Part shown: positions 1-49,852 of the stretch, one piece after another
Numbering within the stretch: the stretch's first letter is position 1
Layout: the number at the start of each line of letters is the position of its first letter
Assembly (NCBI GenBank): GCA_964640865.1
Contig: CAZXIU010000001.1
Location: 1 to 49,852, forward strand
Source: an uncultured archaeon
Lineage (GTDB): Archaea; Aenigmatarchaeota; Aenigmatarchaeia; QMZP01; JAFGSV01
DNA: 49,852 nucleotides
Reading direction: 5' to 3'
Notes under the pieces: model-generated
The model's input: the letters and a program-made list of their open reading frames with translations, nothing else
Database searches by the model: none
What the model was told of the DNA's origin: nothing
Program-made: the position numbers and the translations under genes

Positions 1-1637
1 AGGGCGGCTATCAGCCGATTTTCATACTACCGGAGGGTACAGGAAGGACAAAGGGAAGGGATGCACAGAGCAACAACATAGCTGCAGCAAAACTTGTTGC
101 AGACACTGTAAAGACAACACTTGGACCAAAGGGAATGGATAAGATGCTTGTTGATTCGCTCGGTGACATAACCATAACGAATGACGGCGTCACGATTCTA
201 GAGGAGATGCAGATAGAGCATCCGGCAGCAAAGATGATGGTCGAGGTGGCAAAGGCACAGAATGAGGCTGTTGGTGACGGAACCACAACCGCTGTTGTAC
301 TCGCGGGAGAATTACTGAAGAAGGCTGGCGAACTGCTTGAGCAGGATATCCATCCAATAATGATAACAAAAGGCTTCAAGCTTGCAAAAGAAAGGGCAGT
401 AGAGGTTCTTGAGAAGTACGGCGTCGATGTCACCATGAAGGACGAGAAAGCGCTTGCGCAGATTGCAAACACAGCAATGACAGGAAAATCAGCTGAAAGA
501 GCATCAGATTACCTTTCAAATATATGCGTTCAGGCAGCCAAGAAGGTCTCAGAGACCGAGAACGGCAGAATAATCGTGGACACTGACAACATCAAGATAG
601 AGAAGAAGCACGGCGGCTCGATATCCGACACAATGCTGATAGACGGGATACTCATAGACAAGGAAGTCGTGCATTCGGGCATGCCTAAAATGCTCAGGGA
701 CGCCAGGATAGCGCTCATTGACGCGGCAATGGAGGTCAAGGAACTTGAAGGTGATGCGAAGATAAGCATCGACTCGCCTGAGAAGATGCAGGCGTTCATG
801 AATGAAGAAGAGAATATGATCAAGAAAATCGTAAGTGATGTGGCCAATTCAGGTGCAAATGTGGTGCTCTGCCAGAAAGGCATAGACGACATGGTTCAGC
901 ACTTCCTTTCCAAGAAAGGCGTGATGGCAGCAAGAAGGGTAAAGAAATCCGATATGGAGAAGCTTGCCATGGCAACAGGAGCAAAGATTGTAAGCAACAT
1001 ATCCGAGCTATCGAAAACAGACCTTGGAACAGCAGGAAACGTTGAGGAAAGGAAAGTCGGCACAGACAGAATGATATTCGTGGAGAAATGCAAGCAGCCT
1101 AAAGCTGTGACCATTCTCATAAGAGGCGGCACAGAACATGTTGTCGATGAGGTCGAAAGGGCTCTGGAAGACGCAATAAGGGATATAGCTGCAACACTTG
1201 AGCTCGGAAAGCTTGTGCCGGGAGGCGGCGCATCAGAGATAGAGATGTCAAGGGCACTCAGAAAGTACGCTGAATCATTCAGCGGAAGGGAGCAGCTCGC
1301 AGTGCTGGCATTCGCTGATGCAATAGAGGTGATACCAAGAGTGCTTGCCGAGAACTCAGGTCTTGACCCCATAGACAAGCTTGCCATGCTCAGGGCTGAG
1401 CACGAGAAAGGCAAGAAGTCCTCTGGACTGAATGTTTTTACAGGAAGGGTAATTGACATGCACAGCGAAGGCGTGGTAGAGCCGCTGAAGATAAAGCTTC
1501 AGGCTGTGAAATCCGCCACAGAGGCTGCTGAGATGATACTGAGGATAGATGACATAATAGCATCCAGTGGCGGTTCCGGTGGCGCCGGCGGCATGCCACC
1601 GATGCCGCCTGGCGGCGGAATGCCCGGCATGATGTAA
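1..1637 (+). CDS. ths: Thermosome (group II chaperonin) subunit, 5-prime end cut by window edge
   Basis: The frame of ORF 135..1637 stays open back to base 3. It reads [49 protein letters not shown], a canonical thermosome N-terminus. It also has the GDGTTT nucleotide motif and a GGM-rich tail ([16 protein letters not shown]). Confidence 0.95.
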
Positions 1638-1663
1638 CCCTTACTTGACATCGTTTTTCTGGA

Positions 1664-1675
1664 AAATATTTATAT
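1664..1675 (+). promoter_or_regulatory. TATA-like box (aaatatttatat) about 29 nt upstream of ATG 1699
   Basis: AT-rich box in the short intergenic gap after the thermosome stop. The spacing fits an archaeal leaderless or short-leader promoter. Confidence 0.4.
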
Positions 1676-1698
1676 GGGAATTAGTTCAATTAATATAC

Positions 1699-2175
1699 AT
1701 GAGCAGCGAAGAGTATGAAGTAATTCCGACTTCTCCCATCAGAAGGCTTGAGAAGAGGATGGAGAAGATGGAAGACACATCATCCACATCACAGGTACAG
1801 AAACTCATGGAGCAGGTAATAGAGCTCATCAAGAGCAACCAGAGGATAATAGACGATGTTGTCAAGGCTAATGCTGAACTAAGGGACGAACTTTCTGCTA
1901 TTCCCGTCAAGGTCGACAAGCTGCTGGATGCCATGCACGAATTCATGGAGCTTCTGAGAGAGGCATCAGAGCAGGAGGAAAAATCCAGCAGTAGTATAGG
2001 ACCGGAAGCCATGAAACCGATGGTCGACAAGCTGACAGAGATGGTAAACCAGAACAAGATGTCCCTTGAGGCCAACCAGACGATGCTCACGGCCATGGAA
2101 ACCATAGACAAGCGGCTGAAAAGGCTCTACATGGGCTTTGCCAACACATATGGCGGCGGGGCTGTCAGAAGGTAG
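1699..2175 (+). CDS. Hypothetical coiled-coil protein (about 158 aa)
   Basis: ORF 1645..2175 starts at a TTG. The first ATG (1699, MSSEEYEV...) sits at proper distance from the TATA-like box. The sequence is rich in E/K/L/M heptad-like stretches and I recognise no enzymatic motif. Confidence 0.5.
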   Translation: MSSEEYEVIPTSPIRRLEKRMEKMEDTSSTSQVQKLMEQVIELIKSNQRIIDDVVKANAELRDELSAIPVKVDKLLDAMHEFMELLREASEQEEKSSSSIGPEAMKPMVDKLTEMVNQNKMSLEANQTMLTAMETIDKRLKRLYMGFANTYGGGAVRR

Positions 2176-2205
2176 TAATATTCGCGTAAAATATGGAGGA
2201 ATAAT

Positions 2206-2610
2206 ATGAGAAAAGGTATAACGCCAATTATCGCCATAATAGTGCTTCTGCTTATAACAGTTGCTCTTGCAGGTGCGGCATGGACTTACCTTAGCGGCTA
2301 CATGACAGGACTTACCGGTAAAAGCTATGACATCAGGGATGCATTCTGTGTGACAGGTGACACAGGTGTCATAATGTTATCAAACACAGGAACGCTCAAC
2401 ATATCTGTTTCTGAAATATCTATTATAGATATTGAAACTGGTGTGGATGCTGGTGGTGTCTGGACAAAGGCTGATGGAACAACAGCAACAACTGTAATAC
2501 CTGTCAATGGAATGGCAAGATGGTCTGACAGCGGTACTTGCGGAACTTCGTGTTCATACAGGGTAGTCGGCGGTACAGCAAGGGCACAGGTAGCCAACAT
2601 AAACTGCTAA
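2206..2610 (+). CDS. Archaeal type IV pilin-like protein (class III signal peptide)
   Basis: N-terminus MRKGITPIIAIIVLLLITVALAGAAW has a short basic leader followed by a hydrophobic helix, typical of archaeal prepilins (Pilin_N/DUF1628-like). GGAGG lies 8 nt upstream of the ATG. The C-terminal region is Thr/Gly/Cys-rich and carries an NIS sequon. Confidence 0.7.
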   Translation: MRKGITPIIAIIVLLLITVALAGAAWTYLSGYMTGLTGKSYDIRDAFCVTGDTGVIMLSNTGTLNISVSEISIIDIETGVDAGGVWTKADGTTATTVIPVNGMARWSDSGTCGTSCSYRVVGGTARAQVANINC

Positions 2611-2640
2611 AGCGATTTCTTTTTTATTTTACTTTTTCTA
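2611..2640 (+). terminator. Oligo-T tract (tttcttttttattttactttttc) after the first pilin gene
   Basis: Runs of T directly after the stop codon. Archaeal termination commonly uses oligo-T. Confidence 0.35.
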
Positions 2641-2665
2641 ATTCTATTATATCAGAGTGGTAGCT

Positions 2666-3313
2666 ATGCTTGAAAGAAAGGCCCAGGTACAGGCAATAAC
2701 AATGGTTCTCATGGCAGGTGTAGTGATTTCACTTGTCGGTGCCGCATGGTTCTGGGGAAAGCCGCTGATTGAAAAAAGGAGCACTGCCACTGAAATTGCA
2801 ACAGCGGAGGAGTTCATTATTGAACTTGACAGGCAGATAGTCGAGGTCGCGCGTTCAGGAGGAAGCAAATCTGTCAGGATACCCTCGATTGCAGGCGCAT
2901 CGCTCTATGTGAATGACACGCAGCTGGCCGCGTTCGGCAATGAGGTCACGTTCTCGTTCACAACAGACCAGGCAATGATTGAAATGGGAGGGGACAGTGC
3001 ATCTGTCCCGGTAGAGACATTCGACGAGAACCCTGTCGGTTCATATGGAGGCTCGCCGAGAATAATAACGCTTGACGGCAATGAACTATCTAATAACCAG
3101 TTCAGGATGACGCTGAGGCTCAGGTACAGGCAGCTCGACGATACAACATCAGACAGGGGATACCAGATAGTCCTCAATGACGGCGGAAGGGTCACCGACA
3201 TGGCGGCAAGCATGGTGACAGTCACTTTCCTTGGAACAGAAACAATAAGCGGTGACTGCTGCGGCGGAGCAGGAGATACTCTTGAAACCAAAATCAATGT
3301 ATCGATATCCTAA
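2666..3313 (+). CDS. Prepilin-like protein, class III signal peptide with Gln at +1
   Basis: MLERKA/QVQAITMVLMAGVVISLVGAAWFWG. The ATG at 2666 lies inside GTG-started ORF 2657..3313. Secreted-type body with an NDT sequon. Confidence 0.6.
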   Translation: MLERKAQVQAITMVLMAGVVISLVGAAWFWGKPLIEKRSTATEIATAEEFIIELDRQIVEVARSGGSKSVRIPSIAGASLYVNDTQLAAFGNEVTFSFTTDQAMIEMGGDSASVPVETFDENPVGSYGGSPRIITLDGNELSNNQFRMTLRLRYRQLDDTTSDRGYQIVLNDGGRVTDMAASMVTVTFLGTETISGDCCGGAGDTLETKINVSIS

Positions 3314-3343
3314 AGATTAAAATCACTCCGTGAATATATTCTT

Positions 3344-3757
3344 ATGAAAGGGCAAAGCCGCGTCTTCGAGCAGGTTCTTCTTTTCGGCATTGGCGTTGCA
3401 ATATTCGTCTCCAGCTTTGCCATATTCCAGATGTATCAGACGGAATACACGCTCACAGCGTCAGATGACCAGATAAGGGGGATAAGGGACATTGTGTACA
3501 ACCACATAACAGAGATGACTGTAAACGAAGACCTTAATTCAAGCATAGTGATAAAGATACCGAAGCAGATAGGAGGAGAAGGATACAGCATATCCGTTGA
3601 CGATGAAGACCTTACAGTAAGGACGGAAAAGAGCGGGAAGCTCGCATCAACTGAAATGACATCACTGAGCATGTTATATTCTTTCTCCGGAGAAACAAGA
3701 AGCAGCGGCGGTGAAATTATAATTTATAAGAGGGATTATAATATTATTATAGAGTAA
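3344..3757 (+). CDS. Prepilin-like protein, class III signal peptide with Gln at +1
   Basis: MKG/QSRVFEQVLLFGIGVAIFVSSFAIF has a KG-Q cleavage-type motif followed by a hydrophobic helix. Confidence 0.6.
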   Translation: MKGQSRVFEQVLLFGIGVAIFVSSFAIFQMYQTEYTLTASDDQIRGIRDIVYNHITEMTVNEDLNSSIVIKIPKQIGGEGYSISVDDEDLTVRTEKSGKLASTEMTSLSMLYSFSGETRSSGGEIIIYKRDYNIIIE

Positions 3758-3762
3758 CAGGC

Positions 3763-5619
3763 ATGGATTGGGACGCGCTGATTCCATGCTATTGTGGTTT
3801 TATGAAACTCAGGCTTCCGAAGGTTAAAAAGAAGGTCACAAGCGATACCAAGCCCAGTCCGAGGAACATTGCAAAACGTCTTCTTAAGGGTTATAAATTC
3901 AAGAACATGAAGAGGCCAGGCAAGCGGAGACCGCAGGAGTTTCCTGAGGGATACGGGCCTCCGCTTCCGATAACGCAGAAACTTAACATAGAGCTTGAGC
4001 AGAAGGCTGCGCGCGAAGATAAAGGACTTTTCGAGGAGATAAAATCCAAGGATGGCATAATGCTTCCAACAGGAAAAAACATACTTCCAGGAGCCAGATT
4101 CGACATACTGAATGATTCAGAGGAACTGCGTTCCATAAACATGAAGTATCCTCTCATACCACAGCAGCCCACGGAAAATGAACAGGTGATGGCATATGCG
4201 AATATCCGCTGGGACAATAACCTAGGTTCGTTGCTGTATAATGTTGTGGAGCCGAAACTTTCACCGGAAGACATGAAACTCGTTGAGGAAATAAAGAAGG
4301 ATATAGAGGACCGGCTTGATGTCGATTTCTCAAAGCTTGGTGATGTCAGGGCAAAGAAGCTCCTGAGCGATGAAATAAAAAACACGCTTGCGAATTTTCC
4401 TTCTGTAAGCATGGCCAAGGTGCCTGCCATACAGTACAATATAGAGAAGGAAATATTCGGTCTTGGTGTCATAGAGCCGCTGATGAAGGATCCCGAGATA
4501 GAGGATATATCATGCGACGGTGTTAACATACCGATATACATATACCACAGGAATCCGAAGTTCGGCCCGCTCAGGACAACACTCAGCTTCAGTGATTCAA
4601 CTGAACTTGACAGGTTCATACTAAAGCTTGCGCAGAAATGCGGAAAATCAATATCAGTCGCAGACCCGCTGCTGGACGCAGCGCTTCCGGATGGTTCCAG
4701 GGTGCAGTGCACAATGGGAACAGACATAGCCAGGAGAGGCTCGAACTTCACCATAAGGAAATTCACGTCATATCCACTGACGCCGACACACATGATGCAT
4801 TACAAGGCTGTGGACAGCATGCAGCTTGCCTACCTGTGGATGGCCATAGAGAACGGTAAGTCCATACTCATTTCAGGGGGAACAGCAACCGGAAAGACAT
4901 CCATGCTCAATGCGCTCTCGCTTTTCATACGGCCAAACCTGAAGATACTCTCAATAGAGGATACACCTGAGCTGAGGCTGCCTCATACACACTGGATTCC
5001 GGAGGTGGCGCGTTCACCTCTCTCGGTAAAGGGCAAGCTTGGAGAGGTCACGCTTTTCGATCTGCTTAAATCAAGCCTCAGGCAGAGGCCGGACTACCTG
5101 GTTGTCGGCGAGGTGCGAGGAAAGGAGGCCTTCGTGCTGTTCCAGCAGATGGCCACAGGGCACCCATCACTTGCCACAATACACGCAGCGTCACTGACAC
5201 AGCTTATAGACAGGCTGGTCACACCCCCCATATCACTGCCTCCGGCACTCATAGAGAACGTTGACATAATCATATTCCTCCAGAGGGTGAAAGTCAAGGG
5301 AAAGAGCACACGAAGGGCCACGGAGATAATTGAAATAATAGGATTCGACAAGGACAGGCCCATCAGCGCAAAGATATTCGAATGGACTGCTGTAAAGGAT
5401 GTTTTCATATCCGAAAGCAGGTCGAAGGTGCTGCAGTCCGTGGCGAGGATGTCAGGTCTTGAGGAAAACACAGTGCAGGCGGAAATACTAAGAAGGAAGA
5501 AGGTTCTTGAATGGATGCTCCGGAGCGAGGTTTATGATTATAATGAGGTTGGGCGGATAGTGAGTGAATATTACCTTAATCCTGAAAAAGTGATGACACT
5601 CATAGAAGATTCCGTCTAG
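3763..5619 (+). CDS. Type IV pilus/archaellum-family secretion ATPase (FlaI/ArlI, TadA, EpdL-like; VirB11/GspE superfamily)
   Basis: Walker A GGTATGKTS, Walker B-like DYLVVGEVRG, and a His-box region ATIHA. It has a Lys/Arg-rich N-terminal extension. An alternative start is M14 (3802). Confidence 0.85.
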   Translation: MDWDALIPCYCGFMKLRLPKVKKKVTSDTKPSPRNIAKRLLKGYKFKNMKRPGKRRPQEFPEGYGPPLPITQKLNIELEQKAAREDKGLFEEIKSKDGIMLPTGKNILPGARFDILNDSEELRSINMKYPLIPQQPTENEQVMAYANIRWDNNLGSLLYNVVEPKLSPEDMKLVEEIKKDIEDRLDVDFSKLGDVRAKKLLSDEIKNTLANFPSVSMAKVPAIQYNIEKEIFGLGVIEPLMKDPEIEDISCDGVNIPIYIYHRNPKFGPLRTTLSFSDSTELDRFILKLAQKCGKSISVADPLLDAALPDGSRVQCTMGTDIARRGSNFTIRKFTSYPLTPTHMMHYKAVDSMQLAYLWMAIENGKSILISGGTATGKTSMLNALSLFIRPNLKILSIEDTPELRLPHTHWIPEVARSPLSVKGKLGEVTLFDLLKSSLRQRPDYLVVGEVRGKEAFVLFQQMATGHPSLATIHAASLTQLIDRLVTPPISLPPALIENVDIIIFLQRVKVKGKSTRRATEIIEIIGFDKDRPISAKIFEWTAVKDVFISESRSKVLQSVARMSGLEENTVQAEILRRKKVLEWMLRSEVYDYNEVGRIVSEYYLNPEKVMTLIEDSV

Positions 5620-5627
5620 TGATCAGT

Positions 5628-6473
5628 ATGTTCAAGGACTTGTCAGTTAAGATTTTCGGAGGGGTGATTGCGCCTTACATGGACTCTTTTGAGCCGCTGG
5701 AAGTCAAAATCAGGAGTGCCCAGCTGAAATACACGCTGAAAGAGTACCTTTCGATAGCGCTGTTCTCAACACTCTTAGTATTCATGTGCGCGATGCTCGC
5801 AGGCTCATTCTTTGTCACATTCGTGACAGGCGGTGCACTTTTCTCGTACACTTTCTCGATAATAATATCCTTTTTGGTTTCAGGCGTGACGTTCATATTA
5901 TTTTACTGGTATCCGAACATACGGTCCAAGAGCATTGAATCCAAGGTGGAGAGGGACATACCATTCGCAGTGGCTTCGATGGCTGCAGCATCAAGCGCGG
6001 GAACCCATCCTGCTGAGATATTCAAGATGCTTTCGATAAGGGAGAGCGTCATCGGGGAGGATGCAAAGAGAATATACAGGGATGTGAAGATGTTCGGAAC
6101 TGACATATCATCAGCCCTTGCAAAGGTTGCGAACAGGACGCCTTCACTTGCGTGGTCGGAGATTCTCTGGGGGCTTGTCACAACAATAACAACAGGGGGT
6201 GACACATACAAGTACCTTCAGGACAAGACGCACGACAGCATGCAGCAGTACAGGCGAATGCTTGAATCATATTCAAACCAGATAAACTTCTATACAGAGA
6301 TTTACATAACCATGATAATAGTCGGAACGCTGTTTTTCATAGTGCTTTCATCTGTGATGTCTCCTCTTGTCGGAGGTGACATTCTCCTTGTCCAGACATT
6401 CCTTGTGTTCTTCTTCGTTCCGCTTACATCAATGGGTTTCATTGTACTGCTTAAGGGGCTTTCACCGCTTTGA
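5628..6473 (+). CDS. Pilus platform membrane protein, single T2SSF domain (FlaJ/TadB/EpdJ-like)
   Basis: ERDIPFAVASMAAASSAGTHPAEIFKMLS...GTDISSALAKVANRTPS matches the T2SSF/FlaJ domain pattern and is flanked by TM helices. A GTG at 5619 overlaps the ATPase stop; the first ATG is 5628. Confidence 0.75.
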   Translation: MFKDLSVKIFGGVIAPYMDSFEPLEVKIRSAQLKYTLKEYLSIALFSTLLVFMCAMLAGSFFVTFVTGGALFSYTFSIIISFLVSGVTFILFYWYPNIRSKSIESKVERDIPFAVASMAAASSAGTHPAEIFKMLSIRESVIGEDAKRIYRDVKMFGTDISSALAKVANRTPSLAWSEILWGLVTTITTGGDTYKYLQDKTHDSMQQYRRMLESYSNQINFYTEIYITMIIVGTLFFIVLSSVMSPLVGGDILLVQTFLVFFFVPLTSMGFIVLLKGLSPL

Positions 6474-6482
6474 GGGATTGAT

Positions 6483-7427
6483 ATGGAATTTGACATAAAG
6501 CAAAAGGTAACTGTTATGCCCGGTGCGATAGGCGTGATTGTAGTGATGCTTGCAATATTATTTGCAGGTGATTCAGCTGTAATAGGAAACATGCTGATAA
6601 TAAGCATATTCATATCAGTTGTGCCTTATTTCATATACCGTTATTCGAGGTATGCATGGCTCAAGGGAATAGAACGCCAGTTCCCGAATTTCATAAGAGA
6701 CCTTGCTGACTCGAAGCGTTCAGGCATGACGCTTGAGAACGCAATAAAGATGGCATCAAAGACAAATTACGGGAAACTCACAGCTGAAATACAGACCATG
6801 TCCAACAAGCTTTCATGGGGAGTTCCGTTCCTGAGGGTGCTTGAAATTTTTGAAAAGAAAATCAAGGGATCCATAAGCATAACCGAGGTGCTTCACATAC
6901 TGAAGGAATCATACAAGTCCGGCGGCAATGTTGTTGCAACACTGGACTCAGCCGCAGCGAACATGAACATGCTCAGGGAAGCAGAGGAGGAAAGAAGGAA
7001 TGTCACAAGCCAGCATGTCATGGTGACATACGGCATATTCCTCCTTTTCCTTGGAATAGTCGTTGTCATAATATACATATTTGTCCCGATGATGACAACA
7101 GTGTCCCTTGGCGACAGTAGCGGTATCGGAAGCGATGAATTCTCAGCATCCTTCAGTAACCCGTGCGCTGATACCATTCTTCCATTCCCATGCGGCCTCT
7201 TCGAGCTGACATGCACAATGTTCGAGGTTGACCCTTACGGGGTCGGATGCTACTATGTCTCGCTGTTCTTTTATGTCCTTCTTATACAGGGAATATGTTC
7301 GGGCCTTATTGCAGGACAGCTTGGTGAAAACTCGCCTGTTGCAGGAGCAAAGCACTCGCTGATAATGGTCTCCATTGTATTGTTCATATTCATATTCCTG
7401 GCGAAACTGGGCACATTCCCTTCATGA
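6483..7427 (+). CDS. Pilus platform membrane protein, second single T2SSF domain (FlaJ/TadC/EpdK-like)
   Basis: FPNFIRDLADSKRSGMTLENAIKMASKTNYGKLTAEIQTMSNKLSWGVPF is a T2SSF-type domain with multiple TM helices. It also has a Cys-rich loop. Confidence 0.75.
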   Translation: MEFDIKQKVTVMPGAIGVIVVMLAILFAGDSAVIGNMLIISIFISVVPYFIYRYSRYAWLKGIERQFPNFIRDLADSKRSGMTLENAIKMASKTNYGKLTAEIQTMSNKLSWGVPFLRVLEIFEKKIKGSISITEVLHILKESYKSGGNVVATLDSAAANMNMLREAEEERRNVTSQHVMVTYGIFLLFLGIVVVIIYIFVPMMTTVSLGDSSGIGSDEFSASFSNPCADTILPFPCGLFELTCTMFEVDPYGVGCYYVSLFFYVLLIQGICSGLIAGQLGENSPVAGAKHSLIMVSIVLFIFIFLAKLGTFPS

Positions 7428-7903
7428 TGAAAAGAAAGAAAGGTCAGGTGGTGTTTGAATTCATCATAGCCGCGCTTATACTGTTCGCGCTGATATTCTA
7501 CAGCATCAATTATGTGTCAAGAGACTTTGATTCACGTCACGCACGCTTCTCCACAGATGCGCTTGAGAGCAGGGTTCTCAGGGTTTCCGAGTACATATTG
7601 AGCAGCGGAAACGGCATAATCGGGGAATGGCCTTACCTCAGCAGCGGGATGATGGCAACACTTGACAATGACTGCAGCAGTGATTACGAACTGTTCCTTG
7701 AAAGCATAAACCTCAGGCAGACGTTCCCATATGAAAAATATACCCACATAAATATCATGGTGATAACCACGGAAAGCGATGCTGTTCTCCTTTCATGCGG
7801 AAGGACGCCTCCCGACAGAGGCGGTTCAGCAACAGTCACAAGATACGTGCTTGACCCCGGAAGCGGGGAAATCGCAAGAGTAGACATAACAATCTGGGAA
7901 TGA
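7424..7903 (+). CDS. Prepilin-like protein, class III signal peptide (Gln +1, Glu +5)
   Basis: MMKRKKG/QVVFEFIIAALILFALIFY. The start overlaps the upstream stop (ATGA), implying translational coupling with the platform gene. Confidence 0.6.
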   Translation: MMKRKKGQVVFEFIIAALILFALIFYSINYVSRDFDSRHARFSTDALESRVLRVSEYILSSGNGIIGEWPYLSSGMMATLDNDCSSDYELFLESINLRQTFPYEKYTHINIMVITTESDAVLLSCGRTPPDRGGSATVTRYVLDPGSGEIARVDITIWE

Positions 7904-7938
7904 TGCTTTTATTGGGATTAAACCAATAATAACATATT

Positions 7939-9882
7939 ATGTTTCTGGAAACAGTTGCATTCTCATGCACACTGGCGCTGATAGCAGTTCTTGTGCTCAT
8001 ACGCTTCACGAGGAAAGCGACTGACGGCACAGACGAAATGAAGAGATTCTCAGGGCTCATACACCACGGAGCCATAACATACCTGAACACGCAGTACAGG
8101 GTACTGGTAATATTAGTGGCGGTAATGGCCGTTGTGCTTGCCTTTCTCATAGGCATGCAGTCTGCTGTTGTCTTCGTGGCAGGCGCACTGTGCTCCATGC
8201 TTGCGGGAAACATAGGACTCAGGGTCGCGACAAGGAGCAATGCCAAGACAACAAATGCATGCAGGAAAAGCGTTGAAAGCGGACTGCATGTGGCATTTTC
8301 AGCGGGTTCTGTCATGGGACTGCTTGTGGTCATAGTAGGGCTTGTGGGTGTCTCCTTCTTTTACACTGTTTTCGGGAATGTCAACATACTCTTCAGCTTC
8401 GGTTTCGGCGCAAGCCTTGTGGCTCTGTTCAGCAGGGTGGGAGGCGGCATATACACTAAGGCTGCTGATGTCGGGGCGGACATGGTCGGAAAGGTGGAGC
8501 ACAGGATACCTGAGGATGACCCGAGAAACCCTGCGGTTATAGCAGATAATGTCGGTGACAACGTAGGCGACATTGCCGGCATGGGCGCTGACCTTTTTGA
8601 AAGCTATGTTGATGCGATAATCGCGGCAATGGCTGTTGCAATGCTGTTCAGCGGGCCTTACATACAGCTGCCACTCATACTTGCAAGCGCCGGCATAGTT
8701 TCTTCAATAGCAGGCATAATATTCATTCTCTCCGGGAAAGGGAATGTGGAAAATCTCCTGAACCGTGGCATATTCCTTTCAACAGGAATAATGATAATCG
8801 CGTCGTACTTCATAATAGATTATCTTGGGATTGACATAACGACTGTCTACTGTATAACAGCCGGACTCATTTCCGGTGTTGTTATAGGGCTGAGCGCTGA
8901 ATATTATACATCGAGGGAAAAAGAGCCTGTAAGACGAATTGCGGAATCATCCGAAACAGGCCCGGCGACAGTGATAATATCAGGGCTTTCCGTAGGCATG
9001 GTGTCAACATTCATACCAGCACTGTCTGTCTGCACGGCCATTCTGATATCATACTATTTCATGGGCCTATACGGCGTCTCAATAGCAGCTGTCGGTATGC
9101 TGTCAACCCTCGGCATAATCCTTGCAACAGACTCTTACGGCCCGATAGCTGACAATGCGGCAGGCATAGCTGAGATGGCGAAATCCGGGAAAAAGGTCAG
9201 GGAAAATGCTGAGACACTCGATGCCGTGGGTAATACAACTGCTGCAATAAACAAGGGTTTCGCAATAGGCTCAGCCGCACTGACAACACTTGCGCTGTTC
9301 TCTGTGTACGGAACCACTGTAGGACTGACTGTGATAAGCATAATGGACCCGTTTGTCATTGTCGGCCTTATACTTGGCGGCCTGCTTCCGTTCCTCTTTT
9401 CTGCATACACAATGAACGCAGTAGGGAAGACAGCTGTGCAGATGGTGAAGGAAGTCAGGAAGCAGTTCAGGAAGAAGGGTGTCATAGAAGGGAAGGTTGC
9501 ACCGGATTACGACAGCCCTATCAGGATATCAACAGAGGCCGCTATAAGGGAGATGATAAAGCCCGGGATTCTTGCGGTGGCTGCTCCCTTGCTCGTCGGC
9601 CTGCTTCTCGGCGTCGAAGCGCTTGGGGGGCTTCTTGCAGGAGCCATACTCACGGGCTTCCTTCTCTCGCTCATGATGGCCAATTCAGGGGGAGCATGGG
9701 ACAATGCCAAGAAATACATAGAGGAAGGCAATCTCGGCGGAAAGGGTTCTGAAGCGCATGCTGCGGCAGTGGTTGGCGACACAATAGGCGACCCGTTCAA
9801 GGACACGTCCGGTCCATCGCTGAACATACTCATAAAACTCATGACAATAGTCGCGCTGGTTTTCGTGCCGCTTTTTCTTTGA
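7939..9882 (+). CDS. hppA: Membrane-bound pyrophosphate-energised cation pump (M-PPase), K+-dependent-type signature
   Basis: GDNVGDNVGDIAGMGADLFESY signature and about 15 TM helices. The GNTTAAINKGFAIGSAA motif has Ala rather than Lys (GNTTKA) at the position linked to K+ independence. Confidence 0.93.
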   Translation: MFLETVAFSCTLALIAVLVLIRFTRKATDGTDEMKRFSGLIHHGAITYLNTQYRVLVILVAVMAVVLAFLIGMQSAVVFVAGALCSMLAGNIGLRVATRSNAKTTNACRKSVESGLHVAFSAGSVMGLLVVIVGLVGVSFFYTVFGNVNILFSFGFGASLVALFSRVGGGIYTKAADVGADMVGKVEHRIPEDDPRNPAVIADNVGDNVGDIAGMGADLFESYVDAIIAAMAVAMLFSGPYIQLPLILASAGIVSSIAGIIFILSGKGNVENLLNRGIFLSTGIMIIASYFIIDYLGIDITTVYCITAGLISGVVIGLSAEYYTSREKEPVRRIAESSETGPATVIISGLSVGMVSTFIPALSVCTAILISYYFMGLYGVSIAAVGMLSTLGIILATDSYGPIADNAAGIAEMAKSGKKVRENAETLDAVGNTTAAINKGFAIGSAALTTLALFSVYGTTVGLTVISIMDPFVIVGLILGGLLPFLFSAYTMNAVGKTAVQMVKEVRKQFRKKGVIEGKVAPDYDSPIRISTEAAIREMIKPGILAVAAPLLVGLLLGVEALGGLLAGAILTGFLLSLMMANSGGAWDNAKKYIEEGNLGGKGSEAHAAAVVGDTIGDPFKDTSGPSLNILIKLMTIVALVFVPLFL

Positions 9883-9913
9883 ATTTTTAAAACAAGAAGT
9901 CAATTAACGAACT

Positions 9914-10642
9914 ATGAATAAGGCTGTTGACGAATTTGAGCTCCAGAAAGAGCACCTAATGAAGAACATCATAGGAGAGATAGCAGTTTCGGGTGAACCG
10001 AACAAAGCCATCAAAAAATGGCGTTCTCTCTTCAGGGTTTCCCAGAAGGATCTCTCAAAGAATATCGGTGTGACATCGTCAGTGATATCAGACTATGAAT
10101 CAGGGAGAAGAAAATCCCCTGGCATCATGTTCCTGAAGAGGTATGTGGAGGCTCTCATAAGGATGGATGAAAAAAGCGGGGGGGAGGTCCTCAGGGTTTT
10201 CATAGGCACAGACGAGGATAAGCCTGTCTCTGCCGCAATACTCGATATCAAGGAGTTTGATGACGGAATGGGTGTTGATGTCTTCTGCAGGAAAATAGGC
10301 GCAAAAATACTCACAGGCGCATCCACAGACCGTAACATATACGGGTACACTCTCATAGACTCTGTCAAGGCCATAACCGAGCTTTCGTTCACAGAGCTCA
10401 AGAAGCTGTACGGGGTAACTGCGCAAAGGGCGCTTGTATTCACGAACATAACAACAGGAAAGGGTCCCATGATTGCCATAAAGGTCGCCAACCTCAAGCC
10501 CGCGCTGATACTCCTTCACAACATAAACGAAGGAGACGTGAGTTCAGTTGCAAAGAACATCGCTGATGTCGAGGGTGTTCCCCTTGCGATATGCAGCAGC
10601 AATATTGAGGTCTTTATAGAAAAGCTCAGGACCGTTTCCTAA
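9914..10642 (+). CDS. XRE-family HTH transcriptional regulator with conserved archaeal C-terminal domain (COG1395-like)
   Basis: HTH segment WRSLFRVSQKDLSKNIGVTSSVISDYESGRRKSP followed by about 170 aa of extra domain. Confidence 0.7.
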   Translation: MNKAVDEFELQKEHLMKNIIGEIAVSGEPNKAIKKWRSLFRVSQKDLSKNIGVTSSVISDYESGRRKSPGIMFLKRYVEALIRMDEKSGGEVLRVFIGTDEDKPVSAAILDIKEFDDGMGVDVFCRKIGAKILTGASTDRNIYGYTLIDSVKAITELSFTELKKLYGVTAQRALVFTNITTGKGPMIAIKVANLKPALILLHNINEGDVSSVAKNIADVEGVPLAICSSNIEVFIEKLRTVS

Positions 10643-11313
10643 ACAGTTTTAAGTGTTTCGCAATGAACCTTGCTGCCTTCTACGGTAACTATTCCGTAAT
10701 AACCTGAATAAGCTGGGCCTGGATAGAATATGGTTGTCTTTCCTATCATATCAACACCCCTGTTTTCATGTATATGAGCGGAAATGTTAAGGATGGGTAC
10801 ATTTTTATCTATAACCTTCGCAATTTCAGCGGAACCGACATGCTTCTTTTCCAGCTTGTCGAGTGATGTCCCCTTAGGGGGGGCATGTGTGATGAAAATC
10901 CACGGCTTTTTTATATCCTTCAACAGGGCATCAAGAGCTTCTTTCGTGTCATCCTCAGTTGGCTCGAACAGTGTATTGAAGGGTGTTTCAGCGCCGCCCC
11001 AGCCAACGAATGTTATGCCGCCAAAAACCGATGCCTTGTGATGGGCATTGACACCGTACTCTTCAAATATATCCAGTATCTCGAATGGGTCGTGGTTGCC
11101 CGGGACGCATAGTACCGGCTTCTTTGGTATCATAAGCTTCTGTATTACAACATCCGCTATTTCAAGCTGCGTGAAATTCGGTGTTATATCGAACATGTCC
11201 GTGAAATCTCCCTGGGACACTATAATGTCATAATCTTTGTTTTCCAGATCATCCATTATCTTCTGGAGCTTTCCTATCTTTCCGTGTATGTCACCTATAA
11301 CAGCTATTTTCAT
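10639..11313 (-). CDS. Calcineurin-like metallophosphoesterase
   Basis: MKIAVIGDIHGK (DxH), QGDFTD (GDxxD), VPGNHD (GNHD/E), ITHAPP and SAHIHEN motifs. ORF 10639..11385 has a hydrophobic N-terminal extension that I consider non-coding; the start is taken at M25. Confidence 0.8.
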   Translation of the reverse strand: MKIAVIGDIHGKIGKLQKIMDDLENKDYDIIVSQGDFTDMFDITPNFTQLEIADVVIQKLMIPKKPVLCVPGNHDPFEILDIFEEYGVNAHHKASVFGGITFVGWGGAETPFNTLFEPTEDDTKEALDALLKDIKKPWIFITHAPPKGTSLDKLEKKHVGSAEIAKVIDKNVPILNISAHIHENRGVDMIGKTTIFYPGPAYSGYYGIVTVEGSKVHCETLKTV

Positions 11314-11389
11314 TAAACCACCGAATACTGTTATTAGTGCAATAAAGGATAAAAACGTTTGTTTAAAATCACTATACACCCACACGCTT

Positions 11390-11402
11390 GTTTCCTGTGG
11401 AG
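11390..11402 (-). repeat. mini-ORB (reads CTCCACAGGAAAC on minus strand)
   Basis: Plus strand reads gtttcctgtggag. It is the inverted copy of the 11561/11578 repeats. Confidence 0.6.
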
Positions 11403-11480
11403 TTTATGAAATAAAATTTTATGACTTATTATATTATATATTATAATATAACATAGTTATATATACTTATAATAGCGTTT
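11403..11480. other. AT-rich putative duplex-unwinding element
   Basis: tttatgaaataaaattttatgacttattatattatatattataatataacatagttatatatacttataatagcgttt. It is almost devoid of G/C and is bracketed by oppositely oriented ORBs. Confidence 0.55.
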
Positions 11481-11494
11481 TTGCTTCCAAAAAA

Positions 11495-11515
11495 TCTCCA
11501 TACGAAACACAGGGG
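11495..11515 (+). repeat. ORB with G-string (TCTCCATACGAAACACAGGGG)
   Basis: TCCA-N3-GAAAC core followed by ACAGGGG. It has the same architecture as the two elements at 15089 and 15189 on the other strand. Confidence 0.55.
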
Positions 11516-11560
11516 TGGTGCTGTTCTGCTATTTACTTTTTCATTAAAAACAGAAAAAAG

Positions 11561-11590
11561 TTCCACAGGAAATAATTTTCCACAGGAAAC
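11561..11590 (+). repeat. Two tandem mini-ORBs (TTCCACAGGAAA at 11561 and 11578)
   Basis: Exact 12-mer repeated with a 17-bp period. Confidence 0.65.
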
Positions 11591-11595
11591 GGAAA

Positions 11596-11625
11596 GCTTA
11601 TAAACTTCTTAATTTTATTATAATT
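11596..11625 (+). promoter_or_regulatory. TATA-like elements (cttataaac / ttttattataatt) upstream of orc1/cdc6 ATG 11637
   Basis: AT-rich boxes 12-40 nt upstream of the start codon. The exact box is not resolvable by eye. Confidence 0.35.
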
Positions 11626-11636
11626 CCAGTGATTTT

Positions 11637-12860
11637 ATGGCCCAGTCATCCCTTAGCGAAATATTCGAATCTTATACCAATACAGTAGGTCTTTTCAAAG
11701 ACAAGGGAGCGCTTTCAACTGATTTCAGTCCTGCCAATATACCCCACAGGGAAAAGAAGATAGAGGAGCTCGCGTATATGCTGGCTCCTGTTCTCAGGAA
11801 CGAAAAGCCCTCGAATATTTTTATCTACGGAAAGACAGGCACAGGAAAAAGCCTCTGTATAAAGAAGGTGACGGATTCCCTGGAAGAGGCAGCTGAGAAA
11901 AGCGGCCGGAACGTCAAGATAATGTACATAAACTGCAAGATGGGAAAAGTCGTCGACACACAGTACCGGCTCCTTGTAAAGATACTTTCAATGCTTGGCG
12001 AGGACGTGCCTTTCACAGGCCTTCCCACAAACACCCTCCACAAGAAGCTCAATGAGAAGCTTGCTGAACGGGGAGGAAACATAATAATGGTCCTTGATGA
12101 GATAGACGCTCTTCTGGAGAAGATAGGGGATGACATACTCTATAACATAACACGAATAAGCCAGGATGTCCCGAACACACAGATAACCGTTGTCGGCATA
12201 TCCAACAAGCCGACATTCGTGGACAGCCTCGACCCAAGGATAAGGTCATCGCTGTCAGAAGAGGAGATGGTTTTCCCTCCTTACAATGCGAATGAAATAA
12301 AAGACATTCTTCAGGCAAGGGTGGAGACAGCTTTCAATGAGAATGCAGTTGATTATGGCGCCATAACCAAGTGCTCCGCGCTCGCAGCGCAGGAAAACGG
12401 CGACGCAAGAAGGGCGCTTGACCTCCTGAGGGTTGCCGCAGAATTGTGCGAGAGGGAGAAATGCAAAAAGGTCAGCGAGCGGTTCGTCAACAGCGCACAG
12501 GAGAAACTTGACAAGGACAGGCTGATAGAAATAATAAAAGCGCAGCCCAAGCAGTCAAAACTTGTCATAATATCAATGCTTAATCTCTACAAGCAGGAAA
12601 AGAAGGCCGTGCAGACAGGCGATGTGTACAACCTATATGAAAAGCTCGCGCACGCCAACGGGCTTAAGGCGCTTACACAGAGAAGGGTTTCCGACCTGAT
12701 ATCAGAACTTGACATGCTCGGTGTCATAAACGCCTCGGTTGTGTCCAAGGGAAGATACGGAAGGACGCGAAAGATAAACATACAGCTGAACAAGGGTCTT
12801 GTCTCTGTTCTGAAGAATACACTGGCAGGCGAATTTACTGAGGATTTTATTAATTTTTAA
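11637..12860 (+). CDS. cdc6: Orc1/Cdc6 replication initiator
   Basis: AAA+ Walker A GKTGTGKS, Walker B VLDEID and sensor region GDARRALDLLR. The C-terminal winged-helix portion and the 407 aa length are typical. Confidence 0.93.
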   Translation: MAQSSLSEIFESYTNTVGLFKDKGALSTDFSPANIPHREKKIEELAYMLAPVLRNEKPSNIFIYGKTGTGKSLCIKKVTDSLEEAAEKSGRNVKIMYINCKMGKVVDTQYRLLVKILSMLGEDVPFTGLPTNTLHKKLNEKLAERGGNIIMVLDEIDALLEKIGDDILYNITRISQDVPNTQITVVGISNKPTFVDSLDPRIRSSLSEEEMVFPPYNANEIKDILQARVETAFNENAVDYGAITKCSALAAQENGDARRALDLLRVAAELCEREKCKKVSERFVNSAQEKLDKDRLIEIIKAQPKQSKLVIISMLNLYKQEKKAVQTGDVYNLYEKLAHANGLKALTQRRVSDLISELDMLGVINASVVSKGRYGRTRKINIQLNKGLVSVLKNTLAGEFTEDFINF

Positions 12861-12874
12861 CATACTTCTTTTAC

Positions 12875-13810
12875 ATGGAAAAACAGACCATTATCCGCGA
12901 ACTGATGGCAAAAGGCATAATGGTGACACCCGATATACTTGAAATGGCCCTCAGGGACGGCATTGATCAGGTCGTTTCAAGCAGGCATGATGTGGTGATG
13001 TCATCAGTCAGGACAACCGAAAGGACAAGGAATGCAGCAGAACCAATAAAATGCTCTTCACTTCTTTCTGAATCCAAGAAGGAATATACAATTGAAGATG
13101 CTGTCAAAAGCAACTACAGAAGGTATGAGTCGCTGAGACGCATGCTCCTGCGGAAAGCAGACGCGGTTTCCATAAAAAACATAACGAATGCAAAAAGCCG
13201 CATAACAGTCGTGGGGATGGTGAAGGAAAAGAAGGATTTCGGCTTTGTGCTTGAGGACAGCACAGGAGAGGCCACTGTCAAGAGTGATGCCAATGTGGAA
13301 ACAGACGATGTCATAGGTGTTAACGGATGGGTAAGAAACGGTGTTTTCACAGCAGATGACGTTTTTTATCCGGACATTCCGATGGACCGTGTGGTCGGCA
13401 CCATCGAAGGAACGCTTCTTCTGAAGAACACAGGCAGCATCCCTGACGTGAATGCTGATGTTACTGTGACCCCTGATTCTTTCATAACAGGCGGAAAAGA
13501 GGCAATGACATGCACACCCAACACCATCACAGTGGAAAGAGGGGGGAAGAAGTTGATAATAGTTGTGTATAAAACAGACGACCCTGTGAATAAAAATGAT
13601 GCCATCAGGTGGCTGAGAAGGCGCTTTATGCCGAGCAGTGAAAGAATTTTCGACAGCATGTATGTCCTCGACCCGGTGCCTGACATCTTATGGATATCGT
13701 CCAAGAACGATTACTGGTGTGATAATTACAAGGGCACCACAATGGTGTCTTTCGGTTACGGAAGGAGTGCTCTTGTAGATATGAAAACACGTGGTATAAA
13801 ACAACTCTGA
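12875..13810 (+). CDS. DNA polymerase D small-subunit (DP1)/B-subunit-like protein with truncated, apparently inactivated phosphoesterase domain
   Basis: The N-terminal helical module IIRELMAKGIMVTPDILEMAL and the OB-fold block ITVVGMVKEKKDFGFVLEDSTGEATVKS...DDVIGVNGWVRNGVFTADDVFYPDIP are collinear with DP1. Where DP1 has SD(I/V)HVGS this protein has LLLKNTGS. The GDxxD and GNHD regions are absent, and GH(V/T)H is replaced by SSKND in VLDPVPDILWISSKNDYWCDNYKGTTMV. It is 311 aa, against about 480-620 aa for DP1. Confidence 0.6.
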   Translation: MEKQTIIRELMAKGIMVTPDILEMALRDGIDQVVSSRHDVVMSSVRTTERTRNAAEPIKCSSLLSESKKEYTIEDAVKSNYRRYESLRRMLLRKADAVSIKNITNAKSRITVVGMVKEKKDFGFVLEDSTGEATVKSDANVETDDVIGVNGWVRNGVFTADDVFYPDIPMDRVVGTIEGTLLLKNTGSIPDVNADVTVTPDSFITGGKEAMTCTPNTITVERGGKKLIIVVYKTDDPVNKNDAIRWLRRRFMPSSERIFDSMYVLDPVPDILWISSKNDYWCDNYKGTTMVSFGYGRSALVDMKTRGIKQL

Positions 13811-15036
13811 TGTTTGTGGAAATATTACTGTCTGCTTTATTCGGGTTTTCGTTAGGTCTTTTTGCAGGGCTCATACCCGGAATACATCCAAATACCATTA
13901 TGGTTATCATTGGCTCGTCGGCCATCTTATCCGGCACAGCCAGCACAGAATGCATCCTTGCGTTTGTTGCATCCCTTTCAGTGACCAACAGCATAGTCAA
14001 CTTCATACCATCAGTTCTTACAGGCGCGCCTGAATCTGATACATGTCTCTCTGTATTGCCTGCCCACAGGTTCCTTATGTCAGGACGCGGCTATGAGGCG
14101 CTGTACTTGACAGTTGCCGGCGGGGTTTTCGTCACGCTTCTCACAGTTGTTTCCCTTCCATTCCTCCTCTGGGCGGTTCCGGGAATTTACAGCCTGATAT
14201 CAGGCTATATGCACTGGCTGCTCATTGCGGTTCTTTTGGTTCTCCTTATTAATACGCGCTCCAGGCGCGCGCTTTCCCTTTTTGTTTTCATTATCACAGG
14301 GATTTCCGGGTTGCTGCTGCTTTCAACATTTCACCAGGAAACCGTGCTGTTTCCATCGCTTACAGGGTTGTTTGCAGTGCCTGTCCTTGCTCTGAGCGCA
14401 GGAACATTCAGCTTTCCTAAGCAGAAGATACGGACACCAAAGAACATAAGCATGAAAGGAGGCTTCTCAGGATGGCTGTCAGGCATATTCGTTGGCATGC
14501 TTCCCGGCATAGGCTCAGCCCAGGCAGCTGTACTCTCCAATAGTATAGTAAAGGGAAATGAACGGGATTTCATGATGTCCATTGGAGGCATAAACACGTC
14601 GAATGTCATGTTTTCATTCGTAATGCTGTTCACACTCTCCAAGACAAGAACAGGGGCATCCGCATTCATATCAGGCATTTCAGGGGCCATAGACATTTAC
14701 GGACTCTCTCTTCTCATGGCAGTGTCCGTGCTGTCGTGCATGCTTGCAGCTGTTTTTACTCTCTACGCAGGAAGGCTGTTCACGAGAAACATACACAGGG
14801 TTAACTACAGGAAGATGAACTTCACAATAGTTGCATTCCTTGTAGCCATTACATTCATCATAACAGGAATATATGGCCTCTTGATAATGGTCTTATGTTC
14901 ACTTATCGGCGTGTGCAGTTCATATATGGGTGTAAAGCGCATGTATATGATGGGATTTCTCATGCTGCCGACAATAATATATTTCTCCGGTTTAGGGGAT
15001 GCGGCCAGTTTATTCAGTCTCTTGATTCCGGTTTGA
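13810..15036 (+). CDS. Polytopic membrane protein, TctA/DUF112-like
   Basis: About 10-11 TM helices with repeated G(L/M)(I/L)PGI(H/G) motifs (GLFAGLIPGIHPNT, GIFVGMLPGIGSAQA). The start overlaps the upstream stop (TGATG). Confidence 0.6.
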   Translation: MFVEILLSALFGFSLGLFAGLIPGIHPNTIMVIIGSSAILSGTASTECILAFVASLSVTNSIVNFIPSVLTGAPESDTCLSVLPAHRFLMSGRGYEALYLTVAGGVFVTLLTVVSLPFLLWAVPGIYSLISGYMHWLLIAVLLVLLINTRSRRALSLFVFIITGISGLLLLSTFHQETVLFPSLTGLFAVPVLALSAGTFSFPKQKIRTPKNISMKGGFSGWLSGIFVGMLPGIGSAQAAVLSNSIVKGNERDFMMSIGGINTSNVMFSFVMLFTLSKTRTGASAFISGISGAIDIYGLSLLMAVSVLSCMLAAVFTLYAGRLFTRNIHRVNYRKMNFTIVAFLVAITFIITGIYGLLIMVLCSLIGVCSSYMGVKRMYMMGFLMLPTIIYFSGLGDAASLFSLLIPV

Positions 15037-15088
15037 GCGAAAAGCGCTAAGTTAACGCGTAGGAGCTTAACTTCATATGACGATGTTA

Positions 15089-15110
15089 CCCCCCTGTTTC
15101 CACTGGAAAC
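15089..15110 (-). repeat. ORB with G-string (minus strand GTTTCCAGTGGAAACAGGGGGG)
   Basis: Plus strand reads cccccctgtttccactggaaac. It is a near-textbook archaeal ORB core plus a G-run. Confidence 0.6.
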
Positions 15111-15188
15111 CTCTTGATTTTATAGAAAACGATACCAATAGGCCTATGTGAACAACCCATGAACAAAAACGCCACAAGAGTGTTCAGA

Positions 15189-15210
15189 CCCCCCTATTTC
15201 ATATGGAAAT
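15189..15210 (-). repeat. ORB-like element with G-string (minus strand ATTTCCATATGAAATAGGGGGG)
   Basis: Plus strand reads cccccctatttcatatggaaat. It lies exactly 100 bp from the 15089 element in the same orientation. Confidence 0.5.
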
Positions 15211-15233
15211 TCACGGGCAATATATACATATTC

Positions 15234-15261
15234 ATTTCATCTGGAAATTTTCATGGAAAAC
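15234..15261 (-). repeat. Two degenerate mini-ORB-like dyads (atttcatctggaaat, tttcatggaaaac)
   Basis: TTTC-N-GGAAA dyads adjacent to a short AT-rich stretch (caatatatacatatt). Confidence 0.35.
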
Positions 15262-15291
15262 CGGTAACATTAGAGCATGTGTGAAGATGAA

Positions 15292-17943
15292 TTAACTGAC
15301 TGCCACTGAAATGGGTCCCTCTGGTGTGGAAAATTTTAAAGCTCCCCCGCATGAACACTTTCCTGAGAGAGGCGGCCTTGCTGACTTCATTCCACAGGAC
15401 ATGCATATAAAGCCGCTTACATCAGACAGTTTGCCCTTTATCACGGGTTCTTCACATGCTTTCTTGCTGTTGTTTATGACTTCAAAAAGACCCATCTGCT
15501 TTCCCGCGCCGAGAAGCTCGTCCCTGCTTATGCCTATTGCATTGAAAATCCTCTCAAGAGGCGGAAGCAGCTGGTTGTCTATGTAATACTTCGAGTCAAT
15601 TGAAAGTCCGTTTTCCCTGACAAAATTCGGGTCCTCTGCCCTTTTGGAAAGCATCTCCATTCCCTTGACTATCACGTATCCTATCCTGTCGCCGACACCG
15701 GGAAGGTCCATATCATTTCTTTTTTCCATTTTTTTCACAACCTCGACGTGCGGCTGGACACCGGCATATTTTTCAGGTCTTCTGGTGAGGGTTTTCGTTA
15801 TGACAAGCTTCTCAATGTCAACGTCCCCGTCAAGAAGCCCCTTCACCACGTCCTTGAAATATGAAACAGCTGCCTTGGTGTCGTTTTTCTTGAGTATGAT
15901 TTCTATTATCTCTTTCATTGTTTCTCCTGTAAGCTCGCACCAGTCACGCCGCACGGTCTCTATACCCTTCATCACAATGTCGTCCTTCCATTCACCTGTT
16001 TTGTCCCTGAACATGGACCACCCCATGTAACGCTTCTTGGTCAGGGGAAGAAAACGCTTGAACAGCTTTTCGAATTCCAGTTCCATTATACCGGGAAGCC
16101 GTTCAGTCATCTTCTTCCCGATGTCTTTTCCGATTTTCTCCGCCTCTTCCATGCTTTCCGTAGGAACCTTTATCATTACGGAATCAGTATCACCATAGAC
16201 TACCTCATAACCGAAATCCTCTTCCATGGCCTTGACTGTACTGTGTATGGTTTCACGCCCGAAAGCTGTGACAGAACTGGCTATAGCGACATTGTATATC
16301 TTTGCCCTCGTGTAGCCGAAATATCCGTAGAAAGCATTAGCCAGCGTCTTTATCGCGAACTGCTTCAGGTCGAGCATTTTTCTGGTCTTCTCATCAGCGT
16401 TCCTCGCCATCTTCTTGACCTTGCTTCTCTCTTCCATAAGGTTCTCGAGTATACTCGGTATTACGCCGCGTCTGACACTGGGCTTGACGAACATTGAGCC
16501 GTTTGGTGTGGTTATGTGTTCCACATCTTCATTCCCAATAAGAAGCGTGGTCGGGCATATATTATATGTTCGTATAAGTGAAGGATACATGGACTTGAAG
16601 TCAAGCACAAGCACCATTGAATGGAGACCTTTCTTTGGCTCTATGACGAAGCCGCCTTTAAGGTCCTTGCTTTCATCCTCACCGTTACCATTGGTTCTCT
16701 CTGCTATCTGCTCATTGTTCTTGGATGGTATGATAAAGCCTTCCTTGTTGAACACCTTCAGGTAGTAATTTTCTATTCTCTGGCTTTCCCCTCCTTCCAG
16801 TACATCATTCAGGAGCGAACCTGATATTTTTGAAAGCGCGATGTACTTGTCCATGAGGTCAAGCTTCGTGATAAGCTTGAGTGCAAGTATGCTGTCCTGA
16901 AGGCAGTAATCAGCGAGTATCTGGTACTTTTCCTGGGACCCCCTCCAGAACTTCCCTATCTCTGACTTCTTGACGTCTTTCTTCTCCTCTCCTATGAGGG
17001 CTTTCGAAACAAAGTCCAGTCCGTATCTTTTCAGGTTCCAGCCCTTCTTTATCATTGAGAATGAATCCGCAATTATGCGGCCGGTTATTGTTATTCTGTG
17101 CCTTCCACCAAAGACATCATCCCTCACTGACTTGGTTTTGCATCTTCCGAATACGGGCCGTATATTATTCTTTTCCATCCTCTTCAGTATGTAGGGAAGA
17201 TCGTATCCGACAATGTTGAATCCTGTCAGGACGTCAGCGTCATATTCATTGATGATTTCCATGAAACGAATGAGCATGTCCTTTTCACCTGAGAGCGCTT
17301 CTATGCCATCTCCCGGCCTTGTGGAAAGTATAATTGATTTTGTTCTCCTGTAATCATCTGAGAATACAAGCGATATCATCGCAACAGGGTCTGTTTCGGA
17401 ATCAGGCATAGAGCCTTCATTCTTTCCCACTGTCTCTATGTCGAAAGCGAGATACCTGAGCGGAGCATCCTCCTCGGTGTCAATTATTTCGAATTCCTTT
17501 ATCTGGACAAGCCTCTGCGCTGATACGCTTGTTGTGCTTATGCCATTGCTTTCTTTCGTGCTTATCCAGCGCATTCCGCCTATGTCCGAGTCATTCATCC
17601 ACCTGTACTTGAAAAGTATATCAGCCTCGTATGTGCTTATGCCCTTCTTCTTCAGTGCTTCACGCACCTCCACTGTCTTGGCCGGATTCTTCAGTGTTAT
17701 CTTCCAGACATCGCGCGGCTCCTGATATCCCATGGGAAGGGTTCTTTTCACTTTTTCAACATTGTGTATGCTCGGAAGTCCTTCAAGGCTTTCATTTATG
17801 TCATCGCTCGCTGCATAGAAATACGGAAGGAATCCCTCATAGAAACCGCAGACACTTTTTCCTTCCCTGTCCTTTCCGAATATACGCAGAACCGGTCGCT
17901 CATTAACCATTACATAGTCGACATCCATTATCTGAAATTCCAT
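15292..17943 (-). CDS. polB: Family B DNA polymerase with C-terminal Cys4 zinc-ribbon extension
   Basis: Exo I FDIET, pol motif A DFKSMYPS, motif C YGDTDS and KKRY-type LTKKRYMG. About 60 aa follow the usual thumb end (...ERIFNAIGISRDELLGAGKQMGLFEV) and contain CMSC-x12-CSC (residues 847-865, nt 15349..15405). Confidence 0.92.
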   Translation of the reverse strand: MEFQIMDVDYVMVNERPVLRIFGKDREGKSVCGFYEGFLPYFYAASDDINESLEGLPSIHNVEKVKRTLPMGYQEPRDVWKITLKNPAKTVEVREALKKKGISTYEADILFKYRWMNDSDIGGMRWISTKESNGISTTSVSAQRLVQIKEFEIIDTEEDAPLRYLAFDIETVGKNEGSMPDSETDPVAMISLVFSDDYRRTKSIILSTRPGDGIEALSGEKDMLIRFMEIINEYDADVLTGFNIVGYDLPYILKRMEKNNIRPVFGRCKTKSVRDDVFGGRHRITITGRIIADSFSMIKKGWNLKRYGLDFVSKALIGEEKKDVKKSEIGKFWRGSQEKYQILADYCLQDSILALKLITKLDLMDKYIALSKISGSLLNDVLEGGESQRIENYYLKVFNKEGFIIPSKNNEQIAERTNGNGEDESKDLKGGFVIEPKKGLHSMVLVLDFKSMYPSLIRTYNICPTTLLIGNEDVEHITTPNGSMFVKPSVRRGVIPSILENLMEERSKVKKMARNADEKTRKMLDLKQFAIKTLANAFYGYFGYTRAKIYNVAIASSVTAFGRETIHSTVKAMEEDFGYEVVYGDTDSVMIKVPTESMEEAEKIGKDIGKKMTERLPGIMELEFEKLFKRFLPLTKKRYMGWSMFRDKTGEWKDDIVMKGIETVRRDWCELTGETMKEIIEIILKKNDTKAAVSYFKDVVKGLLDGDVDIEKLVITKTLTRRPEKYAGVQPHVEVVKKMEKRNDMDLPGVGDRIGYVIVKGMEMLSKRAEDPNFVRENGLSIDSKYYIDNQLLPPLERIFNAIGISRDELLGAGKQMGLFEVINNSKKACEEPVIKGKLSDVSGFICMSCGMKSARPPLSGKCSCGGALKFSTPEGPISVAVS

Positions 17944-18073
17944 GAAAATTCACTTGGATAAGAGATTGATTTCAACAAATAAAAACACCAATGTTCTTCG
18001 GTGGCTATAATGAAAAACCTATGTTTGACAGTATGCTTGAAATACATTTAAAACGGCGGTGCATTTGTTTATT

Positions 18074-18394
18074 ATGAGAATAAATCCGAAGCAGCTTGAG
18101 CGTGCGATGAAGCAGATGGGAATGCAGACCAAGCAGATAGAAGCGGAAGAAGTCATAATCAGGACATCTGAGAAGGACATAGTCATAAGCAATCCCAATG
18201 TCACTCTGATGAATGCCATGGGGCAGGAATCATACCAGATAGTGGGGGATGCCGAGGAAAGGCCAAGAGGCAGGTTCGTGGACGAAGACGTCAAGATGGT
18301 CATGGAAAAAACAGGCGCCAGTGAGGAAGAAGCAAGGAAAGCCCTGGAAGATGCCGGGGACATAGCGACCGCGATTCTCAGCCTCAAGAACTGA
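18074..18394 (+). CDS. nac: Nascent polypeptide-associated complex protein (archaeal NAC alpha)
   Basis: MRINPKQLERAMKQMGMQTKQIEAEEVII... is a NAC domain. The C-terminus is UBA-like (SEEEARKALEDAGDIATAI). Confidence 0.88.
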   Translation: MRINPKQLERAMKQMGMQTKQIEAEEVIIRTSEKDIVISNPNVTLMNAMGQESYQIVGDAEERPRGRFVDEDVKMVMEKTGASEEEARKALEDAGDIATAILSLKN

Positions 18395-18434
18395 TTTCTT
18401 ATCAATTAATAGCCGGAAGTCTCAATAATTATTC

Positions 18435-21026
18435 ATGCGCGACGAGTGGGAACGACTAAAGCTGGCATCTGCATACAAGAAGCTTGAAAGTGGAAAAGAC
18501 GGCATAACCGGTGATGAAGCAACCAGAAGGCTCGCAAAGCACGGAAAGAATGAAATAACATCTACAAGTCATACATCACCACTGAGGATATTGCTGTCCC
18601 AGTTCACATCACCCCTGATAGTAATACTTATAGTTGCTGGATTGGTATCGCTCGGCATAGCGCTTCTTCCTGGTTCTGAACATACCTTCATAGATTCAGC
18701 GCTCATACTGCTCATAGTCTTGGCTGTCGGCATTTCCGGTTTCTTTCAGGACTGGAAAGCTGAAAAGGCTATAGATGCGCTCAAAAAGATGTCCAGCCCC
18801 ACAGCCAAGGTAATCAGAGACGGGACCATAATTTCAGTAAAAGCTGTTGACCTTGTTCCCGGTGATGTTGTAATAATCGAACCCGGAGACATCGTGCCTG
18901 CTGACGGGAAGATAATAGAATCCATGGGCATGATGATAGACGAGTCCATACTCACCGGAGAATCAAAGACTGTGAGAAAAGCTGCCGGGGATGTAGCCAG
19001 AATGAGCACGAGCCTCACATCCGGCCGCGGGAAGCTGCTGATTTTCGGGACAGGGTTATACACGGAAGTCGGAAAGCTCGCTGAGAAGATGGAAGAGATT
19101 GGCGAAACCAGGACACCCTTCCAGAATGAGCTGTCGGCTTTCAGCAAGAAAATATTCTGGATGGTGGGGATAATAGCGGTTGTCATGATGGCTGTGGGAT
19201 ATTTCAAATACGGATTATATGATGCATTCCTGATTTCCATATCCCTTGCTGTTGCTGCGATACCCGAGGGGCTTCCTGCAGTTGTGACACTGGCGCTTGC
19301 GCTTGGAGCAAAATCCATGGCCAGTAACAACGCGCTGATAAGGAAACTGGCTGTAGCCGAGTCTGTAGGCTCTGTGAACGTCATATGCACAGACAAGACA
19401 GGCACGCTCACGAAGAACAGAATGTCTGTCACAAAAATGTATTTCGATGACGTTGTCTTTGATTCTGCGGCACTGAATGATTCTGACAAGGGAAGGATGG
19501 AGAAGCTCATGCTCTGCGGTACACTGTGCAATGATTCGCGCTTCATGCCGGGTGACGGCACTGAAAGGAAGATGACAGGAGACCAGACTGAGGTGGCGAT
19601 AGCCGAATTCGCAATAAATAACGGGGTAGACTATGACGGCTTGAGGGGAAAATACAAGAGAATAAATGAGATCTCATTCACATCGAAGCGGAAGATGATG
19701 AGTGTGCTTTGCAGGCATCAAAATGAGAATATTGTATTCACCAAGGGAGCTCCTGAGGTTGTTCTGAATCACTGCACGCGTATGCTTTTTGGAGGAAAGA
19801 TTGTAAAGCTGGACAGGAAGAGAAAGGAGAAGATACTCAAGCAGAATACGCAATTCGCTTCACATGCCCTCAGGGTTCTTGCTTTTTCATACAAGAAGGC
19901 CAGCGGCAGCATTTCCGAGGAAGAAATGGAAAGCGATATGATATTCATAGGACTTGAGGGCATGCTGGACCCTCCAAGGGATGAGGTGAAGGATGCTCTT
20001 GCTGACTGCGCTACAGCCGGCATAAGGGTAGTCATGATAACCGGTGACAATATAGAGACAGCGAAAGCGATTGCCAATGAGATAGGGCTCAGCAGCACAA
20101 GCGCAATATCCGGAGATGATATCGGGAAGATGAGCGATGCAGACCTTCGGAAGGTGCTTGATGCAGGTGCCAATATTTTCGCCAGGACATCGCCTTTTGA
20201 CAAGCTGAGGATACTTGAGATGCTCCAGAAGGACAATCGTGTCATAATGACAGGAGACGGCGTGAACGATGTGCTGGCACTGAAGAAGGCAGATGTCGGC
20301 ATTGCAATGGGCGAGAGGGGTACGGAAGTGGCCAAGGAGGCGAGCGATATCATACTCCTCGACGACAACTTCACGAGCATAAGAAACGCTGTCCGCGAAG
20401 GCAGGCGAATATTCGACAACATAAGGAAGTTCGTGAATTACCTCCTCAGCTGCAATCTCGCAGAGGTGTTCGTTATTTTCATGGGAACCATGATTTTCTC
20501 AATGAATGACCCCATAATGCTTCCGGTTCATATACTCTGGATAAACCTTCTCACTGACGGAATGCCAGCACTTGCGCTCGGAGTAGACCCTGCGCTTCCG
20601 AATACAATGAAAAGAAAGCCAAGGGAAATCGGCGACAGCATACTCGACAGGAAAACATTCTACAATGTAATGGCAATGGGCCTCAACATGGGAATACTGC
20701 TCCTTATTGTATTCACAATGACACTTTCATCAGGACTGGAGACCGCAAGGACAACACTTTTCATGGGTTTCGTGCTGTACGAGTTCATGAGAATAGCTGT
20801 CATAAGACATCAGGAAGAACTGGGTATCTTTGACAATAAGATGCTTCTGGTCACACTTATGGTGTCCCTGATACTCCAGTTGACAGTGATATACAGCCCG
20901 CTGAATGCATACTTTTCACTGGTTCCTCTTGGATTATACGAGTGGTCGATACTTCTGGCATTCGCTGCTGTCGGATGGATGACATCCATTGGCTTATCCA
21001 GGATTGTGACAAGAAAAACCAAATAA
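18435..21026 (+). CDS. P-type cation-transporting ATPase, type II (Ca2+-ATPase-like)
   Basis: DKTGTLT phosphorylation site, TGES, MITGDN and TGDGVNDVLALKKADVGIAMG. TM4 has PEGLP, and TM6-like WINLLTDGMPALALG resembles SERCA/PMCA-type pumps. Confidence 0.9.
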   Translation: MRDEWERLKLASAYKKLESGKDGITGDEATRRLAKHGKNEITSTSHTSPLRILLSQFTSPLIVILIVAGLVSLGIALLPGSEHTFIDSALILLIVLAVGISGFFQDWKAEKAIDALKKMSSPTAKVIRDGTIISVKAVDLVPGDVVIIEPGDIVPADGKIIESMGMMIDESILTGESKTVRKAAGDVARMSTSLTSGRGKLLIFGTGLYTEVGKLAEKMEEIGETRTPFQNELSAFSKKIFWMVGIIAVVMMAVGYFKYGLYDAFLISISLAVAAIPEGLPAVVTLALALGAKSMASNNALIRKLAVAESVGSVNVICTDKTGTLTKNRMSVTKMYFDDVVFDSAALNDSDKGRMEKLMLCGTLCNDSRFMPGDGTERKMTGDQTEVAIAEFAINNGVDYDGLRGKYKRINEISFTSKRKMMSVLCRHQNENIVFTKGAPEVVLNHCTRMLFGGKIVKLDRKRKEKILKQNTQFASHALRVLAFSYKKASGSISEEEMESDMIFIGLEGMLDPPRDEVKDALADCATAGIRVVMITGDNIETAKAIANEIGLSSTSAISGDDIGKMSDADLRKVLDAGANIFARTSPFDKLRILEMLQKDNRVIMTGDGVNDVLALKKADVGIAMGERGTEVAKEASDIILLDDNFTSIRNAVREGRRIFDNIRKFVNYLLSCNLAEVFVIFMGTMIFSMNDPIMLPVHILWINLLTDGMPALALGVDPALPNTMKRKPREIGDSILDRKTFYNVMAMGLNMGILLLIVFTMTLSSGLETARTTLFMGFVLYEFMRIAVIRHQEELGIFDNKMLLVTLMVSLILQLTVIYSPLNAYFSLVPLGLYEWSILLAFAAVGWMTSIGLSRIVTRKTK

Positions 21027-21050
21027 AAGAAACATTCACAATGATTACTT

Positions 21051-21983
21051 ATGGACTTTACAATGGATTTTATATTTTTTGTAATAGGACTTCTTGTCCT
21101 TCTCAAGGGAGCTTCCATTTTCACAGACAATGCCTCAAGGATAGCCAAGAGCATAGGTGTTTCAGATATAGTGATAGGGCTGACACTGGTTGCATTCACC
21201 ACGTCGCTCCCTGAGCTTGCTGTCAGCGTTCTGTCTGCTTTCAGGGGAATTCCGGGCATAGCACTTGGAAATGTTATAGGTTCCAATATAGCCAATATAG
21301 GTCTTGTCCTTGGAATTGCAGCGATAGTCACGCCGGGCATAGCTACGAGAAAGAGTGAACTCAGGCAGAGCTACATAATGATTGCAGTCACATTCATAGC
21401 AATACTCTTTCTGATAGACGGACTGACACCGATAGACGGCATAATCCTTGTCGCAGGACTGTTCGGTTATGTCTACTATCTCTACAAGGACAAAGACCTT
21501 AAGGAAAACATAATAGAGAAGATAGTCGACAGAAGCAGCCTTCCAAAGGGACTGACGCTATGCATGATAGGTGCAGCGGGCGTTCTCATTGGAGCTGAAC
21601 TGATGGTCGGCGCAAGCACACGCATCGCATCGGGATTCGGAATAACCGAATCTGTCATAGGGCTGACTATTATAGCAATAGGGACATCGCTTCCTGAACT
21701 GGCCACATCCATAACAGCCGCACTCAAGAAACTTGAGGGGATTGCCTTGGGCAACATCATAGGAAGCAACATATTCAACCTCATGATGGTGATGGGTCTC
21801 TCGGCAATAGCAGGCACGATGCCTGCAGACTTCTCCATAATATCGCAGAGTGTTCCTGTTATGATACTACTCTCAGTGATATTGGTTGTGCTCATGAAGA
21901 CTGAAAACAAACTTGGCCGTGTTGAAGGAATAGCACTGTTGTCGATATATTCCTTCTTCATATACATGAAGTTCTTCCTCTGA
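21051..21983 (+). CDS. Ca2+/cation antiporter (CaCA, NCX/YrbG-like)
   Basis: Two alpha-repeats, GNVIGSNIANIG and GNIIGSNIFNLM, each preceded by TSLPEL. About 10 TM helices. Confidence 0.85.
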   Translation: MDFTMDFIFFVIGLLVLLKGASIFTDNASRIAKSIGVSDIVIGLTLVAFTTSLPELAVSVLSAFRGIPGIALGNVIGSNIANIGLVLGIAAIVTPGIATRKSELRQSYIMIAVTFIAILFLIDGLTPIDGIILVAGLFGYVYYLYKDKDLKENIIEKIVDRSSLPKGLTLCMIGAAGVLIGAELMVGASTRIASGFGITESVIGLTIIAIGTSLPELATSITAALKKLEGIALGNIIGSNIFNLMMVMGLSAIAGTMPADFSIISQSVPVMILLSVILVVLMKTENKLGRVEGIALLSIYSFFIYMKFFL

Positions 21984-22022
21984 GGTCACAGATTTAAACC
22001 TCTGCTCCAGAATTTACATAAT

Positions 22023-24230
22023 ATGAATCTGGACGATATTCTTATCAGGCTGGGCCTAAAGGAGGAATCGAAGGCCAAGTCCGCCATGAACTTTGTTATC
22101 AAGAACTGGTGGGTATGGTGTCTCATAGCCATAACAGTATTCTCATTCTGGACAAGGATGATACCTGCGAAGTACGGCGAGCTCCAGGCGCTTGACCCAT
22201 TCTACGCATACAGGATAAACGAGCTGATGCTTCAGAACAATCTCCAGGTGCCTGAATTCGACCCGATAAGGTACTGGCCTGACGGCGTTCCCATTGAGAA
22301 ATACGGGCCGCTGATGTATTTCTATGTGCCTGTGATGCTGTACGTAGCCATGGGCTCAGTCGGCATCACCATGACATACCTGAACTTCGCCATAATGTAT
22401 CCCGCTCTCATGGGAGCACTGGCCGTGTTCATAATGTTCTTCCTAGCAAGGGAGATATTCGATGACAACAACGCAGGACTCTTCAGCGCGTTCTTCCTTG
22501 CGACTGTTCCGGGATACATTGCCCGTACATCAGCAGGATTCTTCGACAAGGAAGCAACAGGAGGGACATTCCTGCTTCTTGCTATCCTCTTATTTGTGCT
22601 GGCATACAAGAGGAACTCCTGGAAATACGGTGCACTTTCCGCAATAGCAGTATTTGTTTCAATGGGCTCATGGGGCGGCGCGCAGTTCATCATATACATA
22701 GTTTCGATTTTCGCCATAGCCATGCTGCTGCTGAACAGGTTCAGCAGGAACATGATGCCGTCTGTAATATTTGTGCTTCTTTCAGCAGTTGCCACGCAGC
22801 GTCTTTTCCTAGGACTTGACCTGACAATCGAACAAATCATAGCATCTGTGACAATTCTAATGATTCTCATACGATATGCTGCCGAGCGTTATGAACTAAT
22901 CAAAAAGGAGCAGTTCATCTACATCGCGCCTGTGATAATTGTTTCAATCATACTCTTCATGCTCGTCGGCTCCATGTTCTCAGATACGCTGTGGTACATG
23001 GTAAACAGGGCGATAGGCCTTGTGGTAATTTCAGAACAGGGTGTCATAGCAAGCACAGTTGCAGAGCAGATGCCTGGCTCATGGAGTGATATAACATCCA
23101 GGACTGACATAGGATTCGGGCTGAACATACTCCCGGCACTTGCGCCTTACAGGATGCTCCTGAGTGTGTGGTTCCTGATGATGCTTGGCATAATATTTGC
23201 CGCATACAATGTCTACACTGAAAAGAACATGCTGATCATGATACCTGTCTTCTGGCTGCTGATGTCCGTGCAGACAGTGTTATACATGGTCAGGCTGGTC
23301 TTCTTCCTCGGGCCGCCTGCTGCGATAATGGCCGGCTACTGCGCGGCTCAGCTCATCAAGTTCCTGATGAAATACAACTTCACAGCATCCGTAAAAGGCA
23401 AGGACATCAAGCTGCTGGTCATTCCGCTGATGATTTTCGTCTCGCTTGTGATACTTTCCAATGCGGTCACAGGATACGTGTTCTGCAATTCACTCGGCCC
23501 GTCCTACAACCAGTACTGGGATGAATCAATGACATTCATGAAGGAGAACACAGCAGCGAATGCGTCAATACTTTCATGGTGGGACTTCGGATACTGGTTC
23601 CAGACAAGGGGCGAACGCCCGAGCATAGCGGACGGGGGAAACATAAACGGCACTGTCAACCACCAGATAGCTGAATGGTACATAGACAGGAGCGACAACT
23701 GGACGTCATACAGGCAGTGGATGAAAAGCAAGCAGGTCGACTACATACTAATGGACTATACGCTTCCGGGAAAATACGGCGCCATATCCAAGATAGGTAC
23801 CCATGGCAAAACTGTCATAGGCATGCTGCAGATGCAGTACACAGGCGAATATCCCCAGGAGAACAAGACAATAGCTGAATTCAAGTCCGGCCAGTACGTG
23901 GTGTGGCTGCCCATGGGCTCAGGCGGAAACGTGGTAGGGGCACCACTTTTCATGATCACGGACGGGGAGCAGTACCTTGGAAGGAGCTACATACAGGACA
24001 TGTGCACCACCAATGGAATAATAAGGATACCTGTTGAGGACGAGTCAAACATAATACCTGGATGCGTGACCATAACGTCTTATGGCCTCTTTTACATACC
24101 ACCGGAAGCAGAGTTCTCAATATTCACGGACCTCATGTTCATGGACGGCTACGGCATACCGGACGTGGAGAAGGTGTTCGACAACCAGCTGATAAAGATA
24201 TACAGGCTTGAGATAAACGAGAGCATTTAG
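22023..24230 (+). CDS. aglB: Oligosaccharyltransferase AglB (STT3 family)
   Basis: N-terminal 13-TM-type domain followed by the WWDFGYW (WWDYG) catalytic motif and a soluble C-terminal domain. Confidence 0.88.
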   Translation: MNLDDILIRLGLKEESKAKSAMNFVIKNWWVWCLIAITVFSFWTRMIPAKYGELQALDPFYAYRINELMLQNNLQVPEFDPIRYWPDGVPIEKYGPLMYFYVPVMLYVAMGSVGITMTYLNFAIMYPALMGALAVFIMFFLAREIFDDNNAGLFSAFFLATVPGYIARTSAGFFDKEATGGTFLLLAILLFVLAYKRNSWKYGALSAIAVFVSMGSWGGAQFIIYIVSIFAIAMLLLNRFSRNMMPSVIFVLLSAVATQRLFLGLDLTIEQIIASVTILMILIRYAAERYELIKKEQFIYIAPVIIVSIILFMLVGSMFSDTLWYMVNRAIGLVVISEQGVIASTVAEQMPGSWSDITSRTDIGFGLNILPALAPYRMLLSVWFLMMLGIIFAAYNVYTEKNMLIMIPVFWLLMSVQTVLYMVRLVFFLGPPAAIMAGYCAAQLIKFLMKYNFTASVKGKDIKLLVIPLMIFVSLVILSNAVTGYVFCNSLGPSYNQYWDESMTFMKENTAANASILSWWDFGYWFQTRGERPSIADGGNINGTVNHQIAEWYIDRSDNWTSYRQWMKSKQVDYILMDYTLPGKYGAISKIGTHGKTVIGMLQMQYTGEYPQENKTIAEFKSGQYVVWLPMGSGGNVVGAPLFMITDGEQYLGRSYIQDMCTTNGIIRIPVEDESNIIPGCVTITSYGLFYIPPEAEFSIFTDLMFMDGYGIPDVEKVFDNQLIKIYRLEINESI

Positions 24231-25246
24231 CTGGACGGCGACCAGATTGACAGGGCTATGAGCGCAAGCACAAATTCTGTGAGGAAGACCATAATGACAA
24301 CGTCCCTTTCATAGACCTTCTTTTTGAACACCTTCAGGAGCTTTATCATCAGGTGCGTGAAATCATAGACCTTTCCGTAAGGCATGTCAAGGCTTCCGTC
24401 CTTGTTCACCTTTCCGAATGCTTCGACATTCCTAACCTTGTCTATGAACCTGAATCTCACGAACATGAGGACATCGAAAAAGAAGGGAATGAAAAGTATC
24501 AGAGCGAATTTTTCCATGTTTCCGAGAATTGCCACCACAGCTATCGTCGCGCCGACTGCGTATGTCAGGCTGTCCCCTGGGAATATACGTGCAGGAACCT
24601 TATTGAACCAGAGGAATGCCAGAAGCGAAAAAGCCATTATAAGAGCTATCATGCTGACCCATCCGGCACCAGACAGCCATGAAATCAGCGCCAGTGCCGA
24701 AAGTATTATCGCGCCTGTTCCGGCTTCCATTCCGTTGTACCCGGCGAGCATGTTATACCCGTTGGTTGCCCCTATTATTCCCAGAGGCACCAGCAGGAGG
24801 GGGAAGAACATGCCAAAATCAACGAAACCGAGGAACGGTATGTTCATGATGGATTCTCCTGCATTCACAATTGCCAGTGGTATGGCTATGGGGATTGTCA
24901 GAAGGACTTTTGTCCGCTGAGTCATGCCGGACTTCCAACCGAGAATGTCATCTATGAAACCGACGAATCCTGCAAGAAGTATGGTTGTCAGCGCAGCGAA
25001 TATCTCAACAGCGCCTACATCTGATGAAAAATAGAATGTGTTAAGGAAGATGTAAAGCAGTATGCCTGAAACAGCACCGGCGATTACCGTGACGCCTCCC
25101 GCCTCCGGGACCTTTCTTCTGTCATACTTGTTCATATCCTTTCCCTCAAGTCCCATTCCCGTTGCCTTATTCATCCACCTGGGTACCAGAAGGAATGTCG
25201 TCAGGAATGAAACCGAAAGGCATATGAAGAGTGTTAAATCAGCCAT
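24227..25246 (-). CDS. UDP-GlcNAc:dolichyl-phosphate GlcNAc-1-phosphate transferase (GT4/MraY-WecA-GPT family, AglH-like)
   Basis: Polytopic membrane protein with FIDDILG and NGYNMLAGYNGMEAG motifs typical of polyprenyl-phosphate HexNAc-1-P transferases. Confidence 0.8.
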   Translation of the reverse strand: MADLTLFICLSVSFLTTFLLVPRWMNKATGMGLEGKDMNKYDRRKVPEAGGVTVIAGAVSGILLYIFLNTFYFSSDVGAVEIFAALTTILLAGFVGFIDDILGWKSGMTQRTKVLLTIPIAIPLAIVNAGESIMNIPFLGFVDFGMFFPLLLVPLGIIGATNGYNMLAGYNGMEAGTGAIILSALALISWLSGAGWVSMIALIMAFSLLAFLWFNKVPARIFPGDSLTYAVGATIAVVAILGNMEKFALILFIPFFFDVLMFVRFRFIDKVRNVEAFGKVNKDGSLDMPYGKVYDFTHLMIKLLKVFKKKVYERDVVIMVFLTEFVLALIALSIWSPSS

Positions 25247-25828
25247 TCAATCACCGCACAATGTGTATACATCTTCAGGTATTTCAAAAGCCTTACCGCA
25301 TTTCACGCACTTCATGGCAACGTTTCTTCCCTTCTTACTGCTCTTCTCGGCATCATTTCCGCATGAGCAGACGAAACCCCTGACTTTCGCAGGATTGCCG
25401 TATACAAGCGCATTCTGCGGGACATCCCTGGTTACAACCGAGCCTGAGCCTACCATGCAGTCGCTTCCCAGCGTGACGCCGCACAGTATCGTGGAATTGG
25501 CACCGATTGATGCCCCGTCCATGACAGTCGTCCTGACGATTTCCCAGCTTCCGAGTGACCTCGGCCTCTTGTCATTCGTGAATGCAACATGCGGACCTAT
25601 GAAGCATCCGTTGCCTATCTCAACACCCTGGAATATGGAAGCCTTGTTGCCTATCTTCACATTGCTTCCTATCTTCACATTCTGGTCTATGTATACGCAG
25701 TGCCCGACATTGCAGTCCTTTCCTATCACAGCGGTTCCCCTGACATGTGCATAATGCCATATGTTCGTGCCGCTGCCAATTATAGCGCCTTCGTCCACTG
25801 TCGCTGTTTCATGAACATTCACAACCAT
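25247..25828 (-). CDS. Hexapeptide-repeat N-acetyltransferase (WbpD/WlbB-like)
   Basis: Left-handed beta-helix repeats (IGSGTNIWHYAHVRGTAVIGKDCNVGHCVYIDQNVKIGSNVKIGNKASIFQGVEIGNGCFIG). The C-terminal tail is CxC...CxxC. Confidence 0.75.
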   Translation of the reverse strand: MVVNVHETATVDEGAIIGSGTNIWHYAHVRGTAVIGKDCNVGHCVYIDQNVKIGSNVKIGNKASIFQGVEIGNGCFIGPHVAFTNDKRPRSLGSWEIVRTTVMDGASIGANSTILCGVTLGSDCMVGSGSVVTRDVPQNALVYGNPAKVRGFVCSCGNDAEKSSKKGRNVAMKCVKCGKAFEIPEDVYTLCGD

Positions 25829-26806
25829 TCATCCACCTTCTATTGATTTCATTATTCTTTCTATTATTTTAAGGACTTCCAGCCCGTCCTCGCCTGTGAC
25901 CAGTGGTTTCTCCCCTTTTCTTATGGCGTCAGTAAAATTTATGAGTTCAGCCTTGAGAGGCTCGTATTTCTCCACGTCAACTGATATCTCTCTGGAGTCG
26001 CCGAAGCGGAGAACGAAATCCCCGAACTCGTCGTATGTCTTCTCATATACATTCTCATGCAGCCTGAGTGCCTGTGTTATGTAATTAAGGCTCGCGTATC
26101 CCTTAGTGCCTGTTACATTCAGCATTCTTATCTTCACAGGCGTTATCCAGTTGACCTCTATGAAACCGTTCGTGCCGTTGTACTTCATGAATATGTCTGC
26201 ATAGTCCTCGCGGTCGTTTATCAGCGCTTTCCCACCGGATGCATAGATGTCCTGTGGTTCCTTTCCTATGAGATACCTGAAAACATCTATATCATGGACA
26301 GCTATGTCGAGTATGACATTCGCGTCCTTTATCCTTGGCGGAAAGAGGCCGACCCTTCTTGCTATTATCGATGTGACCTTTCCGAGCTTTCCGCTGTCTA
26401 TTATCTTCTTGAGCTCCTGCACAGCGGGGTTGAACCTTTCGATATGCCCGACAGCGAGCACGACACCTGCTTTTTCAGCAGCTCTGACAAGCTCTTTTGC
26501 TTTCTTCACGTTCTCTGCAAGCGGCTTTTCTATCAGAAGGTTTTTCCCGTGCCTTATCACATCCATTCCGATTTCATAATGGAGAGATGTCGGCACGCAT
26601 ACGGAAACAGCATCTATGTCCCCGGAAAGAAGCTTTTTGTAATCCCTGAAATATCCGCATTTGTGCTTTCCGGATATTTCCTTTCCTGTCTTCTCGTCCT
26701 TGTCGGATATTCCGACAAGCTCAACTGAATCAAGTTCCGAGTATACCCTGGCATGGTTCTTTCCCATGGCACCTGTTCCTATAACACCGACTTTCATTGA
26801 AATCAT
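25829..26806 (-). CDS. Gfo/Idh/MocA NAD-dependent oxidoreductase (WbpB-like UDP-sugar 3-dehydrogenase)
   Basis: Rossmann N-terminus KVGVIGTGAMGKNHA and an EKP motif (LLIEKPLA). It sits in an operon between the aminotransferase and the acetyltransferase. Confidence 0.75.
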   Translation of the reverse strand: MISMKVGVIGTGAMGKNHARVYSELDSVELVGISDKDEKTGKEISGKHKCGYFRDYKKLLSGDIDAVSVCVPTSLHYEIGMDVIRHGKNLLIEKPLAENVKKAKELVRAAEKAGVVLAVGHIERFNPAVQELKKIIDSGKLGKVTSIIARRVGLFPPRIKDANVILDIAVHDIDVFRYLIGKEPQDIYASGGKALINDREDYADIFMKYNGTNGFIEVNWITPVKIRMLNVTGTKGYASLNYITQALRLHENVYEKTYDEFGDFVLRFGDSREISVDVEKYEPLKAELINFTDAIRKGEKPLVTGEDGLEVLKIIERIMKSIEGG

Positions 26807-27888
26807 CTGAAACCTTTAACAACTTCCACTATTTTCCTTAGATCAGCCTTTGTCAGAAGCGGATGCACAGGAAGGGATATCACACGCTTCGAAACAGACT
26901 CCGACACAGGGCATAAGCCTTCCCTGTATCCAAGTTCCTGGTACGCCGGCTGCATGTATGATGGTTTCGGATAATACACCCTTGCGCCTACCCCATTCTT
27001 GTTGAGGTAGTCGAAGAAACCGTCACGCAGCGCCCCGTCAACCTTCACTGTGTACTGGTGCCACACATGGGAGCATCCTTCTTCTGTGAACGGCACCTCA
27101 AGCCATTCGATGCCTTTCAGATTTTCTGAGAGATAAGAGGCGTTCTCACGCCTTTTCGCAGTCATCACACGGAGCCTGCTGAACTGGCCGAGCCCTATGG
27201 CTGCCTCAATGTTGGTCATGCGGTTGTTGTAGCCGACCATGATATGGTCATACCTGTTTACCTGCCCCTGGTTTATTATGACGCGCGATTTTTCAGCTAT
27301 GGCGTCATTGCCTGTCATTATCATGCCGCCCTCGCCTGTCACCATGTTCTTGGTCGCATAGAACGAGAATGCGGACACATCGCCGATTGAGCCGACTTTC
27401 TTTCCTTTGTATTCGGCCCCATGCGCCTGGGCGCAGTCCTCTATCAGTAAAAGGTCATTATCATCGCATATCTTCCGTATCTCATTCATCCTGCACGGCT
27501 GGCCGTAAAGATGCACAACGAGCACAGCCTTTGTCTTGTCAGTTATCTTCGATGCAATGCTGACGGGGTCAATATTGAATGTCCTTTCATCTATGTCAGC
27601 GAAAACCACCTTTGCCCTGCTGTAAAGAATAGCATTGGATGATGCTATGAAAGTGAAAGGCGTTGTTATCACCTCGTCGCCTGGCCCTATGCCTGCAGCC
27701 TCAACAGCTGTTGTCAGTGCTGACGTTCCGGATGAGCATGCTATCCCGTGCTTAGTGCCTATGAATGAAGCAAACTTCTCCTCGAACTTGCTGACATATG
27801 CCCCCTGCGTTAGCGCCCCTGATTTCAGGACTTCTGTAACTAGCTCTATTTCCTTCCTTCTTATGTCGGGTTTTGCTATCTGTATCAT
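26803..27888 (-). CDS. DegT/DnrJ/EryC1/StrS PLP-dependent sugar aminotransferase (WbpE-like)
   Basis: IQIAKPDIRRKEIELV... N-terminus and the lysine region SFYATKNMVTGEGG. Start taken at M21 of ORF 26803..27948. Confidence 0.82.
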   Translation of the reverse strand: MIQIAKPDIRRKEIELVTEVLKSGALTQGAYVSKFEEKFASFIGTKHGIACSSGTSALTTAVEAAGIGPGDEVITTPFTFIASSNAILYSRAKVVFADIDERTFNIDPVSIASKITDKTKAVLVVHLYGQPCRMNEIRKICDDNDLLLIEDCAQAHGAEYKGKKVGSIGDVSAFSFYATKNMVTGEGGMIMTGNDAIAEKSRVIINQGQVNRYDHIMVGYNNRMTNIEAAIGLGQFSRLRVMTAKRRENASYLSENLKGIEWLEVPFTEEGCSHVWHQYTVKVDGALRDGFFDYLNKNGVGARVYYPKPSYMQPAYQELGYREGLCPVSESVSKRVISLPVHPLLTKADLRKIVEVVKGFR

Positions 27889-28039
27889 ATGCCTTACAAA
27901 TAAAACATATCTTCCGTTTAAAAATGGATTTTCCCAAATCATGCCCATTTTGAGACAGTCTATCGTCGAACCTTTGCTTTAACCTTTAAAAAGCATGGAC
28001 AAACGATTAATTAAAATTGCGTTTTGGACGTGCGATATT

Positions 28040-29080
28040 ATGAAAGCAGGAATAGTCGGTTACGGCGCATACATCCCGAGGCTGAGGATAAAATCAAGCA
28101 ACATAGCAAAGGTATGGAGTGCCGACCCCGAGCTCGAAGCGAAGATGATTAATGAGAAAACAGTTCCCAATATGGACGAGGACTGCGCAACAATGGCAGT
28201 TGAGGCAGCGAGAAGCGCAATCCTGAGAGCTGGCATGGACCCCAGAAAGATAGATGCTGTTTACATTGGCTCGGAATCCCATCCTTATGTTGTCAAGAGC
28301 ACTTCATCAATAATTGGCGAAGCTGTCGGGGCAACACCCAACATGATGGCAGCTGACCTTGAATTCGCATGCAAAGCAGGAACATCCGCAATCCAGATAG
28401 TGAACAGCCATGTCCTTGCGGGAAAGATAGAATACGGGCTTGCAGGAGGCTCTGACACTGCGCAGGGAAGACCGGGTGACGCACTTGAATACACAGCAGC
28501 TGCAGGCGCTGCCATGTTTGTTGTTGGAAAGAAGGACGTTGTCGCAACCATTGACAGCACATTATCCTATGTCACGGACACGCCTGATTTCTGGAGAAGG
28601 GAAGGGGAAGAGTTCCCAAGACACGGGGGAAGGTTCACTGGCGAGCCTGGGTATTTCAAGCATATACTCGGGGCAACTGAAGGCATACTAGCTGAAACAG
28701 GCACAACTGTGAAGGACTATGATTATTTCGTGTTCCACCAGCCCAATGCCAAGTTTCCCCTTTCAGCTGCAAAAATGCTGGGGATACCGAAGGAGAAGGT
28801 CCTGACGGGTTTACTGTTCCCCAAAATAGGCAACACGTATTCAGCAGCATCCATACTCGGATTATGCAATGTGCTTGATACAGCCATGCCCGGCTCGAGG
28901 ATACTCATGACATCATTCGGTTCAGGCGCAGGCTCTGACTCCTTCACGATGACAGTCACTGACAAAATAGGGGATAGAAGAGACATGGCAGCTTCGGTGA
29001 GCCAGATGATAGAAAGTAAAGAATATATAGACTATGCCACTTATGCGAGGTACAAGGAAAAGATAAAGGGTGTTTTATGA
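28040..29080 (+). CDS. Archaeal HMG-CoA synthase
   Basis: MKAGIVGYGAYIPR start (M16 of ORF 27995..29080), catalytic Cys context EFACKAGT, and about 347 aa. It is followed by the thiolase and DUF35 genes. Confidence 0.88.
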   Translation: MKAGIVGYGAYIPRLRIKSSNIAKVWSADPELEAKMINEKTVPNMDEDCATMAVEAARSAILRAGMDPRKIDAVYIGSESHPYVVKSTSSIIGEAVGATPNMMAADLEFACKAGTSAIQIVNSHVLAGKIEYGLAGGSDTAQGRPGDALEYTAAAGAAMFVVGKKDVVATIDSTLSYVTDTPDFWRREGEEFPRHGGRFTGEPGYFKHILGATEGILAETGTTVKDYDYFVFHQPNAKFPLSAAKMLGIPKEKVLTGLLFPKIGNTYSAASILGLCNVLDTAMPGSRILMTSFGSGAGSDSFTMTVTDKIGDRRDMAASVSQMIESKEYIDYATYARYKEKIKGVL

Positions 29081-30246
29081 TGAGGGATGTTGCAATAGTC
29101 GGGGTTGGGATGACCAAATTCGGCGAGCACTGGAAGAAGGGACTGCGGGAGCTCATAAGCGAAGCCGGCATAAAGGCAGTAGACGATGCAGGGATATCAG
29201 GAAAGGACATCCAGCTGATAGTCGGCGGAAGCATGTCTTCAGGCATATTCGCAGGCCAGGAGCATACAGGCGCACTGTTCACGGATTATCTCGGGCTTAA
29301 TCCCATACCGGCCATAAGGACCGAGGCTGCATGCGCATCATCATCTGTTGCGCTTTCAACAGGTGTCATGGCTATCCAGTCAGGAAGGTACAACTGCGTT
29401 GTCGTAGGCGGTGTTGAGAAGATGACGGATGTCTACGGAGGCCTTGCCACAACTGCGCTCGCAGGCGCAATGGACCGCGACAATGAGGCACATTTCGGCC
29501 TTACGTTCCCGGGAGTCTATGCTCTCATGGCCAAGAGGCATATGCATCAGTACGGAACGACAAGGGAGCAGATAGCGATGTCAGCTGTAAAGAACCATGA
29601 GAACGCCATGCATAATCCCAATGCCCAGTTCCACAGGAAGATAACTGTTGATGATGTTTTGAAGTCGCCGCTGGTGGCAGACCCGCTAAGGCTTCTGGAC
29701 TGCTCGCCCATTGCGGACGGCGCAGCCTCACTCATACTTGTTCCTGCTGACAAGGCAAAACAGTACACGGATACTCCCATCTACATAAGGGCTTCCTCGC
29801 AGGCCTCAGACACGCTGAGCCTTTACAGGAGACCTGACATCACAACCATCGGAGCCACCATAACTGCTGCACAGAATGCATACAAGCAGGCTGGCATGAC
29901 AACAAACGACATCCACTTCGCAGAGGTGCATGACTGCTTCACCATAAATGAGATAATATCAACGGAGGACCTCGGTTTCGCCAAGAAGGGCGACGGAGGC
30001 CGCCTACTCCAGAGCGGGGAGACCATGATAGGCGGAAAGATACCTGTCAATACATCCGGCGGCCTTAAGGCAAAAGGGCATCCGGTCGGAGCCACAGGAG
30101 CAGCTCAGGTAATCGAGGCAGTGGAACAGCTCAGAGGCGATGCCGGAGGCAGGCAGGTAGACGGCGCTGAGAACGGGCTCACCCACAATGTCGGCGGCTC
30201 GGGCTCAACAGTTGTTGTCCATATATTTTCAAGGAACAGGAAGTGA
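29077..30246 (+). CDS. Acetyl-CoA C-acetyltransferase (archaeal thiolase)
   Basis: Active-site Cys in EAACASSS, and the HDCF and GGLKAKGHPVGATG motifs. The start overlaps the HMGCS stop. Confidence 0.9.
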   Translation: MMRDVAIVGVGMTKFGEHWKKGLRELISEAGIKAVDDAGISGKDIQLIVGGSMSSGIFAGQEHTGALFTDYLGLNPIPAIRTEAACASSSVALSTGVMAIQSGRYNCVVVGGVEKMTDVYGGLATTALAGAMDRDNEAHFGLTFPGVYALMAKRHMHQYGTTREQIAMSAVKNHENAMHNPNAQFHRKITVDDVLKSPLVADPLRLLDCSPIADGAASLILVPADKAKQYTDTPIYIRASSQASDTLSLYRRPDITTIGATITAAQNAYKQAGMTTNDIHFAEVHDCFTINEIISTEDLGFAKKGDGGRLLQSGETMIGGKIPVNTSGGLKAKGHPVGATGAAQVIEAVEQLRGDAGGRQVDGAENGLTHNVGGSGSTVVVHIFSRNRK

Positions 30247-30250
30247 TACA

Positions 30251-30658
30251 ATGCCTACGGAAAAAGCAGTCGCACACCACTGGAGAAGGTTCTCAGAGAG
30301 GTACGGCCTCATAGGCTCGAGATGCACGAGCTGCAAGCATTATTTTTATCCCACGAGCATCATATGCCCGAAGTGCAGGAGGAAGGGAAAGATAGAGGAA
30401 TTCAAATTCTCAGGGAAAGGAAAGATATTTTCATACACAACAATCAGGGTTGCTCCGGAGGGATTTGAAAAATACACTCCGTATGTTGTTGCTATTGTAG
30501 AGCTTGAAGAGGGAGCAATGGTTGTTTCCCAGGTGGTTGACTGCAGCCCTGATGACGTGAGCATAGGAATGCCTGTTGAGTCAACCTTCAGGAAGATCAG
30601 GGAAGAAGGGAAATCCGGTCTTATTCTTTACGGTTTCAAGTTCAGGCCGCAGAAGTGA
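30251..30658 (+). CDS. DUF35 OB-fold/zinc-ribbon protein (scaffold of the thiolase-HMGCS complex)
   Basis: CTSCKHYFYPTSIICPKCRRKG zinc ribbon followed by an OB-like domain. The ATG at 30251 lies 5 nt after the thiolase stop. The longer ORF from 30188 overlaps the thiolase and is rejected. Confidence 0.85.
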   Translation: MPTEKAVAHHWRRFSERYGLIGSRCTSCKHYFYPTSIICPKCRRKGKIEEFKFSGKGKIFSYTTIRVAPEGFEKYTPYVVAIVELEEGAMVVSQVVDCSPDDVSIGMPVESTFRKIREEGKSGLILYGFKFRPQK

Positions 30659-30863
30659 AATCCAGTACATCCGAATGTAAAATTCTACCAACGTAGATTA
30701 AGAAAATGTAGCATGAGAGCCTGACTTTTTGGGTTTTGTTTTCACGGCATCCTCTCTGAAAGTGTGTGATTTACCAAGGATGCCCACTGGCGCTCACGTC
30801 TGATATTTTCAGCAAAATTTGTTACGGATTCGCCGGCTTCAGATGGTAGAGAATTGTGACACT

Positions 30864-31343
30864 CTATTTAAGATCTCTGATTTTTCTTCTTATGGCTTCT
30901 ATACTTTCTGAGTCGATTTTGCCTATAACATTCTTCAGTTCCATTACAAAATCCCCGGCGGTTTCCATGTTCTCATTCAGCTCGCTCTCCTCGACCAGCC
31001 TGTCCGTGTAGTATTGCAGGTTTATTCTTTGAATTTTGGCATTCTCGAGCTCCTTTATCCTGTCGTTTGGAATCATGTCACCAAAGAATGCCCTTGCAAT
31101 CTCTATGGTGCATTCGTGGATTTCGGACTTTATTCCGCACTTCATGAACAGAGCGTAGAGGATATGATAGCGCGCGTAATAAGCTGCAGAAGATGCCCAG
31201 TCCTTTATCCCCTCCCTCATATTGACCCTCATCGACATCAGCGAATCTTCCGCTTTCTTTATGTATGACTTTGAAAGGTTTTCGTTCGGTCTGGTTAACT
31301 TGACACCCCTCTTCACATTCAGGCACCATCTGATTTTATTCAC
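30864..31343 (-). CDS. HEPN-domain protein (toxin-type partner of a minimal nucleotidyltransferase)
   Basis: All-helical 159 aa protein. SAAYYARYHILYALFMKCGIKSEIHE resembles the PF05168-type HEPN core. It overlaps the upstream nucleotidyltransferase gene by 8 nt. Confidence 0.65.
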   Translation of the reverse strand: MNKIRWCLNVKRGVKLTRPNENLSKSYIKKAEDSLMSMRVNMREGIKDWASSAAYYARYHILYALFMKCGIKSEIHECTIEIARAFFGDMIPNDRIKELENAKIQRINLQYYTDRLVEESELNENMETAGDFVMELKNVIGKIDSESIEAIRRKIRDLK

Positions 31344-32121
31344 AGAAATGCCTCCAGAGGATGTTCACAAAAGCGTCCTGATTGTTCAGGATTATGTGTT
31401 CTGAAGCTATTTCAAAGAGCAAAGGTTCCTTCTCCCTGAACCCCCTTTCGAGCTTGTCCTGGCTTATGATCTGGACGTGAACATTTATGTCGTACTTGAA
31501 TTCGAATTTCTTGATAGCATCGAGAATCTTTCCGTTCTTCTCAATGAGAAGCAGATCTATATCGCTTTTTTTGTCTTGTTCGCCTTTTGCATAGCTTCCA
31601 AAAAGGACTATGGGAGTTTCTGAAATCGGCGGGCTTAGAAGCGAAGAGTACAATTCCTTAATCGTTGGATTTTCATTAAGCGTGTGACCAAGTCTGTATG
31701 ATTCGACGTCCCTTACGTGGTCTTTTGTCCTTGGGTTCTCCTTGTTAAGATAAAAGACCTTGTTTCTTCCCGAAGTCTGGTGTTTTACGATTCCTCGCTT
31801 TTCCAAAGAATTGAGTGCCAGTAGCGCAGTCCTGTGGTTCATTGACATCTTTCTTGCTATTTCCCTAATATGGAATCCAGCCCCGTAATTTCCAAGGTAG
31901 GGAACAATTACGTCGTATTCCCTTATACTTGATAATTTTTTATCCATATGGATACTAAAGTAACCATTACTTAAATACGTTGCGTATTTGTCACATAAAA
32001 ATTCCCCTTCAGAAAGCGGCTCCCTCAAGGGCAGGGTCTTGTCAATACCGATGATCACTCCCAAGCTCTTCGGCACAGTCCTCTGCATGAACATGTATAA
32101 GTAGAAAATGTTAGGTTTCAT
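31336..32121 (-). CDS. Winged-HTH + minimal nucleotidyltransferase (MNT) fusion protein
   Basis: wHTH segment HIREIARKMSMNHRTALLALNSLEKRGIVKH followed by the NTase signature VLFGSYAKGEQDKKSDIDLLLI (GS...DxD). An alternative start at M59 (31947) is preceded by a TATA-like box. Confidence 0.7.
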   Translation of the reverse strand: MKPNIFYLYMFMQRTVPKSLGVIIGIDKTLPLREPLSEGEFLCDKYATYLSNGYFSIHMDKKLSSIREYDVIVPYLGNYGAGFHIREIARKMSMNHRTALLALNSLEKRGIVKHQTSGRNKVFYLNKENPRTKDHVRDVESYRLGHTLNENPTIKELYSSLLSPPISETPIVLFGSYAKGEQDKKSDIDLLLIEKNGKILDAIKKFEFKYDINVHVQIISQDKLERGFREKEPLLFEIASEHIILNNQDAFVNILWRHFCE

Positions 32122-32164
32122 GGTATTTTCATCCTACCTTCGGAACTACTGAAATCAGCAAAAG

Positions 32165-32176
32165 ATTTAAAAATAA
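32165..32176 (+). promoter_or_regulatory. TATA-like box (atttaaaaataa) about 25 nt upstream of ATG 32195
   Basis: The position fits a leaderless promoter for the acidic orphan gene. Confidence 0.4.
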
Positions 32177-32194
32177 CCAAGCACTGCTTAAATC

Positions 32195-33016
32195 ATGAAA
32201 TTTGTTCTGGATTTCGACATAGCTGAAGATATGGAGCTTGAATACTTGGAAGATGATTACGAAGAGCCTAAATGCAAGTCTGTCCGCAGCAGATATGACG
32301 AGGATGAGGAAAAAGACAAAGAGTCATACAGGGTCAGGTTCCATCAGGACCTTTCAGGCGTGCATTTTGATGAAAATGAAAAAACAATGAAAATAGAGTA
32401 CGACCTTCTTTACGAGGAAATGGACCCGCTTGTTGAGAAGAGCGAATATGTTCACGGGCTTGAGAATCTGGAAAAAATCAATGTCACTGATGACATGATG
32501 CTTCTCCGGAATGAATTCCAGAAGAACGCCATTGAGACTGTTGCAGATTCCTATCCCGTTGAGATGCTGGATGACGTGATGAGCATAGAGTATGAAGCAC
32601 CCACGTTCATAAACGGCCAGAAAACCTACCAGAGGATAGTATTCGAGGCTGATGTTGACGGCGAAAGCGTTTACGAGCTTACGCAGCGAAAATTCGGGAA
32701 AGCCGGAATAGATGCATCATCCGAATATGACAGCGAATTCAACAGCGTTCTGTTTACATCCATAGACGGGCGGGCTGAAGGCGATGGCGGCAATTTCAAT
32801 GAATTCTACCTTAATGGCGAGATAGGGGAGAATGCTGTTGACCTCCAGCCTGTCAGGAAAGGCGACATAATAGAGTGGAGAAACGCGGAAGAGACGGATG
32901 GCAGCTGCGGAGGTGTACCGGACTTCTACTCAATACAGAATGCCCTCCAGTACAGCCTGACTGCGCAGGCACAGGCCCAGACACTCGGCATACAGAAGCG
33001 TGCATACGGCTTATAG
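32195..33016 (+). CDS. Highly acidic hypothetical protein; C-terminus possibly DUF4430-like beta-grasp
   Basis: 273 aa, very rich in D/E, with no signal peptide or TM helix. The C-terminal SIDGRAEGDGGNFNEFYLNGEIGENAVDLQPVRKGDIIEW resembles the DUF4430 pattern (recognised from memory only). Confidence 0.5.
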   Translation: MKFVLDFDIAEDMELEYLEDDYEEPKCKSVRSRYDEDEEKDKESYRVRFHQDLSGVHFDENEKTMKIEYDLLYEEMDPLVEKSEYVHGLENLEKINVTDDMMLLRNEFQKNAIETVADSYPVEMLDDVMSIEYEAPTFINGQKTYQRIVFEADVDGESVYELTQRKFGKAGIDASSEYDSEFNSVLFTSIDGRAEGDGGNFNEFYLNGEIGENAVDLQPVRKGDIIEWRNAEETDGSCGGVPDFYSIQNALQYSLTAQAQAQTLGIQKRAYGL

Positions 33017-34069
33017 CCTGCCCAATGCACTGGAGAACGGGAAATCAAAATCTATCCTGTTGCTTTCCTTTTTCAATGATTCCGCCCTGTCCATGAACGA
33101 TGTTATTGCACCGAGGTCAAGGTCCCTGTATATTTCCCTGAGCATGAGCCCTGCGTTTATGTCCTTTACCATGATTCTCTTCCATGCGGCCTCGTAAAGA
33201 GAAAGTTTTGATACATCATCTGTCCTCACTGCATTCGCTATTATCTCGGAAGCCTCTTTGGCTGCAAGGAAGCCGTAGGCAAGGCCTCCCCCGGACCACG
33301 GCTTTGTCTGCGATGCGGCATCGCCAACCAGTATCGTGCGGTTCTCGTATGTCTTCTTAATGCCTATTGGTACAGGCGCGGCGCTTCTTTCCGAGGCATC
33401 GGAAGGTTCCAGGCTGAAAAACTTCTCAAGTATGGGAAAGCTGAGCCTGTAACCTATGCATCCGTATTCTGTTGCGCTTCCCCTTGGTATCTTCCAGAAG
33501 AAGCCGTCCTTCACAAGGCTCTTGTCAAACCACATTTCAACTGTATCCGAGAAGTTCTCCTTTTTCTGGTGTATTATAAGCCCGTTCAGCACTTCAGGCG
33601 CATTTGCCCCTATCATCCTGGAAACAGCAGACCCCGCGCCGTCGCATCCTGCTGCAAACCTGCTTTCAAAGTCATGCTTTGGCGTCCACAACCTCACTTT
33701 TTCAGCGGTCTGGTCAGCCCTCATGACCTTCTCACCGAATCTTACATCAGCGCCGCAGTCTGATGCATGCTCCGCCAGCATCCTGTCCATAAGGTTCCTG
33801 TTCACAACATACGCGGCTGTGGCATTCTTCCTGAATTCCAGCGTGGTACCCATGAATGTTATTCTGGCGCCTTTTACCTCATGCTCGATTACAGCGCCTT
33901 TAACTTTTTTGGGTATCATTTCTATGAACCTTGGGGAAACAAGTCCTGAGCATGCTTTTCCACCAGCCTCCCCATGCTCCTCGAGAACAATAGTGTCCAT
34001 CCTTCCGGCGCACAGTGAAGCCAGATATGAACCAACAGGTCCGGCACCTACAACAGCCAGGTCATGCAT
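33011..34069 (-). CDS. Geranylgeranyl reductase family FAD-dependent oxidoreductase (lipid saturation)
   Basis: DLAVVGAGPVGSYLA FAD-binding fold, CSGLVS and LVGDAASQTKPWSGGGL motifs. Confidence 0.85.
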   Translation of the reverse strand: MHDLAVVGAGPVGSYLASLCAGRMDTIVLEEHGEAGGKACSGLVSPRFIEMIPKKVKGAVIEHEVKGARITFMGTTLEFRKNATAAYVVNRNLMDRMLAEHASDCGADVRFGEKVMRADQTAEKVRLWTPKHDFESRFAAGCDGAGSAVSRMIGANAPEVLNGLIIHQKKENFSDTVEMWFDKSLVKDGFFWKIPRGSATEYGCIGYRLSFPILEKFFSLEPSDASERSAAPVPIGIKKTYENRTILVGDAASQTKPWSGGGLAYGFLAAKEASEIIANAVRTDDVSKLSLYEAAWKRIMVKDINAGLMLREIYRDLDLGAITSFMDRAESLKKESNRIDFDFPFSSALGRL

Positions 34070-34151
34070 TAATACTAATAAAAAGCCTTGTCATTAAATA
34101 TACAAAATCAAATTGTGTTGATTGGTGATTATTACGTCCAAAACCTACAGG

Positions 34152-35018
34152 ATGAATGTTAAAGGAATGGAGTTTGACTACAGGCTTCTGATGGCAATTC
34201 CCATAGTGCTGCTTCTCATATCAGCTGCAATCCTTGTAAACAAGTACAACACAACAGGTGAATGGTTCGAGAGGAGCATAGAACTCAAGGGCGGGACACT
34301 CCTCAACATAAAGACCGGGAGCGATGTGTATGTTCCTGAGGTTGAGAGCATACTCGGCGATGAATTCGGCTCGCTCATCGTCAGAGGGCTGAGCGGCTTC
34401 GGGACGCACGGCATATCCATACAGATGGAAGACACTGCTGATTACGAAGCTGTTATAGAGAAACTCGATGCGAACGGTGTCAATGTGATAGATTTCTCCC
34501 TGGAGAACGTGGGCTCGTCACTCAGCGATGTGTTCTGGTCCCAGGCACAGACAGGCATAATAATAGCTTTCATAATGATGGGCATCATAGCGTTCCTGGT
34601 TTTCAGGATATTCGTGCCTTCTCTGGCGATAATAATGTCCGCTGCATCTGATATCATAATAACCCTTGCATTCATGCAGGTATTCGGCGTGGAATTCTCG
34701 CTTGCTTCACTTGGCGCACTCCTCATGCTCATAGGCTATTCAGTTGACACGGACATAATGCTCACGAGCAGGCTCATCAGGGAGACGGACCATGACATGA
34801 AAATGAATGACAAGCTCAGGAACGCGCTGAAAACAGGGCTCACGATGACCTTCACAAGCATAGGTGCCATGACAGCCCTTCTGGTCGTGCCCCTTCCCGA
34901 GGTGCTCATTGACATAGCATCTGTCATACTTATCGGTCTTTCAGCTGACATAATCATGACATGGCTGTTCAACTCCGTGATACTCAGGTGGTACTGCGAG
35001 TCAAGGGGGATGGGCTGA
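34152..35018 (+). CDS. secF: Protein-export membrane protein SecF
   Basis: One N-terminal TM helix, a periplasmic-type domain, then the SecD/SecF 5-TM block (IIAFIMMGIIAFLVFR...LMLIGYSVDTDIMLTSR). The first ATG lies inside TTG-started ORF 34122. Confidence 0.8.
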   Translation: MNVKGMEFDYRLLMAIPIVLLLISAAILVNKYNTTGEWFERSIELKGGTLLNIKTGSDVYVPEVESILGDEFGSLIVRGLSGFGTHGISIQMEDTADYEAVIEKLDANGVNVIDFSLENVGSSLSDVFWSQAQTGIIIAFIMMGIIAFLVFRIFVPSLAIIMSAASDIIITLAFMQVFGVEFSLASLGALLMLIGYSVDTDIMLTSRLIRETDHDMKMNDKLRNALKTGLTMTFTSIGAMTALLVVPLPEVLIDIASVILIGLSADIIMTWLFNSVILRWYCESRGMG

Positions 35019-36832
35019 TGCTCAAATACTGGAGGATTCTCCTTCTTTTGACAGTCGTCTTAGGAGCGCTGTTCTCAATAGGATTCACTGACAAGAGGAA
35101 CGGCGTCGAGGTGGTTTATGTCACAAGGGAGTCACCTGCTTTTGGAGTGCTTGAGCAGGGAATGGTACTGACGAGCCTTAACGGCGTTCCGGTCAAGAAT
35201 TCCGGTGAGTGGAATGCAATCATTGACGGATACACAGGAAGCGCTACAATGACAACCAGCACCGGCAAATCATATGATTTCATCTTCAATGAGACCACAG
35301 GAATTGAGGTGAAGGATGTACAGAGGCTCAACCTGGATTTCGGACTTGACATTCAGGGAGGAACAAGGATAATACTCAAGCCGAAGACCAATGCCACAAT
35401 GGACATGATAGAGCAGGTCAAGGGAACGCTGCAGACAAGGATGAATATTTACGGCCTGAAGGACATGCAGTTCACCACGCTTCAGTCATCTGACGGCAAC
35501 TACATACAGATAGACGCAACAGGACTGAGCTCAGATATAGTCAATGACCTCCTGACATCCGAGGGCACATTCGTCGCGAAAATATCAAAGCCTGTTGAGA
35601 TAAGCAATGGCAGGGGAACAATAGACCTCGGCGAGGGCAAGTACCCGATTGAGATAACGAACAGCACAGTCACAGTCAACGGAGAGGAGATAGGTGATAA
35701 CAGGACATTCATGCTTGAGGGCATACTCTTCGAATACGTGAACACAACAGGCGGCTCAGCTCTTCTCACAGGAACAGTCTATGAAGGGAAGGACATAGAG
35801 CTGATATACACAGACCCCCAGCATTCAGGCATTGTCCCTGTAGGCAGCTTCTACAGGTTCTATTTCACTGTCCTTGTCTCAAGCAACGGGGCCGAGAAGT
35901 TTGCGAAGGTCACGTCAGGAGTGCCGAGCCAGCTGGACCTTGACAGCGGTGACTACTACCTCAAGGACTGCATGATATATCTTTACCTTGACGGCAACCT
36001 CCAGTCATCACTGAGGATATCATCGACACTCGGAGGGCAGGCATATGCTACACCTCAGATAGAGGGAGGCAGGGACACAAGGGAGGATGCGACAGAGGAG
36101 AAGCTCAGGCTCCAGACAATACTGCGTTCAGGCTCGCTTCCAGTAAGCCTGGAAACATCATCCATATCAATAATCTCCCCTACACTTGGCGCTAATTTCA
36201 TACAATCAGCGCTTCTCGCAGCACTGGCAGCGGGAATCGCTGTAATAACCATAATTTTCATAAGGTACAGGAGCCTCAGGGTGAGCATACCACTCGTGCT
36301 TACAGGACTCTCAGAGGCCGTGATAATACTGGGCATATCAGCATCCGGCGCGTATGATGCAGGCATATGGTCAATCGTGCTGCTCATAAACATCCTCATA
36401 ATAGGCGGAGCCTGGTGGAAGCTTAAGGAATCCGATGCTTCGGCATGGCTTGGCGCGCTTCTCATACCAATGCTCGGATTAACCATGGGCTGGAACATAG
36501 ACCTTCCTGCAATAGGCGGAATAATAGCAGCAATAGGAGTCGGCGTCGACCAGATGGTGGTCATAGCTGACGAGACACTCGGAGGCAGGAAGATAGCCAG
36601 AAAAATATACACGCTGAAAGACAGGATAGGCAAGGCATTCTTCATCATATTCACAGCTGCTGCCACAACGATATCCGCATTGCTTCCTCTCTTATTCGTC
36701 GCAGCCGGCGTGTTCATAAGGGGATTCGTGATAACCACAATAGTGGGAATACTGATAGGCATATCAATAAGCAGGCCGGCATACGCAAAGGTGGTTGAGC
36801 TTACTGCTGACCGTGTCAGAAAGGACGATTAG
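35018..36832 (+). CDS. secD: Protein-export membrane protein SecD (long extracytoplasmic domain)
   Basis: The ATG overlaps the secF stop (TGATG). N-terminal TM helix, an extracellular region of about 390 aa, then the SecD/SecF TM block (AAIGVGVDQMVVIADE). Confidence 0.8.
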   Translation: MLKYWRILLLLTVVLGALFSIGFTDKRNGVEVVYVTRESPAFGVLEQGMVLTSLNGVPVKNSGEWNAIIDGYTGSATMTTSTGKSYDFIFNETTGIEVKDVQRLNLDFGLDIQGGTRIILKPKTNATMDMIEQVKGTLQTRMNIYGLKDMQFTTLQSSDGNYIQIDATGLSSDIVNDLLTSEGTFVAKISKPVEISNGRGTIDLGEGKYPIEITNSTVTVNGEEIGDNRTFMLEGILFEYVNTTGGSALLTGTVYEGKDIELIYTDPQHSGIVPVGSFYRFYFTVLVSSNGAEKFAKVTSGVPSQLDLDSGDYYLKDCMIYLYLDGNLQSSLRISSTLGGQAYATPQIEGGRDTREDATEEKLRLQTILRSGSLPVSLETSSISIISPTLGANFIQSALLAALAAGIAVITIIFIRYRSLRVSIPLVLTGLSEAVIILGISASGAYDAGIWSIVLLINILIIGGAWWKLKESDASAWLGALLIPMLGLTMGWNIDLPAIGGIIAAIGVGVDQMVVIADETLGGRKIARKIYTLKDRIGKAFFIIFTAAATTISALLPLLFVAAGVFIRGFVITTIVGILIGISISRPAYAKVVELTADRVRKDD

Positions 36833-37407
36833 CCTATTGACCATTGCCCGTCTTTCACGCGGCTTACGTTTCCTTCAAGAACAAGACCATCTGAAATGCT
36901 TACGCTTCCTGTGAAATCATATATCTCTATCTTATCGCCTTCAGCTGTTATGTTGGTGTTTTCGCTCATGACCATGTAATCGACATCCTCCAGTACAAGT
37001 TCTGGAATCTTCATGTATTCGATTGAATAATCTTCCATCCTGAGGTCCAGCCTGAGGTCGGTATCAGCAGGCATGAGCTGCGTCCTGTTGCTGTCGAAGT
37101 TGAATATGATAGTTCCCCTGAAATTTTTTATATCAGAATCAGGCGTGGTTATGTTTACCGCATCACCGATGTTGAGACTTACGCTTCCTGAGAGAAGCTT
37201 TATGGTCACGAAGTTGGTGATTTTCTTCGGTGTGCTGAAAAGCGTTCCGAATGGGGAACTCAGCCAGTCACCTATGCTGCCAGTTGAATTCATGAATACG
37301 TCTTTAACGCCGGAGTTGCTTACCAGCGCTGAAGATGCGACTATGAGAACAGCGAATACAATTGCCAGCAATTTCCATTCAAAAAGACCTTTCATTTTAA
37401 CCCCCAA
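36829..37407 (-). CDS. Hypothetical membrane-anchored/secreted protein
   Basis: N-terminal hydrophobic anchor WKLLAIVFAVLIVASSALV, a beta-rich body and five N-x-S/T sequons. No recognisable family. Confidence 0.5.
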   Translation of the reverse strand: MGVKMKGLFEWKLLAIVFAVLIVASSALVSNSGVKDVFMNSTGSIGDWLSSPFGTLFSTPKKITNFVTIKLLSGSVSLNIGDAVNITTPDSDIKNFRGTIIFNFDSNRTQLMPADTDLRLDLRMEDYSIEYMKIPELVLEDVDYMVMSENTNITAEGDKIEIYDFTGSVSISDGLVLEGNVSRVKDGQWSIG

Positions 37408-37477
37408 TAAACATTTGTGCTTTCTAATTTAAACTTATATGACTCTAAATATATAATCTAATTCATCAGGGGATATC

Positions 37478-38653
37478 ATGTATCTTAATATGCCATTCGG
37501 ACTCGGAGACGGCGGTGACATCGTGTCATGGCTTGTATGGATAATATTCTTCATGGTATTCTTCATGTTCTACCCGAGGATAATGCTCTCGCAGATAATG
37601 TGGAAGCTGGAGGCAAGCGCCAGGAAACTTGAGGAACTTTCCCTGAAATCCAAGAAGCTGCTCATAAATGAGATAAGCAGGAAGCCGACAAAGGAGCTCA
37701 AGGACGATGTCAACAGGTTCTTCGAGTTCTTCATGATAACGCCTGTAAGCCTTGATCCCGCGGGCATTGTGAAGAAGTTCGACCACCTGATAAAGAATGA
37801 AAGGGAACGGTTCAGGTACTTCACAGAGCAGGTATGCCCGAAGATGGACGATGAGAAGAAGGCAAACATACAGATGGGCTTTGCAGGCGGGATTGAGCTT
37901 TACACGCTCGCCAAGATAGTGAGGCACTACATTGAGATGATAAAAAAGACAAAGTCATACCAGATAGCCATGATAATACAGATGCAGCTTCCCATGATAG
38001 AACGCATAGCAAAGGCGCTTTTCGAGGGCACAAAGACACTTTCAAGGGGAGAGCCGATAGGCGATGCGGTCGGCCCGTGGGTCGTTGCCAGGATGATTGA
38101 CGGAAAGACAACAGAGGTCGAGGAAGAAGTCGTGATGTTCAGGAAGAAGTCAGACGGGCGTAATCTTTTCATACTCAAGGCCAGAGGCCCCGGAGGCAGG
38201 ATAGGATATCCCGGCAAGGCTGTTGAGAAACTGATAAAGAAGTACAAAATAGACAAGGTCGTCACAATAGACGCAGCAGCAAAGCTTGAGGGAGAGAAGA
38301 CAGGGTCCATAGCAGAAGGCGTCGGCATCGCAATGGGCGGTCCCGGTGTTGAGAGAACCTATATCGAGGACGCTGTTGTCAGGGCAAACATACCAATGGA
38401 CAGCATTGTTGTCAAGATGTCATCCGAGGAAGCCATAATGCCTCTCAGAAAGTCTATGATAAACGCACTTCCTAATGTCATGGACTCGCTTCAAAGAAGC
38501 ATCTCGCGCTCGAAGAAGGGCGCTAACATAATAGTCGTCGGCGTTGGCAACACATCAGGCGTCGGAAACAGCAAAACAGATGCAGAGAAGACAGCCAAAT
38601 GGGTAGAAAGCTACGAGAAGAAGCTTAAAGAAGCTAAGAAAAAGGCGAAGTGA
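37478..38653 (+). CDS. Conserved archaeal membrane-anchored protein (possibly DUF1512 family)
   Basis: One N-terminal TM helix (VSWLVWIIFFMVFFMFY), a helical middle region and a C-terminal alpha/beta domain with GPGGRIGYPGKAV and IAMGGPGVER. The family name is recalled from memory. Confidence 0.5.
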   Translation: MYLNMPFGLGDGGDIVSWLVWIIFFMVFFMFYPRIMLSQIMWKLEASARKLEELSLKSKKLLINEISRKPTKELKDDVNRFFEFFMITPVSLDPAGIVKKFDHLIKNERERFRYFTEQVCPKMDDEKKANIQMGFAGGIELYTLAKIVRHYIEMIKKTKSYQIAMIIQMQLPMIERIAKALFEGTKTLSRGEPIGDAVGPWVVARMIDGKTTEVEEEVVMFRKKSDGRNLFILKARGPGGRIGYPGKAVEKLIKKYKIDKVVTIDAAAKLEGEKTGSIAEGVGIAMGGPGVERTYIEDAVVRANIPMDSIVVKMSSEEAIMPLRKSMINALPNVMDSLQRSISRSKKGANIIVVGVGNTSGVGNSKTDAEKTAKWVESYEKKLKEAKKKAK

Positions 38654-40877
38654 AATCAATGGGAAGAACATCTTCCTCTGCGCTTTCCTGAGCATTTCTT
38701 ACGGGCTGAATGTTCATTCTTGACATGGTCCTTCTGACATCATCAACCACTGCAGGCTCAACGCATATCACATCAACACCCTGCTTCACAAGCATCTCGA
38801 TGTTCCAGTCTGTTATGTATTTCTGGCTGAGAGTCACCGAGCATACAGAACCTGTTTCAGCGCACCTGCCTTTCACAGACTTCACTAATTCAAGGACAGC
38901 ATCATGTATGTTTTCATCAGGCTCTTTCAGTCCCATTGAAAGCTGTATGAGCGGGTCAATGTCGATGTTAACGAGAGTTGTGTCTTCATTTATTATTTGC
39001 CTGTTCTGGAATGCCATTGCAGGGGTCTTCACAGATATTCCGTGTATGCATCCCGCAGGAAGCTGATGACGCATGCTCCTGACATCCTCAACTCCCCTGA
39101 CAACAGGTATCAGTATTCCGGCAGGAGTCCTGTTCTCTATGAACCGTCTTGCCAGGTCGGATGCCCACTGCATCGACTGCTCGTTATTAGGGGATAACCA
39201 TAATTCACCCGGAGATGTTGCAGGGGAAGAAAGCAGATCAGTCTCTGATGGCATGTTGTAGATTATGCTGCCCTCAGCATTATGAACCCTTCCAACCATC
39301 TCGGGTCCTGTTTTTGCAAATATTCTCACATTCCTGGGAACAGATACAGCTTCACTGCCTGTCGCTGGCTCAACCAGTGGATTCTCAAATGGCATGGGAA
39401 GGGAATCTCCGGGATTATCCGTCTCTTCATACATCTCAGGGAAGCTGATATCAGGTGGCGATGGAGGCGCAAAGGGATCGGAGTCTTCCGGTTTTTCGTG
39501 TGCGGTTATCTGGCTGAAGTCATTGAACATTTCATTACTGCCTTCCGGAGGGGCTGGTTCTGGAACCGCTGCCCTTACGACCTTTCCCTGGTCAGCTATG
39601 ATTTTTACAGTGTCCCCTTCCTTCAGTATATGGGTCGCATTCTGGGTTGAGGAAAGCGCCGGCATGCTCAGCTCCCTTGAAAGGATGCCGAAGTTGCACA
39701 GCCGGCTGCCTTCATCTGTTATGACAGCTGATGCATTGTTTGCCGCAATGACACTCCGTGGGTCTGAATTCTTTGATACAGCGATGTTTCCGGCCCCGAA
39801 TGTTCCCATTGAGCCATCCTCGGCAAGTATGACAGATCCTGTTGCCGTGCCTCTTGAGACGAACCTTCCTGTTACGAGCACCTCTTCGTGGGGATGCTCA
39901 TCATGGTTCGGGCTTATCTCATAATTGCCGTCCTTTACGTCGTTTATTGAAATCTTGTTCCTTCCTATGCACCAGTCTATAATCTTCTGGTTGTTTCCCG
40001 GTGAAATTGCTTTTGCTATCTCAAAAAGCTTCTTCATCTCCGAGTCTGAAACAACCTGGGCGTCCATCCTGCTCCCGGGTACATGACATCTCTCAGTAGC
40101 ACCTGTCATTTCATTCCTTTCAAACATCCACATCTTCTTCGATATGTTCTTCTCTATAAGATTTCCATTAGCATCAAGAAGGTATTCATCAGGTGTCACT
40201 ATGCCTGATGTTATTGCGCTTCCGAGTCCCCATGATGCCTCGATGAGCGTCTTGTCACCCCCGAACCCTGTCATCATTATGCCGCTTTTCTCTGACGGTG
40301 CCATTTTCTGGACAATCACAGATACGCTACTCACGTCACCTGTTTTTTCCTGGTATTTTTTCGTATGGGGAAAGAACAGCGACGCCCAGCATAGCTTCAC
40401 ATGCCTGATGAGGTCTTCTTCACCAGTGACATTCAGGAAACTGTCCAGAATACCCGCATAGCTTGATGAACCGGTTCTCATGGCTGCACACCTTACAGCC
40501 ACGATATCATAGGTTCTTCCTGCCTTTATCATGCTCAGGGCTGCCTGTGCTGCCCTGACATCATCTGACACGGAGATGTCTGCGTAAGCGGTTGATATCT
40601 CCTTTCTCACTTCCTCGGGCATGAAAGCATTCGCAAATATTACCCTTATACTTTCCATTGTTTTCTTCATTTCATAGATGCTTCCGGCATGTGACGCAAG
40701 AATGCCTTCCAGCTTGTCCCTGAGCACGTTCCTTGTCAGGAATGTTTCGAGTGCCTCATGGTTTATGACAAAACCCGACTGCACGGGATATCCGCCTTTT
40801 TTCAGCATGCAGAGAACTGATGATTTCGTTCCCATCTCATCATTCTCTCCGACATCATCAAGCCTGGTTATGTACAA
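38634..40877 (-). CDS. PEP synthase/PPDK-like three-domain protein with substituted catalytic residues (candidate pseudoenzyme)
   Basis: PPDK_N/ATP-grasp-like N-terminus (GTKSSVLCMLKKGGYPVQSGFVI, CWASLFF, ASWGLGSAITSGIVTPDEY). The swivel-domain motif reads DEGSRLCNFGILSRELSMPAL where PpsA has GGRTSHAAIVSRELGIPA, so the phospho-His position is Asn395 (nt 39693..39695). A Pro/acidic linker follows, then a shortened C-terminal PEP-utiliser-like domain. Confidence 0.65.
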   Translation of the reverse strand: MYITRLDDVGENDEMGTKSSVLCMLKKGGYPVQSGFVINHEALETFLTRNVLRDKLEGILASHAGSIYEMKKTMESIRVIFANAFMPEEVRKEISTAYADISVSDDVRAAQAALSMIKAGRTYDIVAVRCAAMRTGSSSYAGILDSFLNVTGEEDLIRHVKLCWASLFFPHTKKYQEKTGDVSSVSVIVQKMAPSEKSGIMMTGFGGDKTLIEASWGLGSAITSGIVTPDEYLLDANGNLIEKNISKKMWMFERNEMTGATERCHVPGSRMDAQVVSDSEMKKLFEIAKAISPGNNQKIIDWCIGRNKISINDVKDGNYEISPNHDEHPHEEVLVTGRFVSRGTATGSVILAEDGSMGTFGAGNIAVSKNSDPRSVIAANNASAVITDEGSRLCNFGILSRELSMPALSSTQNATHILKEGDTVKIIADQGKVVRAAVPEPAPPEGSNEMFNDFSQITAHEKPEDSDPFAPPSPPDISFPEMYEETDNPGDSLPMPFENPLVEPATGSEAVSVPRNVRIFAKTGPEMVGRVHNAEGSIIYNMPSETDLLSSPATSPGELWLSPNNEQSMQWASDLARRFIENRTPAGILIPVVRGVEDVRSMRHQLPAGCIHGISVKTPAMAFQNRQIINEDTTLVNIDIDPLIQLSMGLKEPDENIHDAVLELVKSVKGRCAETGSVCSVTLSQKYITDWNIEMLVKQGVDVICVEPAVVDDVRRTMSRMNIQPVRNAQESAEEDVLPIDFTSPFS

Positions 40878-40944
40878 AAAAACACCCTGTAGATTATTGT
40901 TCTGACATGTTTATAATCTTTGGGAGATTCTCACAGAATGCTGT

Positions 40945-41460
40945 CTATTCGAATAGTATAGAACACGGAGTCGGTATCTTGGCTGATGCTATCTTAAGCG
41001 CCCTTTTGGCGACTTTCTCGCTTCCGGGTGATACACGAACCTCTATTATCTTCTGGCCGCTCTTCACCTGCGCGGCTGTTGAGGTCGGCCTTCCGAATGA
41101 TAGTCGCATGCCGGTCTGGTACCTGTCAGCGCCTGCGCCTGTTGCTATCGGGTTGTCCCTGAGAACGTGATGAGGGAAAACCCTGACCTTCATGAAGTAC
41201 ATTCCTGACCCGAGGACTGACTCAAGCGCTTTGTTTGTTGATATCCTCGCTGATTCAAGAGCATTGTGCCTTATCTGCACAGCCTCTTTTGTGACAAGGA
41301 AAGCCTTTACGCTGTACTCGTCCTTAAGCTTGCCTGACTCGAATGACCTTATCTTCGGGTAGGGGACACCTTTCACATAGGATTTCCTGGGCTTGTGCTT
41401 CGAAACCCTTGTATTCGGCCTTTTGAGCCTTGTGTAACATTTTGCCGGTCTTAATCCCAT
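40945..41460 (-). CDS. rpl10e: 50S ribosomal protein L10e (uL16)
   Basis: MGLRPAKCYTRLKRPNTRVSKHKPRKSYVKGVPYPKI is the canonical L10e N-terminus. 171 aa. Confidence 0.93.
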   Translation of the reverse strand: MGLRPAKCYTRLKRPNTRVSKHKPRKSYVKGVPYPKIRSFESGKLKDEYSVKAFLVTKEAVQIRHNALESARISTNKALESVLGSGMYFMKVRVFPHHVLRDNPIATGAGADRYQTGMRLSFGRPTSTAAQVKSGQKIIEVRVSPGSEKVAKRALKIASAKIPTPCSILFE

Positions 41461-41572
41461 TTCAACACCAACTTCATAGAGTTAACTATTCTTGAAAGGT
41501 TTTTAAATACTTTTACCATTATTCATTCACCGTTTATATATTTGTTACTGTTAGATGGGAAAAGTGAAAAAT

Positions 41573-42316
41573 ATGAAAGCAATCGTGCTTGCCGGCGGTT
41601 TTGCCAAAAGGCTGTTGCCGCTCACAAAGGATACGCCAAAACCCCTTCTTCCTGTAGGGGGAAAGCCCATGATAGACCACATAATGGAAAAGCTCTCTGC
41701 TGTCAGGGAGATAGACGAAATCTACGTTTCAACGAACAGTAAGTTCGAGCCGCATTTCAACAGGTGGGTATCATCATCCAGTTTCAGAAAGAACGTCAGC
41801 GTCTTTGCTGAGGAGAGCCACTGCGAAGAGAAGAAGCTCGGAGCCATAGGCGCTCTTGGTGTTATTTTCAGGGAACTTGACATAAATGACGATGTCATAG
41901 TAATCGCAGGCGACAACCTCTTCGAGTTCGATATCAATGATTTCCTCAGGTGCGCGCACGGGGAAGTGCCCAAGGTGGCGCTGTACGACATGCGGGAAAA
42001 GGATGCTGTAAGGAACAGGTACGGTGTTGTCGTTCTCAACGAGAACAACGTCATAAAGGAGTTCCATGAGAAGCCTGAAGATCCTGTGTCAACAATAATC
42101 AGCACAGGATGCTATTTCTTCCCTAAGGGCACTGCGCACAAGATACACGAATACATAGCTAACGGGGAAAACCCGGATGCCCCTGGATTTTTCATAGCAT
42201 GGCTGTCCAAGCAGACCGATGTGAGCGGTTTCGTCCTAAGCGAGAACCACAGATGGTTCGACATAGGCTCCATAGAGAGCTATGAAGAGGCAAACAGGCT
42301 GTATTCAGGCAATTAG
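41573..42316 (+). CDS. Sugar-phosphate nucleotidyltransferase
   Basis: MKAIVLAGGFAKRLLPLTKDTPKPLLPVGGKPMIDH (GxGxRL...K motif). Start taken at M7 of ORF 41555. Confidence 0.82.
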   Translation: MKAIVLAGGFAKRLLPLTKDTPKPLLPVGGKPMIDHIMEKLSAVREIDEIYVSTNSKFEPHFNRWVSSSSFRKNVSVFAEESHCEEKKLGAIGALGVIFRELDINDDVIVIAGDNLFEFDINDFLRCAHGEVPKVALYDMREKDAVRNRYGVVVLNENNVIKEFHEKPEDPVSTIISTGCYFFPKGTAHKIHEYIANGENPDAPGFFIAWLSKQTDVSGFVLSENHRWFDIGSIESYEEANRLYSGN

Positions 42317-42651
42317 TTCCTTTCACCGTACTTCTCGAAGACACAGACGAAAAGAAGGTCTTTCCTGCCGGTATTGAACACCTTGTGGAATGAGCCGTCA
42401 GGTATTATGACAATGTCGCCTTCCTTTACAGCGAACCTTTCATCGTCAAGCTGCATCTCTCCGGAGCCTTCCTCGAAGTTGTACACCTCTTCCGATCCTT
42501 CGTGCCTGTGTCCTGATGTCTCTTTTCCGGGATGCAGCACTGTGAGTGACACGTTCATCTTATTCAGGACAGAGACATCCGTCACAGTGTATGTGTCATT
42601 CTGCCTGACAACCTTCCCGGCTTTACCGAATTCACTGATGGAGAACTTCAT
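42313..42651 (-). CDS. Cupin-domain protein
   Basis: Cupin motif 1 G-KETSG-HRH-EGS-E and a perfect motif 2 GDIVIIPDGSFHKVFN. 112 aa. Confidence 0.75.
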   Translation of the reverse strand: MKFSISEFGKAGKVVRQNDTYTVTDVSVLNKMNVSLTVLHPGKETSGHRHEGSEEVYNFEEGSGEMQLDDERFAVKEGDIVIIPDGSFHKVFNTGRKDLLFVCVFEKYGERN

Positions 42652-42685
42652 AAACTATTTATTTCATGCGCCGATTATAAAGGTT

Positions 42686-43606
42686 ATGAAACTGAAGGAC
42701 AGCAGCATCGTAGTCACAGGAGGCGCAGGATTCATAGGGTCCTGGATAGCCGAATATCTCCGCGCTGACAACAAAGTAAGCGCATTCGACAACCTTTCAA
42801 CAGGAAAGAAGGGGAATGTGCCTGAAGGCGTGGAGCTGATAAACGGCGACATCCGGCATGAAAAGGAGCTCATCAAGGCTTTCAGGGACGCTGATGTGGT
42901 TTTTCACCAGGCAGCCAATGTGCAGATACCGCTGTCCATCGAGAATCCGTCATTCGATTCTGATGTCAACATGCGCGGGACGCTGAATGTCCTCGAGGCG
43001 TGCAGGAAGAATGACGTTAAGAGGGTCGTGTATGCCTCTTCCTCGGCACTTTACGGCAACCCGGAAAAGATTCCGACACCCGAGGACACCATACCGAATC
43101 CACTTTCCCCTTACGGTCTCAGCAAACTGACAGGCGAGTATTACATGAAGATATATTCATCCCTCTACGGGATTGAGACGGTCTCCCTGAGATACTTCAA
43201 TGTTTACGGCCCGAGACAGAATCCGGACAGCCCGTATTCAGGCGTGCTGTCAGTCTTTTCGAAAAACATAAAGGAGAGCCGCGGGCTGACAGTGTTCGGC
43301 GACGGAAGGCAGCGAAGGGACTTCGTAAGCGTGAAGGACGTGGTTGAAGCGAACATACTTTCCGCGACCAAAGACAATGTTTCCGGTCTCGCATTCAATA
43401 TAGGCACTGGCGTCGCCATGTCGCTGAATGACATAATAAGCACGCTTGGAAGGATAACAGGAAAAAATCTCAATGTTATATACAGGGACCGCCGCCAGGG
43501 CGATGCCAAGAAATCATGCGCGGACATCTCCTTAGCAAAGGAGAAGCTCGGATTCACGCCGAAGGTTGAGCTGGAAGAAGGACTCAGAGAGCTGCTGAAA
43601 TCATAG
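42686..43606 (+). CDS. NAD-dependent nucleotide-sugar epimerase/dehydratase (UDP-hexose 4-epimerase family)
   Basis: VVTGGAGFIGSW Rossmann motif, SSSALYG and the YGLSK catalytic YxxxK. The true start is ATG 42686; the 5-prime part of ORF 42374..43606 is antisense to the cupin gene. Confidence 0.85.
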   Translation: MKLKDSSIVVTGGAGFIGSWIAEYLRADNKVSAFDNLSTGKKGNVPEGVELINGDIRHEKELIKAFRDADVVFHQAANVQIPLSIENPSFDSDVNMRGTLNVLEACRKNDVKRVVYASSSALYGNPEKIPTPEDTIPNPLSPYGLSKLTGEYYMKIYSSLYGIETVSLRYFNVYGPRQNPDSPYSGVLSVFSKNIKESRGLTVFGDGRQRRDFVSVKDVVEANILSATKDNVSGLAFNIGTGVAMSLNDIISTLGRITGKNLNVIYRDRRQGDAKKSCADISLAKEKLGFTPKVELEEGLRELLKS

Positions 43607-44422
43607 CATTCTCATGGTCATTGAAATGTCCACAGATTTAACTGAATGCGTCAGCGCGCCGACTGAAATCCAGTCAGCTCCGACCTGAACCAGTTCCTTA
43701 AGCCGCTTCTCGTCAACGCCTCCTGAAATCTCGGTTATGGCTTTTTTCCCTATCAGCGAAACGGCATTCTTCATCTCATTCGTTTCCATGTTGTCAAGCA
43801 TGATTATGTCAGCTCCGGCTTTCAGTGCTTCCTTGACCTGGTCAATATTGGTGACCTCGACTTCAACCTTCTTTCCGGCCTTCCTTGCAAGAGCAACGGC
43901 ATTCGCTATTCCGGCGGCCTGTATGTGATTGTCCTTTATCAGCACCTGGTCGTACAGCCCCATCCGGTGATTGGTTCCCCCGCCGCATCTTACTGCATAC
44001 TTCTCGAGCATCCTCAGCCCCGGGGTTGTCTTGCGCGTATCGAGTATCTTCGTACCGCTGCCTTTGACTGCTTCCGCCATTCTTCCTGTCTTCGTGGCTA
44101 TTCCTGTCATTCTCTGGAGGAAGTTCAGCGCGGTTCTTTCGCCTGTAAGCAAGGCCCTCGCATCACCACTGACTTCAGCTATCATATCGCCGCGCACGGC
44201 TTTCTCGCCGTCTTTCTTCAGGTACCTGAATTTGATACTGCCATCAAGCTGCCTGAAAATCTCCTCAGCCACATTAAGGCCTGAAACAATACAATCTTCC
44301 TTGACAAGAATGGATGATATTGCTTTCGTACCTTTTGGTATGACAGCTTCTGTTGTTATGTCACCACTTTTAATGTCTTCTTCAAGGGCGTTCCTGACAA
44401 TATCCCTTAATTCTTTTTCCAT
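43601..44422 (-). CDS. nadC: Nicotinate-nucleotide pyrophosphorylase (quinolinate phosphoribosyltransferase)
   Basis: LLTGERTALNFLQRMTGIATKT, LDTRKTTPGLR, KDNH and MLDN motifs. Confidence 0.9.
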   Translation of the reverse strand: MEKELRDIVRNALEEDIKSGDITTEAVIPKGTKAISSILVKEDCIVSGLNVAEEIFRQLDGSIKFRYLKKDGEKAVRGDMIAEVSGDARALLTGERTALNFLQRMTGIATKTGRMAEAVKGSGTKILDTRKTTPGLRMLEKYAVRCGGGTNHRMGLYDQVLIKDNHIQAAGIANAVALARKAGKKVEVEVTNIDQVKEALKAGADIIMLDNMETNEMKNAVSLIGKKAITEISGGVDEKRLKELVQVGADWISVGALTHSVKSVDISMTMRML

Positions 44423-44424
44423 AA

Positions 44425-45759
44425 TCAGCTACCTATCCAGCCGGCGTCACCGGCTACATGGTATTCTATACCGGCCTTCCGGAAATCTATGTCCTTCCAT
44501 ATGTCGGTGTTGTCGAGTATGAGCCTGCATTTCTTCAGCGCGCCTATTATTGTATTGTGGGGCGTAAACTTGTAGTGCTGGTGGTCAGCCACAATGAGTA
44601 CGGCATCGAATTCGCCAAGCCCCTCGGGAAAACTGAAAGATTCAGCGCCTGTTACCTTCTTTATTTCTTCAGGTGTGTAGTAAGGGTCATTGACCTTGAC
44701 GGACATGCCGAGCTCCTTTATCTTTTCAGCGATTTTTATTGTCGGTGAAAGTATGCATACCTTTATGTCGCCCTTGTATGCAAGCCCGAGAATGCCGATG
44801 TTTTTGAATCCCCTTTTCTTGAGGCTTTCCGCAACAATCGCAGGCTGCTCCCTGTCGGATTCTATGGTGCTTTTCAGTATGGTTATTTTTTCCGGATGCT
44901 TTGCGCCAAGCAGGACATACTGGCTTGAGAGTGGTATGCAGTATCCACCTATACCGAAGCTCGGGTGGTACGTGCCTATGTTCCATTTTGTCCCGACAAG
45001 CCTGAGCACCTCGGTCATGTTTATGTCAGGATAGGCGTTTGACAGCTCATTCGCGAGCGCTATCTCCATGTGCCGGTAAGCGTTCTCAATGCTCTTCACC
45101 ATCTCTGCGTGCTTGTGGTCGGGCGCAGGAACGAGGTTGTTGCATACGACTGAAAGCGCTTCCCTCATCATACCGGTTGTCTGGGGTGTGGTTCCACCGA
45201 ATACCCTCGGGAGGTTCTTGAGGCTCTTCTCAGGAGAGACGAACCAGTCCCTCCTCGGTGCAACGCCATACAGTATGTCCTTTCCTATCCTTATGCCGGC
45301 CTTTTTGAATATGGGCAGGACAACCTCATCACTCCTTCCCGGAGTGAGCGTTGATTCAACTATCACCAGCGGCGGATTCTCATAGCCGACATCCTTGAGC
45401 TTGGTGAGCTTGTTTATCACGTCAATAAGTATGTCATCATACGGCTCGCCGCCCATTTCCGTTGGTATGCAGACGAAGTGGATGGCAATATCCTTTTTCA
45501 GCAGCCTGGTGTAATCATCAGTGGCTTCCAGCATTTTCCTTTCCGAAAGCTCCTTTATGTCAAAGCCGAGCCAGTATTCAAGATTGTCTATCGGTATCTC
45601 GCCCTTGTTTATGAGCCTGACTTTTTCCTTGTCGACATCAAGGCCTATTGTCTTTATGCCGTTGAATGCCATGTATGCCATTGTAGTGAAGCCTATGAAA
45701 CCGGAACCCCACACCGCTATTCTCTTGTCCCCGCTCAGAAGCTCTTCCTTGATTCCCAT
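44425..45759 (-). CDS. UDP-N-acetyl-hexosamine 6-dehydrogenase (WecC/WbpA family)
   Basis: IAVWGSGFIGFTTMAYMA Rossmann N-terminus and the catalytic Cys region GIGGYCIP. The central and C-terminal UDPG_MGDP_dh domains are collinear. Confidence 0.8.
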   Translation of the reverse strand: MGIKEELLSGDKRIAVWGSGFIGFTTMAYMAFNGIKTIGLDVDKEKVRLINKGEIPIDNLEYWLGFDIKELSERKMLEATDDYTRLLKKDIAIHFVCIPTEMGGEPYDDILIDVINKLTKLKDVGYENPPLVIVESTLTPGRSDEVVLPIFKKAGIRIGKDILYGVAPRRDWFVSPEKSLKNLPRVFGGTTPQTTGMMREALSVVCNNLVPAPDHKHAEMVKSIENAYRHMEIALANELSNAYPDINMTEVLRLVGTKWNIGTYHPSFGIGGYCIPLSSQYVLLGAKHPEKITILKSTIESDREQPAIVAESLKKRGFKNIGILGLAYKGDIKVCILSPTIKIAEKIKELGMSVKVNDPYYTPEEIKKVTGAESFSFPEGLGEFDAVLIVADHQHYKFTPHNTIIGALKKCRLILDNTDIWKDIDFRKAGIEYHVAGDAGWIGS

Positions 45760-45882
45760 AGCATTACCTTAGAAATTGCTTGTATGCACTGTTTAAATAT
45801 ATATTCCCAAAAGTTTCCGTAAACATTCCTTGGGGAGGGATTTCGGAAAAGACATATAAAACATTCTTCGGAACATAATGCT

Positions 45883-47172
45883 ATGAAAATATCCATAATA
45901 GGCTCGGGTTATGTCGGCCTTGTTACCGGAACATGCTTCGCTGAGCTCGGAAATCATGTAACACTTGTCGATGTTGTCAGAGACAAGGTCGAAAAGATAA
46001 ACAGCGGCATATCCCCCATTTACGAGGACAAGCTTGACCGCATGCTAAAGAAGAACACCGGTAACGGCAGGCTGCATGCCACGACAAAACTGGAAAATGC
46101 AATACTCGGCACCAACATGACATTCATAGCTGTCGGAACTCCCTCGAAAGGCGACGGCTCGGTTGACCTTGTTTACATAAAGAAGGTTGCCGAGGACATA
46201 GGAAAGGCGCTGAAAAAGAAAGATGCTTACCATACAGTCGTAGTCAAGTCGACTGTTGTGCCCGGTACAACCGAGAATGTGATACTTCCTATACTTGAAA
46301 AGGCATCCGGAAAAAATGCAGGCCAGCATTTCGGTGTCGCCATGAATCCGGAGTTCCTCAAGGAAGGCGTCGCGGTTGACGATTTCATGAATCCCGACAG
46401 GGTTGTCATAGGAGCGATTGACGAGAAGAGCATGGAAAGGGTCTACTCCCTTTATGATGAATTCAAATGCACTGCAATGAAAACCAATCCGAGGACAGCC
46501 GAGATGATAAAGTACGCGAGCAATGCTTTCCTTGCAACAAAAATATCCTTTTCAAATGAGATAGGGAACCTGTGCAAGAAGCTGGGCATAGATTCTTACG
46601 AAGTCGCTGACGGCATGGGAATGGACAACCGCATAGAAAGGAGGTTCCTCAATTCCGGAATAGGCTATGGAGGCTCCTGCTTTCCAAAGGACGTGAAAGC
46701 CATAATATCAAAGGGAAAGAAAGAGGGACTTTCAATGGCTCTCCTTGACGCAGCTGAGCATGTCAACAGGAAGCAGCCGCTGAGACTCGTTGAGATGCTG
46801 AAGGAAAAGATGTCAATCAGGGGGAAGACAGTAGCTGTTCTGGGACTGGCTTTCAAGCCCGGAACCGATGACATAAGGGAAGCTCCTGCACTGCTGATAA
46901 TACCGGAACTTGTCAGGTCCGGCGCCAAGGTGAAGGCATACGACCCCAAAGGGCAGGACAACTTCCAAAGGGAATTCCCGGGTATTGCATACTGCAGCAA
47001 CGCATATGCAGCATTGGATGATGCTGATGCCTGCCTCATACTGACAGAATGGGACGAGTTCAAAAAGCTTGAAGATGAAGATTTCAAGCGGATGAAAGGA
47101 AAAATTATTATCGAAGGAAGAAAAACACTCAATAAAAACAAGGTCTCAAATTTCGAGGGGGTGTGCTGGTGA
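45883..47172 (+). CDS. ugd: UDP-glucose 6-dehydrogenase
   Basis: KISIIGSGYVGLVTG, NPEFLKEG, GYGGSCFPKDV and GLAFKPGTDDIREAP motifs. Confidence 0.9.
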   Translation: MKISIIGSGYVGLVTGTCFAELGNHVTLVDVVRDKVEKINSGISPIYEDKLDRMLKKNTGNGRLHATTKLENAILGTNMTFIAVGTPSKGDGSVDLVYIKKVAEDIGKALKKKDAYHTVVVKSTVVPGTTENVILPILEKASGKNAGQHFGVAMNPEFLKEGVAVDDFMNPDRVVIGAIDEKSMERVYSLYDEFKCTAMKTNPRTAEMIKYASNAFLATKISFSNEIGNLCKKLGIDSYEVADGMGMDNRIERRFLNSGIGYGGSCFPKDVKAIISKGKKEGLSMALLDAAEHVNRKQPLRLVEMLKEKMSIRGKTVAVLGLAFKPGTDDIREAPALLIIPELVRSGAKVKAYDPKGQDNFQREFPGIAYCSNAYAALDDADACLILTEWDEFKKLEDEDFKRMKGKIIIEGRKTLNKNKVSNFEGVCW

Positions 47173-48005
47173 TGTCTGATATAGTCGGTCTCATACCTGC
47201 CGCAGGAAGCGGGACAAGGCTTTACCCTTTCGCAAGGGCGGTTCCCAAGGAGATGTATCCAATTTTGGGAAAGGCAGTGATAGAGCACTGCGTGGAGAAC
47301 CTCAAGGAAGGCGGGATAAAGAAGATATTCATGGTCGTCGGCTACCAGAAGGGAGCGCTCATGGACTACATAGGGGACGGCTCGTTCTTCGGTGTCAATA
47401 CAGCATACATATACCAGATGAAAAGGAAGGGGCTCGGCCACGCCATATATCAGGGCAAGGACTGGATTGACACGACCTTCGTCACGCTGCTGGGAGACTC
47501 TTTCATAGAGCCGAAGAATGAGATAAAGAGCCTGATAGCATACCACAAAAAGAAGAAGCCGATAGCCACGCTGCTTCTTTTCGAGGTGAAAGACCCTAAG
47601 GGATACGGGCTTGCGAAGATAAGATGCGACAGCAAGGGATGCGGCACTATTGAAAAAGTGAAGGAAAAGCCTGACGCAAAGGAATCAGCAGAATTCAGGG
47701 TCAACGGAGGATATTATGCCATGTGCGGTGGCTATGTTTTCGAGCCTGAGATTTTCAAATACATCGAGAAAACCAAGCCCGGCGCAAAAGGAGAGATACA
47801 GATAACAGACGCGATACAGCTGGCGCTTGATAGCGGCGAAAAGGTCGCAGGCGTCCTTCTGAAGGGCAAGTACCTCGACATAGGCAAATGGAAGACCATA
47901 CTGGACACAGAGAAGGAACTGCTCAAGTTCCTTGACATGGACCTTCACATAAACGAGCGCGAGAATCTGATGGAACGAATAAGGGAACACGATTCCAATG
48001 AATGA
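47172..48005 (+). CDS. UTP-glucose-1-phosphate uridylyltransferase-like nucleotidyltransferase
   Basis: IPAAGSGTRLYPFARAVPKEMYPI resembles GalU PAAGxGTRxLPxTKxxPKEMLP. The ATG overlaps the ugd stop (TGATG). Confidence 0.8.
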   Translation: MSDIVGLIPAAGSGTRLYPFARAVPKEMYPILGKAVIEHCVENLKEGGIKKIFMVVGYQKGALMDYIGDGSFFGVNTAYIYQMKRKGLGHAIYQGKDWIDTTFVTLLGDSFIEPKNEIKSLIAYHKKKKPIATLLLFEVKDPKGYGLAKIRCDSKGCGTIEKVKEKPDAKESAEFRVNGGYYAMCGGYVFEPEIFKYIEKTKPGAKGEIQITDAIQLALDSGEKVAGVLLKGKYLDIGKWKTILDTEKELLKFLDMDLHINERENLMERIREHDSNE

Positions 48006-48007
48006 TT

Positions 48008-49555
48008 TCATATAAGTTTCTTTATTATTTTTCTTGCAAATGTCAGTTTGAATCCGAATTTTTTCTCAATCACGTTAATCATCTCTATGTCATCACCCCT
48101 CAATCCTTTGAACAGAAGTAGGAAAATAAGATAAAGTGCGAAAAATACCAGTGACAGCAATGCCAGTACAAAGATGCCTGCTCCTATGAAAAATGACGTA
48201 TAGGCGGCATATATGACAGCCAATGCCGCAATTCCTGCGAAAAGAGATTTAATCATGTCAAAAGAGAATGGATTGAGTTTTGTGAGCCTGTAGGAAACGA
48301 ATATGATCATAGCGGATGTTATTATGTAGGTCATTGCTGTGGAAAATGCCGCTCCCTCCATTCCATAAGGAGGCACGAGAATATAATTCAGAGCCACATT
48401 AATCAGAGAACCGACTAAAACAATGTAAAAAACATAACGCGTTTTCTCTGTCATGTGTATGATACTCACAGCCGGAACAGTTTTTTTCGCCATGAAACCT
48501 ATGCTCAGAATCGACAGTGCCATGTAACCGCTGGTATATTCAGAACCAAATATTATATTCAATATGTTGTCAGAGAAAAGAAGAAGCAAGAGGAACAATG
48601 GGAAGTTTGCATAGAATGTCCACCTTGTCACGGTCTTGTAGATGTCACTGACTTTTTTCATATTTCCCTTGACATAAAGACCTGTTATTATAGGCAGGAA
48701 AAGCGAGGCCAGTGCATTGGGTATTATGAACAGCAACTGCGATGTGGGAAGAGCAGCATTGTATATACCGACATCAACAGTGTTCCTGAAGAAGCCAAGC
48801 ATAAGCGTGTCCGTCCACAGGAATATGAAAGCCAGTGACGTTGTAATAGTGAGGGGAAGAGAAAAACGGATAAGCCTGCTGTATATGCATTTGCTTTTCT
48901 TTGTACTCCCCATTTTGCGGTATATTTTCTTCAGGAAATAGACTGCAATGAAGACTGATACAACAGCCGACATCAACCAGGCCAGTGCTATTCCCATGAC
49001 CCCGAGACTCATGAATCCAAACAAAAGAAGAAATGCGACCTTTAGCGTGTTGTTTGCCAGGCTTTCTGAGAGCATCTGATATTCAATTTTTTCAAATCCT
49101 ATGAAACTCGAGACAAGGACAGATAGTATTGCACTGAAAGGCACTGACAGCGCCAGTATCTGTATGACGATAACGAGTTCCGGCTCATTAAATACATTGA
49201 TTGCAATAAAATCAGCGGCGATGAACATTACAGCTGCCATTAACATCGACAAAGGCAGAACTATGTTTATCGCTGTTCTCGTGACACTCCTGGCACCTGA
49301 ATGATTTTTCTTTGAAATATACTCAGCTATGTACCTCGTGATTCCCGACTGTATTCCCATCACACCTACCATGGCAAAAAAACCAAGAACAGCAAGGCCC
49401 AGAGAGAAAATACCGTAATCTCCCGGTCCGTAGAAACGTGCAAGCAGTATTCTGAAGACATAAGTCATTAGCTTTGAGAATATCATGCCGAATAATACTA
49501 CACCGGCTCCCTTCATTATCATTTTGAGTGATACTGATAAATCTTCATCCGACAT
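48008..49555 (-). CDS. Wzx/MOP-superfamily oligosaccharide flippase (AglR-like)
   Basis: 515 aa with about 14 TM helices, visibly AT-rich, located in a glycan gene cluster. Confidence 0.75.
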   Translation of the reverse strand: MSDEDLSVSLKMIMKGAGVVLFGMIFSKLMTYVFRILLARFYGPGDYGIFSLGLAVLGFFAMVGVMGIQSGITRYIAEYISKKNHSGARSVTRTAINIVLPLSMLMAAVMFIAADFIAINVFNEPELVIVIQILALSVPFSAILSVLVSSFIGFEKIEYQMLSESLANNTLKVAFLLLFGFMSLGVMGIALAWLMSAVVSVFIAVYFLKKIYRKMGSTKKSKCIYSRLIRFSLPLTITTSLAFIFLWTDTLMLGFFRNTVDVGIYNAALPTSQLLFIIPNALASLFLPIITGLYVKGNMKKVSDIYKTVTRWTFYANFPLFLLLLLFSDNILNIIFGSEYTSGYMALSILSIGFMAKKTVPAVSIIHMTEKTRYVFYIVLVGSLINVALNYILVPPYGMEGAAFSTAMTYIITSAMIIFVSYRLTKLNPFSFDMIKSLFAGIAALAVIYAAYTSFFIGAGIFVLALLSLVFFALYLIFLLLFKGLRGDDIEMINVIEKKFGFKLTFARKIIKKLI

Positions 49556-49614
49556 TCTTAAGATTTAAGACTCCCTTATAAATACTTTCTTCCAAATCGG
49601 ACCCAAGAATTCAA

Positions 49615-49852
49615 CTAGAAATCGAATTTTTTAAGTTCCTTCACGACTGTTTCTATTTCCTCTTCTTTGAGATACTGATGCATAGGAAGAGCAACAATCT
49701 TTGTCACTATATCCTCTGCTACAGGATATGTGCCACTTCTGATGCCGAAGCTTCTGTAGGCCGGCTGGAGATGAATCGGAACAGGATAGTAAATTCCCGG
49801 TTGTATACCCGATGACTTAAGCCATTCCACGATTTCGCCCCTTTTTCCGGAA
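49615..49852 (-). CDS. DegT/DnrJ/EryC1/StrS aminotransferase, C-terminal fragment (gene continues beyond window)
   Basis: The frame is open to the window edge. GIYYPVPIHLQPAYRSFG...VALPMHQYLKEEEIETVVKELKKF is the typical C-terminus of this family. Confidence 0.8.
   Translation of the reverse strand, partial: SGKRGEIVEWLKSSGIQPGIYYPVPIHLQPAYRSFGIRSGTYPVAEDIVTKIVALPMHQYLKEEEIETVVKELKKFDF

Follow-up and report, generated by a model that had tools for sequence, protein, structure and literature searches.

A probable two-subunit PolB–mini-DP1 replicase of Candidatus Aenigmatarchaeota, encoded beside a putative replication origin

The window analysed here, a stretch of 49,852 nucleotides from an uncultured archaeon (GCA_964640865.1 CAZXIU010000001.1:1-49852), very probably carries a replication origin, its initiator and a two-subunit, eukaryote-like replicase of Candidatus Aenigmatarchaeota. 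In this replicase, a family-B DNA polymerase (PolB) is paired with “mini-DP1”, an inactive and shortened homologue of DP1 and of the eukaryotic B-subunits. We propose that Orc1/Cdc6 would bind the ORBs on either side of the A+T-rich unwinding element that precedes its own gene, and probably also a conserved ORB pair 3.5 kb away. The catalytic subunit would be a proofreading-competent PolB, whose native C-terminus, past a PIP-like box, appears to have been extended by a linker of ~20 residues and the Zn-III ribbon of DP2. This ribbon would dock in mini-DP1, in the groove that its OB fold forms with what is left of its phosphoesterase (PDE) fold; we infer this from the structures of PolD and of Pol alpha/epsilon, and from two-hybrid data published for the phylum. 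Mini-DP1 has lost its nuclease site but kept its DP1N-type N-terminal helices, and it is for this reason likely to be an adaptor that binds GINS and links the polymerase to GINS/CMG in the manner of DP1 and Dpb2.

The original prediction regarded a PolB with a zinc ribbon and a dead DP1 as an archaeal counterpart of the eukaryotic architecture, and supposed that such an arrangement had not been described. The homologies and their conservation support the PolB–mini-DP1 reading but the claim of novelty falls, because PMC7544198 (2020) and PMC12680538 (2025), in the accessible parts of their texts, already report the arrangement for Aenigmatarchaeota.

The putative origin, the initiator and the neighbouring genes

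The six elements assigned to the island in the original prediction, from the origin to the convergent polymerase, are all present where it had located them (Table 1).

Table 1. Features of the replication island and its left flank, in window coordinates
Feature	Position	Strand	Details
Stand-alone metallophosphoesterase	10639..11385	-	PF00149 E=3e-19; PF14582 E=9e-13; all metal-binding motifs
Replication island	11386-17943		all six predicted elements
Origin region	11386-11636		ORBs, A+T-rich stretch and mini-ORBs, upstream of orc1/cdc6
Left ORB	11390..11402	-	CTCCACAGGAAAC; one mismatch to mini-ORB core; inverted relative to the others, far side of unwinding element
A+T-rich duplex unwinding element	11403..11495	.	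85% A+T (whole window 53%)
Full ORB with G-string	11496..11518	+	CTCCATACGAAACACAGGGGTGG; conserved in 6/7 loci of alignment A6
Two tandem mini-ORBs	11560..11590 (11560-73, 11577-90)	+	TTCCACAGGAAA twice; exact matches at 11561 and 11578
orc1/cdc6 initiator	11637..12860	+	407 aa; Pfam Cdc6_C, Cdc6_lid, AAA_22; TIGR02928 E=1.2e-125
Mini-DP1	12875..13810	+	311 aa; DP1N-like helical N-terminus, residues 1-40; OB fold ~109-164; PDE remnant ~179-311
TctA-family membrane protein	13810..15036	+	408 aa; PF01970 E=3.6e-39
Second ORB array	15037-15291	-	opposite to first array
Distal ORB 1	15072..15110	-	GTTTCCAGTGGAAACAGGGGGGTAACATCGTCATATGAA; ORB core and G-string (15088-15110) with conserved 17-nt extension; nearly invariant in 7 loci
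Distal ORB 2	15187..15214	-	GACCCCCCTATTTCATATGGAAATTCAC; ORB core and G-string (15188-15210); conserved in 7 loci
Mini-ORB-like repeats	15234..15262	-	mini-ORB at 15234-49; only in window and close relative L008
PolB, convergent	15292..17943	-	883 aa; PF00136 E=8e-113; PF03104 E=2e-34
C-terminal Cys4 zinc ribbon	15325..15414	-	residues 844-873; C847/C850/C863/C865; homologous to DP2 Zn-III
PIP-like box	15475..15501	-	KQMGLFEVI, residues 815-823; end of canonical PolB body

Beside orc1/cdc6, inverted ORBs lie on both sides of an A+T-rich element, as is characteristic of an archaeal oriC, and the block is a putative chromosomal replication origin that would fire at this site. The ORB arrays exceed chance and leave phylogenetic footprints. 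The ORB pattern TTCCACNGGAAA has 37 matches at two or fewer mismatches, compared with 14.9 +/- 4.4 in shuffled sequences; none of 100 shuffles reached this number, and the three exact matches all lie inside the two intergenic regions. The left ORB, a core of the unwinding element (ATATTATAATATAACATAGTTATAT), and the promoter-proximal mini-ORB together with a TATA-like box are conserved in the alignment of related loci (A6). The tandem mini-ORBs adjoin a promoter-like AAAGCTT(A/T)TAAAC of orc1. In the oriC of the Sulfolobus/Pyrococcus type, too, G-string ORBs in inverted orientation enclose an A+T-rich element immediately before orc1, and mini-ORBs lie at its promoter. Unlike this type, the window has a second, extended-ORB pair beyond the orc1/mini-DP1 operon, without an A+T-rich element.

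The two ORBs of this second pair are spaced 100 nt apart and are separated from oriC by 2-3.5 kb, across the orc1/mini-DP1 operon. In every one of the loci examined, the pair lies right beside the 3' end of PolB, and equivalent pairs are found at this flank in L013 and L014. The array has an A+T content of 60% and contains no A+T-rich unwinding element, which we count against the explanation preferred here. Two predicted Orc1-binding modules, a classical oriC and an extended-ORB pair at PolB, may bracket the initiator/mini-DP1 operon across the Aenigmatarchaeota. If this is true, the distal ORBs would either make the origin a bipartite or looped one, or act as an element through which Orc1 couples control of the initiator and replicase genes.

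The mini-DP1 reading frame starts 14 nt past the end of orc1, and the two genes form a tight operon. The start codon of the following TctA gene and the stop codon of mini-DP1 share one base (TGATG). TctA is not a conserved member of the unit. In L001 it lies 97 nt away; in L005 and L014 other genes come between it and mini-DP1, and in L013 it is not located between mini-DP1 and PolB. Because its position differs among relatives, TctA is a passenger gene and no part of the replicase. The metallophosphoesterase on the left flank is always near orc1/mini-DP1 in related loci, and by its sequence it appears to be a conserved neighbour that is not specific to DP1.

The zinc tail of PolB and the shortened DP1

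PolB retains Exo I (FDIET), Exo II (NIVGYDLPY) and Exo III (YCLQDS), as well as motifs A (DFKSMYPS), B (KTLANAFYG) and C (YGDTDS), and is predicted to be catalytically intact. Among PDB entries, human Pol delta matches it best (6s1m_A, E=3.9e-118). The PIP-like box, through which PolB would presumably bind PCNA, is represented by a Qxx[LIM]xx-hydrophobic motif in 106 of the 120 closest PolB homologues. Beyond this box and a linker, the extra Cys4 module of the original prediction is confirmed with a CxxC-x12-CxC spacing. The profile of the PolB tail matches the Zn-III finger of DP2 (6knb_B 1127-1164, E=3.1e-8; 6hms_B, E=3e-6), and all seven PolB tails tested match four NCBIfam DP2 models (best E=2.9e-6). 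On these matches, the tail is identified as the Zn-III finger of DP2.

In DP2, Zn-III docks at the OB/PDE groove of DP1, and a Zn-III peptide of 20 aa binds DP1 with nanomolar affinity (PMC6355029). In the case of the window, only positions 42-78 of the tail profile align to DP2, and PolB ends 10 residues past the ribbon (844-873 of 883), so that the helical bundle of the DP2 C-terminal domain (CTD), also a DP1 contact, is absent. The basic loop KxRRxP, a DP1 contact in PolD, is degenerate here (KSARPP), and variants without any arginine occur elsewhere in the phylum among the 120 homologues. Both the degenerate loop and the missing bundle count against docking. Neither DP2 nor any open reading frame of at least 1000 aa is found within the 50-kb window, and DP2 is presumably absent from its genome; DP2 is absent from most, not all, Aenigmarchaeota according to the accessible text of PMC7544198.

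As had been proposed, the protein of 311 aa is truly homologous to DP1 and the B-subunits. It matches NCBIfam NF003118 (E=2.5e-17), and a profile of 105 sequences matches DP1 of T. kodakarensis (PDB 6knb_A, E=1.7e-19), aligning positions 7-172 with 3-261 and 234-296 with 431-497. In a Foldseek search with its AF2 model (pLDDT 92.2), the top 46 PDB matches are all DP1 or B-subunits of Pol epsilon, delta, alpha or zeta, including 9f2a_A (E=3e-14, TMq 0.60) and the eukaryotic B-subunits 5vbn_A (8.6e-12), 6tny_B (5.5e-10) and 4y97_C (1.3e-9). The model has three N-terminal helices of the DP1N type (pLDDT >90), and an IVxxLLxxGxLxSPxxLE motif is conserved across the family; DP1N is known to bind Gins51C (PMC9023282). 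The OB fold is followed by a PD(I/V)P junction, in which P166 is invariant and D167 and P169 nearly so. The residues that mini-DP1 conserves are for the most part found in canonical DP1 too, in the OB fold and at the OB/PDE junction; examples are (L)EDxTG, PD(I/V)P and (V)PD(I/L).

Of the PDE domain a remnant is left, and the match of the mini-DP1 fold as a whole to DP1 is TMq 0.60. Between the OB fold and the 234-296 segment, ~60 residues stand for ~165, ~100 residues of the domain are absent, and a Pfam search of mini-DP1 gave no PDE or DNA_pol_E_B match. The five metal-binding motifs of DP1 (DxH, GD, GNH, H and GHxH) are not retained: the only histidine, H38, lies outside the PDE remnant, the position of motif V (GHxH/GHVH) reads SSKN, and GNH is absent from all 80 family members listed. 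Loss of the phosphoesterase motifs, as originally claimed, is borne out; the domain has been largely deleted, however, not merely mutated. With ~100 PDE residues missing and a single histidine left, the active site is gone, and mini-DP1 is for these reasons predicted to be incapable of nuclease activity. The family (166 representatives at E<=1e-30) is uniformly ~300 aa in size.

Conservation in relatives and alternative explanations

The organism belongs to Candidatus Aenigmatarchaeota. Three of five related genome loci carry this name, one of them encoding a mini-DP1 91% identical to that of the window, and the remaining two are labelled uncultured archaeon; the NCBI names of the PolB homologues are likewise Aenigmarchaeota. 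The mini-DP1/PolB pair and the zinc tail are kept in relatives, with the Cys4 tail present in 119 of the 120 closest PolB homologues and accompanied by mini-DP1 in 10 of the 10 loci examined. The related loci examined again showed orc1, mini-DP1 and PolB linked and both ORB arrays present; wherever a locus is long enough to show it, PolB is linked to orc1/mini-DP1.

In Pyrococcus, a cdc6-DP1-DP2 operon adjoins oriC, and the adjacency of orc1 and DP1 in the window is alike. The cluster could in principle be inherited synteny and not a functional island, with this adjacency left from an ancestral operon, the oriC-cdc6-DP1-DP2 of Euryarchaeota like Pyrococcus; PolB, TctA, NAC and the phosphoesterase would be merely nearby, and both ORB arrays would serve the origin, unlinked to the polymerase genes. 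The variable position of TctA, clearly a passenger, and the rearranged gene order around orc1/mini-DP1 in L005, L013 and L014 fit this view. We nevertheless consider it unlikely, though worth keeping in mind: PolB is never more than a few kb from orc1/mini-DP1 in any locus, not even in those with a mini-DP1 of only 25-30% identity, and the distal ORB pair keeps its place at the PolB 3' end, L013 and L014 included. It should be mentioned that inherited synteny bears only on the locus as a unit and is compatible with a two-subunit polymerase.

The constant co-occurrence of tail and mini-DP1, together with the conservation in mini-DP1 of largely those residues common with canonical DP1, speaks against a mini-DP1 without a PolB partner, one that would be a lone adaptor for GINS, primase or RPA, or would work with a residual DP2, while the PolB ribbon binds DNA or another protein. 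A yeast two-hybrid study of 2025, in the part of its text available, reports that Aenigmatarchaeota DP1 binds the DP2-tailed PolB (PolB-DP2CTD) and not canonical PolBs (PMC12680538). In favour of such a partnerless mini-DP1 are the degenerate DP1-contacting loop and the missing helical bundle described above, and on balance we hold it to be improbable. Still less credible, indeed very improbable, is the idea that the metallophosphoesterase at 10639-11385 is the split-off nuclease half of a DP1 that was divided and not inactivated. This enzyme does have all five metal-binding motifs and stays beside orc1/mini-DP1 across the phylum; in L014 it even follows mini-DP1 directly, with the same orientation. 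However, its best PDB sequence matches are aq_1956 (E=1e-3), MJ0936 and Mre11/SbcD, and it has no DP1 NCBIfam match and no specific similarity to DP1. Mini-DP1 still has PDE strands of its own, a remnant that aligns to the C-terminal portion of this domain in DP1, so the domain seems to have shrunk in place.

Comparison with known replicases

The PolB–mini-DP1 replicase is an instance of the B6-aenigma1 system, likened here to its published description, of which only part was accessible, and shows no essential difference from it. This Aenigmarchaeota PolB group is described as having a DP2-like zinc motif and an inactive DP1 (Kazlauskas et al. 2020, NAR, PMC7544198). As far as that text is available, it concerns the same phylum, a Pol delta-like PolB and a single C-terminal Cys4 nearest to DP2 Zn-III; a DP1 homologue without the nuclease site co-occurs, as in the window, and DP2 is reported absent from the lineage. 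Neither the loss of ~100 residues from the PDE domain of DP1, nor the linkage of these genes close to the origin, nor the layout of the ORBs is described in the available portions of PMC7544198 and PMC12680538. How much of DP1 has been deleted may be a new detail, and so may the second ORB pair beside the 3' end of PolB, which is strongly conserved. That the extended-ORB pair is a new second Orc1-binding module, and the 300-aa mini-DP1 a new minimal B-subunit, is a tentative proposal that we find possible but somewhat doubtful. If true, no known B-subunit would be smaller than mini-DP1, and the minimal docking platform for a polymerase zinc finger would consist of DP1N, the OB fold and half of the PDE sandwich.

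Baldrarchaeia PolB3-DP2CTD, according to the accessible part of PMC12680538, is likewise a family-B polymerase with a fused, DP2-derived CTD that binds DP1; its lineage has no DP2. Baldrarchaeia keep the full DP2-like CTD with its helical bundle (the former “B6-aenigma2”, with two metal motifs), whereas the PolB of the window has the ribbon and ~10 residues; the same source calls the Aenigmatarchaeota CTD degenerate and shorter. The eukaryotic Pol delta, alpha and epsilon (PDB 6TNY, 4Y97 and 5VBN) also have a family-B catalytic subunit with a C-terminal zinc module, and their B-subunits, like mini-DP1, are catalytically dead proteins of the DP1 type; to an N-terminal helical domain and an OB fold they add a PDE fold, of which mini-DP1 has a remnant. 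In contrast to the single ribbon of the window PolB, the eukaryotic CTDs combine a helical bundle with a pair of metal motifs, CysA and CysB, and the eukaryotic B-subunits keep a full-size inactive PDE fold (~430-530 aa, against 311 aa in mini-DP1). Archaeal PolD (P. abyssi 6T8H, T. kodakarensis 6KNB) is the source of both modules: the Zn-III finger is common to it and the window PolB (aligned pair including GFICMSCGMKSARPPLSGKCSCGG), and its DP1 has the architecture of DP1N, OB fold and PDE domain that mini-DP1 keeps with a remnant PDE part. Unlike PolD, the window has no DP2 double-psi-barrel core, its DP1 is inactive and shortened, and both polymerisation and proofreading reside in PolB.

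Mini-DP1, a shortened DP1 homologue

The ORF map of the window reproduces exactly the six-part layout of the original prediction, in which an origin region, orc1/cdc6, a DP1-like gene, a membrane protein gene, a second ORB array, and a convergent family-B polymerase (PolB) follow one another.

Features of the origin-proximal polymerase locus (positions in the window)
Feature	Position	Strand	Evidence or remark
HTH_3 protein, 242 aa	9914-10642	+	adjoins orc1/mini-DP1 in all related loci
Metallophosphoesterase, 248 aa	10639-11385	-	all metal-binding motifs; adjoins orc1/mini-DP1 in all related loci
oriC intergenic region	11386-11636		ORF map
Inverted ORB	11390-11402	-	upstream of orc1
Full ORB with G-string, CTCCATACGAAACACAGGGGTGG	11496-11518		upstream of orc1
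Two exact mini-ORBs, TTCCACAGGAAA	11561 and 11578		adjoin TATA-like box
orc1/cdc6	11637-12860	+	TIGR02928, E=1e-125 (NCBIfam)
Mini-DP1, 311 aa	12875-13810	+	starts 14 nt past orc1
TctA-family membrane protein, 408 aa	13810-15036	+	PF01970, E=4e-39 (Pfam)
Second intergenic region, 255 nt	15037-15291		ORF map
Distal full ORBs with G-strings	15088-15110 and 15188-15210	-	plus mini-ORB-like repeats
Family-B polymerase, 883 aa, convergent	15292-17943	-	PF00136, E=8e-113; PF03104, E=2e-34

The 311-aa protein, here called mini-DP1, is indeed a homologue of DP1 and of the eukaryotic B-subunits. The NCBIfam DP1 model NF003118 matches its residues 2-172 (E=2.5e-17), a profile of eight mini-DP1 sequences matches the DP1 structures in the PDB (E=3.5e-10), and a profile of 105 sequences matches the DP1 of T. 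kodakarensis (6knb_A) with E=1.7e-19. Pfam returned only a spurious sub-threshold match to DUF1223, so a check made with Pfam alone would wrongly have "refuted" the homology. When an AlphaFold model built on a deep alignment (pLDDT 92.2, pTM 0.80) was compared with the PDB by Foldseek, the top 46 matches consisted only of DP1 and the B-subunits of Pol epsilon, delta, alpha, and zeta (9f2a_A, E=3e-14, TMq 0.60; 5vbn_A, 8.6e-12; 6tny_B, 5.5e-10; 4y97_C, 1.3e-9), and this ranking was the same with a shallower first model.

In the 105-sequence profile, positions 7-172, which cover the N-terminal helices and the OB fold, align with DP1 3-261; nearer the C-terminus, positions 234-296 align with DP1 431-497. 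Between these segments lie about 60 residues in mini-DP1, compared with about 165 in DP1; therefore, the half of the PDE domain that carries motifs I-III has been deleted, a loss of roughly 100 residues. At the position of motif V, SSKN stands in place of GHVH, the sole histidine of the protein is H38 in the N-terminal domain, and no GNH motif occurs among the 80 mini-DP1 family members listed. The phosphoesterase motifs are thus lost, as had been predicted, and the deletion goes beyond what was then proposed. An exhaustive HMMER search found 916 relatives (166 at E<=1e-30), the best 150 of which are all 160-380 aa in length. Because the family is large and these members are uniformly short, the shortened form is the norm and not a local pseudogene. 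The idea that mini-DP1 belongs to a rare family was rejected, the eight relatives returned by a word-indexed search being a sensitivity artefact when set against the HMMER result.

The polymerase tail and its proposed partner

The motifs of the PolB are intact, both in the exonuclease (Exo I, FDIET; Exo II; Exo III, YCLQDS) and in the polymerase (A, B, and C, YGDTDS), and its best match among solved structures is human Pol delta (E=3.9e-118), with the PolBs of Thermococcales just behind. The canonical body is closed by a PIP-like box, KQMGLFEVI (residues 815-823; window 15475-15501, minus strand), and a motif of this type, Qxx[LIM]xx-hydrophobic, is present in 106 of the 120 closest PolB homologues. 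It is followed by a variable linker and then by the zinc ribbon GFICMSCGMKSARPPLSGKCSCGGALKFST (844-873), an order which suggests, at the sequence level, that the ribbon was added onto an intact PCNA-binding C-terminus. The pattern CxxC-x(9-13)-CxC is found in 117 of the 120 homologues, and CxxC...CxxC in two more.

The comparison of the tail with the zinc modules of DP2, suggested as a check in the original prediction, came out in its favour: a profile built from seven tails matches the Zn-III finger (6knb_B of T. kodakarensis, residues 1127-1164, E=3.1e-8; 6hms_B of P. abyssi, 3e-6) and nothing else significantly. All seven tails also match four NCBIfam DP2 models at the identical C-terminal position. 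Unlike DP2's C-terminal domain (CTD) in PolD, the PolB tail has no helical bundle. Its basic KxRRxP loop is degenerate (KSARPP in the window; SYRRPP, FYPRVP, or TYSIPP in others). The window contains no ORF of at least 1000 aa and no DP2.

The original prediction regarded this arrangement as undescribed; this does not hold, as it has been published twice for the same phylum. Kazlauskas et al. (2020; PMC7544198) defined PolB group B6 inside the Pol delta-like clade, noted that the single C-terminal metal motif of B6-aenigma1 (Aenigmarchaeota) is closest to DP2 Zn-III, found that most Aenigmarchaeota are without DP2 and have an inactive DP1, and already proposed a eukaryote-like PolB-DP1 pairing. 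A study of 2025 in Nature Ecology & Evolution (PMC12680538) described the Aenigmatarchaeota tail as a degenerate, shorter DP2CTD, and showed by yeast two-hybrid that the tailed PolB is bound by DP1 in both clades, Aenigmatarchaeota and Baldrarchaeia. The kind of pairing that was proposed here from the sequence has therefore been validated independently for this phylum, and that interpretation of the locus is supported; the window is a further example, not a discovery. Among archaeal arrangements, the combination of a dead DP1 and a PolB that bears the DP1-docking zinc finger of PolD comes closest to eukaryotic Pol delta, alpha, and epsilon, and current scenarios of how the eukaryotic replisome arose make use of it.

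[quoted passage not shown] The N-terminal domain of DP1 binds the C-terminal domain of Gins51, as Dpb2 binds Psf1 (PMC9023282). By analogy with these systems, it is most likely that the PolB ribbon would dock on mini-DP1, that mini-DP1, devoid of nuclease, would serve as an adaptor to GINS/CMG, and that both polymerase and proofreading activities would come from PolB.

Gene neighbourhood in related genomes

A scan of a genome collection with the mini-DP1 alignment yielded five loci, two labelled "uncultured archaeon" and three Candidatus Aenigmatarchaeota, the latter including a complete 742-kb chromosome and a locus whose mini-DP1 is 91% identical to that of the window. The NCBI names of the PolB homologues are likewise Aenigmarchaeota; the published exemplar OIN85950 is not among the Aenigmarchaeota accessions from a cluster look-up. 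In every related locus examined, orc1 and mini-DP1 form a tight operon and, wherever the locus is long enough to show it, the tailed PolB is never more than a few kb away, so the gene pair singled out by the original prediction recurs in relatives.

Two neighbours were considered as further parts of the system and rejected. In the window, the ATG of TctA does share one base with the TGA stop of mini-DP1 (TGATG); in relatives, however, TctA shifts its position or does not lie between mini-DP1 and PolB, and it is therefore a passenger gene. The stand-alone metallophosphoesterase, apparently active, might have been the detached nuclease half of DP1, but it has no DP1-specific similarity (its best PDB sequence match is aq_1956, E=1e-3) and mini-DP1 retains a PDE remnant of its own. 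In the distant locus L014, the gene for this phosphoesterase follows immediately downstream of mini-DP1 and shares its orientation.

A gene for NAC (nascent polypeptide-associated complex; 18059-18394, plus strand) lies just past the 5' end of PolB, as it does in three related loci (L001, L005, and L014), and is a further conserved replication/translation neighbourhood. The genes of the window are housekeeping genes of a chromosomal kind (thermosome, H+-PPase, STT3, PPDK-like, SecD/F, and UDP-sugar enzymes), so the polymerase locus is not on an obvious mobile element. Scans of the whole 49.9-kb window found no tRNA gene and no Rfam family at the gathering threshold. L001 encodes a LAGLIDADG_3/HTH protein of 371 aa (3488-4603, minus strand), possibly a homing-endonuclease-like gene, a few kb upstream of its origin region; the window has none.

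Origin elements and details of the locus

The ORB core pattern with at most two mismatches occurs 37 times in the window, compared with 14.9 +/- 4.4 in shuffled sequences, and the three exact matches all fall within the two spacers. Between the two ORBs upstream of orc1 (11403-11495), the A+T content is 85%, against a window average of 53%; no such A+T-rich stretch is present at the distal site, where the value is 60%. The second array, predicted to be in the opposed orientation, was found as two G-string ORBs on the other strand of the TctA-PolB spacer. The oriC elements can be aligned over seven loci among which mini-DP1 is only about 40% identical, and the distal ORBs (15072-15110 and 15187-15214, minus strand) show almost no variation along 39 and 28 nt in these loci. 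The first of them bears a conserved 17-nt extension (TAACATCGTCATATGAA, minus strand) outside the classical ORB. Even in the distant loci L013 and L014, pairs of G-string ORBs are present at the PolB 3' flank and also upstream of orc1. Judged from these alignments, both ORB arrays are phylogenetic footprints.

In the portions of the literature available to us, we found no description of the extent of the PDE deletion, the PIP-like box before the ribbon, the conserved pair of distal ORBs at the 3' flank of PolB, 17-nt extension included, or the constant phosphoesterase and HTH_3 neighbourhood of orc1/mini-DP1, and these features may be incremental additions. The anatomy added here is that of a second subunit of about 300 aa, a ribbon placed after an apparently intact PIP-like box, and genes located at the origin, between two conserved sets of ORBs; as such, the locus is a compact candidate for reconstituting the system biochemically.

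It should also be mentioned that a conserved BRE/TATA-like element, AAAGCTT(T/A)TAAAC, upstream of orc1 (within 11560-11610) is immediately adjoined by the promoter-proximal one of the mini-ORBs, a placement that suggests autoregulation by Orc1.

Follow-up and report, generated by a model that had tools for sequence, protein, structure and literature searches.

A DP1 homologue with a reduced, motif-less phosphoesterase domain as the probable non-enzymatic partner of a zinc-finger family-B DNA polymerase in Aenigmatarchaeota

The window, which is the whole 49,852-nucleotide stretch of contig CAZXIU010000001.1 that was analysed, contains a cluster of replication genes next to a candidate replication origin. 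The gene for the replication initiator Orc1/Cdc6 (11637..12860, + strand) encodes a protein with matches to Pfam Cdc6_C (E = 1.4e-27) and Cdc6_lid and to NCBIfam TIGR02928 (E = 1.2e-125). It has its stop at 12860, and 14 nucleotides downstream begins an open reading frame encoding a DP1-like protein of 311 residues (12875..13810, + strand). The DP1-like frame starts with ATG and ends with TGA at positions 13808–13810, and the TGA overlaps by one base the ATG of a gene for a TctA-family transporter, which starts at 13810. The orc1/cdc6 and DP1-like genes probably share a transcript. Past the transporter gene, about 1.5 kb from the DP1-like gene and on the opposite strand, lies a gene for a family-B DNA polymerase (PolB; 15292..17943, − strand). 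On the other side of orc1/cdc6 there is a stand-alone metallophosphoesterase gene with intact motifs (10639–11385, − strand; Pfam Metallophos and Metallophos_3). The candidate origin occupies positions 11386..11636, between the metallophosphoesterase gene and orc1/cdc6. A repeat search found inverted ORB-like boxes, GTTTCCTGTGGA at 11390–11401 and TCCACAGGAAA at 11562–11573 and 11579–11590, around an AT-rich stretch at approximately 11405–11480. We take these repeats to resemble the archaeal ORB consensus; a coarse GC skew of the window gave no usable origin signal. The NCBI annotation of the DP1-like protein is "hypothetical protein".

The DP1-like gene is positioned directly after orc1 in every related locus examined. 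The original prediction had recognized this position, and it had assumed a euryarchaeal setting, which does not hold: the NCBI source names of a relative with 91% identity (MBN1896541.1) and of the GTDB loci L007, L008 and L011 are Candidatus Aenigmarchaeota or Aenigmatarchaeota, of the DPANN archaea, a placement that rests on the database labels of relatives and not on a phylogeny. In some relatives orc1, dp1 and polB follow each other in one direction; in the clade of the window, polB is located outside the dp1 operon, on the opposite strand. The polB gene adjoins dp1 or is near to it in all 15 related loci with enough flanking sequence.

The DP1-like protein is a true homologue of DP1 and of the B-subunits of DNA polymerases from end to end. 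NCBIfam NF003118, which describes the small subunit of PolD, matches residues 2–172 (E = 2.5e-17), with a score of 63 bits that fails the equivalog cut-off of 445. As a single sequence, the protein matches DP1 of T. kodakarensis (6knb_A) in its N-terminal half (E = 0.0045), and a profile of 106 family members matches the same structure with an E-value of 5.5e-17 in two stretches, one of which is C-terminal (profile positions 233–297). The alignment by hhalign to 30 canonical DP1s extends from end to end over 308 columns, with a probability of 100% and an E-value of 6.9e-43. Pfam assigns no family to the protein at E ≤ 0.01, and PF04042 and the Metallophos families are not matched at E ≤ 1. The structure predicted by AF2 from 106 sequences is compact, with a pLDDT of 91.5 and a pTM of 0.79, and supersedes a first model from eight sequences that had a pLDDT of 67. 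All of the 46 best Foldseek matches of the model in the PDB are DP1 or the B-subunits of Pol alpha, delta, epsilon or zeta, aligned over their full length; the best is 9f2a_A (7.5e-14), and the top matches have a TMq of about 0.6. These full-length matches outrank the weak ones to RPA14 (E = 0.11), and an identification as an RPA-like OB protein was rejected.

The predicted architecture comprises the N-terminal helical domain, OB fold, and phosphoesterase (PDE)-fold domain of DP1, with the PDE part present as a reduced remnant. The N-terminal domain of three helices (residues ~1–45; 12875..13009, + strand) corresponds to that of DP1 according to the model, NF003118, and hhalign. Its helices span residues 3–12, 19–28, and 30–42 in the model, M1 and P19 are near-invariant across the DP1-like family, and a low-confidence linker of residues 41–51 follows. 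A helix and the OB fold, up to the OB–PDE linker YPDIP (residues 73–169; 13091..13381, + strand), align with residues 134–256 of 6knb_A, and the strands of the OB fold are located at residues 110–164 of the model. Residues E127, D128, T130, G131, V146, P166, and D167 are kept both in the family and in canonical DP1. Homology to DP1 had been proposed originally from an alignment by eye of the helical module and OB fold; it is borne out for these two domains by NF003118, and for the whole protein by the family profile, hhalign, and Foldseek.

The residual PDE-fold domain (residues 170–311; 13382..13807, + strand), delimited by hhalign, the profile match to 6knb_A, the length census, and the model, is 142 residues long, compared with a median of about 285 residues in canonical DP1. 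In the model, this remnant consists almost entirely of β-strands with one helix. Alignments with canonical DP1s confirm the two motif relics that had been read from the sequence at the outset: LLLKNTGS (residues 181–188; 13415..13438, + strand) takes the place of SDxHxGS in motif I, and PDILWISSKND (residues 269–279; 13679..13711, + strand) that of PDxxxxGHxH in motif V. In the hhalign alignment, the position of the motif IV histidine is occupied by Lys233 and that of the histidine of the RHL motif by Phe251, and a gap of about 105 residues deletes motif II together with the helix that follows motif I. The segment carrying GDxxD and GNHD had been described as missing. Its metal ligands are indeed gone; however, the strand ADVTVTPDSF (residues 194–203) survives. 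It is placed at the strand preceding GNHD by hhalign and at the GDxxD strand by MAFFT, and with either placement no Asn or His ligand is left.

None of the nine PDE motif residues is detectable in the DP1-like protein, compared with seven to nine in canonical DP1s, and none is detectable in 123 of the 130 family members of 265–335 residues, counts that partly reflect non-alignment because hmmalign leaves the PDE region of the short forms unaligned to the canonical DP1 profile. The zero count of the window protein agrees with hhalign, and in the multiple alignment with archaeal DP1s this protein shows no intact Asp or His ligand. Judged by its sequence, the protein is catalytically dead as a DP1 3'-5' exonuclease, with every metal-binding residue lost.

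The family of the DP1-like protein is large. An exhaustive HMMER search, in which each representative stands for a protein cluster at 50% identity, yielded 916 representatives with E < 1e-3. The stricter limit of E < 1e-30 leaves 166, and among those listed nearly all share the short length of the window protein. A word-indexed protein search had returned eight relatives; the tiny family that this number suggested is a sensitivity artefact, because the exhaustive search found 916. More than 120 representatives of independent clusters, each 265–335 residues long, have the short architecture, and the C-terminal remnant is conserved in more than 100 clusters. The deletions in the PDE domain are internal, in frame, and recurrent across assemblies. 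For the pair formed with the relative 91% identical in protein sequence, the dN/dS ratio over the whole gene is 0.22. The N-terminal half has a ratio of 0.10, and the C-terminal half, with 0.39, evolves faster; these values derive from one pair only, in which substitutions are few.

The PolB encoded downstream has 883 residues and is the putative catalytic partner of the DP1-like protein. It matches Pfam DNA_pol_B (E = 8e-113), and its best match in the PDB is human Pol delta (6s1m_A, E = 3.9e-118). Polymerase motifs A (at residue 448), B (532), and C (YGDTDS, 583) are intact. The exonuclease motifs Exo I (FDIET, 167), Exo II (NIVGYDLPY, 243), and Exo III (YCLQD, 346) are intact as well, and therefore proofreading has been retained. 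The C-terminal tail of PolB (residues 811–883; 15295..15513, − strand) contains one zinc finger, C847-x2-C850...ARPPL...C863-x-C865 (15349–15405), and is conserved in all 13 loci in which this part of PolB was read, namely the window and 12 relatives. A profile of the tail matches the Zn-III finger of DP2, the catalytic subunit of PolD, in 6knb_B (residues 1127–1164, E = 1e-8) and 6hms_B (E = 2.5e-6). The Zn-III finger of DP2 binds DP1 and has a KxRRxP loop (PMC6355029). The loop of the window finger, SARPPL, has one arginine, whereas those of its relatives and of DP2 have two (RRPPL). None of the 58 open reading frames of at least 150 residues in the 50-kb window is large enough to encode DP2, and ten large ones outside the replication cluster match unrelated families. 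The original prediction was silent on the PolB with a DP2-type finger 1.5 kb away.

The arrangement of an inactive DP1 with a zinc-finger PolB has already been published for Aenigmatarchaeota. According to the passages on this phylum in a 2020 study, most Aenigmarchaeota are devoid of DP2, contain an inactive DP1, and possess a B6 PolB whose zinc motif resembles that of DP2 (PMC7544198). The corresponding passages of a 2025 study describe Aenigmatarchaeota as retaining DP1 without DP2, and report that DP1 binds PolB-DP2CTD in a yeast two-hybrid assay and in AlphaFold3 models, possibly with a DP1 form of about 360 residues (PMC12680538). We consider it likely, with a probability of roughly 80%, that the window protein is a non-catalytic descendant of DP1 that serves the zinc-finger PolB as a non-enzymatic partner. 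The present analysis shows that the protein is homologous to DP1, has lost its active site, is under purifying selection, and is encoded in conserved linkage with orc1 and polB, and that the PolB tail is homologous to Zn-III of DP2; the absence of DP2 from the phylum and the yeast two-hybrid interaction of an Aenigmatarchaeota DP1 with PolB are taken from the literature.

As the passages of the two studies (PMC7544198, PMC12680538) have it, DP2 was lost in Aenigmatarchaeota and was replaced by a Pol-delta-like PolB that carries the DP1-docking finger of DP2 at its C-terminus. The finger, with its basic RPPL loop, would dock in the groove of the OB fold and residual PDE domain, and by the same route the 311-residue protein of the window would bind the PolB of the window. 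The outcome would be a two-subunit replicase organized like the eukaryotic complexes of Pol delta, alpha, or epsilon and a B-subunit, in which PolB would provide polymerization and proofreading and the DP1 remnant would act as a scaffold. The N-terminal domain may, by analogy, tie the polymerase to other parts of the replisome. In Thermococcus, the N-terminal domain of DP1 provides a link to GINS.

It is unlikely that the DP1 remnant has been repurposed to act without PolB, as an accessory of the origin or Orc1, an OB protein binding single-stranded DNA, or purely an adaptor for GINS or primase. Such a role would fit the packing of the gene against orc1 beside a candidate ORB-type origin, the separation of dp1 from polB by the transporter gene and an inversion in the clade of the window, the stronger constraint on the N-terminal domain and OB fold, and the weak OB-level similarity to RPA14. 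However, DP1 has its ancestral place directly behind orc1: the gene order in Pyrococcus is cdc6-dp1-dp2, and relatives of the window have co-oriented orc1, dp1, and polB; therefore, the position is no specific pointer to an Orc1 function. Furthermore, the C-terminal remnant, conserved as it is in many clusters, is under purifying selection, and the DP1-docking finger of PolB would be purposeless without a DP1-like partner. The yeast two-hybrid evidence reported for the phylum in PMC12680538 likewise connects DP1 with PolB.

The DP1-like protein could alternatively be an exonuclease-free small subunit of a PolD whose DP2 is encoded elsewhere in the genome, of which the window covers 50 kb with no large open reading frame resembling DP2. 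The relevant passage of PMC7544198 speaks of DP2 being absent from "most", not all, Aenigmarchaeota, whereas that of PMC12680538 describes Aenigmatarchaeota as having DP1 without DP2. A PolD devoid of proofreading would be error-prone, and the DP2-type finger sits on PolB at every locus where the tail was read, which makes this reading very improbable.

It is scarcely credible that DP1 has been split, with the stand-alone metallophosphoesterase upstream of orc1 supplying the nuclease domain in trans. The metallophosphoesterase gene adjoins orc1 in the window and in loci L001, L005, and L014, which encode short forms; the parts of L012, L013, L015, and L016 that were read do not contain it. Its product matches Metallophos and Metallophos_3 but neither PF04042 nor the NCBIfam DP1 family, its best match in the PDB is Aquifex aq_1956 (2yvt_A, E = 1e-3), and hhalign aligns it to DP1 with a probability of 63% over 55 columns that cover generic motifs II–III. 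The product was rejected as a DP1 PDE domain and is a generic calcineurin-like enzyme instead.

The loss of all catalytic motifs and about 140 residues, together with the label of a hypothetical protein, might suggest that a full-length DP1 is decaying as a pseudogene or has been artificially shortened by an assembly error or frameshift, but this explanation is effectively refuted: the frame is open, the model is compact and confident, in-frame deletions and the short architecture recur in independent assemblies and clusters, and the dN/dS of 0.22 and the 166 clusters of mostly the same short length rule it out, in agreement with the original prediction of a maintained gene.

The locus in the window brings no new principle. 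It extends the published picture modestly, by the extent of the deletion and by a series of DP1 forms in different states of decay among Aenigmatarchaeota. Compact DP1s of other Aenigmatarchaeota (336–400 residues; for example, P0157 and P0165) belong to the same family as the window protein and share with it the orc1-dp1-polB neighbourhood and the zinc-finger tail of PolB. Many of them keep seven or eight of the nine motif residues (eight in P0163 and P0179, for example) and still match PF04042, PF12850, or PF00149. The median size of the PDE domain in the compact forms is about 188 residues, compared with 142 in the window protein. Intermediate stages of DP1 erosion exist in the same phylum. 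A tentative proposal, on balance somewhat doubtful, is that Aenigmatarchaeota hold a natural deletion series of a B-subunit, from seven or eight of the nine residues (~188-residue domain) to none (142 residues). If this were true, a 142-residue remnant that still docks the finger would represent a minimal B-subunit module, and the inactivation and erosion of DP1 would track the replacement of DP2 by PolB stepwise, paralleling the route proposed for eukaryotic B-subunits. As a corollary, the compact DP1s that bear motifs may form replicases with two exonucleases. Database labels of family members go no further than "hypothetical protein" or "metallophosphoesterase family protein", and therefore surveys of genomes for replication genes may register DP1 as missing.

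The window protein has the domain order and the position after orc1/cdc6 in common with the canonical DP1s of P. abyssi (5ihe, 6hmf) and T. kodakarensis (6knb_A), and residues conserved in both are found in the OB fold, in the linker PD(I/V)P, in the helix of the (R)RHL type, and in the PD just ahead of motif V. Unlike canonical DP1, it is devoid of any metal ligand, including both histidines of motif V, its PDE domain has half the size, and its putative partner is PolB instead of DP2. The PolB-DP2CTD/DP1 system described from Aenigmatarchaeota comes, by NCBI source names, from the same phylum and likewise combines a DP1 homologue without active-site residues with a Pol-delta-like PolB that has a single C-terminal zinc motif of the DP2 type, as far as the passages on it in PMC7544198 and PMC12680538 extend. 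The group is named "Aenigma_GB_GCA_002789635-like" with the PolB "B6-aenigma1" in the former, and "PolB-DP2CTD/DP1" in the latter. Those passages describe inactivation and no PDE domain cut to 142 residues, and the published group may correspond to forms of about 360 instead of about 300 residues. Both treat PolB-DP2CTD/DP1 within current models of the origin of eukaryotic replicases (PMC7544198, PMC12680538).

Among prokaryotic systems, PolB-DP2CTD combined with an inactive DP1 comes closest to the eukaryotic polymerases delta, alpha, and epsilon and their B-subunits. The B-subunits of Pol alpha, delta, epsilon, and zeta (5vbn_A, 6tny_B, 4y97), which the model of the window protein matches in Foldseek with E-values of 1e-9 to 1e-11, likewise consist of an inactivated PDE domain and an OB fold, and bind a family-B catalytic subunit with an exonuclease of its own through the zinc-finger domain at the C-terminus of that subunit. 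The C-terminal domain of the eukaryotic catalytic subunits contains two motifs and a helical bundle, whereas the tail of the window PolB has a single finger. By contrast with the 142-residue remnant of the window protein, eukaryotic B-subunits retain a full-size PDE fold, with about 400–450 residues in the solved chains. The DP1 partner can be eroded well beyond the eukaryotic state, to an OB fold and a 142-residue β-strand remnant, and still be under purifying selection.

The DP1-like gene of the window (12875–13810, forward strand) is an ATG-initiated open reading frame encoding a protein of 311 residues. As originally predicted, it is tightly packed: it starts 14 nucleotides after the stop codon of orc1/cdc6 (11637–12860, forward strand; Pfam Cdc6_C, E = 1.4e-27; NCBIfam TIGR02928, E = 1.2e-125), and its TGA stop shares one base with the start codon (ATG, 13810) of a gene for a TctA-family transporter. 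The 91%-identical protein MBN1896541.1, labelled "hypothetical protein", is from Candidatus Aenigmarchaeota, and the GTDB loci with relatives belong to Aenigmatarchaeota genome bins, one of them a 742-kb chromosome. Therefore, the host is a DPANN archaeon and not a euryarchaeon, as had been assumed. In NCBI, short forms of the family (265–335 residues) are labelled "hypothetical protein" and compact forms (336–400 residues) "metallophosphoesterase family protein"; the label DNA polymerase II small subunit is found in some JGI entries only. Automated surveys could thus miss DP1 in these genomes and score it as absent.

Profile comparisons and a predicted structure identify the protein as DP1-like along its whole length. 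A Pfam search with it returned no match. Residues 2–172 match the NCBIfam model of the PolD small subunit (NF003118, E = 2.5e-17) with a score of 63 bits, far under the equivalog cut-off of 445, and residues 67–170 match DP1 of T. kodakarensis (6knb_A, E = 0.0045). Searching exhaustively with HMMER from a profile of eight initial relatives yielded 916 cluster representatives at E < 1e-3, of which 166 reach E < 1e-30; among the 150 matches listed, nearly all are 270–370 residues long and aligned end to end. An alignment of 106 sequences (A3) matches 6knb_A in two stretches (E = 5.5e-17), one of them C-terminal and including LLKxRH, PD, and YKGV. The comparison of A3 with 30 canonical DPANN DP1s (alignment A5) by hhalign gives a probability of 100% and an E-value of 6.9e-43, and its 308 aligned columns extend across both profiles. 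The 46 best PDB matches of an AlphaFold2 model computed from A3 (pLDDT 91.5, pTM 0.79) are all DP1 or B-subunits of eukaryotic Pol alpha, delta, epsilon, or zeta (top match 9f2a_A, 7.5e-14; TMq about 0.6 for the best ones). The similarity to the DP1 family claimed in the original prediction is borne out by the full-length hhalign alignment, NF003118, the 6knb_A profile match, and the structure matches.

The description of the phosphoesterase (PDE) domain as gutted is apt, because the metal ligands are lost and 142 residues follow the OB–PDE linker PD(I/V)P, against a median of 285 in canonical DP1s, 187.5 in compact forms, and 141 in short forms. In the hhalign alignment, LLLKNTGS (residues 181–188) holds the place of motif I (SDxHxGS) and PDILWISSKND (residues 269–279) that of PDxxxxGHxH, both as predicted. 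The segment with GDxxD and GNHD had been described as missing. In this alignment, motif II is indeed cut out, together with the next helix, by a gap of about 105 residues, and the strand usually ending in GNHD stays as ADVTVTPDSF (residues 194–203) without Asn or His. MAFFT sets ADV on the motif II strand instead; however, no ligand set remains on either placement, and the conclusion is unchanged by the ambiguity. Lys233 stands for the His of motif IV and Phe251 for the His of RHL. The residual PDE core in the model is predicted to be nearly all β-strand with one helix. In a census that scored nine motif residues per protein, all 47 canonical DP1s longer than 400 residues keep seven to nine, none is detectable in 123 of the 130 family members of 265–335 residues, and the 83 proteins of 336–400 residues show every intermediate value.

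The DP1-like gene follows orc1 at every related locus and is accompanied by a gene for a family-B DNA polymerase (PolB) of about 880–910 residues, which lies directly downstream in the same direction in L012, L013, L015, and L016, and nearby on the opposite strand in the window, L001–L005, L007–L011, and L014. The PolB of the window (15292–17943, reverse strand) has intact Exo I–III and Pol A–C motifs, and its closest solved structure is human Pol delta (6s1m_A, 3.9e-118). It ends in a conserved tail, GF[IL]CxxC...(R)RPPLxGxCxCGG, a profile of which matches the Zn-III finger of the PolD catalytic subunit DP2 (6knb_B residues 1127–1164, E = 1e-8; P. abyssi 6hms_B, 2.5e-6). The same finger is present at each locus where the tail was read, comprising the short-form loci, L012, and L013. 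In PolD, Zn-III, which carries a KxRRxP loop, inserts into the electronegative OB/PDE groove of DP1, and a 20-residue peptide covering Zn-III binds DP1 with nanomolar affinity (PMC6355029). The basic loop of the finger (15349–15405, reverse strand; residues 847–865) is KSARPPL in the window and L007; DP2 and the majority of other relatives have (Y/L)RRPPL, with the variants YRMPPL in L008 and YRRMPL in L013. Of the two arginines in contact with DP1 in PolD, the window/L007 sub-lineage therefore lacks one. The exact 883-residue PolB translation is absent from a 15-billion-protein collection in which Orc1 and the DP1-like protein are present; the source record may have used a different start codon.

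Genes orc1, dp1, and polB are collinear in L012, L013, L015, and L016, with TctA beyond them in the reverse orientation; in L012 (11014–15764), dp1 and polB overlap by four nucleotides. In the window (13810–17943), L001, and L005, the polB–TctA block is inverted, with TctA after dp1 and polB on the strand opposite to dp1. NAC comes next in the window, L001, L005, L012, and L013. From gene order, it looks like a simple inversion broke the dp1–polB operon. LAGLIDADG homing endonuclease-like reading frames lie near the replication cluster in L001 (3488–4603) and L012 (13695–14312), with none at the matching place in the window.

The DP1-like protein is most likely a non-catalytic second subunit of a PolB replicase. 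The zinc finger of PolB would dock in the groove between the OB fold and the PDE remnant, and PolB would perform both synthesis and proofreading. The N-terminal helical domain, which is conserved, probably connects the protein with other parts of the replisome, by analogy with the binding of the N-terminal domain of DP1 to GINS reported in PMC9023282. A role independent of PolB, as an origin or Orc1 accessory or in binding single-stranded DNA, is possible but not favoured, because DP1 ancestrally lies after orc1 and the finger still carried by PolB requires a DP1-like receptor. The protein could instead serve a DP2 encoded outside the 50 kb of sequence seen; however, this conflicts with reports that most Aenigmarchaeota are without DP2 (PMC7544198, Nucleic Acids Res 2020) and that, among archaea, only Aenigmatarchaeota and Baldrarchaeia lack DP2 and retain DP1 (PMC12680538, Nat Ecol Evol 2025).

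Conservation and selection rule out a pseudogene or an artefact, in agreement with the predicted maintained non-catalytic protein. More than 120 independent cluster representatives, drawn from NCBI, ENA, JGI, and Logan assemblies, share the short architecture. The Nei–Gojobori dN/dS against the L007 orthologue (91% protein identity) is 0.22 overall, 0.10 for residues 1–172, and 0.39 for residues 173–311; the difference between the halves is only indicative, since a single pair with few substitutions underlies it. In the short family, ED-TG and V146 of the OB fold, P166-D167 of the linker, R250, P269, and Y285 hardly vary, and canonical DP1 conserves them too; D270 is invariant in the eight-sequence alignment A1. 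Keeping these residues while losing all catalytic ones is the pattern expected of a protein maintained for a structural or interface role.

Upstream of orc1, the short-form loci carry a gene pair encoding an HTH_3 protein (242 residues) and a convergent metallophosphoesterase (248 residues; Metallophos/Metallophos_3, motifs intact), located at 9914–11385 in the window, 4853–6270 in L001, 3621–5045 in L005, and 5124–6584 in L014. In L012, L013, L015, and L016, the stretches read showed no metallophosphoesterase gene. A split DP1 using this enzyme (10639–11385, reverse strand) was rejected, as the enzyme is of a generic calcineurin-like type, with aq_1956 as the best PDB match (1e-3) and motifs II–III alone in common with DP1 (63% hhalign probability). 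By sequence, it is not DP1-derived. The region between this divergent gene and orc1 (11386–11636) looks like a candidate replication origin, with an inverted box GTTTCCTGTGGA (11390–11401), inverted boxes TCCACAGGAAA(C/T) (11562–11573 and 11579–11590), and between them a very AT-rich stretch with palindromes (about 11405–11480). The boxes presumably resemble archaeal ORB or mini-ORB elements.

Within the phylum, DP1 forms a graded series from proteins of about 340–380 residues, through degenerate intermediate lengths, to those of about 300 residues with nothing left of the motifs. The longest, labelled [quoted passage not shown], match PF04042, PF12850, or PF00149; motif-bearing compact forms keep seven to eight of the nine residues, and typically only the His of motif III (GNHD) is gone. 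Compact Aenigmatarchaeota DP1s of 338–380 residues with seven to eight PDE residues include P0157, P0163, P0165, P0179, P0198, and P0200. At the two loci checked, L012 and L013, a compact motif-bearing DP1 adjoins a PolB that has the zinc-finger tail and an exonuclease domain of its own. The series, together with the finger common to the PolBs, would fit a stepwise decay of an exonuclease made redundant when PolB took the place of DP2. The analysis confirms the original observation and supports its interpretation.

The system of PolB and inactive DP1 is already known for the phylum. PMC7544198 reported an inactive DP1 group, along with PolBs of group B6 that bear one ("B6-aenigma1") or two DP2-like zinc motifs, and proposed that PolB replaced DP2. 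PMC12680538 described the DP2 C-terminal domain of Aenigmatarchaeota PolB as shorter and "degenerate", attributed the two-motif sequences to Baldrarchaeia contamination, and reported, from yeast two-hybrid assays and AlphaFold3 models, that DP1 binds PolB-DP2CTD. The window fits this system in its single-finger tail, Pol-delta-like PolB, and dead DP1. The available parts of both papers describe inactivation of DP1 and not physical erosion of the domain, and the erosion of the PDE domain may be new. The graded series is an increment on the published system and not a new kind of system.

Follow-up and report, generated by a model that had tools for sequence, protein, structure and literature searches.

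The window (the whole 49,852-nucleotide stretch of DNA that was analyzed, from an uncultured member of the Aenigmatarchaeota, a DPANN phylum) carries on its reverse strand, at positions 15292..17943, a polB gene for a family-B DNA polymerase of 883 amino acids with a C-terminal DP2-type zinc module, ending in a TAA stop codon at 15292-15294. The Pfam domains DNA_pol_B_exo1 (PF03104, residues 103-311, E = 2e-34, 120 bits) and DNA_pol_B (PF00136, residues 379-803, E = 8e-113, 378 bits) both surpass their gathering cut-offs of 23 bits, and intact exonuclease (Exo I FDIET, Exo II NIVGYD, Exo III YCLQD) and polymerase (Pol A DFKSMYPS, Pol B KTLANAFYG, Pol C YGDTDS) motifs can be read in the sequence. 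Since all of these motifs are readable, the enzyme core looks active and proofreading-competent. The core is followed by a PIP-box-like motif, QMGLFEVI (residues 815-822; 15478..15501, reverse strand), which conforms to a QxxLxx(aliphatic)2 pattern kept across PolB homologs and which may mediate PCNA binding. Next come a linker (residues 823-843; 15415..15477, reverse strand) that is poorly conserved and varies in length among homologs, and a zinc-ribbon module (residues 844-883; 15295..15414, reverse strand) homologous to zinc finger III (Zn-III) of DP2, the large subunit of PolD. The layout of the protein is hence PolB core, PIP-like motif, variable linker of about 20 aa, and Zn-III module. 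A second family-B polymerase, 27% identical to the tailed PolB, is encoded in the same genome (contig C12:3671-6064); its alignment is confined to residues 1-814, and it lacks a zinc tail.

Beyond the 3' end of polB, three genes are found on the forward strand. An orc1/cdc6 gene (11637..12860; Pfam Cdc6_C, E = 1e-27, Cdc6_lid, E = 2e-22, and AAA_22) lies directly upstream of a gene for a 311-aa protein (12875..13810) that resembles DP1, the small subunit of PolD. This DP1-like protein is an inactivated B-subunit and the presumed docking partner of the PolB tail, and its open reading frame (ORF) is about 1.5 kb from polB. Between the DP1-like gene and the 3' end of polB stands a gene for a TctA-family membrane protein (13810..15036; PF01970, E = 4e-39), which is probably unrelated to the DP1-like/polB pair. 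The stop codon of the DP1-like gene and the ATG of tctA overlap by a single base, the last of the stop codon (window positions 13807-13813, ORF coordinates), which suggests translational coupling.

Upstream of orc1/cdc6, a region of ORB-like dyads (11391-11589) contains two exact copies of TTCCACWGGAAA (11561 and 11578) plus an inverted copy with one mismatch (11391), and a palindromic copy occupies 15097-15109, between the facing 3' ends of tctA and polB. The window holds eight matches to TTCCACWGGAAA, against 0.58 expected from shuffles, and the dyads likely mark an origin of replication that flanks the genes for the DP1-like protein and PolB. The one-mismatch ORB-like word TTCCACAGGACA, at 15390-15401, falls within the tail-coding sequence, over the codons M-S-C-G-M around C850, and is probably a coincidence.

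Conservation of the PolB tail

The tail corresponds to the last 62 residues of PolB (residues 822-883, INNSKK...VAVS; 15295..15480). This stretch, which comes after the polymerase domain and the PIP-like motif, agrees with the initial annotation of a C-terminal extension of about 60 aa carrying C847, C850, C863, and C865. Beyond residue 800, the only cysteines of the protein are these four and C830, which lies in the linker and is not conserved among homologs. The four motif cysteines (codons 15403-05, 15394-96, 15355-57, and 15349-51, respectively) are arranged as GFIC847xxC850-x12-C863xC865GG..FS..G. No Pfam domain was detected in the last 62 residues, the sole match of the isolated tail being to VWA7_N, with an E value of 0.16.

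A homolog search of a collection of 5.8 billion proteins recovered more than 120 PolBs with 50-74% identity, all of about 880 aa and, for those with a named source, all from the Aenigmatarchaeota. The tail is present in every PolB homolog found except one truncated sequence; the CxxC-x12-CxC arrangement, with identical spacing, is seen in 118 of 120 homologs, and two display CxxC..CxxC. In an alignment of 38 tail sequences, residues G12, C15, C18, G29, C31, C33, and G34 (alignment numbering) are invariant in all 38, and the consensus reads GF-x-C-x-K-C-x3-Y-x-R-P-P-L-x-G-x-C-E-C-G-G-x-L-L-F-S-S-x2-G-P-A. A six-frame search of 121 genomes sampled across the phylum located the tail module in 118 genomes, representing 78 of the 79 genera. 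In nearly every case the module closes an open frame of 870-930 aa, and the three genomes lacking a tail match include two in which the PolB match stops early (at residue 743 in G056 and at residue 585 in G046). At five loci (G119:C16, G106:C2, G064:C4, G022:C67, and G116:C96) the tail is found at the end of frames of 1300-1730 aa, which might represent PolBs that harbor an intein or are lengthened in some other way.

The tail is more than a chance extension, and the position of its stop codon is conserved. That this stop might be an artefact had been raised in the initial annotation, and a wrongly called stop, a frameshift or a chimera formed during assembly could in principle generate such a tail in a metagenome-assembled genome fragmented into 79 contigs. 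Nothing else was found to favor such an origin, to which we assign a negligible probability: a tail of this kind, with its stop at the same position, is observed in more than 100 independent assemblies, and the nearest homologous locus (L001) is 97% identical to PolB over residues 1-883. Conservation of the tail and of its stop position across the phylum therefore led to the rejection of an assembly artefact.

Relationship of the tail to DP2 zinc finger III

When compared against the PDB, the tail profile matches the DP2 of T. kodakarensis (6knb_B, residues 1129-1165; E = 6.5e-9) and, at the corresponding site, that of P. abyssi (6hms_B and 6t8h_B; E = 1.5e-7). The next-best match has an E value of 0.026, leaving the Zn-III of DP2 as the sole significant match, and the NCBIfam DP2 equivalog NF003103 also matches PolB weakly at residues 845-878 (E = 0.004). 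An AF2 model derived from the tail alignment (pLDDT 94.2) depicts a small, zinc-ribbon-like module composed of beta structure and coil and, together with the invariance of the four cysteines, it bears out the initial reading of a Cys4 zinc ribbon. That reading had also attributed such a module to DP2 and to the eukaryotic B-family polymerases, and structural comparison concurs. With the 51-residue tail model as query, P. abyssi DP2 chains take the first three places among the PDB matches in Foldseek, with an rmsd of 1.6 Å and 40% identity across 35 columns, and chains containing the CTD of Pol epsilon or Pol alpha are found lower and weakly (E about 1); the best E value is itself weak (0.04), since the domain is tiny, and the structural search served only to corroborate what the sequence comparison had given. 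The PolB tail is a Cys4 zinc ribbon of about 40 residues that descends from the DP2 CTD zinc finger III, and its four cysteines would be expected to bind zinc.

The PolB tail and the DP2 Zn-III (6knb_B, 6hms_B, and 6t8h_B) have in common the pattern F-x-C-x-x-C-N-x-x-Y-R-R-P-P-L-x-G-x-C-x(1-2)-C-G-G-x-(hydrophobic beta strand)-S-x-G, although the second knuckle is CxC in the PolB tail and CxxC in DP2. The two also differ in what surrounds the hairpin. In DP2, a helical segment comes after Zn-III and the chain closes with a PIP box. This stretch measures about 60 aa in the DP2 of the aenigmatarchaeal family f8, and the 6knb_B chain (T. kodakarensis) extends about 160 residues beyond its match, whereas PolB stops 18 residues past C865. 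The host protein is likewise different, being a double-psi beta-barrel polymerase in the case of DP2 and PolB in the case of the tail. The full DP2 CTD, defined by CxxC..CxxC plus the helical segment and terminal PIP box, is thus not what the tail contains, and only the Zn-III hairpin is common to both.

A dead DP1 homolog and its linkage to polB

The DP1-like protein has no Pfam match, and PF04042, the Pfam family of the B-subunit PDE, finds neither the protein nor a gene in the genome, a silence compatible with a phosphoesterase (PDE) domain that has been inactivated and shrunk to about 140 aa. Taken alone, the PF04042 result would indicate that DP1 is absent, which is wrong, as profile searches against the PDB and fold searches reveal a DP1 homolog. 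A profile based on the eight sequences recovered by a word-based homolog search matches DP1 (6knb_A, E = 3.5e-10) across the OB fold and the final strands of the PDE, and the NCBIfam DP1 model NF003118 matches residues 2-172 with an E value of 2.5e-17, below its curated cutoff. The AF2 model of the protein is of moderate confidence (pLDDT 67) because only eight homologs were found; used as a Foldseek query, it retrieves DP1 or eukaryotic B-subunits (Pol epsilon, delta, alpha, and zeta) in all of the top 48 matches. Profile and fold searches hence agree on an OB fold combined with a calcineurin-like PDE fold, and the alignment of the DP1-like protein with its homologs contains invariant residues. 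Aligned with the canonical DP1 of family f8 (about 490 aa, with SDLHIGS, GDLVDG, PGNHD, YHG, and SGHLH), the DP1-like protein has lost each of the five PDE motifs, by replacement or by deletion, and its sole histidine is H38. The 311-aa ORF is a DP1 homolog that is catalytically dead.

A DP1 or DP1-like homolog is present in all 121 sampled genomes of the phylum. The DP2 N-domain (PF03833) was not found in the source genome (0.9 Mb), for which the absence rests partly on its relatives given a completeness of 86%, nor in six congeners, and DP2 occurs in only six of the 121 sampled genomes, with 115 lacking it. The tail and the DP1-like gene share a contig in 104 of 112 genomes, and the distance between them does not exceed 6.5 kb (median 3.1 kb). 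In 76 of these 104 linked genomes the DP1-like gene immediately precedes polB on the same strand, and in 25, including the source genome, it is placed beyond the 3' end of polB on the opposite strand. Synteny of the DP1-like gene with polB is also observed in the homologous loci L001, L002, L003, L005, and L006.

Family f8 (five genomes) presents the complementary pattern. Its members keep a DP2 that carries Zn-III and ends in a PIP box, together with a full-size DP1 with all five PDE motifs, and their PolB, of about 770 aa and 31-35% identical to the tailed PolB, ends at a PIP box without a tail. In one of them (G098; loci L016, L017, and L018), DP2 ends in KQFSLSSF about 60 aa past Zn-III, and PolB ends in GKQKNLGDFR, which aligns with the QMGLFEVI motif that is internal in the tailed PolB. 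The initial remark that ordinary archaeal PolBs lack the extension is hence upheld within the same phylum, where tail-less PolBs end exactly at the PIP box. Outside f8, DP2 is gone, DP1 is short (frames of about 290-400 aa), and PolB is tailed. The canonical PolD of f8 looks like the ancestral state within the Aenigmatarchaeota.

This distribution bears on whether the tail could be a free-standing zinc ribbon that acts on DNA, in nucleic-acid binding or processivity, next to a DP1-like protein that is an unrelated relic. Small zinc ribbons commonly bind nucleic acids, and the tail has conserved basic residues (consensus YxRPPL) that would suit such a role. The homology of the tail, however, is specific to the Zn-III of DP2 and not to DNA-binding ribbons, and a relic would be expected to decay, whereas the DP1-like gene is kept in every genome sampled, constrained, and linked to polB, all of which renders a DNA-acting ribbon very unlikely.

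B-subunit docking and comparison with known systems

The CTDs of DP2 and of the eukaryotic PolB catalytic subunits are described as binding DP1 or the B-subunit, and the zinc motif of DP2 as corresponding to eukaryotic CysB, by Kazlauskas, Krupovic, Guglielmini, Forterre, and Venclovas (2020, NAR 48:10142; PMC7544198). According to a 2025 paper, Y2H assays with Aenigmatarchaeota proteins detect an interaction of DP1 with PolB-DP2CTD, and not with canonical PolBs (PMC12680538). In view of this binding, the tail is therefore best read as a dock for the DP1-like B-subunit. We consider it highly probable that the tail is a Zn-III-derived ribbon fused to a complete PolB and docking an inactive DP1-like B-subunit, and by analogy the PolB and the 311-aa protein of the source genome would interact. 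The lineage has lost DP2 and kept a shrunken, catalytically dead DP1, to which, under this model, the zinc module would tether PolB. The outcome would be a replicase of two subunits that resembles eukaryotic Pol delta or Pol alpha in its construction, with a catalytic PolB, a CTD zinc motif, and an inactive B-subunit, in which proofreading would be supplied by PolB itself.

Several features count against docking. The tail is devoid of the helical part of the CTD that makes much of the B-subunit interface in DP2 and in eukaryotes, its second knuckle is CxC and not CxxC, and the pLDDT of the DP1-like model is 67. In addition, the 2025 paper terms the Aenigmatarchaeota tail a 'degenerate DP2CTD' and predicts a different structure for it (PMC12680538). 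Instead of DP1, or besides it, the zinc module might recruit another replisome partner, for which the candidate is the primase large subunit PriL, known to bind the DP2 CTD in other archaea; the tail is itself DP2-CTD-derived. Such recruitment appears improbable, given that canonical primase did not interact with the Baldrarchaeial PolB3 CTD and that PolB-CTD did interact with DP1 in the Aenigmatarchaeota, as the 2025 paper reports (PMC12680538), and that the tight linkage of polB with the DP1-like gene favors DP1 and the helical part of the CTD is missing in the tail.

Docking of the DP1-like B-subunit, which remains our preferred reading, can be extended into a scenario that we put forward tentatively and regard as somewhat doubtful, in which the DP1-like and zinc-tailed polB genes constitute a single two-gene module. 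PolD would have been displaced when the ancestor of most Aenigmatarchaeota acquired this module, on one occasion and perhaps through a mobile element, and f8 would represent the ancestral PolD state. If this were true, a bare Zn-III hairpin of about 40 residues, lacking the helical CTD, would suffice as the minimal element for B-subunit docking, and the system would constitute a living intermediate on the route to the eukaryotic polymerase architecture.

The zinc-tailed PolB with a dead DP1 is already known in the Aenigmatarchaeota from the 2020 and 2025 papers. Kazlauskas et al. (2020; PMC7544198) describe, in PolB group B6, a 'B6-aenigma1' polymerase of Aenigmarchaeota with a DP2-type CTD, in organisms where DP2 is lost and DP1 inactive. 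On sequence grounds, the tailed PolB matches this published B6-aenigma1 polymerase: both feature a single C-terminal Cys4 motif that is closest to the DP2 CTD zinc motif, an Aenigmatarchaeota host, no DP2 found and an inactivated DP1, and no essential difference sets the tailed PolB apart from being one more member. Assignment to B6-aenigma2, which has two zinc motifs, was rejected, as only one motif is present; this second group has been reassigned to Baldrarchaeia contamination in the 2025 paper (PMC12680538). The reservation voiced at the outset, that the tail might prove widespread and already annotated in ordinary PolB families, thus holds in part, insofar as the tail is phylum-wide (118 of 121 genomes) and is described as B6-aenigma1 in both papers (PMC7544198; PMC12680538). 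The source contig adds one more example, together with supporting distribution and linkage statistics, and the phylum-wide linkage of polB with the DP1-like gene and the complementary f8 pattern may be additions to what the available text of these two papers contains.

A parallel outside the phylum is the PolB3-DP2CTD of the Baldrarchaeia (Nat Ecol Evol 2025; PMC12680538), which likewise combines a PolB with a DP2-derived CTD, the loss of DP2 and the retention of DP1, with an interaction with DP1 detected by Y2H. The CTD of the Baldrarchaeia is, however, full-length and eukaryote-like, whereas that of the Aenigmatarchaeota is described there as shorter. In the eukaryotic Pol alpha, delta, epsilon, and zeta, a family-B core is also followed by a Cys4 metal module, which binds an inactive, DP1-type B-subunit, but these CTDs carry CysA and CysB at opposite ends of a helical bundle. 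The definition of the eukaryotic PolB CTD, with two Cys4 motifs on a helical bundle, thus does not describe the PolB tail, which has one motif and no bundle. A PolB with a DP2-derived zinc module that pairs with a dead DP1 is the archaeal counterpart of the eukaryotic architecture of catalytic subunit and B-subunit, and as such it bears on the origin of the eukaryotic replicative polymerases, a connection recognized and partly tested in the literature (2020, 2025).
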